From Callorhinchus milii (lineage: Eukaryota): 64,000 bases of DNA. The translations under genes and the position numbers were made by a program. The DNA is taken from contig NW_024704742.1 of assembly GCF_018977255.1 (NCBI RefSeq), forward strand, positions 6,202,001 to 6,266,000. The letters are read 5' to 3'. The notes under the pieces are model-generated. The model worked only from the letters and a program-made list of their open reading frames with translations. It searched no databases and was not told the DNA's origin. Positions 1-64,000 of this stretch are shown here, in pieces; the first letter of the stretch is position 1; every line of letters begins with the position of its first letter.

Positions 1-22
1 TTTCTGGTCTGCCCAACCTCAG

Positions 23-145
23 GTTTTCACACCACATGATGCCTGGCCAACCAGGTCATCATGCAACTGGAATTCCTCACCCAGCAATTGTCAACCCTCA
101 GATCAAGCAAGAACCTATGCAGAATGAGAGTGAACTAATGAGCAT
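23..145 (+). CDS. LEF1: LEF1 internal coding exon upstream of the HMG box (123 nt, phase 2-2)
   Basis: cag acceptor ending at 22, gtaggt donor at 146. Translates (R)[40 protein letters not shown](M), matching the LEF1 segment [31 protein letters not shown]. Confidence 0.95.
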
Positions 146-159
146 GTAGGTTGATTTAC

Positions 160-381
160 ATAGCTTTAGACTGTACAGCACAGAAACAGGCCATTCGGCC
201 CAATTAGTCTTGACTGGTGTTAATGCTTCATATGAGTCCCCACCCACTCCTTACTCCCTCCTTCCCTCCCACACCCTTCTATTCCTTTCTTCCTCACATG
301 TATATCTGGCTTCCTCTTAAGTGCATCTATACATTCTGTTTCAACCGGAGTTCCACATACTCGCTACCCCCTGCATGAAGC

Positions 382-382
<1 letters not shown>
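160..382 (-). mobile_element. CR1 LINE 3' fragment
   Basis: acagcacagaaacaggccattcggcccaa is the reverse complement of the CR1 3' end seen on + at 56085-56120. Confidence 0.75.

Positions 383-384
<2 letters not shown>

Positions 385-422
<38 letters not shown>
385..422. repeat. (TAA)n microsatellite. Others: (GA)n 18933-18966, (TG)n(TA)n 19767-19804, AAT/ATT 34383-34440, purine tract 57397-57500, poly-G/C runs at 18707-18730, 20336-20364, 25574-25605
   Basis: Directly visible simple repeats. Confidence 0.95.
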
Positions 423-889
423 TCTTATACTGGTGATGAATAGATTTGGAGAGTAGATATTTTTTATTGGAGAGTGGAGGCTCTGTTTTAAAACCATGCA
501 TGCGTACTGCTTTCTCTTAAGTGGAAGGGCACGCTCCTCTGATAGCCTACTGATTAAAGGCATCACCAAGTCATACAGCAATAAGCCATATGGTTGCAAG
601 TTCAAGTCCTGGTGTGTAGGCATCCTGAGTTAACTGACCTCAGGTAAGACAGCAACTGGCTGGTACATTGGGGCTTAATGTCCTTGACCAGGGAGCAGGG
701 AAATCGATCAAGGTTACCGTTGCTGATCACTATATCCAAAGACTACTTTCGCAGGTGCATATCTCAGGTGAAGGGAGGACAGGATGCCTCTTGTGGCTGA
801 AAAGCCTATCAACACTCAGAGTCGAGGCTTACACCTGTATAACGACAACTTGGTTGAGCTGCTACAATGTAGGGTGCGGCCTCAACCCA

Positions 890-1070
890 ATAATAAATTG
901 GTCACTTTAATCCACAACACTGCTGTGCGCAATTGGCTAATTGGCTGCCACGTTTCGCCCACAAACTATACAGTCAATTCACTTGACAGTATATTCCGTG
1001 AAGCGCTTTGAGACGTCTCGAAGACATGATAAGGCGCTACATCAAATGCAAGGCTTATTATTATTATTAT
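890..1070 (+). mobile_element. SINE 3' half. Similar truncated copies at ~11140-11250 +, 21990-22170 -, 22485-22650 -, 26434-26630 -, 28030-28180 -, 29110-29230 -, 29365-29490 -, 34575-34685 +, 51570-51715 +, 53300-53420 +, 59140-59325 +
   Basis: Shared GCTGTGCGCAATTGGCTGCC...GTGAAGCGCTTTGAGACGTCTCGAAGAC...AAGGCGCTATATCAAATGCAAGG(ATT)n. Confidence 0.9.
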
Positions 1071-1522
1071 AAAAGATGTCTGCAGCATTCAGGGGGGAAT
1101 TGGTGGCAAAAATAAAGGGGGAGTCGAAAGAATTTGATTTATTGTATTTTCTTTTGCCCTTGTCACACACAACCTGTATGATCTCCTGCAGTCCCACCTC
1201 ACTGTCGACTCCCTCTGCTCTGCAAACTCAGGCCCACCTCACAGCCATCGGTGGGCGAGCTGCCATCCAATTGCCCCGTGTCTGGAGCTCCACAGCTCCC
1301 TCTCCTCTTTCAAAAGCCTTGAGTCATATCTCTCCTACCCCTTTCCTATCCCCCCCACCCACTCCAATTCAACCGATTGCTGCTCCATTTGCGTGAAGCA
1401 CTTTTTGAGACGCTTTTTGACTACGTGTGTGACGGCATATATGTGCAAATTGCCATTTTTAAGTATGTTAAAACTGCCCAGCTGTGGGAATGAATTAAAA
1501 CGATACTCTTTGTTTCCCCTAG

Positions 1523-1685
1523 GAAACCTCACCACGAATCTCGGAAGGAACAAGAGGCCAAAAAGCCTCACATCAAGAAACCGCTCAACGCCTTCATGTT
1601 ATACATGAAGGAAATGAGAGCGAACGTCGTGGCAGAGTGCACTCTTAAAGAGAGCGCTGCTATCAATCAGATCCTGGGGAGAAGG
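1523..1685 (+). CDS. LEF1: LEF1 exon, N-terminal half of the HMG box (163 nt, phase 2-0)
   Basis: ctctttgtttcccctag acceptor, gtgagt donor at 1686. Translates [62 protein letters not shown] and RKEQE point to LEF1 among the TCF/LEF paralogues. Confidence 0.97.
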
Positions 1686-2222
1686 GTGAGTTGAATGGTA
1701 GTTTTGATGTGCTCCAATTAACAAGCGAACAAGCCAGGCATCCCTGTGAGTCTTGTTGATTTTGATGTCGCCATTGATGTTGCCTATATCCTGAGCTGGA
1801 TGTATTCCCAACTATTGTGTAGTGTCGTGTACTGAGCTAAGCTGGACTCGGATGGCTTTCCATAACATCTTGTCTGTTCCTCGAATAACGCCGCAAACGT
1901 GAGTAAGTCCAATCCTTGTAGGAATTGACTACTTGCAGTCACCCGAGGTTACGTTGCAGTCCTTCAGGATATACGACAATTGAACCTTGATCATAATAAG
2001 TATGCAGTTGTATTTGCGTATACACAGCCTGGATAGCATGGGAGTAGGCCATTTGACCCAATCTGCCCGTGCTGCCGATCCAATGAATGAGTTAGCTTTT
2101 AACCGTAAAGAAAAGCAATCTGCTGTTGTAACTAGCCGCCAGTTACAGCACCGATCGGTGTCGCAGTGACTGGACTCTGATCGATGTTGTAGTGATGACC
2201 ATCTCTTTGTGCTTTGTTGCAG

Positions 2223-2330
2223 TGGCACGCTTTGACTCGTGAAGAACAAGCAAAATATTATGAATTGGCTCGCAAGGAACGGCAACTTCACATGCAGCTT
2301 TACCCAGGCTGGTCCGCTCGGGATAACTAT
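2223..2330 (+). CDS. LEF1: LEF1 exon, C-terminal half of the HMG box (108 nt, phase 0-0)
   Basis: tttgttgcag acceptor, gtaagt donor at 2331. Translates [36 protein letters not shown]. Confidence 0.97.
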
Positions 2331-3339
2331 GTAAGTTGCTATATGGTGCTGGGTCTCGTGTAGGTGTCAGCCTTGTTAACTTGGCAGAGCTCTCACTTGA
2401 CGCGGAAGGTTGTGGATTCAAGCCCCACTTTAGCGTTATAATCTAGGCTGACACTTCAGTGAAATGTGTGTGTGGGGGGTGGTGGGGGTTGTGGGGGGAG
2501 CGCTGCTGCGTTGTCAGATGTGCTGTGCTTCAAGTGAGATGTTAAACCGGGTTTTCTTCTACTTCCCAGTAAAATTGGTCATGGCTGTTTCTGCGATGTT
2601 GCTGTGTGTAAATTGCCTCTGCTGCATGATTTGCCCTGTAAAACTGTCGCTGAAGACAGAATACTGTAGTTACCACAAAACCATTCTCATGATTTTTTCT
2701 TTATTGTGATTTCTCTTTAAAGAAATGTTTCACCACAGTGAATGCAAGATTTCCCCACTGTTTTACCATATACACGTCACAGCCCTATTTTTGGCCCTTC
2801 ACCTAGGCTTCTTAATAGAAAATAAATCTTTTCAAGTGGATAGAAGCACTGGAGCAGAAAGACTAGAAGGTTGCCGGGTCTAGTCCAGGACTGTGGTGAA
2901 TTAGCTGATCTCAGTTGAAACAGTAGTTGAAGTGCTGCTGTTCTCCGAGTTCTTGCTTCTTATCACTATCCAATAACTGCTGAAAACTGCACATGTGTAG
3001 GTGTCAAATGAGGGAGGACAGGGGTCACACTCAGCTGTGTTTCCCCGCCTTAGCTCCTTCCCCCACCCCGCCCAGAATTAAATAGCCCGCGAAACACACT
3101 AAGCTTTAAGGAATTGCAAATATTGTAGCCTCTAATTATACCCGGATGTGCCTTACCCCGATCTGCCAGAATCCTATCTCAGCCAATACAATTCCTCCAG
3201 GGGGATACTTAAGCTGCAATACAATTTCACACGAGTCAAAAATAACATCAGCATCTGAGCTCATTTCCGGCAGTCGGGGTGAGGCGCATCCGTATTCCTG
3301 CCGGGTTCATTGCCATGTTACAGTGTTTCAGCCCTGGCG

Positions 3340-3778
3340 TACTGGTAGCACTCTTGCTTCTGAGTCAGAAGGTTGTGGGTTCAAGCTCCACATCGGGGCT
3401 TGGAATCACATAGTCTAAGCTGACACTCCAATGCCGTGGAGTGGGTGGTGGGGGATGGTGTTTCATTGTCCTTCGGATCATACTTTAAACCCGAGGTCCC
3501 ATCTGCCTCTTCAGGTGGACGTTAAAGATCCCATGGTACAATTCGAAAAGAAACAGGAGTTTCTCCTGGTGTCCCGGCCAACAAATCCCCCAAATAAAAT
3601 TGGTCACTCACTCTATGGCTGTTTCTGGGATATTGCTGTGCACAAATTGGCTGCCACACTCGCCTACAAAATACACAGTTAATCAACTTTACAGTATATC
3701 CTGTAAAGCACTTTGAGATGTCTCAATGACGTGAAAAGGTGCTGTATCAAATGCAAGGATTATTATTATTATTATTAT
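3340..3778 (+). mobile_element. Deu-domain SINE (AmnSINE1/SacSINE1-like), family B
   Basis: Head GGTAGCACTCTTGCTTCTGAGTCAGAAGGTTGTGGGTTCAAG, Deu-like core AAACCCGAGGTCCCATCTGCCTCTTCAGGTGGACGTTAAAGATCCCATGG, and the same 3' half and tail as family A. Family name from recalled consensus. Confidence 0.8.
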
Positions 3779-4689
3779 CTGCACAGAACCAGAAGAGCAG
3801 CTTGAACAAGTGTAGCAGAGCAGTGTCTGATTGCCAGGTAACTTCACCTTTGTGCCTACGCTACCTTACTTTGAAATTGTCCCAGTTCCATTTAGTTTCC
3901 AGCACTGAGTTGTTTTCTCTCTTGAAAGCACTGATTCTTGTGTAAAATTTAACCGCTGCCAGTCCCCGCCCCCCACCCAGCACCTCATCCTGTACAATTT
4001 CCATTTCGATAGCATCTTCCACATGGTGAGGACGTCTCAAAGTGCCAATTGTCCAATCTTCACAAGCGACCTTGGAGATTGAGTGTCAGCTATTGATACG
4101 CAGGGTTGATGTAGCAGAGACAGTCTAAATTTGTCTTCACCCAACATGCCACACAATTCTCTCTGGCAGAAATAACAATAATCCTTCCAATTTGGTATAG
4201 GGCCTTATCAACAACAACAAGAATAAATTGCAGTTATATGGCGCCTTTCATGTCGGGAGGACGTCCCTAGGCGCTGGATGGAGCATTACCATGTAGTCGA
4301 GACATCTCAAAGCACTGGATAGACATCACTTACAGATATCAATGATGGAGATGACTCTATCATGTATCATGTGATTCTTTGTGATTCTTCTCCTCTTCCC
4401 CCACCCATGAAGTACAGTGACTGAGCAACTGTAGATAAACGCAGCAGCCAATTTGCGCACAGACATGAAACAGCCATGAAGTGAATGATGAAGGATCTCT
4501 AGATAGTGATCAGGAACAAAAGCTCTTGTTATTTCTTTCACCAAAGCACATGGAACTGCTCTAGAACCATGGAAATTTGCAACACAGACAAAACTAGTAC
4601 ATCTGCACTGGCTCTTTGAAAGAGCAATCTATTCAATCGCCATTATTTGCGCTCCAACCCAACAAATTTCACACCCGCATAAGAAGAGA

Positions 4690-4840
4690 AGTAGATAATT
4701 ATTTGGGGAGGACAAGTTTGCAGGGCTAGGGGGAGAGAGCGGGGGAGTGGGATTGAATTGGATAGCTCTTTTCAAAGAACCGGCACAGACACGATTGGCC
4801 GAATGGCCTCCTTCTGTGCTGTATAATTCTATGATTGTAT
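4690..4840 (+). mobile_element. CR1 LINE 3' end
   Basis: ggccgaatggcctccttctgtgctgtataattctatgatt, a typical CR1 3' terminus. Confidence 0.75.
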
Positions 4841-5438
4841 GCTAACAGTGTCACCTAAAACATGATATTTGGAAACTGGATGTTTTGGGTTAATTCAGAT
4901 TTCCAGTTTGTGAATGTTGGTTTGCAAAATTCATGGTTGATATTATAACCACCTTCACTATAAGCGCTGCCACATTTATAAGCTGGGTGGGTAATGTACC
5001 CGGATATTCTACGGTGTCAAAGCATGAAACTCCCATTATCTCAGGAGTAGCTCTTCTAGGTTAGAAATGCATATCACGAGAAAAATTACAAACAGTGGAG
5101 TGCATTGCTGCCAGTCGACTCTCTATACACATGTGCAAATGAACCCGGTGACATTGACAACGATAATAGAAATTAAGAAGCACTGACTTCTTATAGCACA
5201 GGGTGGGAATTGTTTAGATCCCTTCATAGCAGGATTACCCTGCATTTGGAAACCAAAGAAATCAATTAATGCAACAAATCGCATGAATTTTGCATTTTAG
5301 ATCCCCTTCTCCACTGTATGTTTTCTTGAGAATGCAAAATGCAAACAAAGTAACTGTCTGTATGGGAGTGTTTTTCTACCTTGAATCCACTTGAAGGACT
5401 GATCTAGATATATCTTGAATTTGTTTCAAATGTTGAAG

Positions 5439-5487
5439 GGAAAGAAGAAGAAGAGGAAACGTGAAAAGATGCAGGAAGCCACCCCAG
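5439..5487 (+). CDS. LEF1: LEF1 basic tail/NLS exon (49 nt, phase 0-1)
   Basis: tgttgaag acceptor, gtaaga donor at 5488. Translates GKKKKRKREKMQEATP plus one leftover G. Confidence 0.95.
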
Positions 5488-8328
5488 GTAAGAATAAAGT
5501 CAACACATTCTTGACATGTAACGGATTTTACATAACGTCCCATGTTAATAAAGAGGGGCCATGCAGAAGTTACTAGGGTACATCATGCACTAATCTTTCT
5601 ACCTTGTATTTATAATAGGAAATCCTGTTATAATGATACTGTGAAGAAGAGAGTGCTTTATTTTTTTTAACAATCAACGTCTCTTAAATAGTAATGTGTG
5701 GTGCTTCTTTCCAAATAAAATAAAAACTTGGTAAGATCCAATGGCCAACAGTGAAATTGTAATGCAAATATATTCTTATGTGTATCTCTCAAGAATGCAC
5801 CTTCACATTCCTTCTTCAAACACCATTCCAAAATTGGAAGGATCTTTTTTATTTAACATGGGATGTTATGCGCTGCATTGCATTTTCTATTTAATGTGTT
5901 TCCACTGGGGTACGTTGATATTGTGTGGTGACATGCTGGATTGAACCTCCTTAACAGCTCAATGAAATCTTGCCCAATTTGCAGAAGAAAATACTACCAT
6001 CCCAAACCAAGCTTTAGTTATTGCATTCAAATAAGAGGTATATTTAATTTTTGCTTTTGCGTATTCTACACTTTCCGTCTTAGTATTGTTGCAGATTCCA
6101 AATCCTTGGTGTCTGTCCAACATTAGAACAGAAATCTCATTTCAGCCCGTATTTTTGTTGAGTTTGTCCAATTTTCTCCTCTCTTGTACTGAAGGTTCTA
6201 ACTATTGCGGGGATATGATCCCACAGTCTCTGGCTGCCCTCCAATATTTTGTAGAAGTGGGATATTCTTCCCATGTGAGTTTAGACAGTGATGATTTGCA
6301 GGCTATTCATCGGCAGAGCACCACAGCTGAGTTTGATCTTGTTCCTGCACAAAATCCTGGTTCATGGGCTTTCCAGCAGAAGTCACTTGAGCAAAGTAGG
6401 AGCCAACAATCTACTGTACTTTTTAATTGGTGCTTTGTTTCTCTAGTCTTAAAGTAGCAGAGAATCCAAATGTAACAAAAACCTTAGTTCATTATCTGAC
6501 GTACATGTTAGGGTAGAATAGTGAATGAAAAGCAGGCTCCTTTAACTTCAAGTCCAATTGGTTTGGTGGAATGGTTTTGGTTCCCTGGTGAAATGATGTG
6601 GAAAAGTGAGGCACTTAAGGCTTGAAATTCCAGGTCTTTGCCCAAATGACCATTTTGTCTTACATTTAAAGATTGTGTAGAACTGTAGACAATTCTGAAA
6701 CTCAGTTTTTAATTTGGAGGCTGGTCGTTTGAAAGAACTGCAGGAAACAGGCTTCCGAATGAAGGCTGAGTTAAAGAATGTCCCGCAATTCTTTAAACTT
6801 TAAAGACAAAATGTTCTGATAGGGTTGGAAACCAGGTGAAATTTCTGGCTTTTTTTTTGTGAGATGAAGAGTGTAAGAAGAATCCAACTGCAGCTTCTAT
6901 CAGATTATAGTGAGAGGGTTATTGATGTTGAATGTGATGAAGTCCGTAGACTATATCCAGCTGTAGGATGATAAACTCAACCCCTGCATAAGATCATTTG
7001 AAGGATGGATGAGGAATCTAGAGTGTGAAATGACCAATTTGCTTTGCTGTTCCTTGGAAAATGAGATTGATGACACTTAAATCAAGAAATCTATTAAATA
7101 TAGCAGGCTCATCAGTTCAATGGATGCTGTGCATGATTTGGCTCAGTGAGCAAATACACAAGGCAGCGTGGTTTAGAATCATACACAGCGAGAAGGTCCC
7201 AAGTCAATCAATGCCTGTGTTAAGTTTTCTGAGAGAGGAGAGAGTCCTGCGAAGAGGATAAAAAATGTCTTTTAAGTGTTTTGGAGTAGGATGGGAGTGA
7301 GAATCAATCAACTGTGGTTTCTGCTCTTGATGGCTGTTTCGTGATCCCCGTAAAACGTGGGTTTGATTTTGGCTGTGATTGCTCTGCCTCACTTGCTATT
7401 TTGACAATTAACAGAAAAAACACTTCAAAGCTAAGGCTGAATTCAATAATTTGGCAAATTCTGGATGCTCTGAAATGCTACATGAAGACAAAATTACACT
7501 TGTATAGCGCCTTTCACATCGGAAGGACATCCCAACGCACTTAATTGAGGGTAAATAAGAGTAAATCTGGAATTTCTTCTCACATATTTCTTAAAAAACA
7601 GAAAACTTGGCATGCAGGGTATTGGAGTTGTATGTTAAGGAAGCCAAATGAAGTGTTACGTTTTGTTACAAATTAGTTTCTATTGGAATCCTGATGTCTT
7701 GGGGTTTAACCTATCATTTATGGTAATGTGTTTTTGGTTTTTCTTTAAAATGGGATTTCCCATTAAAGATCGTGAACTGTAGTGATCAGCATAAAATAAT
7801 TCTCCTTGCAATTAAGTAAATGTAGTACTGTCTACAGTTGCCTTGTCTTTGCTGCACATTCACATATTCTGATGATCGTCAAAGATGTTGTGGGCAAGTG
7901 ACATTTGGTACGACCAAAAGGGACATTGTGGTGTAGACATTGTCTGGGTCATGACCTTCAGGAAATTGGTGTAAAGCGATAGAGCTACAAAGAATCATAG
8001 CAATTATAGAAGCCCTGCAGACTTATTTAGCAACTCAATTCCATGATGAGTTTTAGCCTTTAAATAGAAGTACTCAGGAGTACATAGTCAAGCAACTATG
8101 TCATGGAGGTGGGATTCAGATGAAGTTATCAACCATCCTCAAAGCTTAACTCAAGAACTTTACAACAGCCTCCTTGAACCAAAAGTGAGGTTGCTACCTG
8201 GAAATCACTCCTTCTGTCGATTACTTTTCACACGTTTCACACCCTGCTTGATTCCAAACCCCAGCTCAGATACAAGCTCTTAACTGTTCAGTGGCTTGGT
8301 ATGTCTTTTTGACGTGAAAGACGTTATA

Positions 8329-8630
8329 CTGTAGCTCAGTGGTTAGAGCACTCGCCTCACAAGCGAGAGACCTGGTTCGATTCCTGGCAGGGCGAAACAT
8401 TGGACCAGTTTCCTTACTCCACACGCCTCTGTTTACCTCACAGTAAGTAGGAATCCGGTTGTTAGTCAATTGGCGGATCGCTTTTCCTAGGGTAATAATT
8501 CCTTCAAAAAAAATAAGTCACTCAATCAAATATACAGTCAATTCACTTTACAACGTATTTTTTGAAGCGCTTTGAGACGTCTCGAAGACATGCTAAGGCG
8601 CTATATCAAATGCAAGTATTATTATTATTA
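8329..8630 (+). mobile_element. tRNA-headed SINE, family A, with internal deletion
   Basis: A box TAGCTCAGTGG, B box GGTTCGATTCC, body ...AGTTTCCTTACTCCACACGCCTCTG, L2-type tail and (ATT)n. Confidence 0.9.
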
Positions 8631-9779
8631 TACAAATATAATTTTGTTGTTTTTGTTGGAGAATTTGTGGCTTTGCTCTGTTTATTTCTGCAAGTTTCAG
8701 GTTAAATACAGACGATCGACTACACTCCCGTCTAGCCATCTGATATCGAACGTATTAGCAGATAGCACACAAGCACCGCAGGCTTACTTGAATGGCAGCT
8801 TGAGTCAATTACCAGTCACTGTGTACACACATGCATATATAAAAGCTGTTTATTTTGAGCTGTGAACTATTTTCCAGGGATGAGCGCTAAATGCACAAAT
8901 ATGAAGCGATCTTAGTTATGCCGGTTTTGGATGAATTCACTGACTTTCACGCTTGTGTGTTAGCCTGGCTCAGTTGGAAACATTTGTGCCTCTGAGTCAG
9001 AAAGTTGTGGATGCAAGTTGTGTCGAGACTTGAACTTACATAACCTAGGCGGACACGCCTAATTCTGTGCTGGGGCTGCACTGCATCATCTCAGGTGTAA
9101 GGTGTCTTTGGATGAGATGTTAAACTGCGGTTAATTATTATTATTTGTTATTATTATTCATTTGCCCATTTGTGGTGGAAGTTAAAGATCCCCAGTCATT
9201 CACTTTATGGCTGTTTGTGGGAGTTGGCTGCCTGCATTTGCCCACAAACTACAGTTGACGGTAAAATCCTGTGAATCCTCCCGATGTGAACGGTTCTATA
9301 TTCAAATGCGAGGATTATTATTTTTATTTTGATCATTATTTTTCTGATGACCAAAGCAGTAAGAGTTTTCCTTATCTGAATGCTCGACATTACTGTTTTG
9401 CAGGGCCTGCTTTACTTGCCCTCTTTTATTCTTTGGATGTAAATCGAATCCTCTCAGCCTTGAGCATCGAGGTGCAGGTCCATTCATTTACTTGCAAGCC
9501 ATGTATCCCCGTCACTTTCTTCCACAGTTTTTCACGTTGTAAGATCAACAATTTTGGCTGGGCCGACAATCTTCATTGAAAGGACATTCAGTTCAGAACC
9601 TATTCCCATACTTTGGTTAAGCAGCCCTACGCCTTTGCATGCATCATATCTGTTCGCTCATTATTTGCAGTATTTTCATCTTTGTCTTTCTTGGGGTGGG
9701 TAAATTCACAAATGACAAGACAATTTCTTTAATCTGCCGTAATCTTGATGAGCACACTGTTCTGGATATTAACTAGACC

Positions 9780-10080
9780 GGGCTGCGCAAAAGGCAATAG
9801 AGAGTGTACGTTTGATAACTAACAGTCACAGAATCTGGTTGCCATAAATCAAAGGATCCCGCTTGTTTGGTGATGCTGTTTAGAGATAAGAGAGTTAGAT
9901 TAAACAGGGACAAGCAGAGTTTCTTCCACCTCAGGAAGAACAGGGAGCAATCCTGAAAAACAACATCCAGCATAACACAACGTCTGGAGAGTGTTATAAG
10001 ACAGCAACAGATCAAAGGCTTGAGATGGCAAACTGGGTTTATCAACAGCACTGAAACTGGAACATGGCCCACGGTGTGCT
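9780..10080. promoter_or_regulatory. Candidate intronic enhancer with TCF/LEF sites
   Basis: ATCAAAG at 9848-9854 overlapping GCCATAAA, a full-consensus AGATCAAAGG at 10009-10018, AGATAA near 9884; non-repetitive sequence. Confidence 0.4.
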
Positions 10081-11329
10081 AGAGTTTTGTGATCTGGAAA
10101 AAGAGAGTGATTTCTTACTGCTTTCCAACAAAAAACACTGTCGGACGTTCTCACTTGTATAACACACTTCTCGTGCTGTTAAAGCCAGTGAGTGCGGAAG
10201 AAGTGAGAGCAATACCTATTGTATCTTCTATATCTCACAATCATTTTAGACTTTTTTCTCGTTTTGCCCAAGGGCATATGGTACCATAAGAGGGATAGAA
10301 GGAGAGAGAGAAGAGAGAGAGAAAACACTTTTCCCATGTCAGAGCAGGTCAAGGCTGACATTTGACAGGGGGTAACCGAGGAAGGGGTGAAAAACCTTGA
10401 CACAAATTGCAGCACATTCCACATCAAATGAAAGATATATATTGAAAAGGGTCTCCTTTCACCAGTTAACATTTTATTGTGCCCTGAGGTGATATGAGTC
10501 CAGCAAAATCTCACGGTCTCAACCTTAAGACCATTATCTTAAAATTTAAGAGCTTGTGGAATTTTGGAAAATTCTTCAATTCAGTCTTCATTTTTGAAGC
10601 TGGTTTTCCCTCAGTTCTTCAAAAGAGCTTTTTTTGAAAGTAAGACAGAATTTAAGGATTTTCTAAAAAAAAATTCTGTGCAATCTTCAACAGGTATCGA
10701 TCGGCCTGGCTTAGTTGGTAGTTGTCTCACCAGCCACAGATCTGAACGATGTGGGTTCTTGTTTGTCCACAAATACGCAGTACCCACTTGTGAAGCATGA
10801 AAGCGTCATAGGCATTATATCAAATGGAAGAGTTATTATTATTTTAAGTCTGTGAGTGGTCTTAAGACTGAGCCCATGAGCATGTTCAAAGCATTTGAAT
10901 GTCACCATTGTTTGCAGTGTCTTTTATATTTAACCCCCAAAACGAGTTCCATGTGTACTCATAACATTACTTCACGTGAAGTAAAGTTATATTTGATGTT
11001 TGGCTTATTTTTTAAAAGGATATAAAATGCACATTTTCTCCCCTCTGGTCAGAGAATGGTTCTTGCCAGCTGTGCACATCTGGATTGTTCATTTGGTTTT
11101 GCAGGAGATCACTCAAAGATACACAGGTTTCAATGATTTTTCGCCCACAAAATTCACTTCACAGTATATTCTGTGAAGCGCTTTGAGACATCTTGAAGAC
11201 GTAATAAGGGTGCTATATCAAATGCAAGGATTATTATTATTATTATTATATTTATATGTCCACGTTCTATGGGTATACTTTACACATCAGAGACGTGAAA
11301 TTCTTCATGTTTTTAGGCAGTATGAACAT

Positions 11330-11520
11330 TGTCTAAAACTTGAAGGTTTTTCAGGATTTGGGAAAATTCTTCAATTCAGTCTCAGTTTGGAAGTATTTTT
11401 TTCCTGCAGGTCTTAAATTTAAGAATTGTCGAAAAGCAGCTTCCAAATAAGACTGAGTTGAAGACTTTTCCAAAATGCCACGCAATCGTAAATTTTAACT
11501 TAACAGCCTTAAGGTCAAGG
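11330..11520. mobile_element. Palindromic MITE-like repeat. Related copies at ~6620-6820, 10520-10690, 29690-29830, 58930-59085
   Basis: Arms 11361-11393 and 11440-11471 are near-perfect reverse complements around the central palindrome TCTTAAATTTAAGA (11411-11424). Confidence 0.65.
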
Positions 11521-12614
11521 CCAATCTTAAGGCGATGAAAAACTTTGGGGCTCTGGCATCTTATTCTAGCTCCAGGGTCAACTGTATTGGGGGATTTATG
11601 TCATTCAGCAACAAAAGGTGAATTCACCAGAATTCTTTCCTGGATCATTTGGCGTTTTTCTGTGGTTTGTTGTTATTAAATCGAATTCTTATTTGTTCAC
11701 TTTCTTAAAATTTCCCGACAAGAGCTGTCGTTGGGCACATAAAGTCCTTCAGGTAAAACAGGCAGAGAAGACAGCTGGGCTGTGGGCTTCCTCACAGATC
11801 CCACAGGAGGCACTAAAGTTGGCACTGAAGACGGCAGTTAAATCAAGCGATTTCCCCCCACACCCACACCCACACACATCTCCCAGACAGGGGCAATCCT
11901 GGTATAATGCTGCTTCCCAGCTCATGTTCCAGCTGAGATTACATTTTCTCCCAATCTTTGCCGGAGGGCTGCGAATGACTGGTTGACCTGAGCCTTGAAC
12001 CTTCCAAACCTCGACGATGGGAGTTTTCCTATGTAACTAGACTGCGTTGAAAATTCAGGCTGATCAAAACATCTAGATTAAACGTTGCAGAATCGTTCCT
12101 TCCTCTTAACATCCGTGCATCTCATTATACCCGAAACAGTATTGCTTTATGGTGTTTTATTTTGCTAATATATTTATGCAGGATAATCCCATTTCGTTAG
12201 ACAAATTGAATTTAAGTCTTTGTTGGCAACAAACACAGGAGACAAAAGACAATTCTGAGTCACACAAGACAGTTTTAAAATGACATACAATGAAGAGATC
12301 AAGCTCATTTTCCATATGCATTGGCACAAATGTAAAGTTAACCACACACAGACTGTCCTCATCATATTTCAAACACCATCTACAGCGGCTTAAACTTTGT
12401 GCCCACCGACCAGTCGGGGAGCAGATGTCAGTTCTGAGATAACATAAACGACGCGCGATCACATTACACACGACCAACGTGGGAGGGAGAACCGAGGACA
12501 GACAGGCAAGACCTGAAATTGACAATGGAAATCTTTATGGGGATTGAGATCAATTTCAGTGTCCGGAAGAAGAAAAAAAAGGCTTTGCATATCTGGGAAG
12601 CTTTTTACTATTCC

Positions 12615-12715
12615 ATCTTGTGAGGAGAAAATGCTGGGAGGCAATTTCTGAGAAAATAAACGCAACCTTCCAGGTCAAGACGACAGCCAAGGACTGCCAG
12701 AAGTATTGCAGTAGG
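12615..12715 (+). pseudogene. Myb/SANT-like (Harbinger/PIF ORF2-type) coding remnant
   Basis: RRKCWEAISEKINATFQVKTTAKDCQKY resembles the W..I...VNA....RT...C.KKW trihelix/Myb motif; flanking frames are broken. Confidence 0.35.
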
Positions 12716-13974
12716 AGGCACCATTTATCTCAAGCCAAATTCTTCTTGGTGGTTCTCCAGGCATCAATACTGCACTTCCTGCAGTCTCTCATTGCTACGG
12801 CTGGAGGAGCACATAGACTGAGGTCAAGTGACTGAAATGAAACGGTGCTTCATAGGGATGTGTGATGCTCGCACGAGAGCCTCTGCTTTTGTCTCTCCCC
12901 CCAGCTCCTCTTGCCTCCCCTCCACCCAGCGACCCCAAGGAGATGAGACCCAGGGCCATTGCTCACCACAAAGTTCCTGGTCTTGTCCACGGCTGAGAAA
13001 CTACTTGCCAGTTTTCCAAGAAAAATGTAGGTGAGTTGACATTCATATTTGTTGTTATCCTGATTTTCTTAATTAAAAATAGAATGAATGATAACTTCAT
13101 TATAAAACGAATACCAGTTTAAAACTCTTTGATTACACCTGGTGTTCAGATTCAACATGTCATTCAACATGTCATGCTTTCATAGATCAACTATTACTAA
13201 AGTTCACATACTTTGCAAGCGTCCTTTTAAGTTGCTATGTATTTTATTTTGTTTTTTTGTTTGTGTATTTGCAGGCGATGAGGTTGGAAAATTTGAGCAG
13301 AGGCTTTCCTCGTAGGATAAAATCTCGGAGTGCTTTGTTGAGGTGGTGTGGATCACAACGTGAAAAACATGAGTCTTATTTTATAATAATAATGCAGTTG
13401 ATAGGGTCACATTGCAGTGATGGGAACATTGCATTGTTGGTGGGCCTATCCTTCAGATGAGACATTAAAGTGACTTCCAGTCTGCTTTTTCAGGGGGATG
13501 ATAAAGATATCAAGCAGCGACTCAAAAAGAGAAGGGTGTTTCTTACGGTTTCCCTTGGCCAATGATCCCAGATAAAATGAATCATTCCTTTCAAGGCTAT
13601 TTGAGGGGAAGATTGCTATGTGCAAATCTTCCGCCACATACACCTACAAGATACACATTTGCAACAGTTTACAGTAAATCCTCTGATGCACTTTGAGAGG
13701 TCTCAATGTTGTGATAAGGTACTATATCAACTGTAAGGGTTATCATAAGCATCCTAATTTAGAGTCTACACGTGCATTTTCTTGCATGGAAAACTGGAAC
13801 CAGAACCATGGCTATCTTATCCCCTCCCTAGAGGCACTAAGGGATGCTGACCTGGTTGAGCACCGGCTATAGAACATTTTGTAGAGGAACGTTGAGACCA
13901 ATTGTTGTGTCCCTATTGCTTCGGTTCAAATCAAGACCACAAGTTGGGAAGAGGCTCATTTACAGTACAACGTA

Positions 13975-14330
13975 ATTTATATTTGTTTAGCACCTTTCAT
14001 GTCGGGAAGACATCCCAAATCGCGTTCACAGTGCTGGTTCGGCTCCCGAGCTGGGGTGGGCTGCGGTAAGATGATCCAAAGTGCTGTCAAAGAGGTACAC
14101 TTTGAGACGGGGCTTGAAAGAGGGGAGGGAGGGAATGAGGGAGGGAATGAGGGAGCGAGCGAGTTGGAAATTCCGGGATGGGGTACCAGGTTGGTAGGGG
14201 AGCGGCCAGGTTGGTAGGGCTCAAGGAGGTCACCGAGGTAGGATGGGAAGAGACCATAGAGCAATTTGAAGGTGAGAACAAAGATATTGAACTCAATCCG
14301 CTGAGGGATGGGGAGCCAATGGCGGTGCTA
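13975..14330 (-). mobile_element. L2 LINE 3' fragment
   Basis: Similar to the 14.9-15.4 kb L2 (LYGLFPSYLGDLLEPYQPGRS), with the tail stem-loop at ~13985-14030. Confidence 0.75.
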
Positions 14331-14900
14331 GGCTTGCAGAGCTAGGAGAGGGAGAGGCTCTGGACAGTCTGTAGCTTTGTGGGGAAGAGTTCCAGGCCAG
14401 CAATCCCCCAGATAAAATAAATCACTTACCATGGTATTTTGAGGCAGATTGCTATGTGATCTCTAAGCACTCCAGGGTGCTGTATAAATGAAATGCGTTG
14501 TTGTTGATGTGATCAAATCTGCGTACAATACAGTTGAGTGTGTTGGTGTGATCCAGTGGACGTGAGGAGAGAGTTAATGGCAGAGGTGGGCATTTGAACT
14601 CATCCCTCCAGGATAGCCATCCTATATTCCCATCCCAGCATTAAGCTTTTTTCCTAAATGAGCCCAGTCCTGGCCTTTACTTTGCTGGCAACCCGTTTTA
14701 GCTGTTATTTACTATTTGTGCAAAGAAATAAAAGTTAACCCCATTAGAATGCACCCGGTTACTTCGAGTGGTTTCTGGTGCTAACAAACAGACATCCTGT
14801 GCTAAAAGTACCTGACTTGATCATGCTTACAGTCCCCCTTCCCCTCTCCGCCTTGGCTTTTATGTCAGACTCCGCCACTGTGAAGCGCTGCGGTCGAGTA

Positions 14901-16240
14901 CAACAGCAACAACAACATAATGACATTTATAGAGCTCCTTTCACGTCAGGAGGACGTCCCAAAGAGCTGAACAGTCAGGTATCGGGGACCGAGCATAGGG
15001 GAGGGGTGGTGCAGGGGTGAGGGAAGGCAGAGAGGTGGGAGGGAGACCAAAGGCACGGTCGAAGAGAAGGCCTTGAAGGAGGCAAGGGAGGAAGCGAGGC
15101 GAAGGGACTGTGGGATGGAGTTCCAGAGTGTGGGGGCAGAGAGGCTGAAAGCCCGGCCACCGATGGTAGGGTGGATCGGGCGGGAGACATGGAGCAGACC
15201 AGAGTCCGCTGAACGGAGGGAGCGGGCAGTTTGGTAGGGAGTTGAGGCACCAGGTGGTAGATTGGGGAGTCGAGAGGTAGGGAGGTGACAGGGAGTGAAG
15301 GGATTTGTACATGAGAGTGAGGATCTTGAAGTCGATCTGTTCGGTGATGGGGAGCCAGTGGAGCCCGGGCCAGAACTGATGAGATGTGGGGATGGAGTTT
15401 GGTCCGGGTCAGTATGTGGGCGGCAGAGTTCTGAATGAGCAGATCTTTTGAATGGTGGAGCTCGGGAGACCAGCGAGGAGTGCGTTTGAGTAATCCAAAC
15501 GGGAGGTGACAAATGCGGGCATGAGGATTTCCGCTGCATTTGGGTTAAGGTACAGTCGGAGATGGGCACAGTAGCGGAGGCGGAAGAAGGTGGTCCTGGT
15601 CAGGGACCAGAAGTTGGGAAGGAAGGAAAGCTGGGGTTCGAACCGGACACCTAAATTGCACACTGGTTCGTTGAGTCTGAGGGAGAGGCCAGGGAGATTG
15701 AGGAGTTTAGATCTGCAGGAGTGAAGGCATTGACAGTAGCCAAGGTGTATGGCTTCCATCTTGTACATATTCAGGAAGTTTACACTCATCCAGGCCTTGA
15801 TGTCTGCCAGACAAGCTGATAGAACATCGGCGGAGGTAAAGTAGATTTGTGTGTCATCCGCATACATGTGGAAGTTTACCCCGTGTCTGCAGATGACATC
15901 GCTGAGCGAGAGCATATAGATAAGGAAAAGAAGAGGGCCAAGGATGGAGCCCTGGGGTACCCTGCAGGTGACCGGGCGGGGAGAGGAGAAACCATTTGCT
16001 GAGATAAAATGGAGGCAGTTGGTTAAGTAGGACTCAAACCATGCGAATGTGGACCCACTAAGGTGGATGAGGGAGGAGAGGGAGATGAGGAAGTGGTCCG
16101 AGATGGCCTTGTGATATAGACAGGTCAGAAATGTCAAATGACCGTGGGGTTTGAGGAGCAGGGAGTGTTGGAGAGGGTACGGATGAGGGAGGGGGAAGGG
16201 GTGTTTGCCTTTCGGAGGCGGTTGGTGAGGAGAGAGTGAG
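14901..16240 (-). mobile_element. L2-clade LINE fragment, internally deleted and frameshifted
   Basis: Minus-strand ORF 15409-16137 has RT motifs VPQGSILGPLLFLIYM and FHMYADDTQIY plus the L2 C-terminal AFVTSRLDYSNALLAGLP. Stem-loop 3' end with a (TTG)n tail at ~14901-14975. Confidence 0.92.
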
Positions 16241-16459
16241 TGAGGGGATAGTTGGGGTGGCTGCTCATGCTGTTATGCTCGGCTCTGGCAGTCATCAAAT
16301 ACCTCCACCAAGTGGCTAGTCTTCCTACATGAGCCTCGCTAGTTGTTGTTGGCAGTCTATGTTTACAGGTGGCATGATTCTAGCTTTATACAGCTACCAC
16401 GTAAAATTTTATCAGCAGAAGTCACTGTATAATGATCAGGAACTGCAATCTTGGCTACC

Positions 16460-17085
16460 ACTAGCGGATCAATTTCAGGGGTAATAATCCCTTCAAATAA
16501 AAAGATGACAATAATAAATTGGTCGCTCAATCCATGTCTGTTTATGGGACACTACTGAGCACAATTGTCTGCTGGGTTTCGCCTCCAAAATATACAGTCA
16601 ATTCACTTTACATTATATTCTGTGAAGCGCTTTGAGACGTCTCGAAGGCATGATAAGGCGCTATATCAAATGCAAGGATTATTATTATTATTATTAACAG
16701 GGACAAAATTTGCAAAGATCGCTGAAAGGAATGATGCTCACCCCACATCAACAAATGCGTTGCAGAGCCCTGATGTTCGAACACATGTTAGTCTGTAAGA
16801 TCATTTTGTCTTAAAATTTAAGATAGTAATCAACATTGCATTGATATAGCACCTTATCACTTCTTTGAGAGTCTCAAAGTGCTTCACAGAAGATCGTGTA
16901 AAGTAGATCGACCGTGTATTTTGTGGGCGAAACCCGGCAGCCAAATTGCTCACAGCAGCGTCCCCACAAACAGTCGTGGATTGAGTGATCAAATTATTAT
17001 TTTTTAATTAATTTATTTACCCCCGCAAAAGCGATCCGCCAATCAGCTAACAACTGGGTTCCTACTTACTGCTAGGTAAACAGAG
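16460..17085. mobile_element. Two 5'-truncated family A SINEs in tail-to-tail inverted orientation (16460-16696 +, ~16830-17085 -)
   Basis: Both carry the shared 3' half and tail, separated by ~135 bp. Confidence 0.85.
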
Positions 17086-17956
17086 CCATTCTAGGCTTGT
17101 AGCAGAGTTACCTAATTGCTGTTGTGGTATGCCAAGGTTGATAGAGTTTTGATGTTATAATAACATTGGGTAACTGCACAGGACTTGATTATTACAAATC
17201 TCACCGGGTCGTGTAAATGCATTGGTTATAATTTGCAAAGCAAGCTAAAGGCATGGAGGGTAGAAGGTCTAAATTGAGCTCACCTGGGAATACAGTGTTA
17301 AAATTGAGACGTGAGGATGTGAGTGGATTGCTAGGCTCAGATTCCTGGATCTCATCATTATTTCCAGCTGATCACCATGCAACTCGTGTTGCTTTTGGTA
17401 CGTGACTGACTCTGATCAATTCATGAACATTGTGGGGAGAGCCTTCTCCTCCCACCCCCAGTCACCTACAAGATCTGTTCCCTCGTAGCCAAGGAACAAG
17501 AACGACAGCAACAACAGAAAAAAAGTTTTTCTTCTGAAATGGGTCTCGAAGAAAATTATAATTAAAGGACGTGTCATGGCGGAACATTAAAACAGATTAT
17601 TATTTCTGCTTGTGAGACTGAGCAGAACTTATCCTATTGTACGTGCTTATCCAGTCAGCTTTATTTGCGGAAATAAAAATCCCATTTCATAGCTGGTTTC
17701 AACACATCCTCAATTTATAATGCGATCCCGATGATAAGTAAAGTAACCGAGTAGCTTATCAAACATTTCTACACCTGGGCAGAATACCGAAGCTCATCCT
17801 TTTCTTCCTATTATTGGAGCGCGTTTGAATCGCTCCGAGGCAGGAAAAAAAACACTCAAAAGAAGATTGCAAAGCCACCCTGCTGTATGTTAATACAGTC
17901 TGTGCAAGAATTTTAAACTAAAATTGGCTCCTCTTTTTTTCTTCCTCTTTGCTCAG

Positions 17957-18010
17957 ACTGGAGAAGCAATAGTCATGCAGAGGTTGACCACGGGATTTGC
18001 CAGCCTCGCA
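17957..18010 (+). CDS. Candidate LEF1 alternative cassette exon (54 nt, phase 1-1)
   Basis: Branch-like aactaaa, long pyrimidine tract ctcctctttttttcttcctctttgctcag, gtaaga donor at 18011. In frame after 5487: DWRSNSHAEVDHGICQPR. Lies in a repeat-free island. No homology recognised. Confidence 0.4.
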
Positions 18011-19766
18011 GTAAGAATCTAATTTGAACCTTTCGTCCCTTGTTCCATTAATAACATCAACGATAATACGATGCTGTACCCCACCTCCTCAAAAGTAAAC
18101 ACAAGAGTATGATGCTTGGATAACATTTCTGAAATGTTACTATTATTTGCAATATGCCTGATAGCTGGCACGCAGCAATCTACCTACCTACTGGGGTAAA
18201 TGTATGCAGATCCCGATAGCTGGGACGCATTTAGGATTAGCGGAATTATTTCCCTGCAGCGGTAACCAACTCGCCTCGCCTGTATTAGCACACGCACAGA
18301 TCAAATATCTTTATCTCTTTATTCTTGCCCCCATGCCGTCTATAACATGGAATTTAGCAATGGTAGACTTCTCCTCCCACTTGGCACCCTCTCTGAACAG
18401 TTTCCGCCCCCCACCCCACCCACTTGNTTTTTTTGTGTGTGTACCCAATTGATTATCTTGGTGTGCATCTGTATGTAGTGTGTATGCGTATTTGCATGTC
18501 CGTTACGTACAGAAACTATGAATCTCTTTAACACGGAGAGAGTAGGTCTTTTGTAGGTTCTTCTGTGTTGTTGTTTTACTAGAATGAGCACGTTTCATCA
18601 CTGATTTGCCAACCTATGCAGCAAGCAAGTGACACAGGACGACTGGGTTTTTACATACCATGCTCCCCTTTGCAAATAATGTGGGGAAGGGGTTTGTGAT
18701 GGGAGAAGGGGGTGGGGGGGGGGGGGGGGGAACTTTGAGCGTTTCAACGGACTTAACACCACGTTGACAATTTCAGAAACGCTGTGTGTAAAATGCAAAT
18801 ATTTGAACTTAAAACACCGCTGGAGTGTCAGTGGATGTATCACTGCACCGCGCTTGCTGCTGCTGCTGCATCCGTGTGTTTACAGATAGATTTAGCTGTA
18901 GATAAAAGAAAGGTATAGTTTCTTAACAAGAAAGAGAGAGAGAGAGAGAGAGAATGAGAGAGAGAGCCTCAACCACAATCTGTTCCTGTAAGAGTGGTAA
19001 ATGTTATGCGCTATGGTAGACATGCCGGTGAGGTGCGTTTCTGGGAGGGTTTGCTCTAATCTTAACAGGCACTAAATCTCTGTCTTCGCAGAAAGCAGCA
19101 GATGGCTTTGAACAGATAACCGTTATTGACGTTTCTGTGTTTGTTTTTGCTGTTCTCGTACTGCTTTGGGAACCTGGAAGCGCACGTTTTAATGTCCTTT
19201 TGAAACTCTGCTTTTCAAAACGTCACTATGCAGCAAACTGCGTCTGTTATTGGGTTTGCGTAGTAGTCAGAGAGTAAATAATAAATGCTCAGAGACTGAA
19301 ATCGTGGGTGGGGGTGGGGGGTGGGGGGGTGGGGGGGCGTGTTTCTTTCTAAATTATTAATGCTGTTTATCTTTAAGCTCGATAAGTTGATGTTTTAAAA
19401 TTCTTTTATGTTTGTTGCACAGAGCAATCACAGAGATTATGTGTGTTTTTTTTTTACGAGAAGTTTGCACACAACACATTTTCCAAGTTCTTACAACTGT
19501 TAAATAGTACTCGGCCCTTTCGGATGGTTCATCCTGATTTTAGCAGCGGAGGTATAAAGTAATAAATTCAACAGCTGCAGATGTTCCTGTATTTAAAAAT
19601 TCAGATCCTGTATATCTCCATAAGAAATGGCAGTCTGATTTGATATGCTTGTACGGTTTATATAATAAAAATGATTTGAATTTTTTCCCTTGAAATTAGC
19701 ATTTAGATGAAATGCTTAACGTTTTAAATGTTAAAGTACCGTAAAATCCAGATTACAAATCAGTCC

Positions 19767-19805
<39 letters not shown>

Positions 19806-20871
19806 TTTCTTTTTTTTTAGTTACCGTTTCGGTAAAGGGGCTTCAAGTTGCTCTCTTTGTATTTAAAGGACAAAATACATGGATATAGGCGTGACTTTGC
19901 GCACTGTTTACGGTAATAAACAGGAACCCCTTTTCTGTATGTAAATGTTGTCAACATCAAATTGAGTTCAAATGAGTACAGGTCATATGTACTGTTACTG
20001 TTAGGTTCTGCACGTGTTTCTGCTACATGCAGATCAGTATTTACAATATGGCAGTGTCATCCACTGGAAAATCATTGAAGCATCATTCTGGTGTTTATAA
20101 TTCCCAGGTTTTACGATAGACATTAGCAGCTCTGCTACCAGACTTATTTATTAGCATTTATTAGCATTTTAGACAATTCTTCAATTGAGCCTGAGTTTTG
20201 AAGCCCGTTCTGTATTTGCTGACAAGAAATTCAGCTTCATAATTACGAATCGACCAATACTGAAGATGCCAAGAAAAAGATCTGAAGTCTAGACACAGGT
20301 GAAATTTCTCTCCCTGCACACCTACAACCCCCGCCACCCCCCCCCGCCCCCCCCCCCCCCCCCCACCCGCCAACCCACTCCAGGCCAGGAGGCATCAAGG
20401 AAAGTATTTTGTTGCGTAAAAGAAGCATTTAATTATTTTTATATTGCTGCTATGCAACCAGGCTTTCATCCCCACTCTCAGATTTAAATTTTTTTTCAAA
20501 CGGTTACCTCTATCGGGAGGAACAAGCCCTATAATTAAAGCATTTGCTCCTTTTCCCGCTGGAGGTGACATGATGATGCACTAGAAGTATCAGGATTTGG
20601 AGTGGGGCACCAGCTTTTGTGTTTCCCGTTCCAAGGTACAGTTGGCCCCGATGCTGAAGAGAACTGTGCAGATGTACAACAAAGCCATTGCTAACCAGTG
20701 CTGAACGCCGGTTACTTATTTTTCTTTAAAATCATTAAGCGTTGAGGCAAGCCTCGAGAGCTTTAGAAGCTTTGTTTTAAAAAAAAAGCTTAAAAGTTCC
20801 TCAAAATAAGCTGCGTGTACAATATCAACAACACAATTGCATTCGATTTAGTGTCTTATTATGTTCAAATT

Positions 20872-21300
20872 GGAGTCCTGTAGCTCAGTGGTTAGTGCAC
20901 TCGCCTCGCAAGAGATTCTTGGCAGGTCGAAATGTTGGGCAAGTTTCCTTAATTCACACGCCTCTGTTTACCTGGTAGTAAGAACCCAGTTATTAGTCGA
21001 TTGGCGGATTTAGTGTCGATTGGGGGGGGTTCATGCGCTCTGAGACGCTACCCTGCGTGGAGGGAACTATATAAGTGCAAGTTGTTGTTGTAATAATTCC
21101 TTAAACATGTTTTGAACAAAAATTGGTCACTTTAATCCGCGACTGTTTGCGGGGACACTGCTGTGCGCGATTGGCTGCCACGTCTCACTCACAAAATATA
21201 CCGTCCACTCACTTTACAATATATTCTGTGAAGCGCTTTGAGACGTCTCGAAGACGTGTTAAGGCTCTATATCAAATGCAAGGATTATTATTATTGTTAT
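20872..21300 (+). mobile_element. tRNA-headed SINE, family A, with a short foreign LINE tail inserted at ~21035-21091
   Basis: Head, body and tail align by eye to the other copies; internal ...ctatataagtgcaag(ttg)n insert. Confidence 0.9.
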
Positions 21301-23169
21301 GTCGAAAGCGCTTCACAGTTTTACTGAGTTGCATTGTGTCTGTGGCTTACAGTACATAAGAGTTCGTCTCAATGCCTCTTAACAGCTGATTTATACTAAA
21401 TGTTCAACGTTTACTTGACACAGAAATTACGTTGAAATCAATGCTAAAGTGTAAGCAGCCTATGTTTAGAAGTGTCTATTCATCTTCGATACAAGCGTAA
21501 AATGCTATACTCAGCTCGGGAAATTATGCCAGCCCTATTTAAAGTGTGTGGTGCAGAGGAATGAAATTATATTTTCTGGCACAAGGACAAACTTCCTTGG
21601 GCAAAGGCAGAGATTACATTGCACTTAAAATGATTACTGTCAGTTACATGAATCGCCGATGTGATGTAGTCAATGTACACCGCTCACTCAGTCTAGCGAT
21701 CTTTTCATTTTGCCTTTATGTTGGGATTTGCCACATAAGGAAAAGGTCACCACAGTATCTTAGCGATCATTACGTGATTTGTCCGACAGTTTAATGAACG
21801 GTAAAGCTGCGGTTAATTCCAGGACCTGTTTCAATATTGGAACTTGCTTTTGCTTTTTTGTTATTTTCATACTTACCATTTTTATTAATTTGCCCTCCAT
21901 CCAGTAGAGTGACTGTGTTTTGCTCACAAAATACGTTACGGTAAATCCTGCAAAGTGCTATGCCGTCATGAAAGGTTTCCTCTTATTATAATATGAATAA
22001 TATTAATAATCCTTGCATTTGATAGAGCGCTTTATCACGCCTTTCAGACGTTTCAAACCCCTTCACAGGATATACTGTAAAGTGTAGTGACTGTGAGGTT
22101 TGTGGGCAAAATGCGGCAGCCAATTGCGCACAGCAGTGTCCCACAAACAGTTGTGGATTGAGTGACCACATTGTTATTATCCATGAGTTCTGATTTGTAG
22201 TGACATTAGGGGTATACAGGGGTGAGATACTGTCGAACCTGATTGTCACAGATAGCTTTCGCCTCTCCCCTCTCCATTTACTCTTTAACTGGTATTTTTT
22301 TGGGAGCTCATTTAATTTCACACATTTAATTATCCTCGCCTTTGTATTAATAGGACCCTGCTGGCTCCATCTTATTCCTTTCTCCTTTTCAGGTCCTATC
22401 CCAATTCCCAGCAGCTTTCCTTAGTTCACAGAGCTCATTAATCTCCATCTTGCTCCAGACCGCTGATCTAGATATCCCGATACTGATAATAATAATCCTT
22501 AATAATAATCCTTGCATTTTGATATAGCACCTTATCACATCTTCGAGACATCGCAAAGCACTTCACAGAAATATGCTGTAAAATGTATATTTCGTGGGCG
22601 AAACGCGGCAGCCAATTGCGCACAGCAGCGTCCCCCAAACAGTCGTGGATTTGTTCATTTATGATGTCTAATGTTCATACTTTAACTGCTTGTTATGCTC
22701 TGATCAAGTCCTGTTAGATTTGCATTATGTTGCCCCAGTAATTGTGTATATTATAGCATACGTACCCCCTCCCTTGCCTCCTTTGTGTTCCGCCTCAACA
22801 CCCTCCTCTTCAACCATACCTTCGTTCACTGTCCTACCCCTACCCTCCCTGGTCTCCACCCCTCCCTCCTGATCCCAACCCCCAGCGGGTCTGTCCATCG
22901 AACTTGGAACGTCCTCCCGATGTGACATGCGCTCTATAGCTATAGCTTGTCGTTGAATACACACCATATATTCTCGTGGGTTTGGGGTAAAGGGAAGCAT
23001 AGGCTGCAGACCAGAAGTGTAACACCTGAACAAATAACTTTTATTAATAAAATAAATTTGTCACGCCGACCTGTTTGGAGCGATGTCTCCCTCACACACG
23101 CACTCTCACCCAAACTCCTGGCCCCGGCGCAGATTTGTGCGCTCGTATTCACCCCACCCCCTGCGAGAA

Positions 23170-23700
23170 GGTTTTGGACGTTACCATTTTGGACGTTACC
23201 ATTCTTCCCGTGCTCTGCTTTGCCCCGACGCTGCTCTCGCCTCTGCCACTACCTCTCCCGGTATCTGTCTCGACGCTAATTCATGCCTTCATCACGTCTA
23301 AGCCAGACAGTTCGAACGCTCTGTTAGCCAGACTCCCACAGCAGCAGATCATCCAGAACTCTGCAGCTCATGTTCTCTCCTACATCAGACTGTCCCGAGA
23401 CTGTCACCCCCATCCTCACTTGGTTCCACAAGGCCCAAATTCAACATCCTTGTCCGAGCTTTGCTGAAACCTTACCACCCCTCCACTCTCTTCGCTCAGC
23501 AAACACCAGCTTGCTTCATGTCCCCTGCTCAACTCACCCCACCTTTGATGGACCATTTCAGCCGTTCTGCCCCCACTCTCTGGAACTCCAACCGAAGTCC
23601 CTTTACCTCGAGCCCTCTCCCCCACCTTTAAAGCCCCTTTTTAAGATCCTTTCTTTTCAATTCTGCTTTTGGTTACCTCTCCCCTAACCTTCCTTCCTCA
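23170..23700 (+). mobile_element. L2 LINE 3' fragment
   Basis: TLIHAFITSKPDSSNALLARLP...IIQNSAAHVL and LRSANTSLLHVP are L2 ORF2 C-terminal motifs. Confidence 0.85.
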
Positions 23701-24107
23701 ACTCCTCCCACTATGAGCTCAGGCTTCCAGCTGCTGGAATATGGTTAAAATCATCTTTCAGCTTATCAATTCGAAAAATTGTTTTGCCCTCCGACCACAA
23801 ATCTGTTTCATTCATTTTGCTTAAACTGGGGAATGTTGAGTCTTGCAAGCTTGCAGTTCTGTCTGATTATCCCTATATTAATTTGCAATGCTATGGACAA
23901 GGTGGGAGTTAGAGGAAAAGATGGACAAATTTCTCTGCACCTTATAGATGTTTGTACCTAAGCTATTCTTCAAATGATTTTGGGTGGTGTGAGGCTGTTA
24001 CATTAACGTGCAACCTCTTTTGCCCTGTTGTTGGAAACCTCACTGAGATTCGCTGTGAATGGATTTCACATGGTGGGCTCCTCTCTTGTGAACTGTCTTG
24101 AGAATAG

Positions 24108-24502
24108 TAATAATAATAATAATCCTTGCATTTGATATGGCACCTTATCAGGTCATCGCGATGTCTCAAAGTACTTCACAGAATACACTGTAAAGCGAAT
24201 TGACTGTATATTTTGTGGGCAAAATGCGGCAGCCAATTGCGTACAGCAGTGTCCCACAAACAATCGTAGATTAAAGTGACCAATTTATAACTATTATTGT
24301 TATTTTTGAGGGAATTGTTACCCCAGGAAAAGCGATCCGCCAATCGATTAACAACCGAGTTCCTACTTACTATTAGGTAAACAAAGGTGTGTGGAGTAAG
24401 GAAACTTTTTGCCCTTTTGCCCAACATTTTGCCCTGTCAGGAATCGAACTCAGGTCTCTCGCTTGCGAACCAAGTGCTCTAACCGCTGAGCTACAGGACT
24501 CC
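24108..24502 (-). mobile_element. tRNA-headed SINE, family A, full length
   Basis: Reverse complement of head, body, shared 3' half and (ATT)n tail. Confidence 0.92.
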
Positions 24503-27500
24503 ACAACGTGAAACCTCCCACGAGTCATCTCACAGGAATCCAGGAGAGAAGGGGTGCAACTGTGCCCCAGGGTCAGTGTGGGTGGGTGGGCAGACAGAAA
24601 GGTTAACATTCAAATAATGCAGTGTTTGTTACTCACTAAAGTTTTGTCAAGAATCGCAATTTAACCTCAATTCGATCTTGTGGCACCGTTTAAAAATAGA
24701 AGGGAGTTTCTCCTTGTGTCCTGGTCAACAACTCTCCAGATAAATAGGTCATGCATCTTGCAACCATTCTGGGGACATTGAGTTACTCAGGGCTATCTTT
24801 CATACCAGTCCAGGCGTTGTGAATGTGTAGGCAACTGCTTCCTCACTCGGACTGTGGTCAGCGCCAATCAATTTGGGCCTCGCTCAGAAAATTCTCCTTG
24901 AAAGTTGGAGAGCAATCTGATGGACCACTCAAGAGCTTTCAAGGAGCAATCGTACTGCAGAAACAGCTCTCTGTTTGCGTGCCTTTGATGGCTGCAGCTA
25001 CAAGCAACACCTCTAACCAGGGCTTGTTTGTGATGGAAGTTGTAGTGCGCTGAGGGCAACAGAGGCACCCGAGGGAAAGTGGTCCATCTGTACGTGACCC
25101 CACTGCTCTCCTCTATTGTTCCTTTATTTTTTTTCGAAAGTAAAGTGCAAATTCTAATCGGGAGAATGACTCTGACCTGGATTATCCAAATCCCTGACCG
25201 TCCAGCGCTTTGGGACATCCACCCGACGTGAAAGGCGCTATACAAATGTAATTTTGTATTGTATTAGTTCAGTCGCGTTTGTATCAGATTTCCATTCAAA
25301 GCCACGCTGTCGGCCCAACTCGTTTGAAAGCACCATTGCCTCCCAAGTCAGGCGGTTGCGGATTCAAGCTCCACCTCAGGACTTTGAACTCGCACTCCAG
25401 GCTGACACTCCCCGCTGTGTGGGTCAGAGGTGTTGGCGTTAATCTGAATCTACCGGCCTCTGTTCAGGTGGATGTCAGAGATCCAATTGCACTGTTTGTA
25501 AAGAAAAGGGAGTTTTGTGCTGTAGGCTCTGATCATAATACTCGTACAATCCTCTCCCATTCTCTCCCGCCGCCCCCCCTCCCCCCCCCCCCCCCCCCCC
25601 CCCCCACACCCCGCAACCCCTCACAACTCAGGTTGTCAGTCAGGTGCGTGAAGCATCTTGAAACGTAATCTCAACGTGAAAGGTGCAAATTTAATGCAAG
25701 GTCCTCTCAGAATCCTGGCAAACCGTATTCCGGATAAAATTGGTTAATTACTTTGCGGCTGTTTGTGGGGTATTGCTGCGTGCAAGCTGGCTGCTGCGAA
25801 TGCACAGTCACTACTCTTTGCAGAAGATGGTAAGATTGGCTCCAGATTTAATCAGTGCTTAGCGTGCAGTGGAGGAAGAGGCTTTCGGAGGTGAAGCTGG
25901 AGCTCACAGTGTACCTGCAGCCAGCACTGCTGCCTGCACATCTAAACAAGTGGCCTGGGCGAGCGGGTAAGTTGCACCTCAGGGAGTGTACTTGAAGCAG
26001 ACAGGAAGTTTGTGTTGGCTGTGGCATTCAGTACACGGTCACTGAGCTGCGAGGCGCTGCGTGACCTCGACCACCAGCCTGCTTCGTAACGTCACCTCAG
26101 CCCCACATTCCGTGCCGATTAACCCACCTCTTAAGTCACCCATTTGCTCGTTTTCGCTGTAAAGTACAACGGTCCGGGAGATTCCCTGACCAGCCAGCGT
26201 CACGGCTCACGGAAAGAAGTTATACGTCTTCAGTGCTTGGGTTCCTGTGAAAATTCAGATATCTGGGGGATAGGGGAAATGTGTTCTTCTTTTGAAGCCA
26301 AAGCCACAGCTAAATGAGCCGTAATAGTGACATGTCTGACACAATGCTGAGTGTTAGCACTTCCGGAATAGTAACAACAATATTATAATCTTTGTTATTT
26401 ATATCGTACCAAGTGTAGTGACTGCGTATGTTGTAATAATAATAATAATAATAGTCCTTGCATTTGATAGAGCGCTTTATCATGTCTTTCGAAGAACGTC
26501 TCAAAGCGCTTCACAGAATACACTGTAAAGTGAATTGACTGTATTTTTTGTGGGCGAAACGCGGCGGCCAATTGCGCACAGCAGCGTCCCCGCAAACAGG
26601 CGTGGATTAAAGCGACCAAATTATTATTTGATGAGCACAGCGTCTGATTTGCACACGGCAATGTCCCCAGCCACCAACAGCCGTGAAACGAATGTCAATT
26701 TCGTCTGGGAGGTTGTTGGCCAGGACGCAGGGAAAAACCAAGCTCCCTTTTCTTTTTGAGTAGGGCCATGAGATCTTTCAAGTTCACCTGAACGGTTAGA
26801 CGGGGGCATCAGTTTAGCATCTCGTCCGAAGGGGAGTACCCCAGATAATGCAGCCCCCGCCAACCCACACAGCATTGCAATGGAGTGCCTTTTAACACTG
26901 ACTATCACGCTTTGGGATGCTAGCCCATGTGAAGTTGTTGTTGTTGTTGACTGCCCAGGCTCTCACTTAAACGGCAGTCACTTGGCTGGGACACCTCTCT
27001 CAATCCGGGTCTGACTGCCAATATGCCACCAAAACACGCGGCCTAAGGAAATTGCATTGAAGGAAAAGTCAGGTGGAAGCAACAAAGAAAACTGAGCGAT
27101 AAGCATATTCTTTGCTAAGTCTTTAAACTTCCCTTTCTCTCCTCCTCCAAAAAAGAAGAAATCTAAATCAATTGAAAGGGTGCCAGCGATGGCTGTTTTT
27201 TTTTTGTCTTCATTGAAAGGAAAGCCTTGCTGGAAAAGAGCGTACATCTGTTTGTTGTGGGATAAAACAGATCAAGTGTATGTAAAGAGACAGCAGTAGC
27301 GATGGTGGATTATGGCTCGAGTCGCCGGGTCTGTAGGAATCTTTTTCTTGCAGCCGCCTCTTTTGAAGCCTAACCACAGCTGAGGGAGCTGTAATTGTGC
27401 TTTTGATTCTGCCGGCTTCACTGCTGGATTACACCTTGCTGGGGCTTGCCTTAGTTGGCCAGCCTACAGCTGCTGGGGCCCCCAGAGAAGCTTCAGATGT

Positions 27501-29979
27501 GGCCAGTCATTAGTTATTTTCACGCATGCCTGTGGTTGGATGCAAAGTTGCTGATCTGACCTGTATACACAGCTGTTCCAGTCGGCTAGGGCCATGCTTC
27601 CAAAGTTCTCAGAGTCCCGTGTGTTTGTTGTTTCAGCCCTAAGTCCCCGAGCTCTCAGTTGCTCTTCATTCGGCATTTTGTGTTTGGCTTGGTGCACAGT
27701 GTTTAGCATACAGAATCTTGCTGTGTACTTTTTCCTGAATATCTCCACACGTACTGAACGTGGAACTCTCCGTCTGGTTTGGAAACTCTCAAAGCGTGAC
27801 GGTGGATTTCCGCTTCTGTCAGACACCCGGCTGGCCCAAATCCAAACTGCTGTACGCAGCCATAAACTAGATGCTCAGATCTGAGCTGTCTGCACTGATC
27901 ACGATCAGTGATCTTCCCGACTCTGTCCAATGCTTGATTCAAAACTTTGTGTTGTTTTCTGGCCTCCTGTGCTCCCGTGTTCATCTGTGCAGCTGTATCC
28001 AGGCACAATATCTTCACCACAGTACTAGCTTAATAATCCTTGTATTTGGTATAGCGCCTTTCAGGTCAGGAGGACATGATAATAATGCTTCCATTTGATA
28101 TGGCGCCTTATCACATCATCGAGACGTCTCATAGGTGAATTGACTGTATATTTTGCGGGCGAAATGCGGCAGCCAAATATTTTACTTATGCCATAAAGGA
28201 AGTTTATAGGCATTTGCCTACAAAGATACATAGTCGCTTCACTCCACAGTAAATCAATTTATTTCATTCAACATTACTTTAAAACAAGATTCCTGAACCT
28301 CCCTCACTGGTGGGAATTAGGGCTTCCAAGCACTCTTACTAGATCGATGCTTGCGATCAGCTTATCGAAAATGACTTGTTTTACGTTATAAAATAGATAA
28401 TAACAGATGAGAACAAAACCTCCTGCCTAATCTACAATCAAGTGAATTGTTCTTTTTCTTCCAAATCTCAGCAGCGCAATTGAAGGTCACTTACAAACAA
28501 TGGTGTGGGCGGGCAGGCCAGGGCAACTCACTCATGAGAAAAAGAGACCAGTAGCTCAAGGGTGAACTCTCACACAAGCCAAAGAATTCCTGGGACTGTT
28601 TGTCATTGCTGAGATTTTTCTTTGTTCTGTGGGGTCGTGGCTTCTGTCGGAACCTGAGGCAGATCTTCAGATAAATCCCACTGTCTGTTTCTGCTGCTGA
28701 GTCCGGGAGCCCCTTTTTACTAAGGATTGGTGTGAAACAGGCGCATATCTTGCACAGTGAAATGGAACAACCCTGCTGATGGATTGAGTTTCTCTTCCGC
28801 CCCCTTCTGTCCTTCCCCGAAGGCATTGGGCGGTAGGGTCACGAGGCTAGAAGGGACCCTTTTTCTCTCATCCCTGCGTTGGGGTCCCACGACCGCCAGT
28901 AGCCCAGGGCTGCCCCATCCAATTAACTGTTCTTCAAGTGTGAGCCGAGACGTTGAGTGGCAGGAGTCAACCATTCCTCCCATTTGTTTGGAGGCAACAT
29001 CACAGGAAACTCAATCCTGTGCTCACTTCTCATAGATGACCGCTGAAAATGTTTGGGTGGATAGAGAATCCTGGAATAAGTCCTGGGGTACTGTCTTGAA
29101 TGATGATGATGATGATGATAATAATAATAATCCTTGCATTTGATATAATGCTATTCACGTCAGGAGGACGTCGCAAAACACTTCACAGAATATACTGTAC
29201 AGTGTAGTGACTGTGTGTTTTGTAGGTTATATGTTAAAATCTAAGGAGAAAAGCCAACATTTGCCAAAGAGCCTGGCAGAATAGAAGACATGATAAAGAC
29301 ATGTTCCTCCCAAAAAAGATGGGGGGTGCGGCAAAGGGGATGAGAATTGAGACTAAAAGTTACAATAATAATAATAATAATAAACCTTGCATTTGATATA
29401 GCGCCTTAACACGTCTACGAGACATCTCAAAGCACTTCACAGGATATACTGTCAAGTGAATTGACTCTATATTTTGTGGGCAAAACGATGACTGTACCAT
29501 ACAAGGTTGGATATTTATACATTATTTTGGATGCAAGGACTATAAGGATATAGGTCTCAGCCCTTCTCCTTGAAGAGGAAGTAAAGCCCAGACTAACCAG
29601 TTACTAGTTGCACGATTGCACAGCCACAATCCTATGGGGAGAACAGCCATCTGCCTCTAGATTTACTTTTTATTCTTAATATTTCAGGTGCTCCAGAATT
29701 TAGCAAATCGTTGAATTCGGTCTTTACTTTGAAAGCGTTTTTACTGTGGTTTTTAAAAGAATCTACAGAAAGCAGGCTTCAAGATTCAGACTGAGTATTT
29801 GCCAAATTTTGTACGCTCAGAAATGCTAAGGAAATCGAGTAATTCTAAACCCAAGTGGAACTTCTTTTTACCCACTAGTTGGGATGCATTGCCATTCTGA
29901 GTTAGCATAGCATTTAATAGAATCTTACATGGTGATTAATAATATATCTTTCTAATATTGCGTAACATTGCCTCCTGAC

Positions 29980-30560
29980 ATGCTGTACACTGTCCAGCGC
30001 CTTGGGACGTCCTCCCGACGTGAAAGGCGCTATACAAATGTAATCTTGTTGTTGTTGTTGTTGTTGCCTCTACCACCCCTCTCCCCATGGGCCATCGAGA
30101 CCATCGTGCACACATTCATCACGTCCAAGCTTGACTTTGCCACTGCCCTGCTCTAGGGCTACCTGCTTCTTTCCTTCCCAAGCTGCGGACTACCGACAAC
30201 TCCGCAGCTCGTGTTCTTCCCTGTACCAGGCACTGTGAGGCTATCACCCCCAACCTCGCCTGGCACCACTGACTCCCCATCCCCCAGCGGATCGAGTTCA
30301 AGATCTTTATCTTAACCTTTAAATGCCTCCCCTGTTTTACCTACCCTACACTACCTCTGTGACCTTCTCAAACGGGCTCTGACCTGCTTCACGCTCCCGC
30401 CCTAACCAGCCTCACCATCAGCAGTCGAGCTTTCAGCCTGTCTGCCCCCATTCTCTGCTCTGGAACTACATCCTGGAGTTCCTACGACCCACTCCTTCCC
30501 TTGCCTCCCTCAAAATCTGCTCAAGAACTTCCTTTTTGACCACACCTCTGGTCGTTTTCC
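29980..30560 (+). mobile_element. L2 tail followed by a second L2 3' fragment
   Basis: AGCGCCTTGGGACGTCCTCCCGACGTGAAAGGCGCT...(TTG)n at ~29995-30066, then ETIVHTFITSKLDFATALL. Confidence 0.82.
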
Positions 30561-33500
30561 CTCCCCCATCCCACCCTACTCCCCCAGCACCACACCACCC
30601 TTGGGTCCCCTCCTCCACCCCAGAACGGGTGCAAACGCTGGACCCACTTTTCCGTTCCTCCTTTGCCTTTGCTGAAACTTGAACACGCAAATTAATGGTG
30701 TCTTCTGGTCGAAATTCTCTCATTCGTGCCGTAAATCTTTGTTGATTTTGAGATGCGATTGCCTCAGTTCCTTTGCTGCGCTATTTCCTCTTGAAGAGCA
30801 GCTATGACATTGAGGTCACCAAGCCCTTCATTCTTGCTTTTTATTACACTGGTCTGAGACTTCCAAGCAGAGCTCGAGAGACAAGTGAGTGGCTCAAAGC
30901 TGCAATTTGGCAGGGAGCACTGCTGAGGTCTGCACCTCTTAACCTTTTTAACCGTCGGAAACTGATTGATTTTTAAAGAACAAGACCGTGTTGTACACCG
31001 AGATACAATGCACTTTTTGTGGGTTGCTGGGCATGGGGCGCTTGTGAAATTGACACGATCCAACCTGCTTTTCCTCTGAAATGCTATGAGCGACAGCGCA
31101 GTGCGGGAATCATAACGGTCTTTGAGTTGCTGCCCTGCTGTGAGTGAGTGCACTTTAGTGCTTCCATATTGAAAAAAACCCCGAATCGTTAGGATCATTG
31201 CTAAGTTTGTTTCCACTGGTAATGGCTTGCGCTCCTGTGCACTGCGAGGCACTGACTTTCGTATCGATCTTCTACCCGGTCCCTGCAGTCGCTAGTCAGC
31301 GGATCGCTTGAGGTTTAGAATCTGTAGTTTTTGTAGTGAGGTGGGTGCAGAGGGAACATGTCTGGAGCAGAGGGACCATTTCTTTCTGCACAAACACTAT
31401 TGCCACTGCTCGTCACGTACACTTTGGTTCGCGATTTCTCTCTCTCTCTCTCTCTCTCTCCCCTTTCTCTTCCTCTGTTACTAATTGGGAGGATTTTGTT
31501 TCCCCCGAGCAAATCACAAACACCGAGCTGAGATGGTGCAGTGTAGGGCTTTCTGCTGTTGTTTGATTTCTCTTCGCCTCAACCACTCCTTACCACCCCC
31601 CACTCCGCTCCCCAAACACACACACACACACACACAGACTGTACTCAATCCCTGATCTCCGTCGCTGTGGTGGTGACATATTAAAGGCCAAGAAGAGAGG
31701 GATTATCAAAGGAGAGTCTTCACAGACCACTCTCTAGCAGTTGGATGAAGGTCTGAGAGAACGCAGTTGGATGGTTGCCTCGGTGAGTCCAGGAAAGGCG
31801 AGGTTAACAATAAAAGGAAAAACCATCAAGGAAAATGTGAGCTGAACAAGTGGAGCTCAAGAGGCAGTTAAACTGATGATCATAGAAACTTACGGCACAG
31901 AAGGAGGCCATTCAGCCCATCGTGCTCTTTGAAAGAGCAAGTCCCACTCTCCCGCTCTTACCCTGTAGCCTGCTATAGGGTAAGAGCGGTACTCGAACCG
32001 TAATCTAGGTGTAAGCCTTTCTGATCCAATGTTCACAGCCAGGAGTGAAGGTCAAATCTGTTATTATTATTGTATTATTATTATATTATATATTATTATT
32101 TTCCCTACCAACATGCCCGCTCCCTCCGTTCATCGGGCTCCGGAGTGCTCCATGTCTCCCGCCCAACCCGCCCTCCCATCGGTGGCCGGGCTTTCAGCCT
32201 CTCTGCCCCCACACTCTGGAACTCCATCCACAATAATCAAAATAGTCAAAACAGTTGGTCTCTCTCTCTCTGTCCTGGCTCACAGTCTAGGTGTTGTCAC
32301 AACTGACAAGTAGGAGTGGGTAGAAACTTGTGAGGTGTCACACCAGGTCATTGCTGTGAAATTCCACTCAGATCTGTGCCCAGGAAGTCTTTTCTTCACA
32401 TAAGTCCTTCGGATGAGACGTTAAACTGAGGCCCTGTCCGCCTGTTTAGGTGGACGTTAAAGATCTCTGGGGCACTATTTGAAAAGAAAGGAGAGTTTCT
32501 TCTGGGATCCTGGCTAACAATCCCCCAAATAAAATTGGCCATCTGCTTCATAGCTGTTTGTGGGACATCATTGGTCCATTGTTAGATATTTTTGTGCGCA
32601 GTTGTGCTGCCACATTTCCCTACAAAACGTACAGTCACTCCATTTCACAGCAAAATCTTGGGAATGCTTTGAAACGTCCTATTGTGCTAAGGCCCCAAAG
32701 CAAGTTATATCAAATGCAAGTATTAGTATTATTATTATTATTAGTATTATAATGTATGTCCCATTCTGGAAATCGCCAGCCTACAAGGCAAAAAAAAAGG
32801 AGAATTTTGTTTCTTCTCCCCCCCCACCCCACCCCATTCCCGCCCTTAGTCACTGGTATATGTATGACTGCACAGAATTTATTACGTATTTAAGAGAAAA
32901 TGGAAGAAATAGTTGCAACAGAACTTTTTGTCTACCGCAGGAAGTGATTCAAAGGAACTTCCTGTGCACAGCTCTGAAGAAGAATGGTTTTTGGACACTA
33001 GGGTGATGCCATTTTGCATGCGTGAGCTGCATGCAATGTCTGACACCAGCAGCTATGTTCATTTGGACACAAACAAAATCTCACTGTGATGGTAAGTGAC
33101 TTTCCAGCTTCTCCATAAATGTCGTCGGGGTAACATGGCCCCATAACAGGCACATTGTATGTGCGTCGCTCCTGTGCTCCGGGGAAATGGCACCCCAGCC
33201 CTCCTCCACTTCAGTGGTGTGCAAAAATGTGATGCGTTGCTAAAAATTGGAGTCCAGACCAATCCCAAGAGTGAATGACAGTCCCTGCGTTTGACATAGC
33301 GCCTGATCACACCAGCAAGAAGTCTCAACGCACTTCGCCGCACTTTATACCGCGACTGTGTATTTGTAGGTCTTCGCAGCAGTCAGTTTGCACACAGCAA
33401 TGTCACGCAAACAGCCAATAAAATGAATGATCAATTTTATTTGGGGGTGGGGGGGGGGGTGGGGTGGAGGTGGAACGGGGCCGTTGACGAGAACACCCAA

Positions 33501-34382
33501 GAAAAAGAAACACTCCCTTTTCTTTTCGAGTTCATGTCATGGGATCTTTCACGTCCACCTGAACAGACAGAACACCAGTTTTGACCTCCACTCCGGCCCA
33601 TGACATAAACTTTGACATGAGTTGAGCCCAAAGATTCCAGTTGTTGCTATCTCCAGAGTCCAGGGTTTGAGTGTCGCTGCACAGGATGCTGGGGTAACCT
33701 GATCAGATTTAAGGCAGTATCCGTTGTATTGGCACTGACACTGCCATTTTTCGACTGGAACACTAAAACTCGAAGCTGGACAGCAACAGCAAACCCTTTC
33801 TGTCCTGCTTCAGACCAAAGCAGGATGTCAGGACAGGAATGTTCACACCCCAAGCTAATCAATACTTAAATACTTTGGTTTGGACGGCAATTTTCAACAC
33901 GCAGTTTCCGGCAATGTGATAATTATCACACCACATATTGCATTTTGTGACCCTCAATATACTCGACGACAGTCGTACATTGAGATCGGCTCTTGAATGC
34001 CCAACTGAATTAGGATCATCTCAGCACGGCTTAAACATTCTCTTGTGTGACAGGCTCCAGACAGGTTCCGTTTGTCAATCGTATATTAAGTGCGTAACAT
34101 CACTGAATGAGTTGTAACTCAACCACCGTTTTCTTGACACGAGTCCAGGACCTTTTATTTTTAACTATGGTAATGTAGCCGGTAACTGCAATGACAGAGG
34201 ATAGTAATAGTTTTCGTGTACAGGTTCTGTGTGTTGTAGCAGTGAGTTACAGATAATCCAGACAGATTCCCAACAGCATATGTGTTCTTCTTAATGTCCA
34301 TCCCTTGCCATAGTCCTTGAACGTATCCAGCCTAGTTCATGTTCCCACTCCAACTCGCCCCACTATTGGCAGGTGAGCTTTC

Positions 34383-34417
<35 letters not shown>

Positions 34418-34979
34418 AATATTATAATATTATTATAATAACCCCTCTACCTCACCCCCTCCTTCGCCACCTTTAAAGCTCACCTTAAAACGGGCTTAAA
34501 GCTTCTATTCAACCAGGCTTTCAATCACTTCCCCACCCCCCCACCCCCCCACCCCCCCGACCGCCACCTTTGGCTCATGAAATATACAGCCAATTCACTT
34601 TCCAGCGTATTCTGTGAAGCACTTTGCGAGGCCTTGAAGACGTGATAACGCACTATATCAAATCCAAGGATTATTACTATTACTCTTTGGCTCCCTCCAT
34701 CCCCAGCTAAGACCCCCAGTCAGCTGTGTGAAGCAAATTGAGACATCCTCCCAACATGAAAGGCACAATGTAAATGTAAAATTGCTGTGCATTGTTGATG
34801 TCTGATGTGCAAAATGACTTGTAAGGATGGAATCCCAGATGTGTCATAATCCAACCCTCTGAGACTCTGCTCTCAATACAGACTTCCATGAAGTCAGCCT
34901 CCAAACAGATTTCAAAGTCGAGAATTTGTTAGCTCCAAGTGAGCCCTACAAGTTAGATCACAAATGTTTAAGTCACTGA

Positions 34980-35410
34980 TGCGGGCTCATCGGCAGGACC
35001 TGGAAGGGCAGACCAGTCACTGGGGGCAGAGAGTCATCCCACTCAGCTCCTCTTAACCCTGCAAGCCAAAGCCCTAAAGGGTAGGGTGGTCCTAGCTGGA
35101 CAAGTAGAGGGAAAGCTTGACAGACGGCGATATCAATGGCAAGATATGTGGTTTTAGCTGTTTAGACTCCAATGTATACTCTGGGGTCCCCAAGCCTTGG
35201 CTCTTGCCAATCTGCGCCTAATACTTTCTGGAATCAGGTAAGCAGGATGTGTCCCTCCAGGGAGAGAGTGCAAATTCTAGTCCAACAATCCATCTCTGGT
35301 ATTTCCATGTGTAGGTGGGATGCGTGGAAATGTCAGCTTGGTTTGGATACTCTTAAGCACGGTGATGGGTTTCCGCATGTGTCAGACACCCGGCTGACCA
35401 AAGAAGATAA
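34980..35410 (+). repeat. Unclassified interspersed repeat. Other copies at 52915-53165 +, 60035-60095 -, 63555-63762 -, 27770-27840 +
   Basis: Shared blocks TTAACCCTGCAAGCCAAAGCCC, TTGGCTCTTGCCAA and TGTCAGACACCCGGCTG. Confidence 0.75.
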
Positions 35411-36690
35411 GCTAGAATGAATGTCCCAGTGAATGTTCCAGTTCAATCCAGTATGTTTGCATTCTGAGCTGAAGATTCACAATCGCCTTGAATTAATTGG
35501 TTATCTTTCCATCTAAATCTTTCAACAGAGGGCAGGATCTAGATAGAGACCTTAATTTTATGAAGATATGAACATTACAGTTGAAGTCACCAGATACATT
35601 TCAGCTCCTTAATGCGATTTTAGTTGGATTTATAACTTATCCATTGGCAGTGAGCTATTAATACTGGGTTGACGGATAGAATTTATCTGCAACTGAAGCT
35701 GTCGTTAGTGACATATATTCATGATGATATACTGTATCTGGGTTGCCTTTGAAATCAGCTTTGGCCTGAAGTTTTTGTTACTGGAACTCTTAGTCTATTT
35801 TGTTTTTGTTTCTCAAATATATAAAAAATCTTATGTGTTATGTATCTTAATTAGTTGACTACAATCTGCAGAAAATGTAATTTACATAAGTAAACTGAAT
35901 TTCAAAGTGCTTTGAGGCAGGCATCACACTTGGTAAGTAGTATTGAGCTGCATTGCTTTAATGAATAAATAAATATAGCTTAAATTTACCATGATTGGCA
36001 GTGGGTGGAGTTGGGGTAAATCTTTACGAGCTAATTCTGAAACACAGCAAACTAAGATCGCAAAGTACTGTGAAATGAAACTGATTTGTAACTCCTACCT
36101 ATTTTTTGAGTGACTTGCCTTCATAAGGATAGTGTTAGAGGAGAACGACAAGGATGTTGAAGACGTTGGGGTCACAGCCTGGAATTCGCTGCATTTTAAG
36201 AGTGACTTTTTATCTTCTGACCCAAAATTTAGGGTTCTCTNAAAAAAACAATCAGAGGAAAAGGTTGTGATCCCGGTGGTCTGTTTTGCAGCCAATGTTT
36301 TGATTTCTGACCCGTAGTTGGATATTAGGGGCTTTTACTAGGCTGTAAAATGACCTGAAATCAAAACACCAGCAGCAACCACAATCCCCAGCCCTGATCG
36401 CAGGGGGTTTGCTTTCAACTTTATAAACACTGAATGTATCTGCCGATATCTAAGGCAAGCCATAATGCACTAGGCCATTGTGTTTTTAGGAATAGCTTAT
36501 AGAACAACTCCCGTTAGGTAGTACAGTAAAACTTGTAGGAGTCTTATCTGCATAAATCATATGATTGCCCAGGTTGTACATCCACCCGAATGCCATTTGA
36601 TTTCCTTTTAAATCCACTTAAATTTATATCGTATATATATACATATATATACACTCGCAGCTACCGCACTTTTATCAGAATTTTTTACAG

Positions 36691-36774
36691 AACACCACAC
36701 ATATGCACCGGACGCTTCCCGTGCCTCCCTCTCTCCCGAGGGCTTAAACATTAAGATTATCAAACGCGGCAGTG
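36691..36774 (+). CDS. Candidate LEF1 alternative cassette exon (84 nt, phase 1-1)
   Basis: ttttttacag acceptor, G|gtgagg donor at 36775. In frame: EHHTYAPDASRASLSPEGLNIKIIKRGS. ACTAAC (36839) and TGCATG (37190) lie downstream. Confidence 0.35.
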
Positions 36775-37513
36775 GTGAGGGGCGGGAGGGGGAGAGGGTT
36801 GAGAGAGGAAAGAGCGTTGTCATCGTCATGTCATGTGCACTAACTGGCTGCAATGCCAAAGGACCACATGCACAGTACAGAACATGAACAAGTACAGAAG
36901 CCAAGGTTTTGACCAGTCATCATGCTATCAGACAGTGCAGATACCCCCCAACTGAATGCAGGGTGAGTTGAGAGTTTATGTCTGACTTAACATTGCCTTA
37001 AAACGTGATTGATAATTTAGTTAGTGATAAAAGTTCTTTGTAACAACTGTTTTATATTCTAGTGAAACAGTTCTATGTTAAAACCTGTTTGTCTGTGCTA
37101 TTCACTGTACAGTACATGTTTTCTGCACATGAGGTACAGTTCTGTGCAATACTGTACATCGGAAAGAATGGGCTACCATAGGTTTATTATGCATGGGTTA
37201 AACAGAAACCTTGCCTAAATGTCACCAGCCAATTCAGTATTTGTGTGTTTGTTGTGTGTAAGTCATATAAAATCTGACTTACACATGACTTTGCATAAGT
37301 CATATATGGTATGACATGCAAGTTTACCATAACTCATACTTTGCGTAAGACATATTAACTGTTATGGTCCCAAATGATATATGACTTATGTGAGTCTTAT
37401 TATATTATAAGACTTATTTGTAACAGTTTAGTACCTAATTTTTGGGTGGGCAGGTGTGGGCGGGTGGTGGGGGGAGTAATGAAATGTTACTGAATATTCC
37501 TTTGGTGTTCAAG

Positions 37514-37564
37514 AGATGGACAGCAGTCCGTGCTTGCTGCATTGCAGAAGCAGCGAGATCTGCT
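37514..37564 (+). CDS. Candidate LEF1 alternative cassette exon (51 nt, phase 1-1)
   Basis: tactgaatattcctttggtgttcaag acceptor, gtaagg donor at 37565. In frame: EMDSSPCLLHCRSSEIC. Confidence 0.27.
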
Positions 37565-38331
37565 GTAAGGCTGTTTGCTTTGTTCTTCTTCTTGTGAGCG
37601 AGCGCCGGGATACTGGGGGATTGTGAGCCAAACAGTCTTCAGTTAGAGAGGGAAGGTAGAGGAAGAAAGATCTCCTGGCTGCAGCCTGGGCCTGAGCGGG
37701 TGGAGTGGTTTTGAGGAGCTTTTCACTATAAAATAGTCCCCCCCCCCACCCCCTTCGCATTGGAAAGCCTCGATGCCCTCCGCGGTTTTCGCCGAACCCA
37801 GGGTATCGGCAGAAGAGCTGAAGAGATCTTGACGGTGACGTTCGGAAACCAAAAGTGAAACACACGCCATGCCAGCCCTCACCCGACCCCCCCCCCCCTT
37901 CACCGCCTTCCGCCAATGGACACAGACACATTGGAGGGCACAGCGTGCAGAAGAAACCTTAAGCGAGATTCTCACACGGGCATCGCTTTACTTTTCACTG
38001 AACGTCAAATTATCCCCGAGGAACCATCATTTCAAATTGTAACAATAAGTGAGTCGACGGATAACACACTCCTTGACTGGTACAAAAACTTCTGACCTTC
38101 CAGGCTACGTACGGAGGGAATTTTAACTGAAATACCTGAATGCGGAAATCCGTCTTGAAGTGTTTCCCCCCACCCTCACCCCCGGCCCCCCCCACCCCTC
38201 CCCACTTCCAAACCTCGAAGATGATAAATGCTTTTGAGATCAGAGAGTCTTTTTTCGCCGCGGATTAGGTTTTAAGCTCCGTTCCTATTGACGTTTCTTT
38301 CTTTCTTTCCTTCCCTCCTTCCTTCTCGCAG

Positions 38332-38540
38332 GCCACTCGCCGAAACGCCTCCTCCTTCTCCAGCCGGGAGAGCAGGCTGGCATGTCCACAGACTTCCCCG
38401 GGAATCTCGGCAACGCTGTTCCCTCACCGACCGACAGGAAGTGTGGGGCGAGCCAGAGGATGTCAATCTTTTCCTTCCCCCAGAGGTGGAACGTTTCTCT
38501 TCCCGGTGGTGCTCCGTCCAGCAGCCCACCTGAAAACTGA
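38332..38540 (+). CDS. Candidate alternative last coding exon of LEF1
   Basis: Branch-like tattgac (38286), pure pyrimidine tract ~38294-38328, then cag. The phase-1 frame reads GHSPKRLLLLQPGEQ...APSSSPPEN* (stop 38538-38540). Tandem AATAAA lie at 40812 and 40832. Confidence 0.4.
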
Positions 38541-39719
38541 CCAACCCCACCTCCCCCACCCCACCACCACCACCACCATCCCACCAACCCCCACCCACCA
38601 AAGAAAATAACCCTCAACCCCACAGAGGAGAACAATTATGAGTCGCAACTCTTGAGACTTGGGACCTCACGGTTGGGATTGAAATACTCACAGCCGCTCG
38701 AGCAAACGGGCGGCTGCTTTCAAGACTCCTTTGTTTTGTAACCTGACCAGACGGCCTGACAATCTCCCTCCGCGACCCGTCAGGCTTCTCGATCGATCGA
38801 CCGTCCATCCGTCCGTCCGTCCCATCAATTGAGGAGGCCTTCACATTGGCGGCTGCATTCTGTGACTGCACTGTACTGTCCCAGTCCAGGATCAAGAGAG
38901 CACCGTCTGTAAATACAAAGGAAAAGAAGTGGCCAGTTTCTTGATCAGAGGAGTAATTTGGCCCAGGCGCTGCAATGAGGAATTGAGAATGGAACGGCCA
39001 CTGTGAGGGAGACCTTACCTGCCGGGTCTGACTCCCATCACTCGGCTGCTCTGTTCTCCATTCCCTGGCTCTGTGCTGTGCCCGTGACGGTCACTGTCGC
39101 TCTAGTACTTGAAGAAACATTGTCAGAAACGAGATCGGAGAATATTAAGATATTATTATATTGTGCGGTTTTTCGAGTGAATAGTTATAAACAGAAAAGG
39201 AGACGTGTATATTCCTCCTTTCCTCCCCCGGGACTGCTCTCGGGCTCCCACCTTTACGCTCACTATTGAGGTCCACCTTCTAGAGCCGGCCTCGCTGGTA
39301 GGAAGTGTGCTTTAGAGAGGGATTGGGGCTGACTGTTCCTATCAGGCTCTTATTCCCTTAACTAGCAGCCTGGCCGAGAGCAAGCAAGGTTCCTGACGTT
39401 ACCCTGACTCTTGTCCGTTTTGGGACTCCAGGGCTCTTTCATCCAAGCTCCCTTTGTAAGGTTTTCTTTTATAACTGGAATCCATGGCCTCAGTGTTTAA
39501 ATGAGTATTTGATTTGACCATAACTTACACCTACGCTTTTTGCAGCAAAACAAAAGGGCAACATTTCACATCACAGCCACAGTGGGGAATTCTCCCGAGT
39601 AAAGCTTTCCGCAATCCGAGGTGGTAACCACTCATTTCTTTGAAAGCAGGGGCTTGTGAAGATATGGCAATGGAAATATGAAAATAAAATTTTAAAAAAA
39701 AACACACACACAAAACGGT

Positions 39720-39940
39720 TTCAGTGTTTGGCATTGTTTATCCTCGGTTTGCGTGGAAGTGCCATAAATCTTTCTTTAAAGTCCGCTTTCATGTGGGATC
39801 TTGAGTAACACGACGGAGCCCGGAAGTCACACAGCTGTGCTTTGATCCCATGAGAAGTAAAGGTCCAGCTCGAGAGGCGAGGAGTCGAGCCAGAGCTCGG
39901 CTAAAACTGCCTGAGCCGTCGGACATCAAAGGCCGATTGC
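39720..39940. promoter_or_regulatory. Candidate enhancer with ETS, E-box and TCF/LEF sites
   Basis: GCCATAAATC 39761, CCGGAAGT 39820, CAGCTG 39832, CTTTGAT 39840, ACATCAAAGG 39923, in CpG-rich unique sequence. Confidence 0.38.
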
Positions 39941-40811
39941 CGCTTGGAGCAGGAAGAACGAGATTCCCCACAGAAGAACGTTTCATTTCCTTTGGTGAGC
40001 AGCACATTCCTTGCTGCTAATGGGGAGAGTCGCTCTGAATTATAGTACTTGTTGCTTTGCTGCTGCGACTTGCTGGCTGGGTTGGGGGGGGGGAGGGGGA
40101 AGGTGGGGTGGGGAGAGGGAGGGGGGAGGCCCCCAAAGGCCTTTTCGCCTCAGGAAGCCAAGTGTTTTCATGTAAAACTGACAGGAAAAAGCTTGCCAGG
40201 AACAGTAAACCCGCGCCACAGCTTTGAAATGCGAGGGGGTGAAAATGGGGTGGGTGGGGGGGGGGGAGGGGGCGTGGAATAAACGACCCGGGCAGGGTGG
40301 TCTCGCCAGGGCTTTTTTTTTAAATCTTTGGGGTTTGGTTTTGCTGGCTCTTGCTCAGAAGGCAAACTTCGACTGCGCCGCCTGCCAACCCAGTCGGTCC
40401 AGCAGCTGATTGCTCGCTCTGTACCGCTCGCGAGGTTCACCCCCTTTGTCCGCTTGTCCTGCTTTCCGCAATTTTTCACCCGCCTCGACCTTGGTTTCAA
40501 GACATTGTAAGGCAGTGAAGCCACGTGGGTCGATGCCATCAGTAACAGTAACTACTGTCAATTATTCTGCCTCACCCACCCCACCACCGCCACCCCCCCA
40601 CCCCGTACCGTTGTAAACTGGGCACCGTAGCGGGGAAAACAAGTGCAGCGCAGTAAATAAAACCGAGCTGCAGATAAACAGGGTCCATCTATTCTCATTG
40701 GTGTGTATCAGAGCCAGTGGATACTTTGCGTGACAGATAGACATCAGGCTTCCTTTTGCTTGAGACATTCAAAAAAAATGCGACTGCAATGCTTTTTCTA
40801 ACCAAAGATTT

Positions 40812-40870
40812 AATAAAGCGTGTAAATAAGAAATAAAAGACTGTACAATTTACTGACATTTTGTTTTATA
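40812..40870 (+). terminator. Candidate intronic/alternative polyadenylation site
   Basis: AATAAA at 40812 and 40832, TGTAAATA at 40821, downstream U-rich ttttgttttata. Confidence 0.4.
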
Positions 40871-42304
40871 CCTCGGTGCACTGTAATTACGCTCAAGTCT
40901 TGATGCTCCCTTGAAATTCCTTCTCAGTCTGCGTACTCTCTTCACGTGCTTGAGTGGTTGATCAGCCTATGTTGAGACAGCAACATCCACGAGCAGTTGC
41001 GTGAGGAGATTGAACTGAATAGGTACAGAGGGGGTTCACTGTTTTAGTTAAGTTTCTTCCCACCTGTTACCGCTGGAGCTTGGTTTCGCAGGTGCTAGGT
41101 TGAACTGTGGTATCTCTTTCGAGTGACAGTCGTTGAACTGTGAGCGGGACCGGGGTAAGGAACATCACAGGCCAGAGTGAATCAATGTCCCCCCCCACCC
41201 CCTCCCCACCCCCGATTCTGACCAGCGGAGGTCACTGCAATTAGATTAAGAGTGGGGGAGGGAATGTGTAGCGGAGGTCTGAGGTCAGGGGTTGGGAGTC
41301 CACTGTTGCTTCTGACTGCACGACCGACGAGCATTCGAACCTGCGGCACTTGGTTTCAGTGCGGTCCCTGCATCTTACCCTATTGGGGCCATCGGAAGAG
41401 TTGGTTGGGATGGTTTATCAACTGCGACATGCTAGGCTTCTCTGCTAAACACATTATTTCATGCAGGACTGTTTTGCTTACTGCGTTTCAATCCTTTTAC
41501 AACAGAAAAAAAGGTGACATAACTTTGCGAATTAAACACAAAAAAATTAAGCAGATCGAACATGGTGGATGATTGGGTATTGGGTCTAACCCACTGGCGT
41601 GTGTGCCTGTTCCTGTGTTTTCTTTGTATCTTTTTAATTCTGTGAAATACATCTGATTGTGCCGTTCTCTGTTTTTTTAAAGTTTTTTTTTCATTTTATT
41701 GGAAATAAAAATGTCCTTCTGTCGTGCATTTCTTATGTTTGGAATGACTAAAAGCCGGGTTGTACATTGAGACCAGCACAACAAGTTATTTACTGTAATG
41801 GCGTATTTCCAACCTATGTGGAAACGCTATCGCCTTTCTTAACTAAGTCATCCCTGCCTTGTAATCCACTTACATATCACCTAGGATCGCATGATTGATT
41901 CAAATGAAGAAGGGCCTTTGACTCGTCTGATCTCATCCCTCCAGAGCACCTACCCCACCGTCCACCCACTCACCAACCCACACCCCCATCACTGCATCGA
42001 GCTGTTTTTTAATTGAGTCAAAAAAAATGGAGGAAACAACATTACTGCTAATTCTAATGTCAATCCCCTGTCTGTCCGTTCCCCCCAACCTCCGCAGTGA
42101 TTCAACCTTCAGCACAATCACATCCTCAAGCTAAATAGTCCACACTGAGTTTCCTCCTGACACTTCTTTCCACCCCCTGGGGCACAGACCATAATGTACC
42201 TTGTAATACATGCTCACCCACAAAATACACAGTCACTTTACAGCATATCCTGTGAAGCACTTTGAGAAGTCTCCACAAAGTGATAAGGCCGCGCAATGTG
42301 ACGG

Positions 42305-42680
42305 TCTGGCTCATTTGGTAGTGCTCTTGCCTCTTGAGTCAAAACGTTGTGGGTTCAAGCCTCGTATCTGGACTTGGAACCCCTAGAGTTTACTCCGACG
42401 TTCCAATGCAGTGCTGGGTGTGTGCTTTATTGTAGGAGGTGTCGCCCTTTGGATGAGATGTTAAACTCGGGTCCTGTGGGCCTGTCCACGTAGACGTTAA
42501 AGATCCAATGGCACTATTTGAAAAGAAAAGCGAGTTTCTCACGCTATCCAAGCCAACAATCCTCCAAATAAAATTGATCACTTGCTCCTTGTTTGTGGAA
42601 CATTGCTGCGCGCAAATTGGCTGCTGCATTTTCCCACAAAATACACACAGTCACGTCACTTTGCAGTATATCATTCATAC
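42305..42680 (+). mobile_element. Deu-domain SINE, family B. Other diverged copies at ~2380-2640 +, 8965-9320 +, 13400-13745 +, 25320-25810 +, 26630-26910 -, 32405-32750 +, 33280-33600 -, 44210-44630 +, 48200-48520 -, 54690-55090 -, 59510-59850 -, 61590-61950 +
   Basis: GGATGAGATGTTAAAC...GACGTTAAAGATCCAATGGCACTATTTGAAAAG core recurring across copies. Confidence 0.78.
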
Positions 42681-42890
42681 GTCTCAAAGCTGAGATAATA
42701 ATAATATTAATCCTTGCATTTAGTATAGCTCCTTATCTCTATCACACTCGCGCGCTCTCTCTCTCACACACACTCTCCCTCTCTTTGAATAGACTGACTG
42801 AACGATCGGGAGAGAATCTTATGTTTTAACGAAAGTGAATAAAAATGGATGTGCTGAAGATGGGGATCCTGAACCCCATATTCCTGTATG

Positions 42891-43110
42891 GGAATCCTGT
42901 AGCTCAGTGGTTAGAGCACTCGTCTCGCAAGCGAGTGGGCCTGGGTTCGATTCCCGGGCAGGGCGAAACGTTGGGCAAGTTTCCTTACTGCACACACCTC
43001 TGTTTACCTAGCAGTGAGTAAGAACCCGGTTGTTAGTCCATTGGAGGATTGCTTTTCCGAAGGGTAATAATTCCTTGAAAAAATAAACAATAAATTGGTC
43101 ACTCAATCCA
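42891..43110 (+). mobile_element. tRNA-headed SINE, family A, 5' half
   Basis: Intact A and B boxes and body; truncated after ggtcactcaatcca. Confidence 0.9.
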
Positions 43111-43960
43111 ATTTTTATTGAACAAAAAATACCTTCGAGTAGCCTGCAGTAACTGGCAGCCAAAAACTAAACCACGATCCAGGAGTCCAGTGTCGTTGAC
43201 CTGGTTTCACACACATCATTGGGGTGGGGGGAACGGAGGATTTCCCTCCAGCATATCCAGGCTTGTTTGATGTGATAAATATTGACCTATCGACATCAAT
43301 CAGCTCCGAGCATGAGGATTGCACACAAGATGAGAGCTTGAATGGTGGTAAGTTGGGTGTGATGCCAGAGCCATCGGTTTGTGTGATCTACAGTTGGGCC
43401 AGATCAGACCTCGTGCTTACGTCACAAGAAGCAAAGATACAAAAAGCCACAGTTTTTCCAAAGACTCAGTGCATTTATCCAGTACGTAGCTGAGTTTTAA
43501 AGCTAGAGAAATCCTATCCTCGGCCAACGTCCACTTACTCACACTGTCCAGCAAAGGGGAGGGAGGGTAGAGGGGCTCTCTGAATAGTGATCTGATTAAT
43601 TTTTACTCCTCTAACCCAGGAGACAATCACATCACGCTATTACTTGCCCTGTGCGAGATCATCTTAACTCAGCTCAATCCAGAAATCAAACCTCAGACTT
43701 TCCCCATGTATGCGACTTCAGTTGCTGGATCCAACCCGAGTCCCTATTGAGTTATCTGATCTCAGACGAGGCAGCAGTGAGGGTGATTCAATTTGCCTGT
43801 GTGCCCCTGGATTAAAGAGGGTAAATGAATTCCCATTCCAGATCACTATACAGTGGCTCCTACTTTGTGTGGACGTGAGGACAGGATTTGACTTGGATCC
43901 GATGATCCTTGTGGTCGAACACGATGAAGACATCCACTTTGGCATGAGGACTGGAGACTT
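43100..43960. mobile_element. Cluster of ancient SINE copies (AmnSINE2-like). Related copies at ~580-800, 2850-3100, 16270-16460, 41040-41380
   Basis: Recurrent GAGTTA(G/T)CTGATCTCAG...GATCACTAT...GTGAGGACAGGAT motifs. The family name is from recalled consensus and uncertain. Confidence 0.55.
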
Positions 43961-44983
43961 GAGGCACCATTAGCGGAGAAATTAGTGAAACTCCTTCTGA
44001 GAGATTGGGGGAGAGGAGAGAAGTGGCAGGGAATAGCCAGGAACAAGAATCTCAACTCAATATTAAATCACGAAAGCATCTGGCTCTTGTGATCGTACAT
44101 AGGTGAAGCAGATTTAATAACTTCTAGATGTGTTGGTAGTTACGAATGGTGTGGGCCATGTAACTTTATTTGTTCTGCTAAACACGATACGTAGAGCTTA
44201 TAGATGTTAGTTTGGCTCAATTGGTAGCATTTTCCAGCTCTGAGGTAGAAGGTTGTGGGTTGAGATGCGTTGGCTGGCATTTCTGTGTAGTGCTCGGGGA
44301 ACACTGTATTGTTGGAGGTGTTATCCTTCTGTTGAGACGTTAAAACTAATGTTCTGTCAGTCTGTTTAGGTGGATGTTAAAAGATCCAATCCAAAAAAAC
44401 ACGATTCACTATGACGCTATTCAAAAAAAGAAGTGAAGGGAGTTTTGATGTCCTGGGTAACAGATCCCCAAACACAACTGCTCATTTCATGGCTGTTTGT
44501 AGGACATTGCTGTGCCCAAATTGGCTGTTTTGTTTGTCTTCAAATATGCAATTACTATACCTTACAGGAAATCCTGTGAAGTGCTTTGAGACATCTCGGC
44601 GATGTATCAAATCCAAGCATTATTTACTTATTAAGCCTTATGTACAGCTTTGCGAATGCATCATTACTGGCGGCAAAGAAAGTGCAGTGTAATTTGCAGA
44701 AACCAAATGGCTTTATCCTGTGTTCTAAACATTCGAGATACTGTTGTGCGAAGGTTCTTGCCCCTTTGTAACACTGTCATCTTGAAATCTATCGCACCAC
44801 AAACAAGTCTATTTGTGAATCTCATCTAAAGATTGGCTTCCTACAGTACGGAAATAATTTGCCTCTTTTTAACTGTTGAGCTGCTGCTTCACAATAGGCA
44901 GGTGGGTGTCTCTTACTATCGTCTGCGTCGCTGTACTTACAATGACCTGTTGTGTGATTTTTTTGTTCTGTCGTGTTTTTTAG

Positions 44984-45060
44984 GAAAACGAAACACATTC
45001 CCGACTTGCAAGGCAAAAGCAACAACACCCGCCCAGCTCCTCGAGATGGAATCCTGCTGA
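44984..45060 (+). CDS. LEF1: LEF1 terminal coding exon, 'B-tail' isoform
   Basis: U-rich acceptor ttttgttctgtcgtgttttttag. In phase 1 with 5487 it gives GKRNTFPTCKAKATTPAQLLEMESC*, homologous to the mammalian LEF1 B tail GKRSSFPTCKAKAATPGPLLEMEAC. Confidence 0.92.
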
Positions 45061-46625
45061 CTTCCTGACCTCAGTCGTCTACTGTGCTTGTTCCCCCCCC
45101 CCCCCCATTAGAACAAGTATTTGACATGACTTTGGGCCCTCCTACAGATCCGAACAGATGTGTAGACACTGAGCTACTACAGTCATTTCCTTTGCAGGCC
45201 CTTTGTTGAGCAGTGCTGTTGTGTAGCATACTTTCCACCCCACGCAACCCCCCCACCCCTCCCACATACACACACAAACACACACACATAGACCCAGCAA
45301 ACATACACACACAATACAACCCATTCAGTTGCTCTCCAACCATTCCCACCCATCCACAGCTCTCATTCTCTTGCAGTTTGCATCGCTGTGTCTCCTCCTG
45401 TACAAACCGTCTACTCCACAGTAGGTTTCAAACTATTCAAATTCAAATTGCAGGCACTGCAGAACAGGCAAAACACTCTTGGACAAATCGCAAAATACTG
45501 CAGATGCCGGAAATCTGGAACAAAAACAGAAGTCGCTGGGAACACTCAGCAGGTCAGGCAGCATCTATGGAGAGAGGAAAGTGAGTCAATGTTTTGGGTC
45601 CGTGACCCTTCGTCAGAACTGGGGCCTATTGGGAGGGAGAAGGCTTTTAAGGGCTAACAGAAGGGGGAGAGAGGGGAGTTTTTAGTGTTCCCAGCGACCC
45701 GCTGAGTGTTCCCAGCGACTCCTGTTTCAAACGATCTTGGATCTATTTGGGTTGTGAAAATGCAAAATAATTGTTTTGAATCAGTTCCTTGCATTCATTC
45801 TATCGTTCGATTTTCTTTTGGTTTTGGAATTCTCCGGTGTGTGTATTTTCAGTGTTAGCTTTTTTTCCCCCCCCCCTCGCTCTCTCTCTCTCTCTCTCGC
45901 AAAGAAACTCTAGGGTCAGGAAAGCTTATTGGGAAGTCTCTTTTCCGCCAGAGAAGAGCTTGCAGAAGAGATGGGTCTGGATGTACACTATTTGTAACAA
46001 ATAGTGACCTCATGCTTTCTGTAAGGTGTGCTGCAGAGGAGAATACATGTAACGCAAAAATCATCACACGGAGGAAACAACATTATTGCTAATTCGAAGC
46101 TCACATATAAAAATTCTAGATACGCCCTAAACTACATGCTGATACAACAACCTTCTTAGAGATATTCACAGTCCACATGGGTATAATAACCTTGGAGATA
46201 GTCACAGCACACGTACGTATAACAAAGTCCTGAGAGCTATCCAAGTAATGCATTAACTTGTTAGAGGCACACCCAGGTGCACACTGATGCAGTCTCCTTT
46301 CTTACAGAAAACAGCACTTGCATATTGTTGCTTTTTTTTTAATGTTGTTTTTATTTGGATGTGTATTTGTCTCTTTATGTTTGCGATTATCTTCCGATTG
46401 GATTTTGTGTTAATGTTTCTTGTCAAAGAGCATGTACAATGCCATTTGATTGACGACGGTATTAACGGGTTCAAACCAGTACCATTTTTTAACAAATATT
46501 CTCAAAAAAAATGTCAAAGCGGTTCGAATCATGTGTACAAACTTTGTCGAATTCAAATACATCACTGTTTTTTAAGAAAAAAAGAAAATTAAAAGACTGT
46601 GCAGTAAAAATTGCCATTTTGTGTA
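45061..46625 (+). other. LEF1: Probable LEF1 3' UTR of the B-tail exon
   Basis: Follows the stop at 45058-45060. AU-rich, with ATTAAA at 46588-46593 followed by a U/GU-rich tract (ccattttgtgt). The end is inferred. Confidence 0.55.
45489..45727 (-). mobile_element. Penelope-like repeat fragment with a degenerate hammerhead motif, in the putative LEF1 3' UTR
   Basis: caaaatactgcagatgccggaaatctg...gcaggtcaggcagcatctatggagag...gacccttcgtcagaact; a short inverted piece sits at 45683-45727. Confidence 0.75.
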
Positions 46626-49600
46626 ATGTCAGATTTGGGTAGGAAGCTAAATATCTTTTGAATACGAACTGTAACTAAATTATTTCGACCGTGTACTCTT
46701 AATCACTTGATGCTAAACAGGGAAAGAAACAACATAAAGTCGTACGTGTACTGCTATTGAAAATGTGACACTCGATTTGATATTGGAATGGCTCACTTTG
46801 CTTGGTTAGATATACAGCCACAGCAAATCACATTTACACGGTGCCTTTCACGTCAGGAGGACGTCCCAAGGCGTTGGACAGTCAGGAATTTGGACCTGAG
46901 CAGGGTAGGAAGGAGCAAGGCGTGGAGGGCCTTGAAGATGAGGATCTTGGAACACCTTCGGGAGTAAAGAATAAGAAGGGTATAGGAGACACGTAGAATA
47001 TAAACATAGGCACGGACAAGTTTGGCCTTTTCCCGGGCTGCGTAATTTATTCAAACCTATGTAACGGTATGTGGACATTTTGGTATAAATCCTGACTTAC
47101 GTTTACGAATGTTGCATTAGAAATGAAAGGGTAAACTTTGCAGTATGCATTCCTTGTCTTATTCAAGGAACGTTGGTCACCTATCACTAAGTGGAGCATC
47201 CATCTCTTGAGTTTGTGGGATCCTTAATCTGCGGGCTCGCCACAAGCAATGTGTTTATACTACCCTATGATATTTTTTAAATGTATTTTTTTTACTTCCC
47301 AAGAAACAAAACACACGTCTCGGGGGTTTTCCATTTAATGTAGGTTTCTCGGAGCTTCCTTGATCCACTGAAAGCTGAAGGTTAAAATCTGTGTTTCTCA
47401 CCCGAGGAGTAATTTTTGAAATAACACAGTCCGGCAGACTTACAGTATTTGATTTTCTTCCAACTTTTTCTTCACCCCCTCCCTTACAGTGCGTCACAGT
47501 ATTTATGCGATTTATCCAAGAAGTAACACAAGACCATTGGCTTTCACATTTGCCCCAGTCCCTATCCAGGGTAAACAAAACTTGATGTTTTCTGTTTTAA
47601 AAATAGCAGAGGTTCCACAGGTGCTCAGGTGGGAAAGGATTTTTTTTCTGGGCGGAACACAATTGTATAACACAGGCCTGTGTTTTCTTGTTTGCTTGTT
47701 TCATTGTGTTCTGGAACATTAAATATCCTGTCTCTTTGGAATCCGCTGAGCATAGAAACCGTGGTTTCTTTCTCACACGGGGAAAGAAATTGCTGACTTT
47801 GCACCTGGGTCTGTATCTAGCCCAGAGTGACGTATTGTATTAATTAACACCAGTGTTAATTAACACATTGCGAGCCACGATTTTCGCCCCTTTATATCGA
47901 GAATATTTTGTAAGGATAAGGATGGTTTTGTGACACAACCGAGCCACTTGGAGCCCTGATTACAAAGTGGCAACTCTTAACGTAAGGGAGAGATCAGACC
48001 AAATGAGTGTTTATACAAATAAACATAACTGTACAGCCAAACTGAAGTCGCAAAGGTTTTTAACTGAAATGTGGGAGATGTCCACATTTTAACACCTCAA
48101 CGGTGTTACGCTGGGCCACGAGCTCCTGTTTACTGAGGTAATGAGTAACTGAATAATAAACTTTACATATGATATTATGCCTTATTACATTACCAAAAGA
48201 GCTTCACGTGATTCTCTTGTAAAAAGGAGTAAATGTATATTTTGCAAGCATACACAGCAGCCAATTTTCACACAGAAATGACCCACAAATAGCCATGCAA
48301 TGAATCACTAAATTTATTTGGGGATTGTTGGACACTGGGATTTTTAACCTGAACACATTTTTTAACATCCAAAGGACGCCACCTCTGTTATGCAGCCCGC
48401 GCCTAACACTGCATTGGAGTGTCAGCCGAGACTGTAAGCTCCATCTCCTAATGTGGGACTTGAACCCGCAGCCTTCTGTCTCAGAGACGAGAGTGCTAAC
48501 AACTGATCCAGACAGATCATTTCTTGCAGTAATGCTTGATGCCGTTTGTGTACTCGAACAGGGTGAACTCACTTTAAGTATGAGATTACGTTGTCTGCTA
48601 GAACATAAGAAAGCAAGGAAGAGCAACATGTCATTTGATCCATCAAGTCTGCTCCTTGCACAGACTGTGTTTGATCTTCCCATTTCACCACTATTGAATA
48701 TTAGGAAATATCCCTGTTTTCCAAAGTTAATAAAGTAGACCAATGTTGTTAATCCATCCCTACATCTCTTTTTCTGCGTCATTTCCGCAGCCCAGAATCA
48801 TCAAAACTATTCCATGGAATACTCAAATCATCTCAGTCTATAACCATTGTGTAACCTCCAATCCCAATCCAAACCAAATATTTGTTCAGCTCCTTTCGTA
48901 GGAGTTAATTGACTCACTTGGTTTTGTTGTCAAGCGCTCTGGGTTGCTACCCTGCATGAAGGGTGCTATATAAATGCAAGTTGTTGTTGTTGTTGTTGTT
49001 GTCGGGAGTCTGTTCCATAAGTACCTGCTGTGGAAAAAATTCCAATCCCATCTCTCAGTTGATGATTTTTATTTTGAGACTTGTATCCTTGAGTTCTGCG
49101 CTCACAGTAGAAAACATATAAATTAATAGAAAGATACAGACAGGTCATTCAGTTCATCTACACTGATGTTTTTCTCTACCATTAGCTACTTCATCTAATG
49201 GCACTGTTATATTCTCTGCCCAAAACAGCCAGTATTTCAGCCGCTGTGATACTCACTGCTTTAAATATCTGGATCAGGTCTCTTCTTGATCCTTTCCCCA
49301 ATTAAAATAAATTTGGTTCTGTGTGTTTTCTTCCCTGTCCCGAATCCAGGAATCATCCCTGCGTTCTTTCTTTGAACCCATTTAATAATAACCGTAACGA
49401 TCAGCGCATTTGATGCAACGGCTTTCACGTTAGGAGAACATCTTTAAAGCGCTCAAAAGGATTTTCTGTAAAATGTAATGACAGAACATTTTGTGGGCGA
49501 ATGCAACAGCGTCAAGGTGTCTCAAAGCGTTTCAGAGGATTTACTGTGAAGTGTAGAGACTGTGCATTTGTAGGCAAATGCAGTGGTCACACAGCAATGT

Positions 49601-50214
49601 CCTAGAAATAATCATGAAGTGAATGACCAACTTTATCAGTTTTAAAGATAAAATGGCCCAAACTGTACGCATTTCTTCAAATGTTGCCTGGCCAGTGGTC
49701 CGCCTAAGACTAGAATTACCTGTTTCAACTTATAGTCAACTGCCTGAAGGTGCATCTTAACATTTGATTGACTTTGTTGATAACAGCTTTGCACTGACTA
49801 AGCTTCAGTGTGTAAGCAGATCTATATCTGCAGATGCTTTAAATGTCAGTCTGCATAAATTGATTTTTTTTTAAAATAGATATTGTGGAGTGTTTGCTTT
49901 TGAGATGAAAGGCATATTTGTGTATGGGATGAATATTTTAAAAAGTAAATCCTTCATCTAAATTATTTATGACGAATGTTTTGAAAATTCTGTCAAGTAA
50001 CTGATCTCTTACTTAAACCTATTCTATCTTCTGTTTTTAATGCCTCACTTGCTTGTTCTCTTTTTGGTGAACTGTTTCGCTGATGAATGTTTAACAATGT
50101 TCCTCCACTTGTTTGTCTCCAGGTTGACTCAATACGTTCGTCACAATGTTCACAAGATTCAGCTCATTTGATTTCATCCCTCCAGAACAACCACCCTGCA
50201 AACCTCCCATCACA

Positions 50215-50650
50215 GCATCAAGTTGTTTTTCTACATGAGTCTAGTGTCCTGACCTCTACCACCTTTCCTGGCAACCTGTTCCAGTCATTAATTACCCTTT
50301 GGGTAAAGAAAAACTTCCTAGTATCTGTTCTCAAATTGCCCTTTACAACTCTGAACCTATGTCCTCTTATTCTGTTTTATTTAAATTTTATTCTTATTCT
50401 ATTATTATTATCATCATCGTTATTCTACTGGCCTTGTGTGTCCTAATGTTTACATTTTCAATCACATTTAATATTTTGTACACCCCCAGGAGGTGCCCTC
50501 TGAGTTGCCTTCTCTCAAGACTGAAGAGCTCAACTTATTCCACTCTTTGCTCACAGCTCACTCCTCGAAAACTAGAATTCATCCTCATTCTTCTCCTGTG
50601 TACAACTAAAGGGCTCTGTCAGCCCCCTCATTTTGTGGTGACCAGGAAAT
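50215..50650 (-). mobile_element. Older CR1 LINE fragment
   Basis: ctctaccacctttcctggcaacctgttccagtcattaattaccctttgggtaaagaaaaac is the antisense CR1 ORF2 C-terminus. Confidence 0.7.
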
Positions 50651-50820
50651 TGAGTCAAGGTTTCGGGTCCGCGACCCTTCATTTGTTCTGACGAAGGGTC
50701 GTGGACCCGAAATGTTAACTTGCTTTCCTCTCTCCGTAGATGCTGCCTGACTTGCTGAGTGTTCCCAGCGACTTCTGTTTTTGCTTCAGATTTTCAGCAG
50801 CTGCAGTACTTTGAGTTTTA
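50650..50820 (+). mobile_element. Penelope-like repeat fragment with hammerhead motif and inverted duplication
   Basis: CTGACGA-AGGGTC-GTG-GACCC-GAAA at 50688-50712, followed by agatgctgcctgacttgctgagtgttcccagcgac. Confidence 0.78.
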
Positions 50821-51924
50821 TTTCAGGGATTGTTGGTCAGGACATTGGGAGAAATTCCCTTCCATTTTGAAAATGTCCACCTGAAGAGGCAGACGGAGAT
50901 GGAGTTTTGGAGTATTTGTTCAGACTGTGTGAATTCACGCTGATCCGAGGCCTAAACCTATATCCTTCTGACTCAGAGGTGAGAGTGCTAACAGCTGAGC
51001 TAGCTGACACTTGTACTTTCAAGTGAGATATTAACAGTGATAATTTTAAAGGGCATGTTCAGAGTCACAGGTTGACTCTTAAAGCAAAATGCAACTTGAC
51101 ATTGACAAAATACGTGTTAGCAAAAGTTGTGGGTGTTAGGGGTGGGGTGGGGGGGGAGTTTTTTTTGCAATAAACAGAACATAGACTGGCAATCGCTAAA
51201 ACTGACAATCCATTTGTTCCATCTTTATGATAGGGATTCCCACTAAAACACAGAAGTGAAAATACCAGTGGTGTGAATGATCAGTGCGTAATAAACTTGT
51301 ATCAGGCATAGCAATGGACAAGAATTTTAAAGATTCAGCCTAATGATTTTCATGGGTAAAAATACAAATAATTCTCACCGGTATTTGATTCACCAGGCAG
51401 TACTGTGGTCTTCGTGAAGTCAGATTAGAGAACGATCAAATGGAAAGCCAGTGCTTACTGCCTAATGTGTACGTCCTTTGTGTTCCAGTATAATATACAA
51501 ATACTAACTAAATTGATGGAACATAGAGGTGCCAAAACCGCACCAAAGTATTGGCACCTCTAAAAATTATTTGGTCACTCAATCCATGACTGTTTGTGGG
51601 ACGCTGCTGGGTGCAATTGGCTGCCATGTTTTTGCATATTCTGTGAAGCACCTTGAGACATTTCTATGATGTGATAAGGCGCTATATCAAATGCAACGAT
51701 TGTTATTGTATATTATGGCTATTAAAGCTTATATAGTGATGGAGAGTGTTTGACTGCACTGCATTTCTGGCCTGTCCGGAAGGGCTGACAGATATCTCAG
51801 CCTTGCTCTCAGCCAAAAAGCACCAAGCAGAGGCCATTGAACTTCCCGTGATGTGCCACATACAGAAGTGCACTTCCTTGGCATCTCAGGTGATATCCAC
51901 ATAAAGAGGGAACAACAGCATCAA

Positions 51925-52290
51925 GTGTCCTGCAGCTCAGTGGTTAGAGCACTCGTCTCGCAAGCGAGAGGACCTGGGTTGGATTCCCAGGCAGGACGAA
52001 ACCTTGGGCAAGTTTCCTTACTCCACACGCCTCTGTTTACCTGGCAGTAAGTAGGAACCCAGTGGTTAGTTGATTGGCAGATCGCTTTTCCGTGCGTAAT
52101 AATCCCTTCAAAAAAAATTGGTCACTTATTCCACACTGTTTCCGGTCGCTGCCGTGCGCAATTGGCTGCCGCGTTTCGCCCACAGAACATGCAGTCAATT
52201 CACTTTACAGTATATTCTGCGAAGTGCTTTGAGACGTCTCGAAGACCTGATAAGGCGCTACATCAAATGAAAGGATTATTATATATTATG
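51925..52290 (+). mobile_element. tRNA-headed SINE, family A, full length
   Basis: Head, body and tail as in the other copies. Confidence 0.92.
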
Positions 52291-55200
52291 TTACAGCACT
52301 GCCCCCTGAAGGCAAAGCTGCTCTAGAGCCAGTACAGGAGTTTGACTTGCAGTCCAAACAACGATTTTCCGTAAGTATTGAATAGGAATGTACTGGAGGC
52401 AGACAACACCCCTCTCGTCTCATTCACATTGTTCTTAATGCCGATGTCCTGAAGCCACGATGTAGATTTGCCTTCTGGTTCGCGTAAAGCGAACACAACT
52501 TTAACCTAACTCTACACAAATCAGCCAAAAGACCAACGTGTATCAGAGGCTCAGGAAATCACCATTGAGAACCTTGTCGCGGTCGGGTGTGTGGCAAATC
52601 TCAATGGTTTAGATTCAAGGTAGCAATCCAAAGGTGAGACACAGGTTCAGGTACCTGTGAGAATTTGCTCCAACAAATCCCTCAGTGAATCTCACAACTG
52701 ACACCTCTGTGCGGGCATTAACCTATTTGAACTACTTTTCCTTGCAGGGAAGAGGTAAGTGGGGTCTCTTTGGAGCTGGGCAGGCTCCAAGGGGATGCGC
52801 TTAGCAACAGAATGTCAGAACTGAGTCAGTCCTCTGCTGGTGGTCTCGGTAGTCCAGTTCCTGAGCCAGGTGGGTCTGCAGTATTCCAGGGTACCCCGGA
52901 TGACTACAGCCAACCTGGGTCATCAGCAGGACCTGGAAGGACAGATCCAGTCACTGGGAGCAAGGAATCCACCTACACAGCTCCTGTTAACCCTGCAAGC
53001 CAAAGCCCAAAAGGATTGGATGGTCCCAGCTGGACAATCAGCGGAAAAGCTTGCCAGACAACAATATCAATGGCAAGCTATGCGGTTTTAGCTGGTTAGA
53101 CTCCAGCGGTTACCCCAACACAAGCACTCGAGGATCTCCAAACCTTGGCTCTTGCCAACCTGTCGCTCTCTGAAAAGCGAGTGTGAATTCTATTTCAGAC
53201 AAATGTCCCTGTACAGGTGGCATATATGTGAAACATAGAATCAGAACAAATGCAAGGACCTTTATTGATGTTATTGTAGAAAACGGTTATTATTTCAATT
53301 GCGCCCACAAAATATACAGCCAGTTCACTTTACAGTATCTTCTGTGAAGCGCTTGAGACGATTCGAAGATGTGATAAGGCGCTATATCAAATGAAAGGAT
53401 TATTATTATTATTATTAATAATCGCCTTATTTTAGAATCCTTTCTGCTGGTAAGCAATACTCTCCTTTACAGGTTGCACTGCTCTGTGTTTGAACGCGCT
53501 GATACTTCACAGTGTAAAGCGTGACTTTCTTGCACTTAGTGGCTGCATTAACTGGCACATTAGTGTCTGCATATTTTCCTTTCCACTGAACTTTTCACCT
53601 CAAGACCTTCTGACACGGTAAAACTCACACCTTAACGTGCTTATCTCTTTTTAACTGATAAAATAGAAACATAACCTTTGGCTGGAAAGTATGTCAATGC
53701 AGCCTCTGCAGTTTTATTTATATGACCCAGCATTTCATTGACGTTTGCAGCACTTCAAATGTTTGGTAATAGATTGTGGAATCTAAACTGCGAGAGTTGG
53801 AAAAGGAGTTGGAAGTAGCAAGTCCCAATCTGTCGCCCACTGACCCTTTGGAACTCCCTCTGCCTTGGGCCACTCTTTGCCTATCTTCACATTGCACCTG
53901 GAGACTTTCCTCTTTGACCAGCCTATGGTCACCTTCTCTTTCTTCCCCGGCTCGGCGTCAAACTACGCCACTGTTAAGCCCTTCTGAGACGCTATCCTGC
54001 GTAAAGGACACTGTGTTGTTGATGAGTGACATTCTGACTTCTGTGAAGTTCTCTAAAAGATCAGCCATGGTCCCACCTGGAACTCTCTCGTTGCAAACTT
54101 TTTTGTGACTTCTGTCATTTAGAGACCTCCTTACATACATCCACATCACTTTCCTGCCTCACTTCCCTTTAACAACATCCACTTAGTTTTGCGGTCGCTG
54201 TTCCCAGTTTGTAGTACTTTTATTTTCATTGCTCTTTCCGGCATTAAGTTCTGTTTTGCATTTGGGTTGCTTGCTGAAGGGAGGGTGAAACATTCCTCCG
54301 CTCACTAATCCCAGCAAAAATGCCGATATGAGCAAATGGGAGAAGCATGCTGACAGAATGTGTCAATGACCATTCCTGTCCCTCAGAAACACAGAGCAGA
54401 AAACTGTACCAGGAGGGGAGAGTTAAACAACTTAACTTATAGAGCCTTATTGAACACAATCCAAGACGATTTGCATCTGCAAGAGGACTCAGTTACAGCC
54501 ACCAAGTACTACAAGCAGGGTCATGGTTAGCAGTGATTTGGCTTCTCAATGAAGTCAGGGCAGTGTTTCACCACTGAGAAGACAGGTTACAGGTGATACA
54601 TAACACCATTTCAAGCCTGGGTTTTGTTTACAACGTAAAGCAAGAGTTCTGACTTTGTGATGCTCTGTAAGTGAACATTAATAAAAAGCCTTGCATTTGT
54701 TACAGCCCCTATTAACATTGAAACTTCCCAAAACGCTTTGCGGATAATTACTGTGAAGTGTAGTGGACAGTTGACCTCATTGACCTGAAACGGGAATTCA
54801 TTTTCCTCTCTCAATAGATGCTGCCCGACCTGCTGCGTACTCCCAGCCACTTCTGTCTGTATACCAGATTTCCAGCAGCTGCAGTACTTCGCATTTTGTG
54901 TATTGATAGGCGAACGCAACATTTAATTTGCGTACAGCAACATCCCACAAACAGCCATGGAGCGAGAGACCAATTTTCTTTGGGGGGAATGTCGGCCAGG
55001 ACACTGGGACAAACTCCCAACTCTTCTCGAATAGTGCCATAGGATCTTTAACATCCGCCTGAACAGGCAGACAGGTTTGATATCCCATCCGAACAAAGAC
55101 CCAGAGAAAGCCATAAGCTAAACCTGCAATGAGAAGACATCAGGACATAAAAGAAAGTATCAGGTTCACTGAAGAGTAAATTGACTCTTCCTCTCCCAAC

Positions 55201-55660
55201 AAACCGCTCACTATTTTCTACTCAAGTCTAGATACTCCATGGTGCTCTGTGGTATTCTGGTGGTAGTTCACTGTGGTTAAACTAATACCGTATCCAATTT
55301 GAAAGCTGCCGGCCTATGCCATGATATCTGCCTTATTGAGAGACTCTAGTAGCCTTCGCCAGTCACAAAGTTACGGCAGCAAAGAGCTACAAAGCAGGGT
55401 CAACGGTTATAAGTGGGGTTTGCTGCTCTACCAGGCCAGGTCTGGCACAGTCAGAAATAAACCAGAAGGAACATTGCTTACTGAAGCTATTGCTGAAGTG
55501 ATGATTAACAATCGGTGGAGATGAAGTGTCCGCATGAAGGCAGAGAGCGAAAAGAGAAGGCATCACACCCAGGCTGCTGATCGACGGAATACAGCCCCAG
55601 TCCTCGCTCATGGAAATAGGAACCGGTTGTTAGTCAATTGGTGGATCGCTTTTCCGTGGC

Positions 55661-56137
55661 AAAGGAGATTCACAAGGATGATCCCAGGACTGAGAAGTTA
55701 GACCTATCAGGAAAGGCTGAACATACTTGGACTCTTTTTCTCTTGAAAAGAGGAGGATAAGGGTGACCTGATAGAAGTCTGTAAAATGATGAAAGGTTTT
55801 GTTAGGGAAGATGTTTCCACTTGTGGGGAAGACTAAAACCAGGGGCCATCATTATAATAGTCACAAATAGATCAAATAGGGAAGTTAGAAGAACTTTCCT
55901 CACACGGAGAGTAGTGGGAATGTGGAACATGCTACCACAAGGAGTTGTTGAGGCAAATAGCATAGATGTATTTAAGGGAAAGCTAGAGAGGTACATGAGG
56001 GAGAAAGGAATAGAAGGTTATGCTTGAAAGCTTAGTTGAGGAAGAGCAGGAGGAGGCTCATGTGAAGCATAAACACCGGCATAGACCAGTTGGGCCAAAT
56101 GGTCTGTTTCTGTGCTGTATATTCTAATGTATTCTAA
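55661..56137 (+). mobile_element. CR1 LINE 3' fragment inserted inside a SINE
   Basis: Encodes the CR1 ORF2 C-terminus (RRTFLTRRVVGMWNMLPQGVVEANSIDVFKGKLERYM) and ends attctaatgtattctaa. Flanked by the two halves of a SINE. Confidence 0.9.
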
Positions 56138-56325
56138 CGCATAACAATTCTTTTAAAAAATTTGGTCAGTTCAATCCACGAGTGTTTTGTGGGACGCTGC
56201 TGTGTGCAATTGGTTGCCACGTTTCTTCCACCAAAATATGCAGTCAATTCACTTTACAGTACATCCTGTGAAGTGCTTTGCAACGTCTCGAAGATGTGAT
56301 AAAGCGCCGTATCAAATTATTTTAA

Positions 56326-56600
56326 CAGAAGTCGCTGGGAACGCTCAGCAGGTCAGGCAGCATCTATGGAGAAAGGAAAGTGAGTCAACGTTTCGGGTCC
56401 ACGACCCTTTGTCAGAACTCGGGCACGTTGAGAGGGAGAGGCTTTTAAGGACTAACAGAGAGAGGTGGGAGGCAGGGCAAAGAAGAAGAAGGAGAAAATG
56501 GGGTAGAGGACAGGCGATGAGAGTTAAAGACGTGATAATGATGCAAAATAAAGGGTGGGGGATTGCAACAAAACAGGGGAATAGAGGGAATCTAACACGT
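56326..56600 (-). mobile_element. Penelope-like repeat fragment; a further decayed copy lies at ~54775-54900 +
   Basis: Closely similar to the 45.5 kb copy, including the purine-rich extension. Confidence 0.75.
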
Positions 56601-56835
56601 TTAAAAGTCAGCTGTCTCTTTATTTAAAGAGGTTTGGTATGAGTTAATGGAGCTTTGAGCATGCACTTAATTATACGTCTGATTGAGGGCTACTTGAAGT
56701 GATCGCAGGGCTCAGAAAACAAACAGATTTAATCCTCCAGGGCTAACTTCACGAAATTCTGCGCACAAAAAAGTAAAAAGTAAAAACCATGTCTATTACG
56801 TAAAATAACAGATGGTCCAGAATAGATTATTTGAA

Positions 56836-57042
56836 GTCCCGTAGCTCAGTGGTTAGAGCGCTCGCCTCACAAGCGAGAGACCTGAGTTTGTTTCCCAGAA
56901 GGGCGAAACCTTGGGCAAGTTTCCTTACTCCACACGCCTGATAATAATCCTTCAAGAAAAAAATAATTCACAGTATATTCTGTGAAGCGCTTTGAGACGT
57001 CTGGAAGATGTGAAAATCGCTATATCAAATGCAAGGATTTTT
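56836..57042 (+). mobile_element. tRNA-headed SINE, family A, internally deleted
   Basis: Head and tail present, middle missing. Confidence 0.88.
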
Positions 57043-58034
57043 CTTTATATATTAAAGTGTACTTGATGATTCCCTTGTCAATTTCGGACTCTTATGTATG
57101 CACAAGGCTACACCAACACAAGCACAAACTAGTCCGATATCCCCTCGGGATAGCATACACCTTGATGATTCACCCTGAATATCCATCTTATGTCTTAACA
57201 CTCTGTCTGCTCATGTTACTCGTCTGGGTTGAATGGTGAACAGCAGTCTGCTTCCTTAACACGTAGATGATCAGAAAGTTTAAATGATTGAAGTGCAACC
57301 CAGATCCCTGCTTTAAATGAAGTGTACAAACCCACCACGAATCTGCATTCACCGTAGCTCCCCATCAGCGGGATGTTTATACAGTGAACTGGAGGGCAGA
57401 GAGAGAGAGAGAGAGAGTAGAAAGAGAGTAGAGAGAGAGAGAGGAGAGAGAGAAAGGGAAAGAGAGAAAGAGAAAATGGGAGGGGGGAAGAAGAAGGGAT
57501 TTGCAAATGCTAAGCTGTCTTCCATCTCAGTCTGGCTGTGTTAGACCCGAAGGCACGAGGAGGAAATGAGTGTCGATGTTGCATTGTCATTCCACTCCGC
57601 ATTCTGTCGATCCCAACGTAGAATTAGACCTTTGCAGCGCTCTCCTCTCCTACGTTTCAGTCTTGCGTCTTAGTCCTTTGAATAGAACACTTGTATTTTC
57701 CTGAGCATTGCTCTGGAATAGCTTTCTTTTGATCGTCATCCTCTCTTTCACCTCACATTCGGCTGCCAGAATTCCAACAGTAACAGCCATGTATAATCAC
57801 TTGGTTACGGACTGTGATTACTACCATTCCGAGTGATTATTTACAGGTTCAGCCCAGGGTTACCCGCACGCCAGAGCTTTAAATTGACTGGCCTCTTGGC
57901 CTGAGACCAAACAATGCTGAAAGATGCACCATTGTGGCCGTGTAGCAGGAATAACTGGTACATTTTTAGCTCGCACTAGCAGCTTTCCTGACATGCACAG
58001 GATGCCCCAAAAGTCAGGAATCTCCTTCACAAAG

Positions 58035-58421
58035 ATAATAACGATAATAATCCTTGCATTTGATACACCGCCTCATCGCGTTTTTGAGAGTCCTCCAAGC
58101 GCTTCACAGAGTAGACTGTAAGGTGAATTGACTGCATATTTTGTGGGCGAAACGCGGCAGCCAATTGCGCACGGCAATGTCCCCGCAAACAGTCGTGGAT
58201 TGAGTGACCAACCAAATTATTATTATTAATAATTAAAGAGAATTATTACCCCCGGAAAAGCGATCCAACAATCAACTAACAACTGTGTTCCTATTGATTG
58301 CTAGGTAAACAGAGGGGTGTGGAGTAAGGAAACTTGCCCAATGTTTTGCCTTGCCCGGGAATCGAACCCAGGTCCTCTTGCTTGTGAGGCGAGTGCTCTA
58401 ACCTCTTAGCTACAGGACCCC
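58035..58421 (-). mobile_element. tRNA-headed SINE, family A, full length
   Basis: Reverse complement of the complete element. Confidence 0.92.
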
Positions 58422-61239
58422 ACACAGTAGATTACACAGAAAACACTGATCGAGAGCACAGGGTAGTGGAGGGAAATGTAAAGTAATTTGTTTGAGCTGG
58501 GAAGTGGTTTCAGCCACTGCCCTGTGCATTGTCGATGACTGATAACCACTTGGGTTGAAATAGATAAATAACTTGTTTAAAAAATTAGCCTTGATCCCCG
58601 TTTCTCAATCTGTCATTAGCTCACAGGCATTGTTTATTGCTTTGCGTTCTGTTTTTTACACGTGAATTGTGAGCTCATCAAAGGGCATCGGTAGCCGAAA
58701 GAATGCAATGCTTTTGCAACCTTTACTGTCCATTGTGAACACCAAACACTCCCAGGTCAGGGATAATTTCAGGGTTACAGCTAATGGAAAACGCCCTCAT
58801 ACTACTGTAATAACATGTCTTAACCACCGCCTCACAAGAGAACGACCAGCTTTGTATTCTGGGTAGCTCAGTGGGTTGACCACGAGACTTGGGTCAAGAA
58901 GATTTAGGTTTTCAATGGCATGACCCCAAAATTCCACCTCATCTTAGCCTGCAAAATGATTTTCTCAAAATTTCACACCAGATTTATGGAAAAATTCTTA
59001 CAATCGGTCTTAAGTTGGAAGCTGCNTTTTTTTGGAAATAAGAATTTTAAATTTTAAGACAAAATGGTCTTACAGACTGAGACCAGATGGAATATTTGGC
59101 TTTCATTCAGCCCTTCAACTACCTCAAGAAAAAAAAACCAATAATAAATTGATCACTTCAATCCACAACTGTTTGTGGGACACTGCTGTGCGTACTTGGC
59201 TGCCGCGTTTCACCCACAAATATACAGTCAATTCACTTTACAGTATATTGTGAAGCGCTTTGAGATGTCGAGAAGCCATGAAAAACACTATATCAAATGC
59301 AAGGATTATTATTATTATTATTACAACAATCACTTTCACTTACATAGGGCCTTTGAAGTAGAAGGAATACCTCAAAGCACTTAAAATTATAATTTTTATT
59401 TTTGTCTGCCAGATGTCTGACAGATACAGAAACTCATCACCATCCTTAACAGTATATCCAAACCAGAATGAGAGTTCCACATATTTCTCATAAAAATCTT
59501 TATATTTGGTAGAGCAACTTTCGCATCGGGAGGACATCCCAAAGCGCTTCACAGGAATTTACGCTAAAATGCAGTGACTGTGCTGTGTCGTTTTTGTAGG
59601 TGAACATGGCAGATAATTTGGGCACAGCAATGTCCCACAAACAACTATGAAGTGAATACCAATTTTATTTGGGATTTGTTGACCAGGACACCGGGAGAAA
59701 CTCGCTTCTCTTTTTTGAATAGTGCCATGCGCCTTGGGACATCCTCCTGACGTGAAAGGCGTTTTGCAAATGTAATTTTGTTTCGTATTTTGTATGGGAT
59801 CCTTAGCGTCCACTTGAATGGGCATATGGTTTAATGTCTTGTCCGAAGTGCAGAACTTGCACAGGATGCACCTGCACATGGAAATTTGGGAATGAAATTT
59901 GGGAACACACTCTCTTCTTGGATGAACTCATCCTGCTCACCTAATTATGGAACGGCCAAGATGGCTCCATTGTGAGCACCAAATGACAAACTTGCCCACT
60001 GCTTGTCAAGCTAAAACAACACCACCCACTCATTCGGGCTTTAGCTTGCAGGATTAACAGGAGCCAAGTGGGAAAAATCCCTGCTCCCAATGACCAACTA
60101 TGGAGTTACGGAGGTCAGCGAGAAGAGCATTGGTGACTGAGGATTTCAGCAGGGAGTATAAGGTAAGGGTTCTTCACTCTTTAAGGCCAATAAAGTGAGC
60201 TACCGTGTCTAAAACGCTATTCACTGAAATGCCTCTAACAAAATCTGACAGATCTGCAGTAATCCAAGGCACTGTTGATGTGTGACCAACCTATCTGGCT
60301 CATCAGTGTGAATTGGAGATATACATGTGTCCTCAAGTCAAAGTCCTAATGGGTAGGTTCTCAATAGTTCTTGCTGGACAAGTAGGGAGTTTCTCCTTGT
60401 GTTCTGGTCAACAATCCCCCAGATACAAATGTGACATTCAGCTCATGGCTATTTGAAGGAAATTGCTGTGTGCAAATTAACTGTTGCGTTTGCCTACAAT
60501 TATACAGTCACAATACGTCCCAGCAAAAGGTTGTGAAGTGCTTTGAGATGTTTTCATGATGTGATAAGGGTCCATATCAAACGAAAAGGGAACAAAGTGC
60601 CGTGACGCTCACCAATGCATTTTCTACACCAGCTACTCTTATGACCTCTGAGTGCACTTCACTGAAGATGTTTCCCTAATTATTGGATAACTTGTGTTCT
60701 GGACTAATAGGCTATTAACTGGATTTAGACTGAGCAAATACACTGAACTTGGGGTCCTTGAAACTCCGAGTCTGTGTGTTAAGTGGGCATTTCCTTTAAA
60801 TCTATCAGACAGGCAGTTTCCCTGCAGAGACAGGTTTGCAAGTAAAAAAATAAGGTAAAATATGACTAATGTTCATTTACAAACACTTGAAAACACAAAC
60901 ACACGTGCACACTCATACATACAAACAGATAGGCTGACATGCAGAGACATGAGCAAACACACACACACATACACATACCTTAGAAGGTGTCCCTGCTTCT
61001 AATAGCTGATATTTTCTAATAAAAAGCTGATAAAGTTTTTCCTACTTATTGTAGATTTAATAATAATTCTGAGAAATGGAGCCTTATCGCGCCCAAATTG
61101 CTAAGAGCTTAAATGTAGTAACTGTGCATTTGTAGGCAAAGCAACTATTCCTTCATAGAAACTCCAGCATATTGTTGGCCTGGCTCAGTTGGTATCACTC
61201 AAAGCCCCACATCAGGACTTTAAGCTCATGGTCCAGGTC

Positions 61240-61390
61240 AACATAAGAACATAAGAACATAAGAATTAGGAGCAGGAGTAGGCCATTCGGCCCCTCGAGC
61301 CCTGCCCCGCCATTTGATAAGATCATGGCTGATCTTCTGACCTAACTCTAATTACCTGCCCTATCCCCATATCCCCTAATCCCTCTATTT
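61240..61390 (-). mobile_element. CR1 LINE 3' end with (AACATAAG)3 tail
   Basis: aacataagaacataagaacataagaattaggagcaggagtaggccattcggcccctcgag. Confidence 0.8.
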
Positions 61391-62186
61391 TGTCAAGGTG
61401 GTCTAACTGATAATAATAATAATATGATGGCCCGAGAGCTGATATTTTCAGCCCCCACCCCCTCCATTTCATCTGCCTTTAGATGTTATGTTATGTTTCT
61501 GGAAGGGAAACACAAAAATATCGCTCAGGCGGTTAACGGACGTTTCTCAAATAGGGCATCCGGCCCTCGGCAGCCAAAAGTTTGGACTATCCTGGTCCAG
61601 GCTGACACTTCACTGCAGTGCTGGGGGAGTGCTGGTTTGTCAGATGTGCTGTCCGTTGGATAAAATGTTAGATCAAAGTCCTGTTTGCCCATCCAGGTGG
61701 ATATTAAAGATCCCATATAGCACTGTTCAAAAGAAGAAGTGAGTTTCTCCCAAAGTCCTGGCCTCCAAATAAAAGTAATCATTTACTTAATGCTTGTTCG
61801 TGGGATATTGCTTTGTGCAAATTGGCTACAAAATACACAATAAATCCTGTGAAGAGCTTTGAGACGTTCAACGATGAGATAAGGCTCTATATCCAATGCA
61901 ATTATTTTAGCCTGTTAAGGTGCTCTATCAAATACTAGGATTATTATGAAAAATAAGCCACTTTTTTTTAGTTATGTTTTTTTTTCTGTTTTCCGTAAAG
62001 GAACAAATCCAAATCTACATTACCCAAATTAGTGTCACTTTAACCGATAGTTTCTGAAATCTCTTCAGATTGATGAACTATACAGATTTGAGTTTTGAGT
62101 TTTGAAGAGGTAACCTCTGCCTTACAGACCAAGTAATAATGGCTGCTGTTTGTTTACAAACCATCTGAGTGTTATTTTTCACTGTT

Positions 62187-62527
62187 ATTAGAGCACTCCC
62201 CTCGCAAGAGAAGAACCGGGTTCAATTCCCGGCAGGGCGAAACATTAGGCAAGTTTCCTTACTCCACACGCCTCTGTTTACCTAACAGGAACCTGGTTGT
62301 TAGTCGATTGGTGGATCGTTTTCTGGCAGTAACAATCCCTCCAACAACAAAAAAATTGGTCACTCAATCCACAACTGTTTGTGGGACCCTGCTGTGTGGA
62401 ACTGGCTGACACGTTTTGCCCACAAAATATAGTCAATTCACTTTACAGTGAAGCCCTCTGAGACGTCTCAACGACGTGGTAAGGCACTTTATACAACGCA
62501 AGGATTATTATTAATATTATTATTATT
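62187..62527 (+). mobile_element. tRNA-headed SINE, family A, near full length
   Basis: Head from ttagagcactc, then body, tail and (ATT)n. Confidence 0.88.
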
Positions 62528-62751
62528 TAGCGTGCGCTGTGAGTGTGTGTTCATGCGTGGGTGTGAATGAATGTGAAGGAGTTGTACTTGATTTGAATCC
62601 AAACTGGCAGCTGGATTAAGGAGCACGGTGGTAAAACAATACATTTCACTCATAGACTAAAGCCCTATTTATACTAAAGTTATACATTCCTTTCCTATTT
62701 ATTGCAGATTTGCAACTAATTCTCTGTAGAATCTCCAGTATAAAAGGTGAA

Positions 62752-63005
62752 GCTCTGGAACTCCATCCCCCAGTGCCTTCGCCGCCTCCTCCCTTTCCTC
62801 CTTCAAGGCCGGTCTCAAGACCTTTCTCTTTGACTGTGCCTTCAGCTCCCCTCTCGACTCTCTACCCCCTCCTCGCTCCCTCCCTTCCCTCCCCTCACCC
62901 TGACCATTTCCCCTCTCGGGTCCTGACCCAACTGTACAGCGCCTTGGGACGTCCTCCCGACGTGAAATGCGCTCTATAAATGGAATCTTGTTGTTGTTGT
63001 TGTTA
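62752..63005 (+). mobile_element. L2 LINE extreme 3' end
   Basis: ctctggaactccatcccc matches the 15.1 kb L2; ends in the same stem-loop and (TTG)n. Confidence 0.85.
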
Positions 63006-64000
63006 TTTACTCCAGTCGTGGGTCAGAAACAATTGAATGTGCTGCAAACAAGAGTTTGGCTTGAATTGGTGTGTAATGCAAATCTTGTATCACTGTGCTC
63101 TGTAATGCTGCTTTTCTATAAGGAGTTTTGTGTACAGAGTAACCTGTAATAAAAAAAAGTCAAATTTCCTGGTATCGCTCTTACCTGAGTCCTTTCTCAG
63201 CTACTGTCTCACCACAGCTTCGCGATGCTCAAGGAATGTACTTTGCTGGCAATCCAATACCAACCATCACGTCATGAGAGAGAGAGTTTAAACATTAGTT
63301 TTCTTTCCGTTCAGACAATCCTGGTGTGAATTGGGAGGTTTGTTGTATTGCTAATGGAGATGTGTCGTGCAGTAGAGCAAGAAGGCAGTAGCACTGCTTG
63401 AAGACGTTTAATGTTTGTCCTCTGGAGGCTGATATTTGGAGCATCCCCCAACGTGATGTCCTTTGCAGCTTTTGCAGCACTAGCTTTACACTCCACCATA
63501 AACAGGATTGCTTCAAACTACTAAGACAATAAATGACTTCAGTCAAATTTTATTTAGTCTGATCAGCCGGGTGTCTGACACATGCAGAAACCCATCACCG
63601 TGCTTAAGCGTATCCAAACCAAGCTGAGGATTTCATGCATCCCACTTGCACATGGAAATCCCAGCGATAGTCTGTATTTCAGTCCAACAATCTCCCTCCC
63701 TGGGGGGAAGCATCCTGCTTAATTACAGAAGGTATTAGGCGCAGGTTGACAAGAGCCAAGTCAACACACATCAACTTTGGTCATACGGTTTCATCTGAAA
63801 TCGTTGACGTGAGCTACTGAGATGGCTTAGCCACGGTTAAACCTGCCATGCCACAATTGTGGCATTTTAGTGGTAGTTAGTTCATGGAATACCATTTTAA
63901 CCCAACCGTGGGAGATTCTCCTGGTGCCCAGGCTATCGATCTTCTAGATAAAACTGATCAGCCACTTCCTGGCTGTTTGTGGGTCCTCGCTGTGAATAAA

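Follow-up and report, generated by a model that had tools for sequence, protein, structure and literature searches.

The exon that begins at position 38332 is a real, expressed last exon of LEF1 in Callorhinchus milii and is already present in public gene catalogues. We are highly confident that it represents an alternative 3'-terminal exon extending to ca. 41724, that exon 10 can be spliced in two ways and probably in a third, that the two small cassettes proposed upstream of it (c1 and c2) are products of chance, and that the AATAAA pair near 40820 lies within its 3' UTR.

The LEF1 locus

The window (the whole stretch of 64,000 nucleotides analyzed) was identified as the 3' half of C. milii LEF1 by tblastn with the model P0002 and by a motif search. 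The HMG-box and basic exons matched P0002 at 97 to 100%, and Pfam detected the HMG_box in this protein (1.1e-21). The HMG box is followed by the basic GKKKKRKREK stretch, and the C-clamp motifs NWCGPC, CRARFG, KKCVRY, KKCIRY, and RRKKKC were absent from all six frames of the window; the lack of a C-clamp exon separates LEF1 from TCF7 and TCF7L2. Further downstream, a tail exon of the B-like type (...LLEMEAC) was located at 44984 to 45060. Pfam assigned no family to the LEF1 tails at E values up to 1. The features of the locus are collected in Table 1.

Table 1. Positions of LEF1 exons, candidate exons, and associated elements within the window
Feature	Position	Strand	Remarks
HMG-box exon, first part	1523..1685 (start approximate)	+	tblastn with P0002 residues 223-276, 100% identity; motif PLNAFM
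HMG-box exon, second part	2223..2330	+	tblastn with P0002 residues 276-312; AG before 2223, GT after 2330
Basic exon (GKKKKRKREK...), exon 10	5439..5487	+	ends in phase 1; donor for all tails
151-nt cassette exon	32941..33091	+	encodes G-SDSKELPV...NKISL; TGA at 33087-33089, 2 nt before the donor; AG/GT sites
Cassette 1 (c1), 84 nt, not supported	36691..36774	+	chance-level sites; X3 contig 36722-37032 crosses the donor, colinear with the genome
Dispersed repeat copy between c1 and c2	36824..37425		at least 40 matches elsewhere in the genome, 74-83% identity
Cassette 2 (c2), 51 nt, not supported	37514..37564	+	chance-level sites; X3 contig 37532-37731 crosses the donor
Terminal exon, coding start	38332..38540	+	tail (G)HSPKRLLLLQPGEQAG...PPEN*, stop at 38538-38540; 100% identity and 100% coverage to XP_007897234.1
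Net 1-nt shift of frame against the elasmobranch tail	38385..38386	+	alignment of elasmobranch tails changes frame between 38328-38384 and 38387-38518
3' UTR of the terminal exon	38541..41724 (putative end)	+	contigs cover 38590-40035, 40323-41200, and beyond
Tandem AATAAA	40812..40837	+	inside the 3' UTR; bridged by contigs of X1 (40642-41173), X2 (40604-41200+), and X3 (40323-41200+)
AATAAA	41704..41709	+	15 nt before the putative end of an X2 contig
B-like tail exon	44984..45060	+	(G)KRNTFPTCKAKATTPAQLLEMESC*; T-rich acceptor, phase 1, intact frame; tblastn with ray and mammal B-like tails, 72-80%, E 1e-9 to 3e-11

The terminal exon at 38332

All sequence statements of the original prediction proved correct when checked on the letters. 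AG precedes 36691, 37514, and 38332, GT follows 36774 and 37564, the two small exons are 84 and 51 nt long, and the end of exon 10 at 5487 is in phase 1; on translation, the chain of three exons is free of stops and ends in ...PPEN* at 38538 to 38540. The prediction itself cautioned that an open frame is weak evidence here; the three frames past 38332 are open for 92, 66, and 68 codons.

The translation of 38334 to 38538 in the predicted frame retrieved one protein among 53 candidates, the C. milii LEF1-like protein XP_007897234.1, in an exact match far above chance. A second protein of the same cluster, XP_042193797.1, carries the same tail (...EATPGHSPKR...PPEN in both), and the two map to 5439-5489 and 38331-38537 of the window. 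Since the translation of the exon is 100% identical to the end of these RefSeq LEF1 proteins, the junction 5487>38332 is confirmed; their last 68 residues correspond to the translation of 38334 to 38537 joined to 5487, and the RefSeq models lack the 151-nt cassette, the B-like exon, and the two small exons. Annotated proteins and transcript contigs thus bear out the use of the acceptor at 38332, its joining to 5487 in the predicted frame, and the long 3' UTR that follows. The exon had also been taken as undescribed, a claim that fails on two counts, as the sole RefSeq LEF1 model for C. milii ends with it in the annotations of two assemblies, and a related tail is annotated in seven elasmobranch species. 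Given its position upstream of the conserved B-like exon at 44984, it is plausibly an alternative terminal exon.

Transcript contigs and a stop-bearing cassette

The transcript data consist of assembled contigs, not reads, from four runs (X1, X2, X3, and X5) that we presume to be RNA. Such contigs omit rare variants, and holes in their cover were counted neither for nor against expression. At the acceptor, contigs of X1, X2, and X3 (studies P1 and P2) begin to match at 38330 or 38331, with the rest of their letters off the stretch; for a 757-nt X3 contig, this part amounts to 646 letters. Two X1 contigs, of 58 and 209 nt, both end at 38360; their matches begin at 38330 in one case and at 38331 in the other. 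When the isoforms exon 10>38332 and exon 10>cassette 32941-33091>38332 are turned into a graph with k=31, the pieces measure exactly 58, 209, and 209 nt, so that the 58-nt contig fits the direct junction and the 209-nt contig has the exact length predicted for the path through the cassette. That X1 holds two junction forms is therefore suggested by the lengths of the contigs together with one or two letters at the boundary; the reading rests on these because the letters of the off-stretch parts are unseen and the loose ends at 38331 were removed by the repeat filter.

The 151-nt cassette at 32941, which the original prediction did not contain, is real. It has canonical splice sites and appears in transcripts, and the Ensembl/UniProt models P0003 and P0038 have a tail that maps to it. 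An mRNA with its stop within 50 to 55 nt of the last junction is expected to escape nonsense-mediated decay. The stop of the cassette lies well within this distance, so its mRNA should escape. In supplement 1 of PMC9303524, a C. milii sequence based on TSA data carries the tail of this cassette. A Protein Atlas search with the look-alike of the cassette on contig C2 gave no usable match.

The two small cassettes

The original prediction had placed c1 and c2 in a repeat-free island. A dispersed repeat, which X1 and X2 contigs match only partly and with unlike ends, interrupts this island between them, while c1 and c2 themselves are single copy in the genome. Splice sites were ranked by a crude score of our own, the pyrimidine count at -20 to -3 plus matches to the donor consensus, over open phase 1-1 AG..GT pairs of 30 to 200 nt. 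The intron from 5488 to 38331 contains 1,515 such pairs in sense orientation, 30 of them scoring at least as high as c1 and 100 at least as high as c2; the 1,562 antisense pairs include 26 and 82, respectively. Neither the sites nor the frame of c1 and c2 rises above this background, and c2 has a weak acceptor (AAG, with a pyrimidine tract of low quality) and a donor that is poor on its exonic side.

No joints at c1 or c2 (5487>36691, 36774>37514, or 37564>38332) were found in the contigs of the four runs, from which rare forms could escape. Contig cover was absent from 36691 to 36721 in all four runs, from c1 and c2 in X1, X2, and X5, and from most of 37366 to 38170 in X1. The sole joint reported, 37474>38801 in X2, was treated as spurious, having non-canonical ends (AG..GA), a shorter side of 22 letters, and a neighboring G-run. 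Compared with TCF/LEF tails among 122 proteins, neither peptide had a look-alike, and shuffled versions scored as well in 99 of 200 cases for c1 and 97 of 200 for c2.

The full chain first proposed, exon 10>36691-36774>37514-37564>38332 with a three-part tail and a poly(A) site near 40850, is accordingly very improbable. Its AG/GT sites, phases, and open chain all exist, and X3 cover is found within both single-copy segments, from 36722 and 37532, but equally good pairs abound in the same intron on both strands, and the X3 contigs that start inside c1 and c2 continue through both donors into the intron. Moreover, the two forms entering 38332 in X1 are fully explained by exon 10 and the cassette at 32941, contigs bridge 40870, and the peptides are unlike TCF/LEF tails. 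The two additional cassettes, the potentially new part of the prediction, fail, and c1 and c2 look like chance AG..GT pairs of the intron. As contigs drop rare variants, 36691 or 37514 may nevertheless be used rarely.

A narrower possibility is that c2 by itself is genuine but seldom included, and corresponds to the 51-nt cassette annotated immediately ahead of the HSPK exon in isoform X6 of Heterodontus francisci LEF1 (P0075). Between the basic exon and HSPK, this protein has an insert of 18 residues, which points to a 51-nt phase 1-1 exon with a final T (junction codon Cys), and c2 has exactly this size, phase, and last base. In fixed register, 3 of 16 residues match, with an ungapped score of -3 against -16.9 ± 6.5 for shuffled sequences, 64 of 2,000 of which did as well. 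However, the likeness was noticed post hoc, tblastn of P0075 against the window gave no match of the insert at or near c2 at E values below 5, the acceptor and donor side are poor, and an X3 contig passes through the donor. We therefore regard a genuine c2 exon as improbable.

The 3' UTR and its poly(A) signals

The tandem AATAAA motifs predicted at 40812 and 40832 are present, and a transcript end near 40850 had been expected from them. Contigs of X1, X2, and X3 bridge this site at unchanged depth and extend beyond 40870, so the pair is at most a minor proximal poly(A) site. By arithmetic, a 1,121-nt X2 contig would end at 41724 and a 1,191-nt X3 contig at 41512. The first of these ends falls 15 nt past another AATAAA (41704 to 41709), which is probably the main poly(A) signal, a placement taken from the length of that single contig in data that hold no poly(A) reads. 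Contig depth falls from ca. 25 to 30 before 40035 to ca. 7 to 13 after 40264 in X1 and X2, and this drop may thus reflect poly(A) addition at a proximal site within the UTR. The TGTAAATA motifs reported at 38908 and 40821 do occur there, although not above chance, with an observed count of four in the window, where 2.78 are expected, and a count of four reached in 31 of 100 shuffles. A loose end of an X3 contig at 39493 is not a poly(A) tail; it presumably derives from a sequencing adapter, which it resembles.

B-like and N-type tails

LEF1 is usually seen as the TCF/LEF paralog with the poorest repertoire, with N and B-like tails only, names that we use here as we take them to apply to the two tails. 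Our literature search, whose results did not include the paper that first described the LEF1 isoforms, returned a single relevant comparative paper (Torres-Aguila et al. 2022, PMC9303524). The accessible portion of this comparative paper gives jawed-vertebrate LEF1 just these two tails, both arising, as do those of C. milii, from alternative exons after the basic exon that encode short tails without a C-clamp. In its table, as far as available, sharks and skate have the B-like tail alone, and C. milii is listed with the cassette tail.

In the window, no motif match to the N-type tail (...RMTAAYI) was found, and tblastn with P0062 and P0092 matched only the basic exon; the 10 LEF1 clusters listed for cartilaginous fishes likewise lacked an N-type tail. 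The window does contain the B-like exon, which is not used by any of the four C. milii models examined (P0001, P0002, P0003, and P0038). This last fact, together with contig cover that ends by arithmetic at 41724, upstream of the B-like exon, would suit a constitutive exon at 38332 as the sole terminal exon of C. milii, with the exon at 44984 an unused relic. We consider this unlikely, because a relic would not be expected to retain a strong T-rich acceptor, phase 1, an open frame with its stop, and 72 to 80% identity to other B-like tails, and because both tail forms are annotated in rays (Hypanus sabinus X1 and X2). A homology between the HSPK tail itself and N, B-like, or CRARF tails was considered and set aside as not significant (z from -0.7 to 2.0).

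Tail choice and repertoire

In the model that we favor, with alternative terminal exons, exon 10 would be spliced from 5487 along three routes. The first would lead straight to 38332 and give the 68-residue tail GHSPKR...PPEN, as annotated by RefSeq. The second would pass through the cassette at 32941 to 33091 before 38332, with the TGA 2 nt before the last junction and the tail SDSKELPV...KISL, so that the 38332 exon would act only as 3' UTR. The third would probably lead to the conserved B-like exon at 44984. With three routes from one donor, the choice of tail would thus be set by two factors, namely how the 38332 acceptor, with cleavage near 41724, competes with the downstream exon, and whether the cassette is included or skipped.

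In Wnt signalling, TCF/LEF proteins have their DNA binding and choice of partners tuned by their C-terminal tails. To our knowledge, no function has been assigned to any LEF1 tail of this kind. The richer tail repertoire foreseen for this gene holds insofar as the 38332 exon and the 32941 cassette add kinds of tails to N and B-like, but it does not come about through c1 and c2. With a further tail annotated in cartilaginous fishes and a stop-bearing cassette in C. milii, the simple N/B picture drawn from bony vertebrates is therefore not valid for all jawed vertebrates. The importance of this is modest, as the exons were already in automated annotation.

In the part of PMC9303524 available, the TCF7 and TCF7L2 isoform sets likewise obtain their variety of tails from optional exons that follow the basic exon and precede the last one and from the frame in which that last exon is read. 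The frame change introduced by the C. milii cassette does not matter, because the cassette has its own stop. The same sets, as far as given there, include C-clamp exons (CRARF/RKKKC), whereas none was found in the C. milii LEF1 window.

Elasmobranch tails and the frameshift

A related tail, GHSPKLLLLQPGEQDG...KWCSI, occurs in LEF1 isoform models (X1, X2, or X6) of the seven elasmobranchs Mustelus, Heptranchias, Hypanus, Narcine, Scyliorhinus, Chiloscyllium, and Heterodontus. It is not mentioned in the N/B-like scheme within the accessible portion of PMC9303524. Elasmobranch and C. milii tails share the junction after the basic exon, and their first 17 residues are 79% identical, whereas the distal 47 elasmobranch residues are 48 to 53% identical to the window read in another frame. 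The net 1-nt shift near 38385 puts this distal part out of frame, and the annotated C. milii tail consequently ends in 51 unrelated residues. At 38385 to 38386, no letters other than those of the window and no gaps occur in the contigs of X1, X2, and X3. An alternative acceptor at 38364 (after CAG at 38361 to 38363), through which exon 10 would read into the conserved distal tail without a change of frame, left no sign, since X1 and X2 have 38331 to 38539 as one unbroken 209-nt contig.

A wider reading, which we offer tentatively and judge somewhat less probable than even, is that cartilaginous-fish LEF1 has a third, lineage-wide tail (GHSPK...KWCSI) with its own terminal exon at the place of the N exon of bony vertebrates, for which it could be the ancestral form. 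The distal two-thirds would have been replaced in C. milii by the 1-nt frameshift, and the species-specific 151-nt stop-bearing cassette may supply the main tail there. The bolder addition that c2 is the counterpart of the 51-nt Heterodontus cassette seems to us improbable. Two indels occur among the elasmobranch tails (in Narcine and Chiloscyllium), both of whole codons, and the frameshift between holocephalans and elasmobranchs offers a natural test of the function of the distal tail.

LEF1 locus and use of the terminal exon

A six-frame motif scan of the window picked up a TCF/LEF HMG box (about 1581 and 2256) and, at 5439-5487, the basic stretch GKKKKRKREKMQEATP, in an exon (exon 10) that ends CCA G/gtaaga in phase 1. 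When 38334-38538, translated in the frame of the original prediction, was searched against 5.8 billion proteins, one protein passed among 53 candidates, XP_007897234.1, “lymphoid enhancer-binding factor 1-like” of Callorhinchus milii (100% identity, 100% query coverage). It shares a 90% cluster with two other proteins, the current RefSeq XP_042193797.1 and the UniProt/Ensembl fragment A0A4W3I2G5. Because these proteins mapped back to the exons listed in the table, the window (G000:C1:6202001-6266000) corresponds to the 3' half of elephant-shark LEF1. Some models and a TSA-based sequence read ...DNY-K-GKKKK (window 5434-5439, + strand); the extra Lys would require exon 10 to start at 5436, with an intron ending in TG, not AG.

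Features of the LEF1 region (window coordinates)
Feature	Position	Strand	Basis or remarks
LEF1 exon	12-146	+	cluster proteins mapped back to window
LEF1 exon	about 1523-1685	+	cluster proteins mapped back to window
LEF1 exon	2223-2330	+	cluster proteins mapped back to window
LEF1 exon 10	5439-5487	+	cluster proteins mapped back to window
151-nt cassette exon	32941-33091	+	sites cag/G and G/gtaagt; TGA 33087-33089; tail of Ensembl/UniProt models
LEF1 terminal exon, coding part	38331-38537	+	mapping of two RefSeq proteins only
Net 1-nt frameshift vs seven-elasmobranch tail	38385-38386	+	tail alignment; contigs of X1, X2, X3
AATAAA	41704-41709	+	15 nt upstream of inferred contig end 41724
B-like tail exon	44984-45060	+	encodes (G)KRNTFPTCKAKATTPAQLLEMESC and stop; T-rich acceptor, phase 1; 72-80% identity to ray/mammal tails

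The original prediction joined exon 10 to a terminal exon with acceptor 38332 through two cassettes, c1 (36691-36774, 84 nt) and c2 (37514-37564, 51 nt). Its sites and lengths were all in place: AG before 36691, 37514, and 38332, GT after 36774 and 37564, 17/18 pyrimidines in the tract upstream of 38332, a stop at 38538-38540, and three frames open downstream of 38332 for 92, 66, and 68 codons. The acceptor at 38332 is used and the predicted frame is correct, since both RefSeq proteins read ...EATP-G-HSPKRLLLLQPGEQAG...PPEN, the direct 5487>38332 junction, and contigs start there. The exon was not undescribed, however, as it is already annotated as the end of XP_007897234.1 and XP_042193797.1. 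The tail that it encodes (HSPK tail) is single-copy in the genome and had no Pfam match.

Four runs from three studies (X1, X2, X3, and X5), all consisting of contigs whose RNA status was guessed, were aligned to 36400-41200. Contigs starting at 38330/38331 ran on through the terminal exon in X1, X2, and X3, several of them lying mostly off the stretch (one X3 contig of 757 nt has 646 letters before 38331). The terminal exon is real and, on these contigs, expressed. Two X1 contigs, of 58 and 209 nt, share the end 38360 and differ by one letter in where their match to the window starts (38330 versus 38331); their off-stretch letters are not visible, loose ends adjoining the pyrimidine tract having been filtered out. 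A k=31 graph of two hypothetical mRNAs, one splicing exon 10 directly to 38332 and the other passing through the cassette at 32941-33091, broke into pieces that agree with those contigs exactly in length (58, 209, and 209 nt) and also in boundary letters. Judged from these lengths, the X1 contigs probably represent both junction forms, direct and via the cassette, as two exact fits would be hard to get otherwise.

A frameshifted tail shared with elasmobranchs

We used residues 277-397 of the RefSeq protein as a query and considered the best 120 of 5378 matches. Among these, the tail GHSPKLLLLQPGEQDGLGHRLLRDCQQRCSIISQQKAQVKWGEPDDVSFFPPPEMERLTSKWCSI or near variants appeared in seven elasmobranch LEF1 clusters (Mustelus, Heptranchias, Hypanus, Narcine, Scyliorhinus, Chiloscyllium, and Heterodontus), and a B-like tail in one ray cluster. 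The only two indels among the elasmobranch tails, a small number, are whole codons, which fits coding constraint. The first 17-18 residues align with 38328-38384 in the RefSeq frame (79% identity), and the last 47 with 38387-38518 in a different frame (48-53% identity, E about 1e-14 to 1e-16 for the window), which amounts to a net shift of 1 nt near 38385 in the elephant shark. Its annotated tail is made up of 17 conserved residues plus 51 unrelated ones, the conserved distal 47 lying in a frame unread by the RefSeq protein. Given that the contigs of X1, X2, and X3 equal the window across 38385, with no other letters and no gaps, and that both RefSeq annotations carry the identical tail, the frameshift is not an assembly error. 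A CAG follows a pyrimidine run 32 nt into the terminal exon (38361-38364, + strand); its use as an acceptor would bring exon 10 into frame with the conserved distal tail, and no sign of such use was found in X1 or X2 contigs.

The 151-nt cassette

Ensembl/UniProt C. milii LEF1 models end ...EATP-G-SDSKELPVHSSEEEWFLDTRVMPFCMRELHAMSDTSSYVHLDTNKISL, a tail that maps to a 151-nt cassette missed by the original prediction. The same tail stands in a C. milii LEF1 sequence that Torres-Aguila et al. 2022 (PMC9303524, supplement 1) give as “based on TSA” JW863184.1, and a transcript containing the cassette therefore exists. In X1, depth was 21 for the contig assigned to the cassette form versus 12 for the direct junction, while the single X3 contig entering 38332 starts at 38331, fitting the last letters of the cassette and not those of exon 10; the cassette form may thus be commoner in these samples. 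In such an mRNA the HSPK frame would be left untranslated. A search with the cassette peptide matched only C. milii proteins.

The cassette length (3n+1) shifts reading into the frame holding the conserved distal tail (33087-33091 and 38332-38531, + strand), from which it is parted by the single TGA alone, possibly by coincidence. The cassette plus about 50 nt of each flank has one genomic look-alike (72% identity over 227 nt) on another contig (L001:4890-5033, that is, G000:C2:4556189-4556332), a 144-nt open stretch with AG and GT kept. This stretch is not at a TCF/LEF paralog (the paralogs are on C7, C13, and C1175), and a Protein Atlas query with it gave no match.

The proposed cassettes c1 and c2

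The two cassettes did not hold up as real exons. With a crude splice score of our own (acceptors by pyrimidine content, donors by consensus matches), their sites were at chance level: among the 1515 open phase 1-1 AG..GT pairs of 30-200 nt in the intron 5488-38331, 30 scored at least as high as c1 and 100 as high as c2, compared with 26 and 82 of 1562 pairs in the antisense control. Joints at 36691, 36774, 37514, or 37564 were absent from the contigs of all four runs. Only two X3 contigs touch the cassettes (36722-37032 and 37532-37731); both begin within one, cross its proposed donor into the intron, and are colinear with the genome. Their depth was 15-25 whereas the terminal exon reached 150-225, a difference expected of unspliced precursor. 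The peptides showed no likeness to the tails of 122 TCF/LEF proteins (99/200 and 97/200 shuffles were as good). The supposed repeat-free island does not hold: c1 and c2 are single-copy, but the interval 36824-37425 between them belongs to a dispersed repeat family of at least 40 genome copies (74-83% identity), which also accounts for partly matching X1 and X2 contigs at 37100-37350.

Heterodontus francisci LEF1 isoform X6 carries an insert immediately before the HSPK exon; the insert would correspond to a 51-nt cassette of phase 1-1 with T as its last base, and c2 equals this cassette in size, phase, and last base. We consider it improbable that c2 is its counterpart: in fixed register 3/16 residues match, with 64/2000 shuffles as good, but tblastn of the insert found no match anywhere near c2.

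3' end of the transcript

The predicted TGTAAATA motifs (38908 and 40821) and AATAAA signals (40812 and 40832) are present. The former are not enriched (4 matches in the window versus 2.78 expected; 31/100 shuffles reach 4). The main end is not at the proposed poly(A) site near 40850, which is bridged by contigs of X1 (40642-41173), X2 (40604 to beyond 41200), and X3 (40323 to beyond 41200), at single contig depth each; X5 has cover on both sides. The X2 contig continues for 524 letters past 41200 and, if colinear, ends at 41724; with an AATAAA just before, this places the main transcript end probably near 41724, for a 3'UTR of about 3.2 kb as estimated from the length of that one contig. For the X3 contig the corresponding end would be 41512, where there is an A-run. 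As depth in X1 and X2 falls after a G-rich gap (40103-40263), some proximal 3' ends are possible.

A downstream B-like exon and the LEF1 tail repertoire

A conserved B-like exon, also overlooked in the original prediction, has an intact frame ending ...LLEMESC and a strong acceptor. It lies downstream of the exon at 38332, which is therefore probably an alternative terminal exon and not simply the last one. This B-like exon is absent from all four C. milii LEF1 models examined, and the annotation may lack an isoform with this tail. No N-type tail was detectable in the window.

In a comparison of 19 jawed vertebrates, C. milii, two sharks, and a skate among them, Torres-Aguila et al. 2022 (PMC9303524) described for LEF1 two C-terminal isoforms, N and B-like, no C-clamp, and the gain of an exon for the N isoform; their tail table gives B-like for the sharks and skate and the cassette tail for C. 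milii. No mention of the HSPK tail was found in the available part of that paper, the only relevant one retrieved in a literature search on LEF1 tails. Compared with N, B-like, and CRARF-type tails, the HSPK tail showed no significant similarity (z at most 2.0); that it descends from the N exon or from the lost CRARF exon is speculation. The expectation of more than two tails was borne out, with the 151-nt cassette, upstream, and the B-like exon, downstream, as the real extra parts. These alternative tails are of an already annotated, well-known kind and the interest of the result is modest; a tail specific to cartilaginous fishes and frameshifted in a holocephalan is a small evolutionary point for which we found no published account.

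In the interval separating the two terminal exons, ARAGORN identified a tRNA-Ala (CGC) at 42894-42965 (+ strand), and a second tRNA-like stretch was seen by eye near 42300-42370; both are probably tRNA-derived SINEs.
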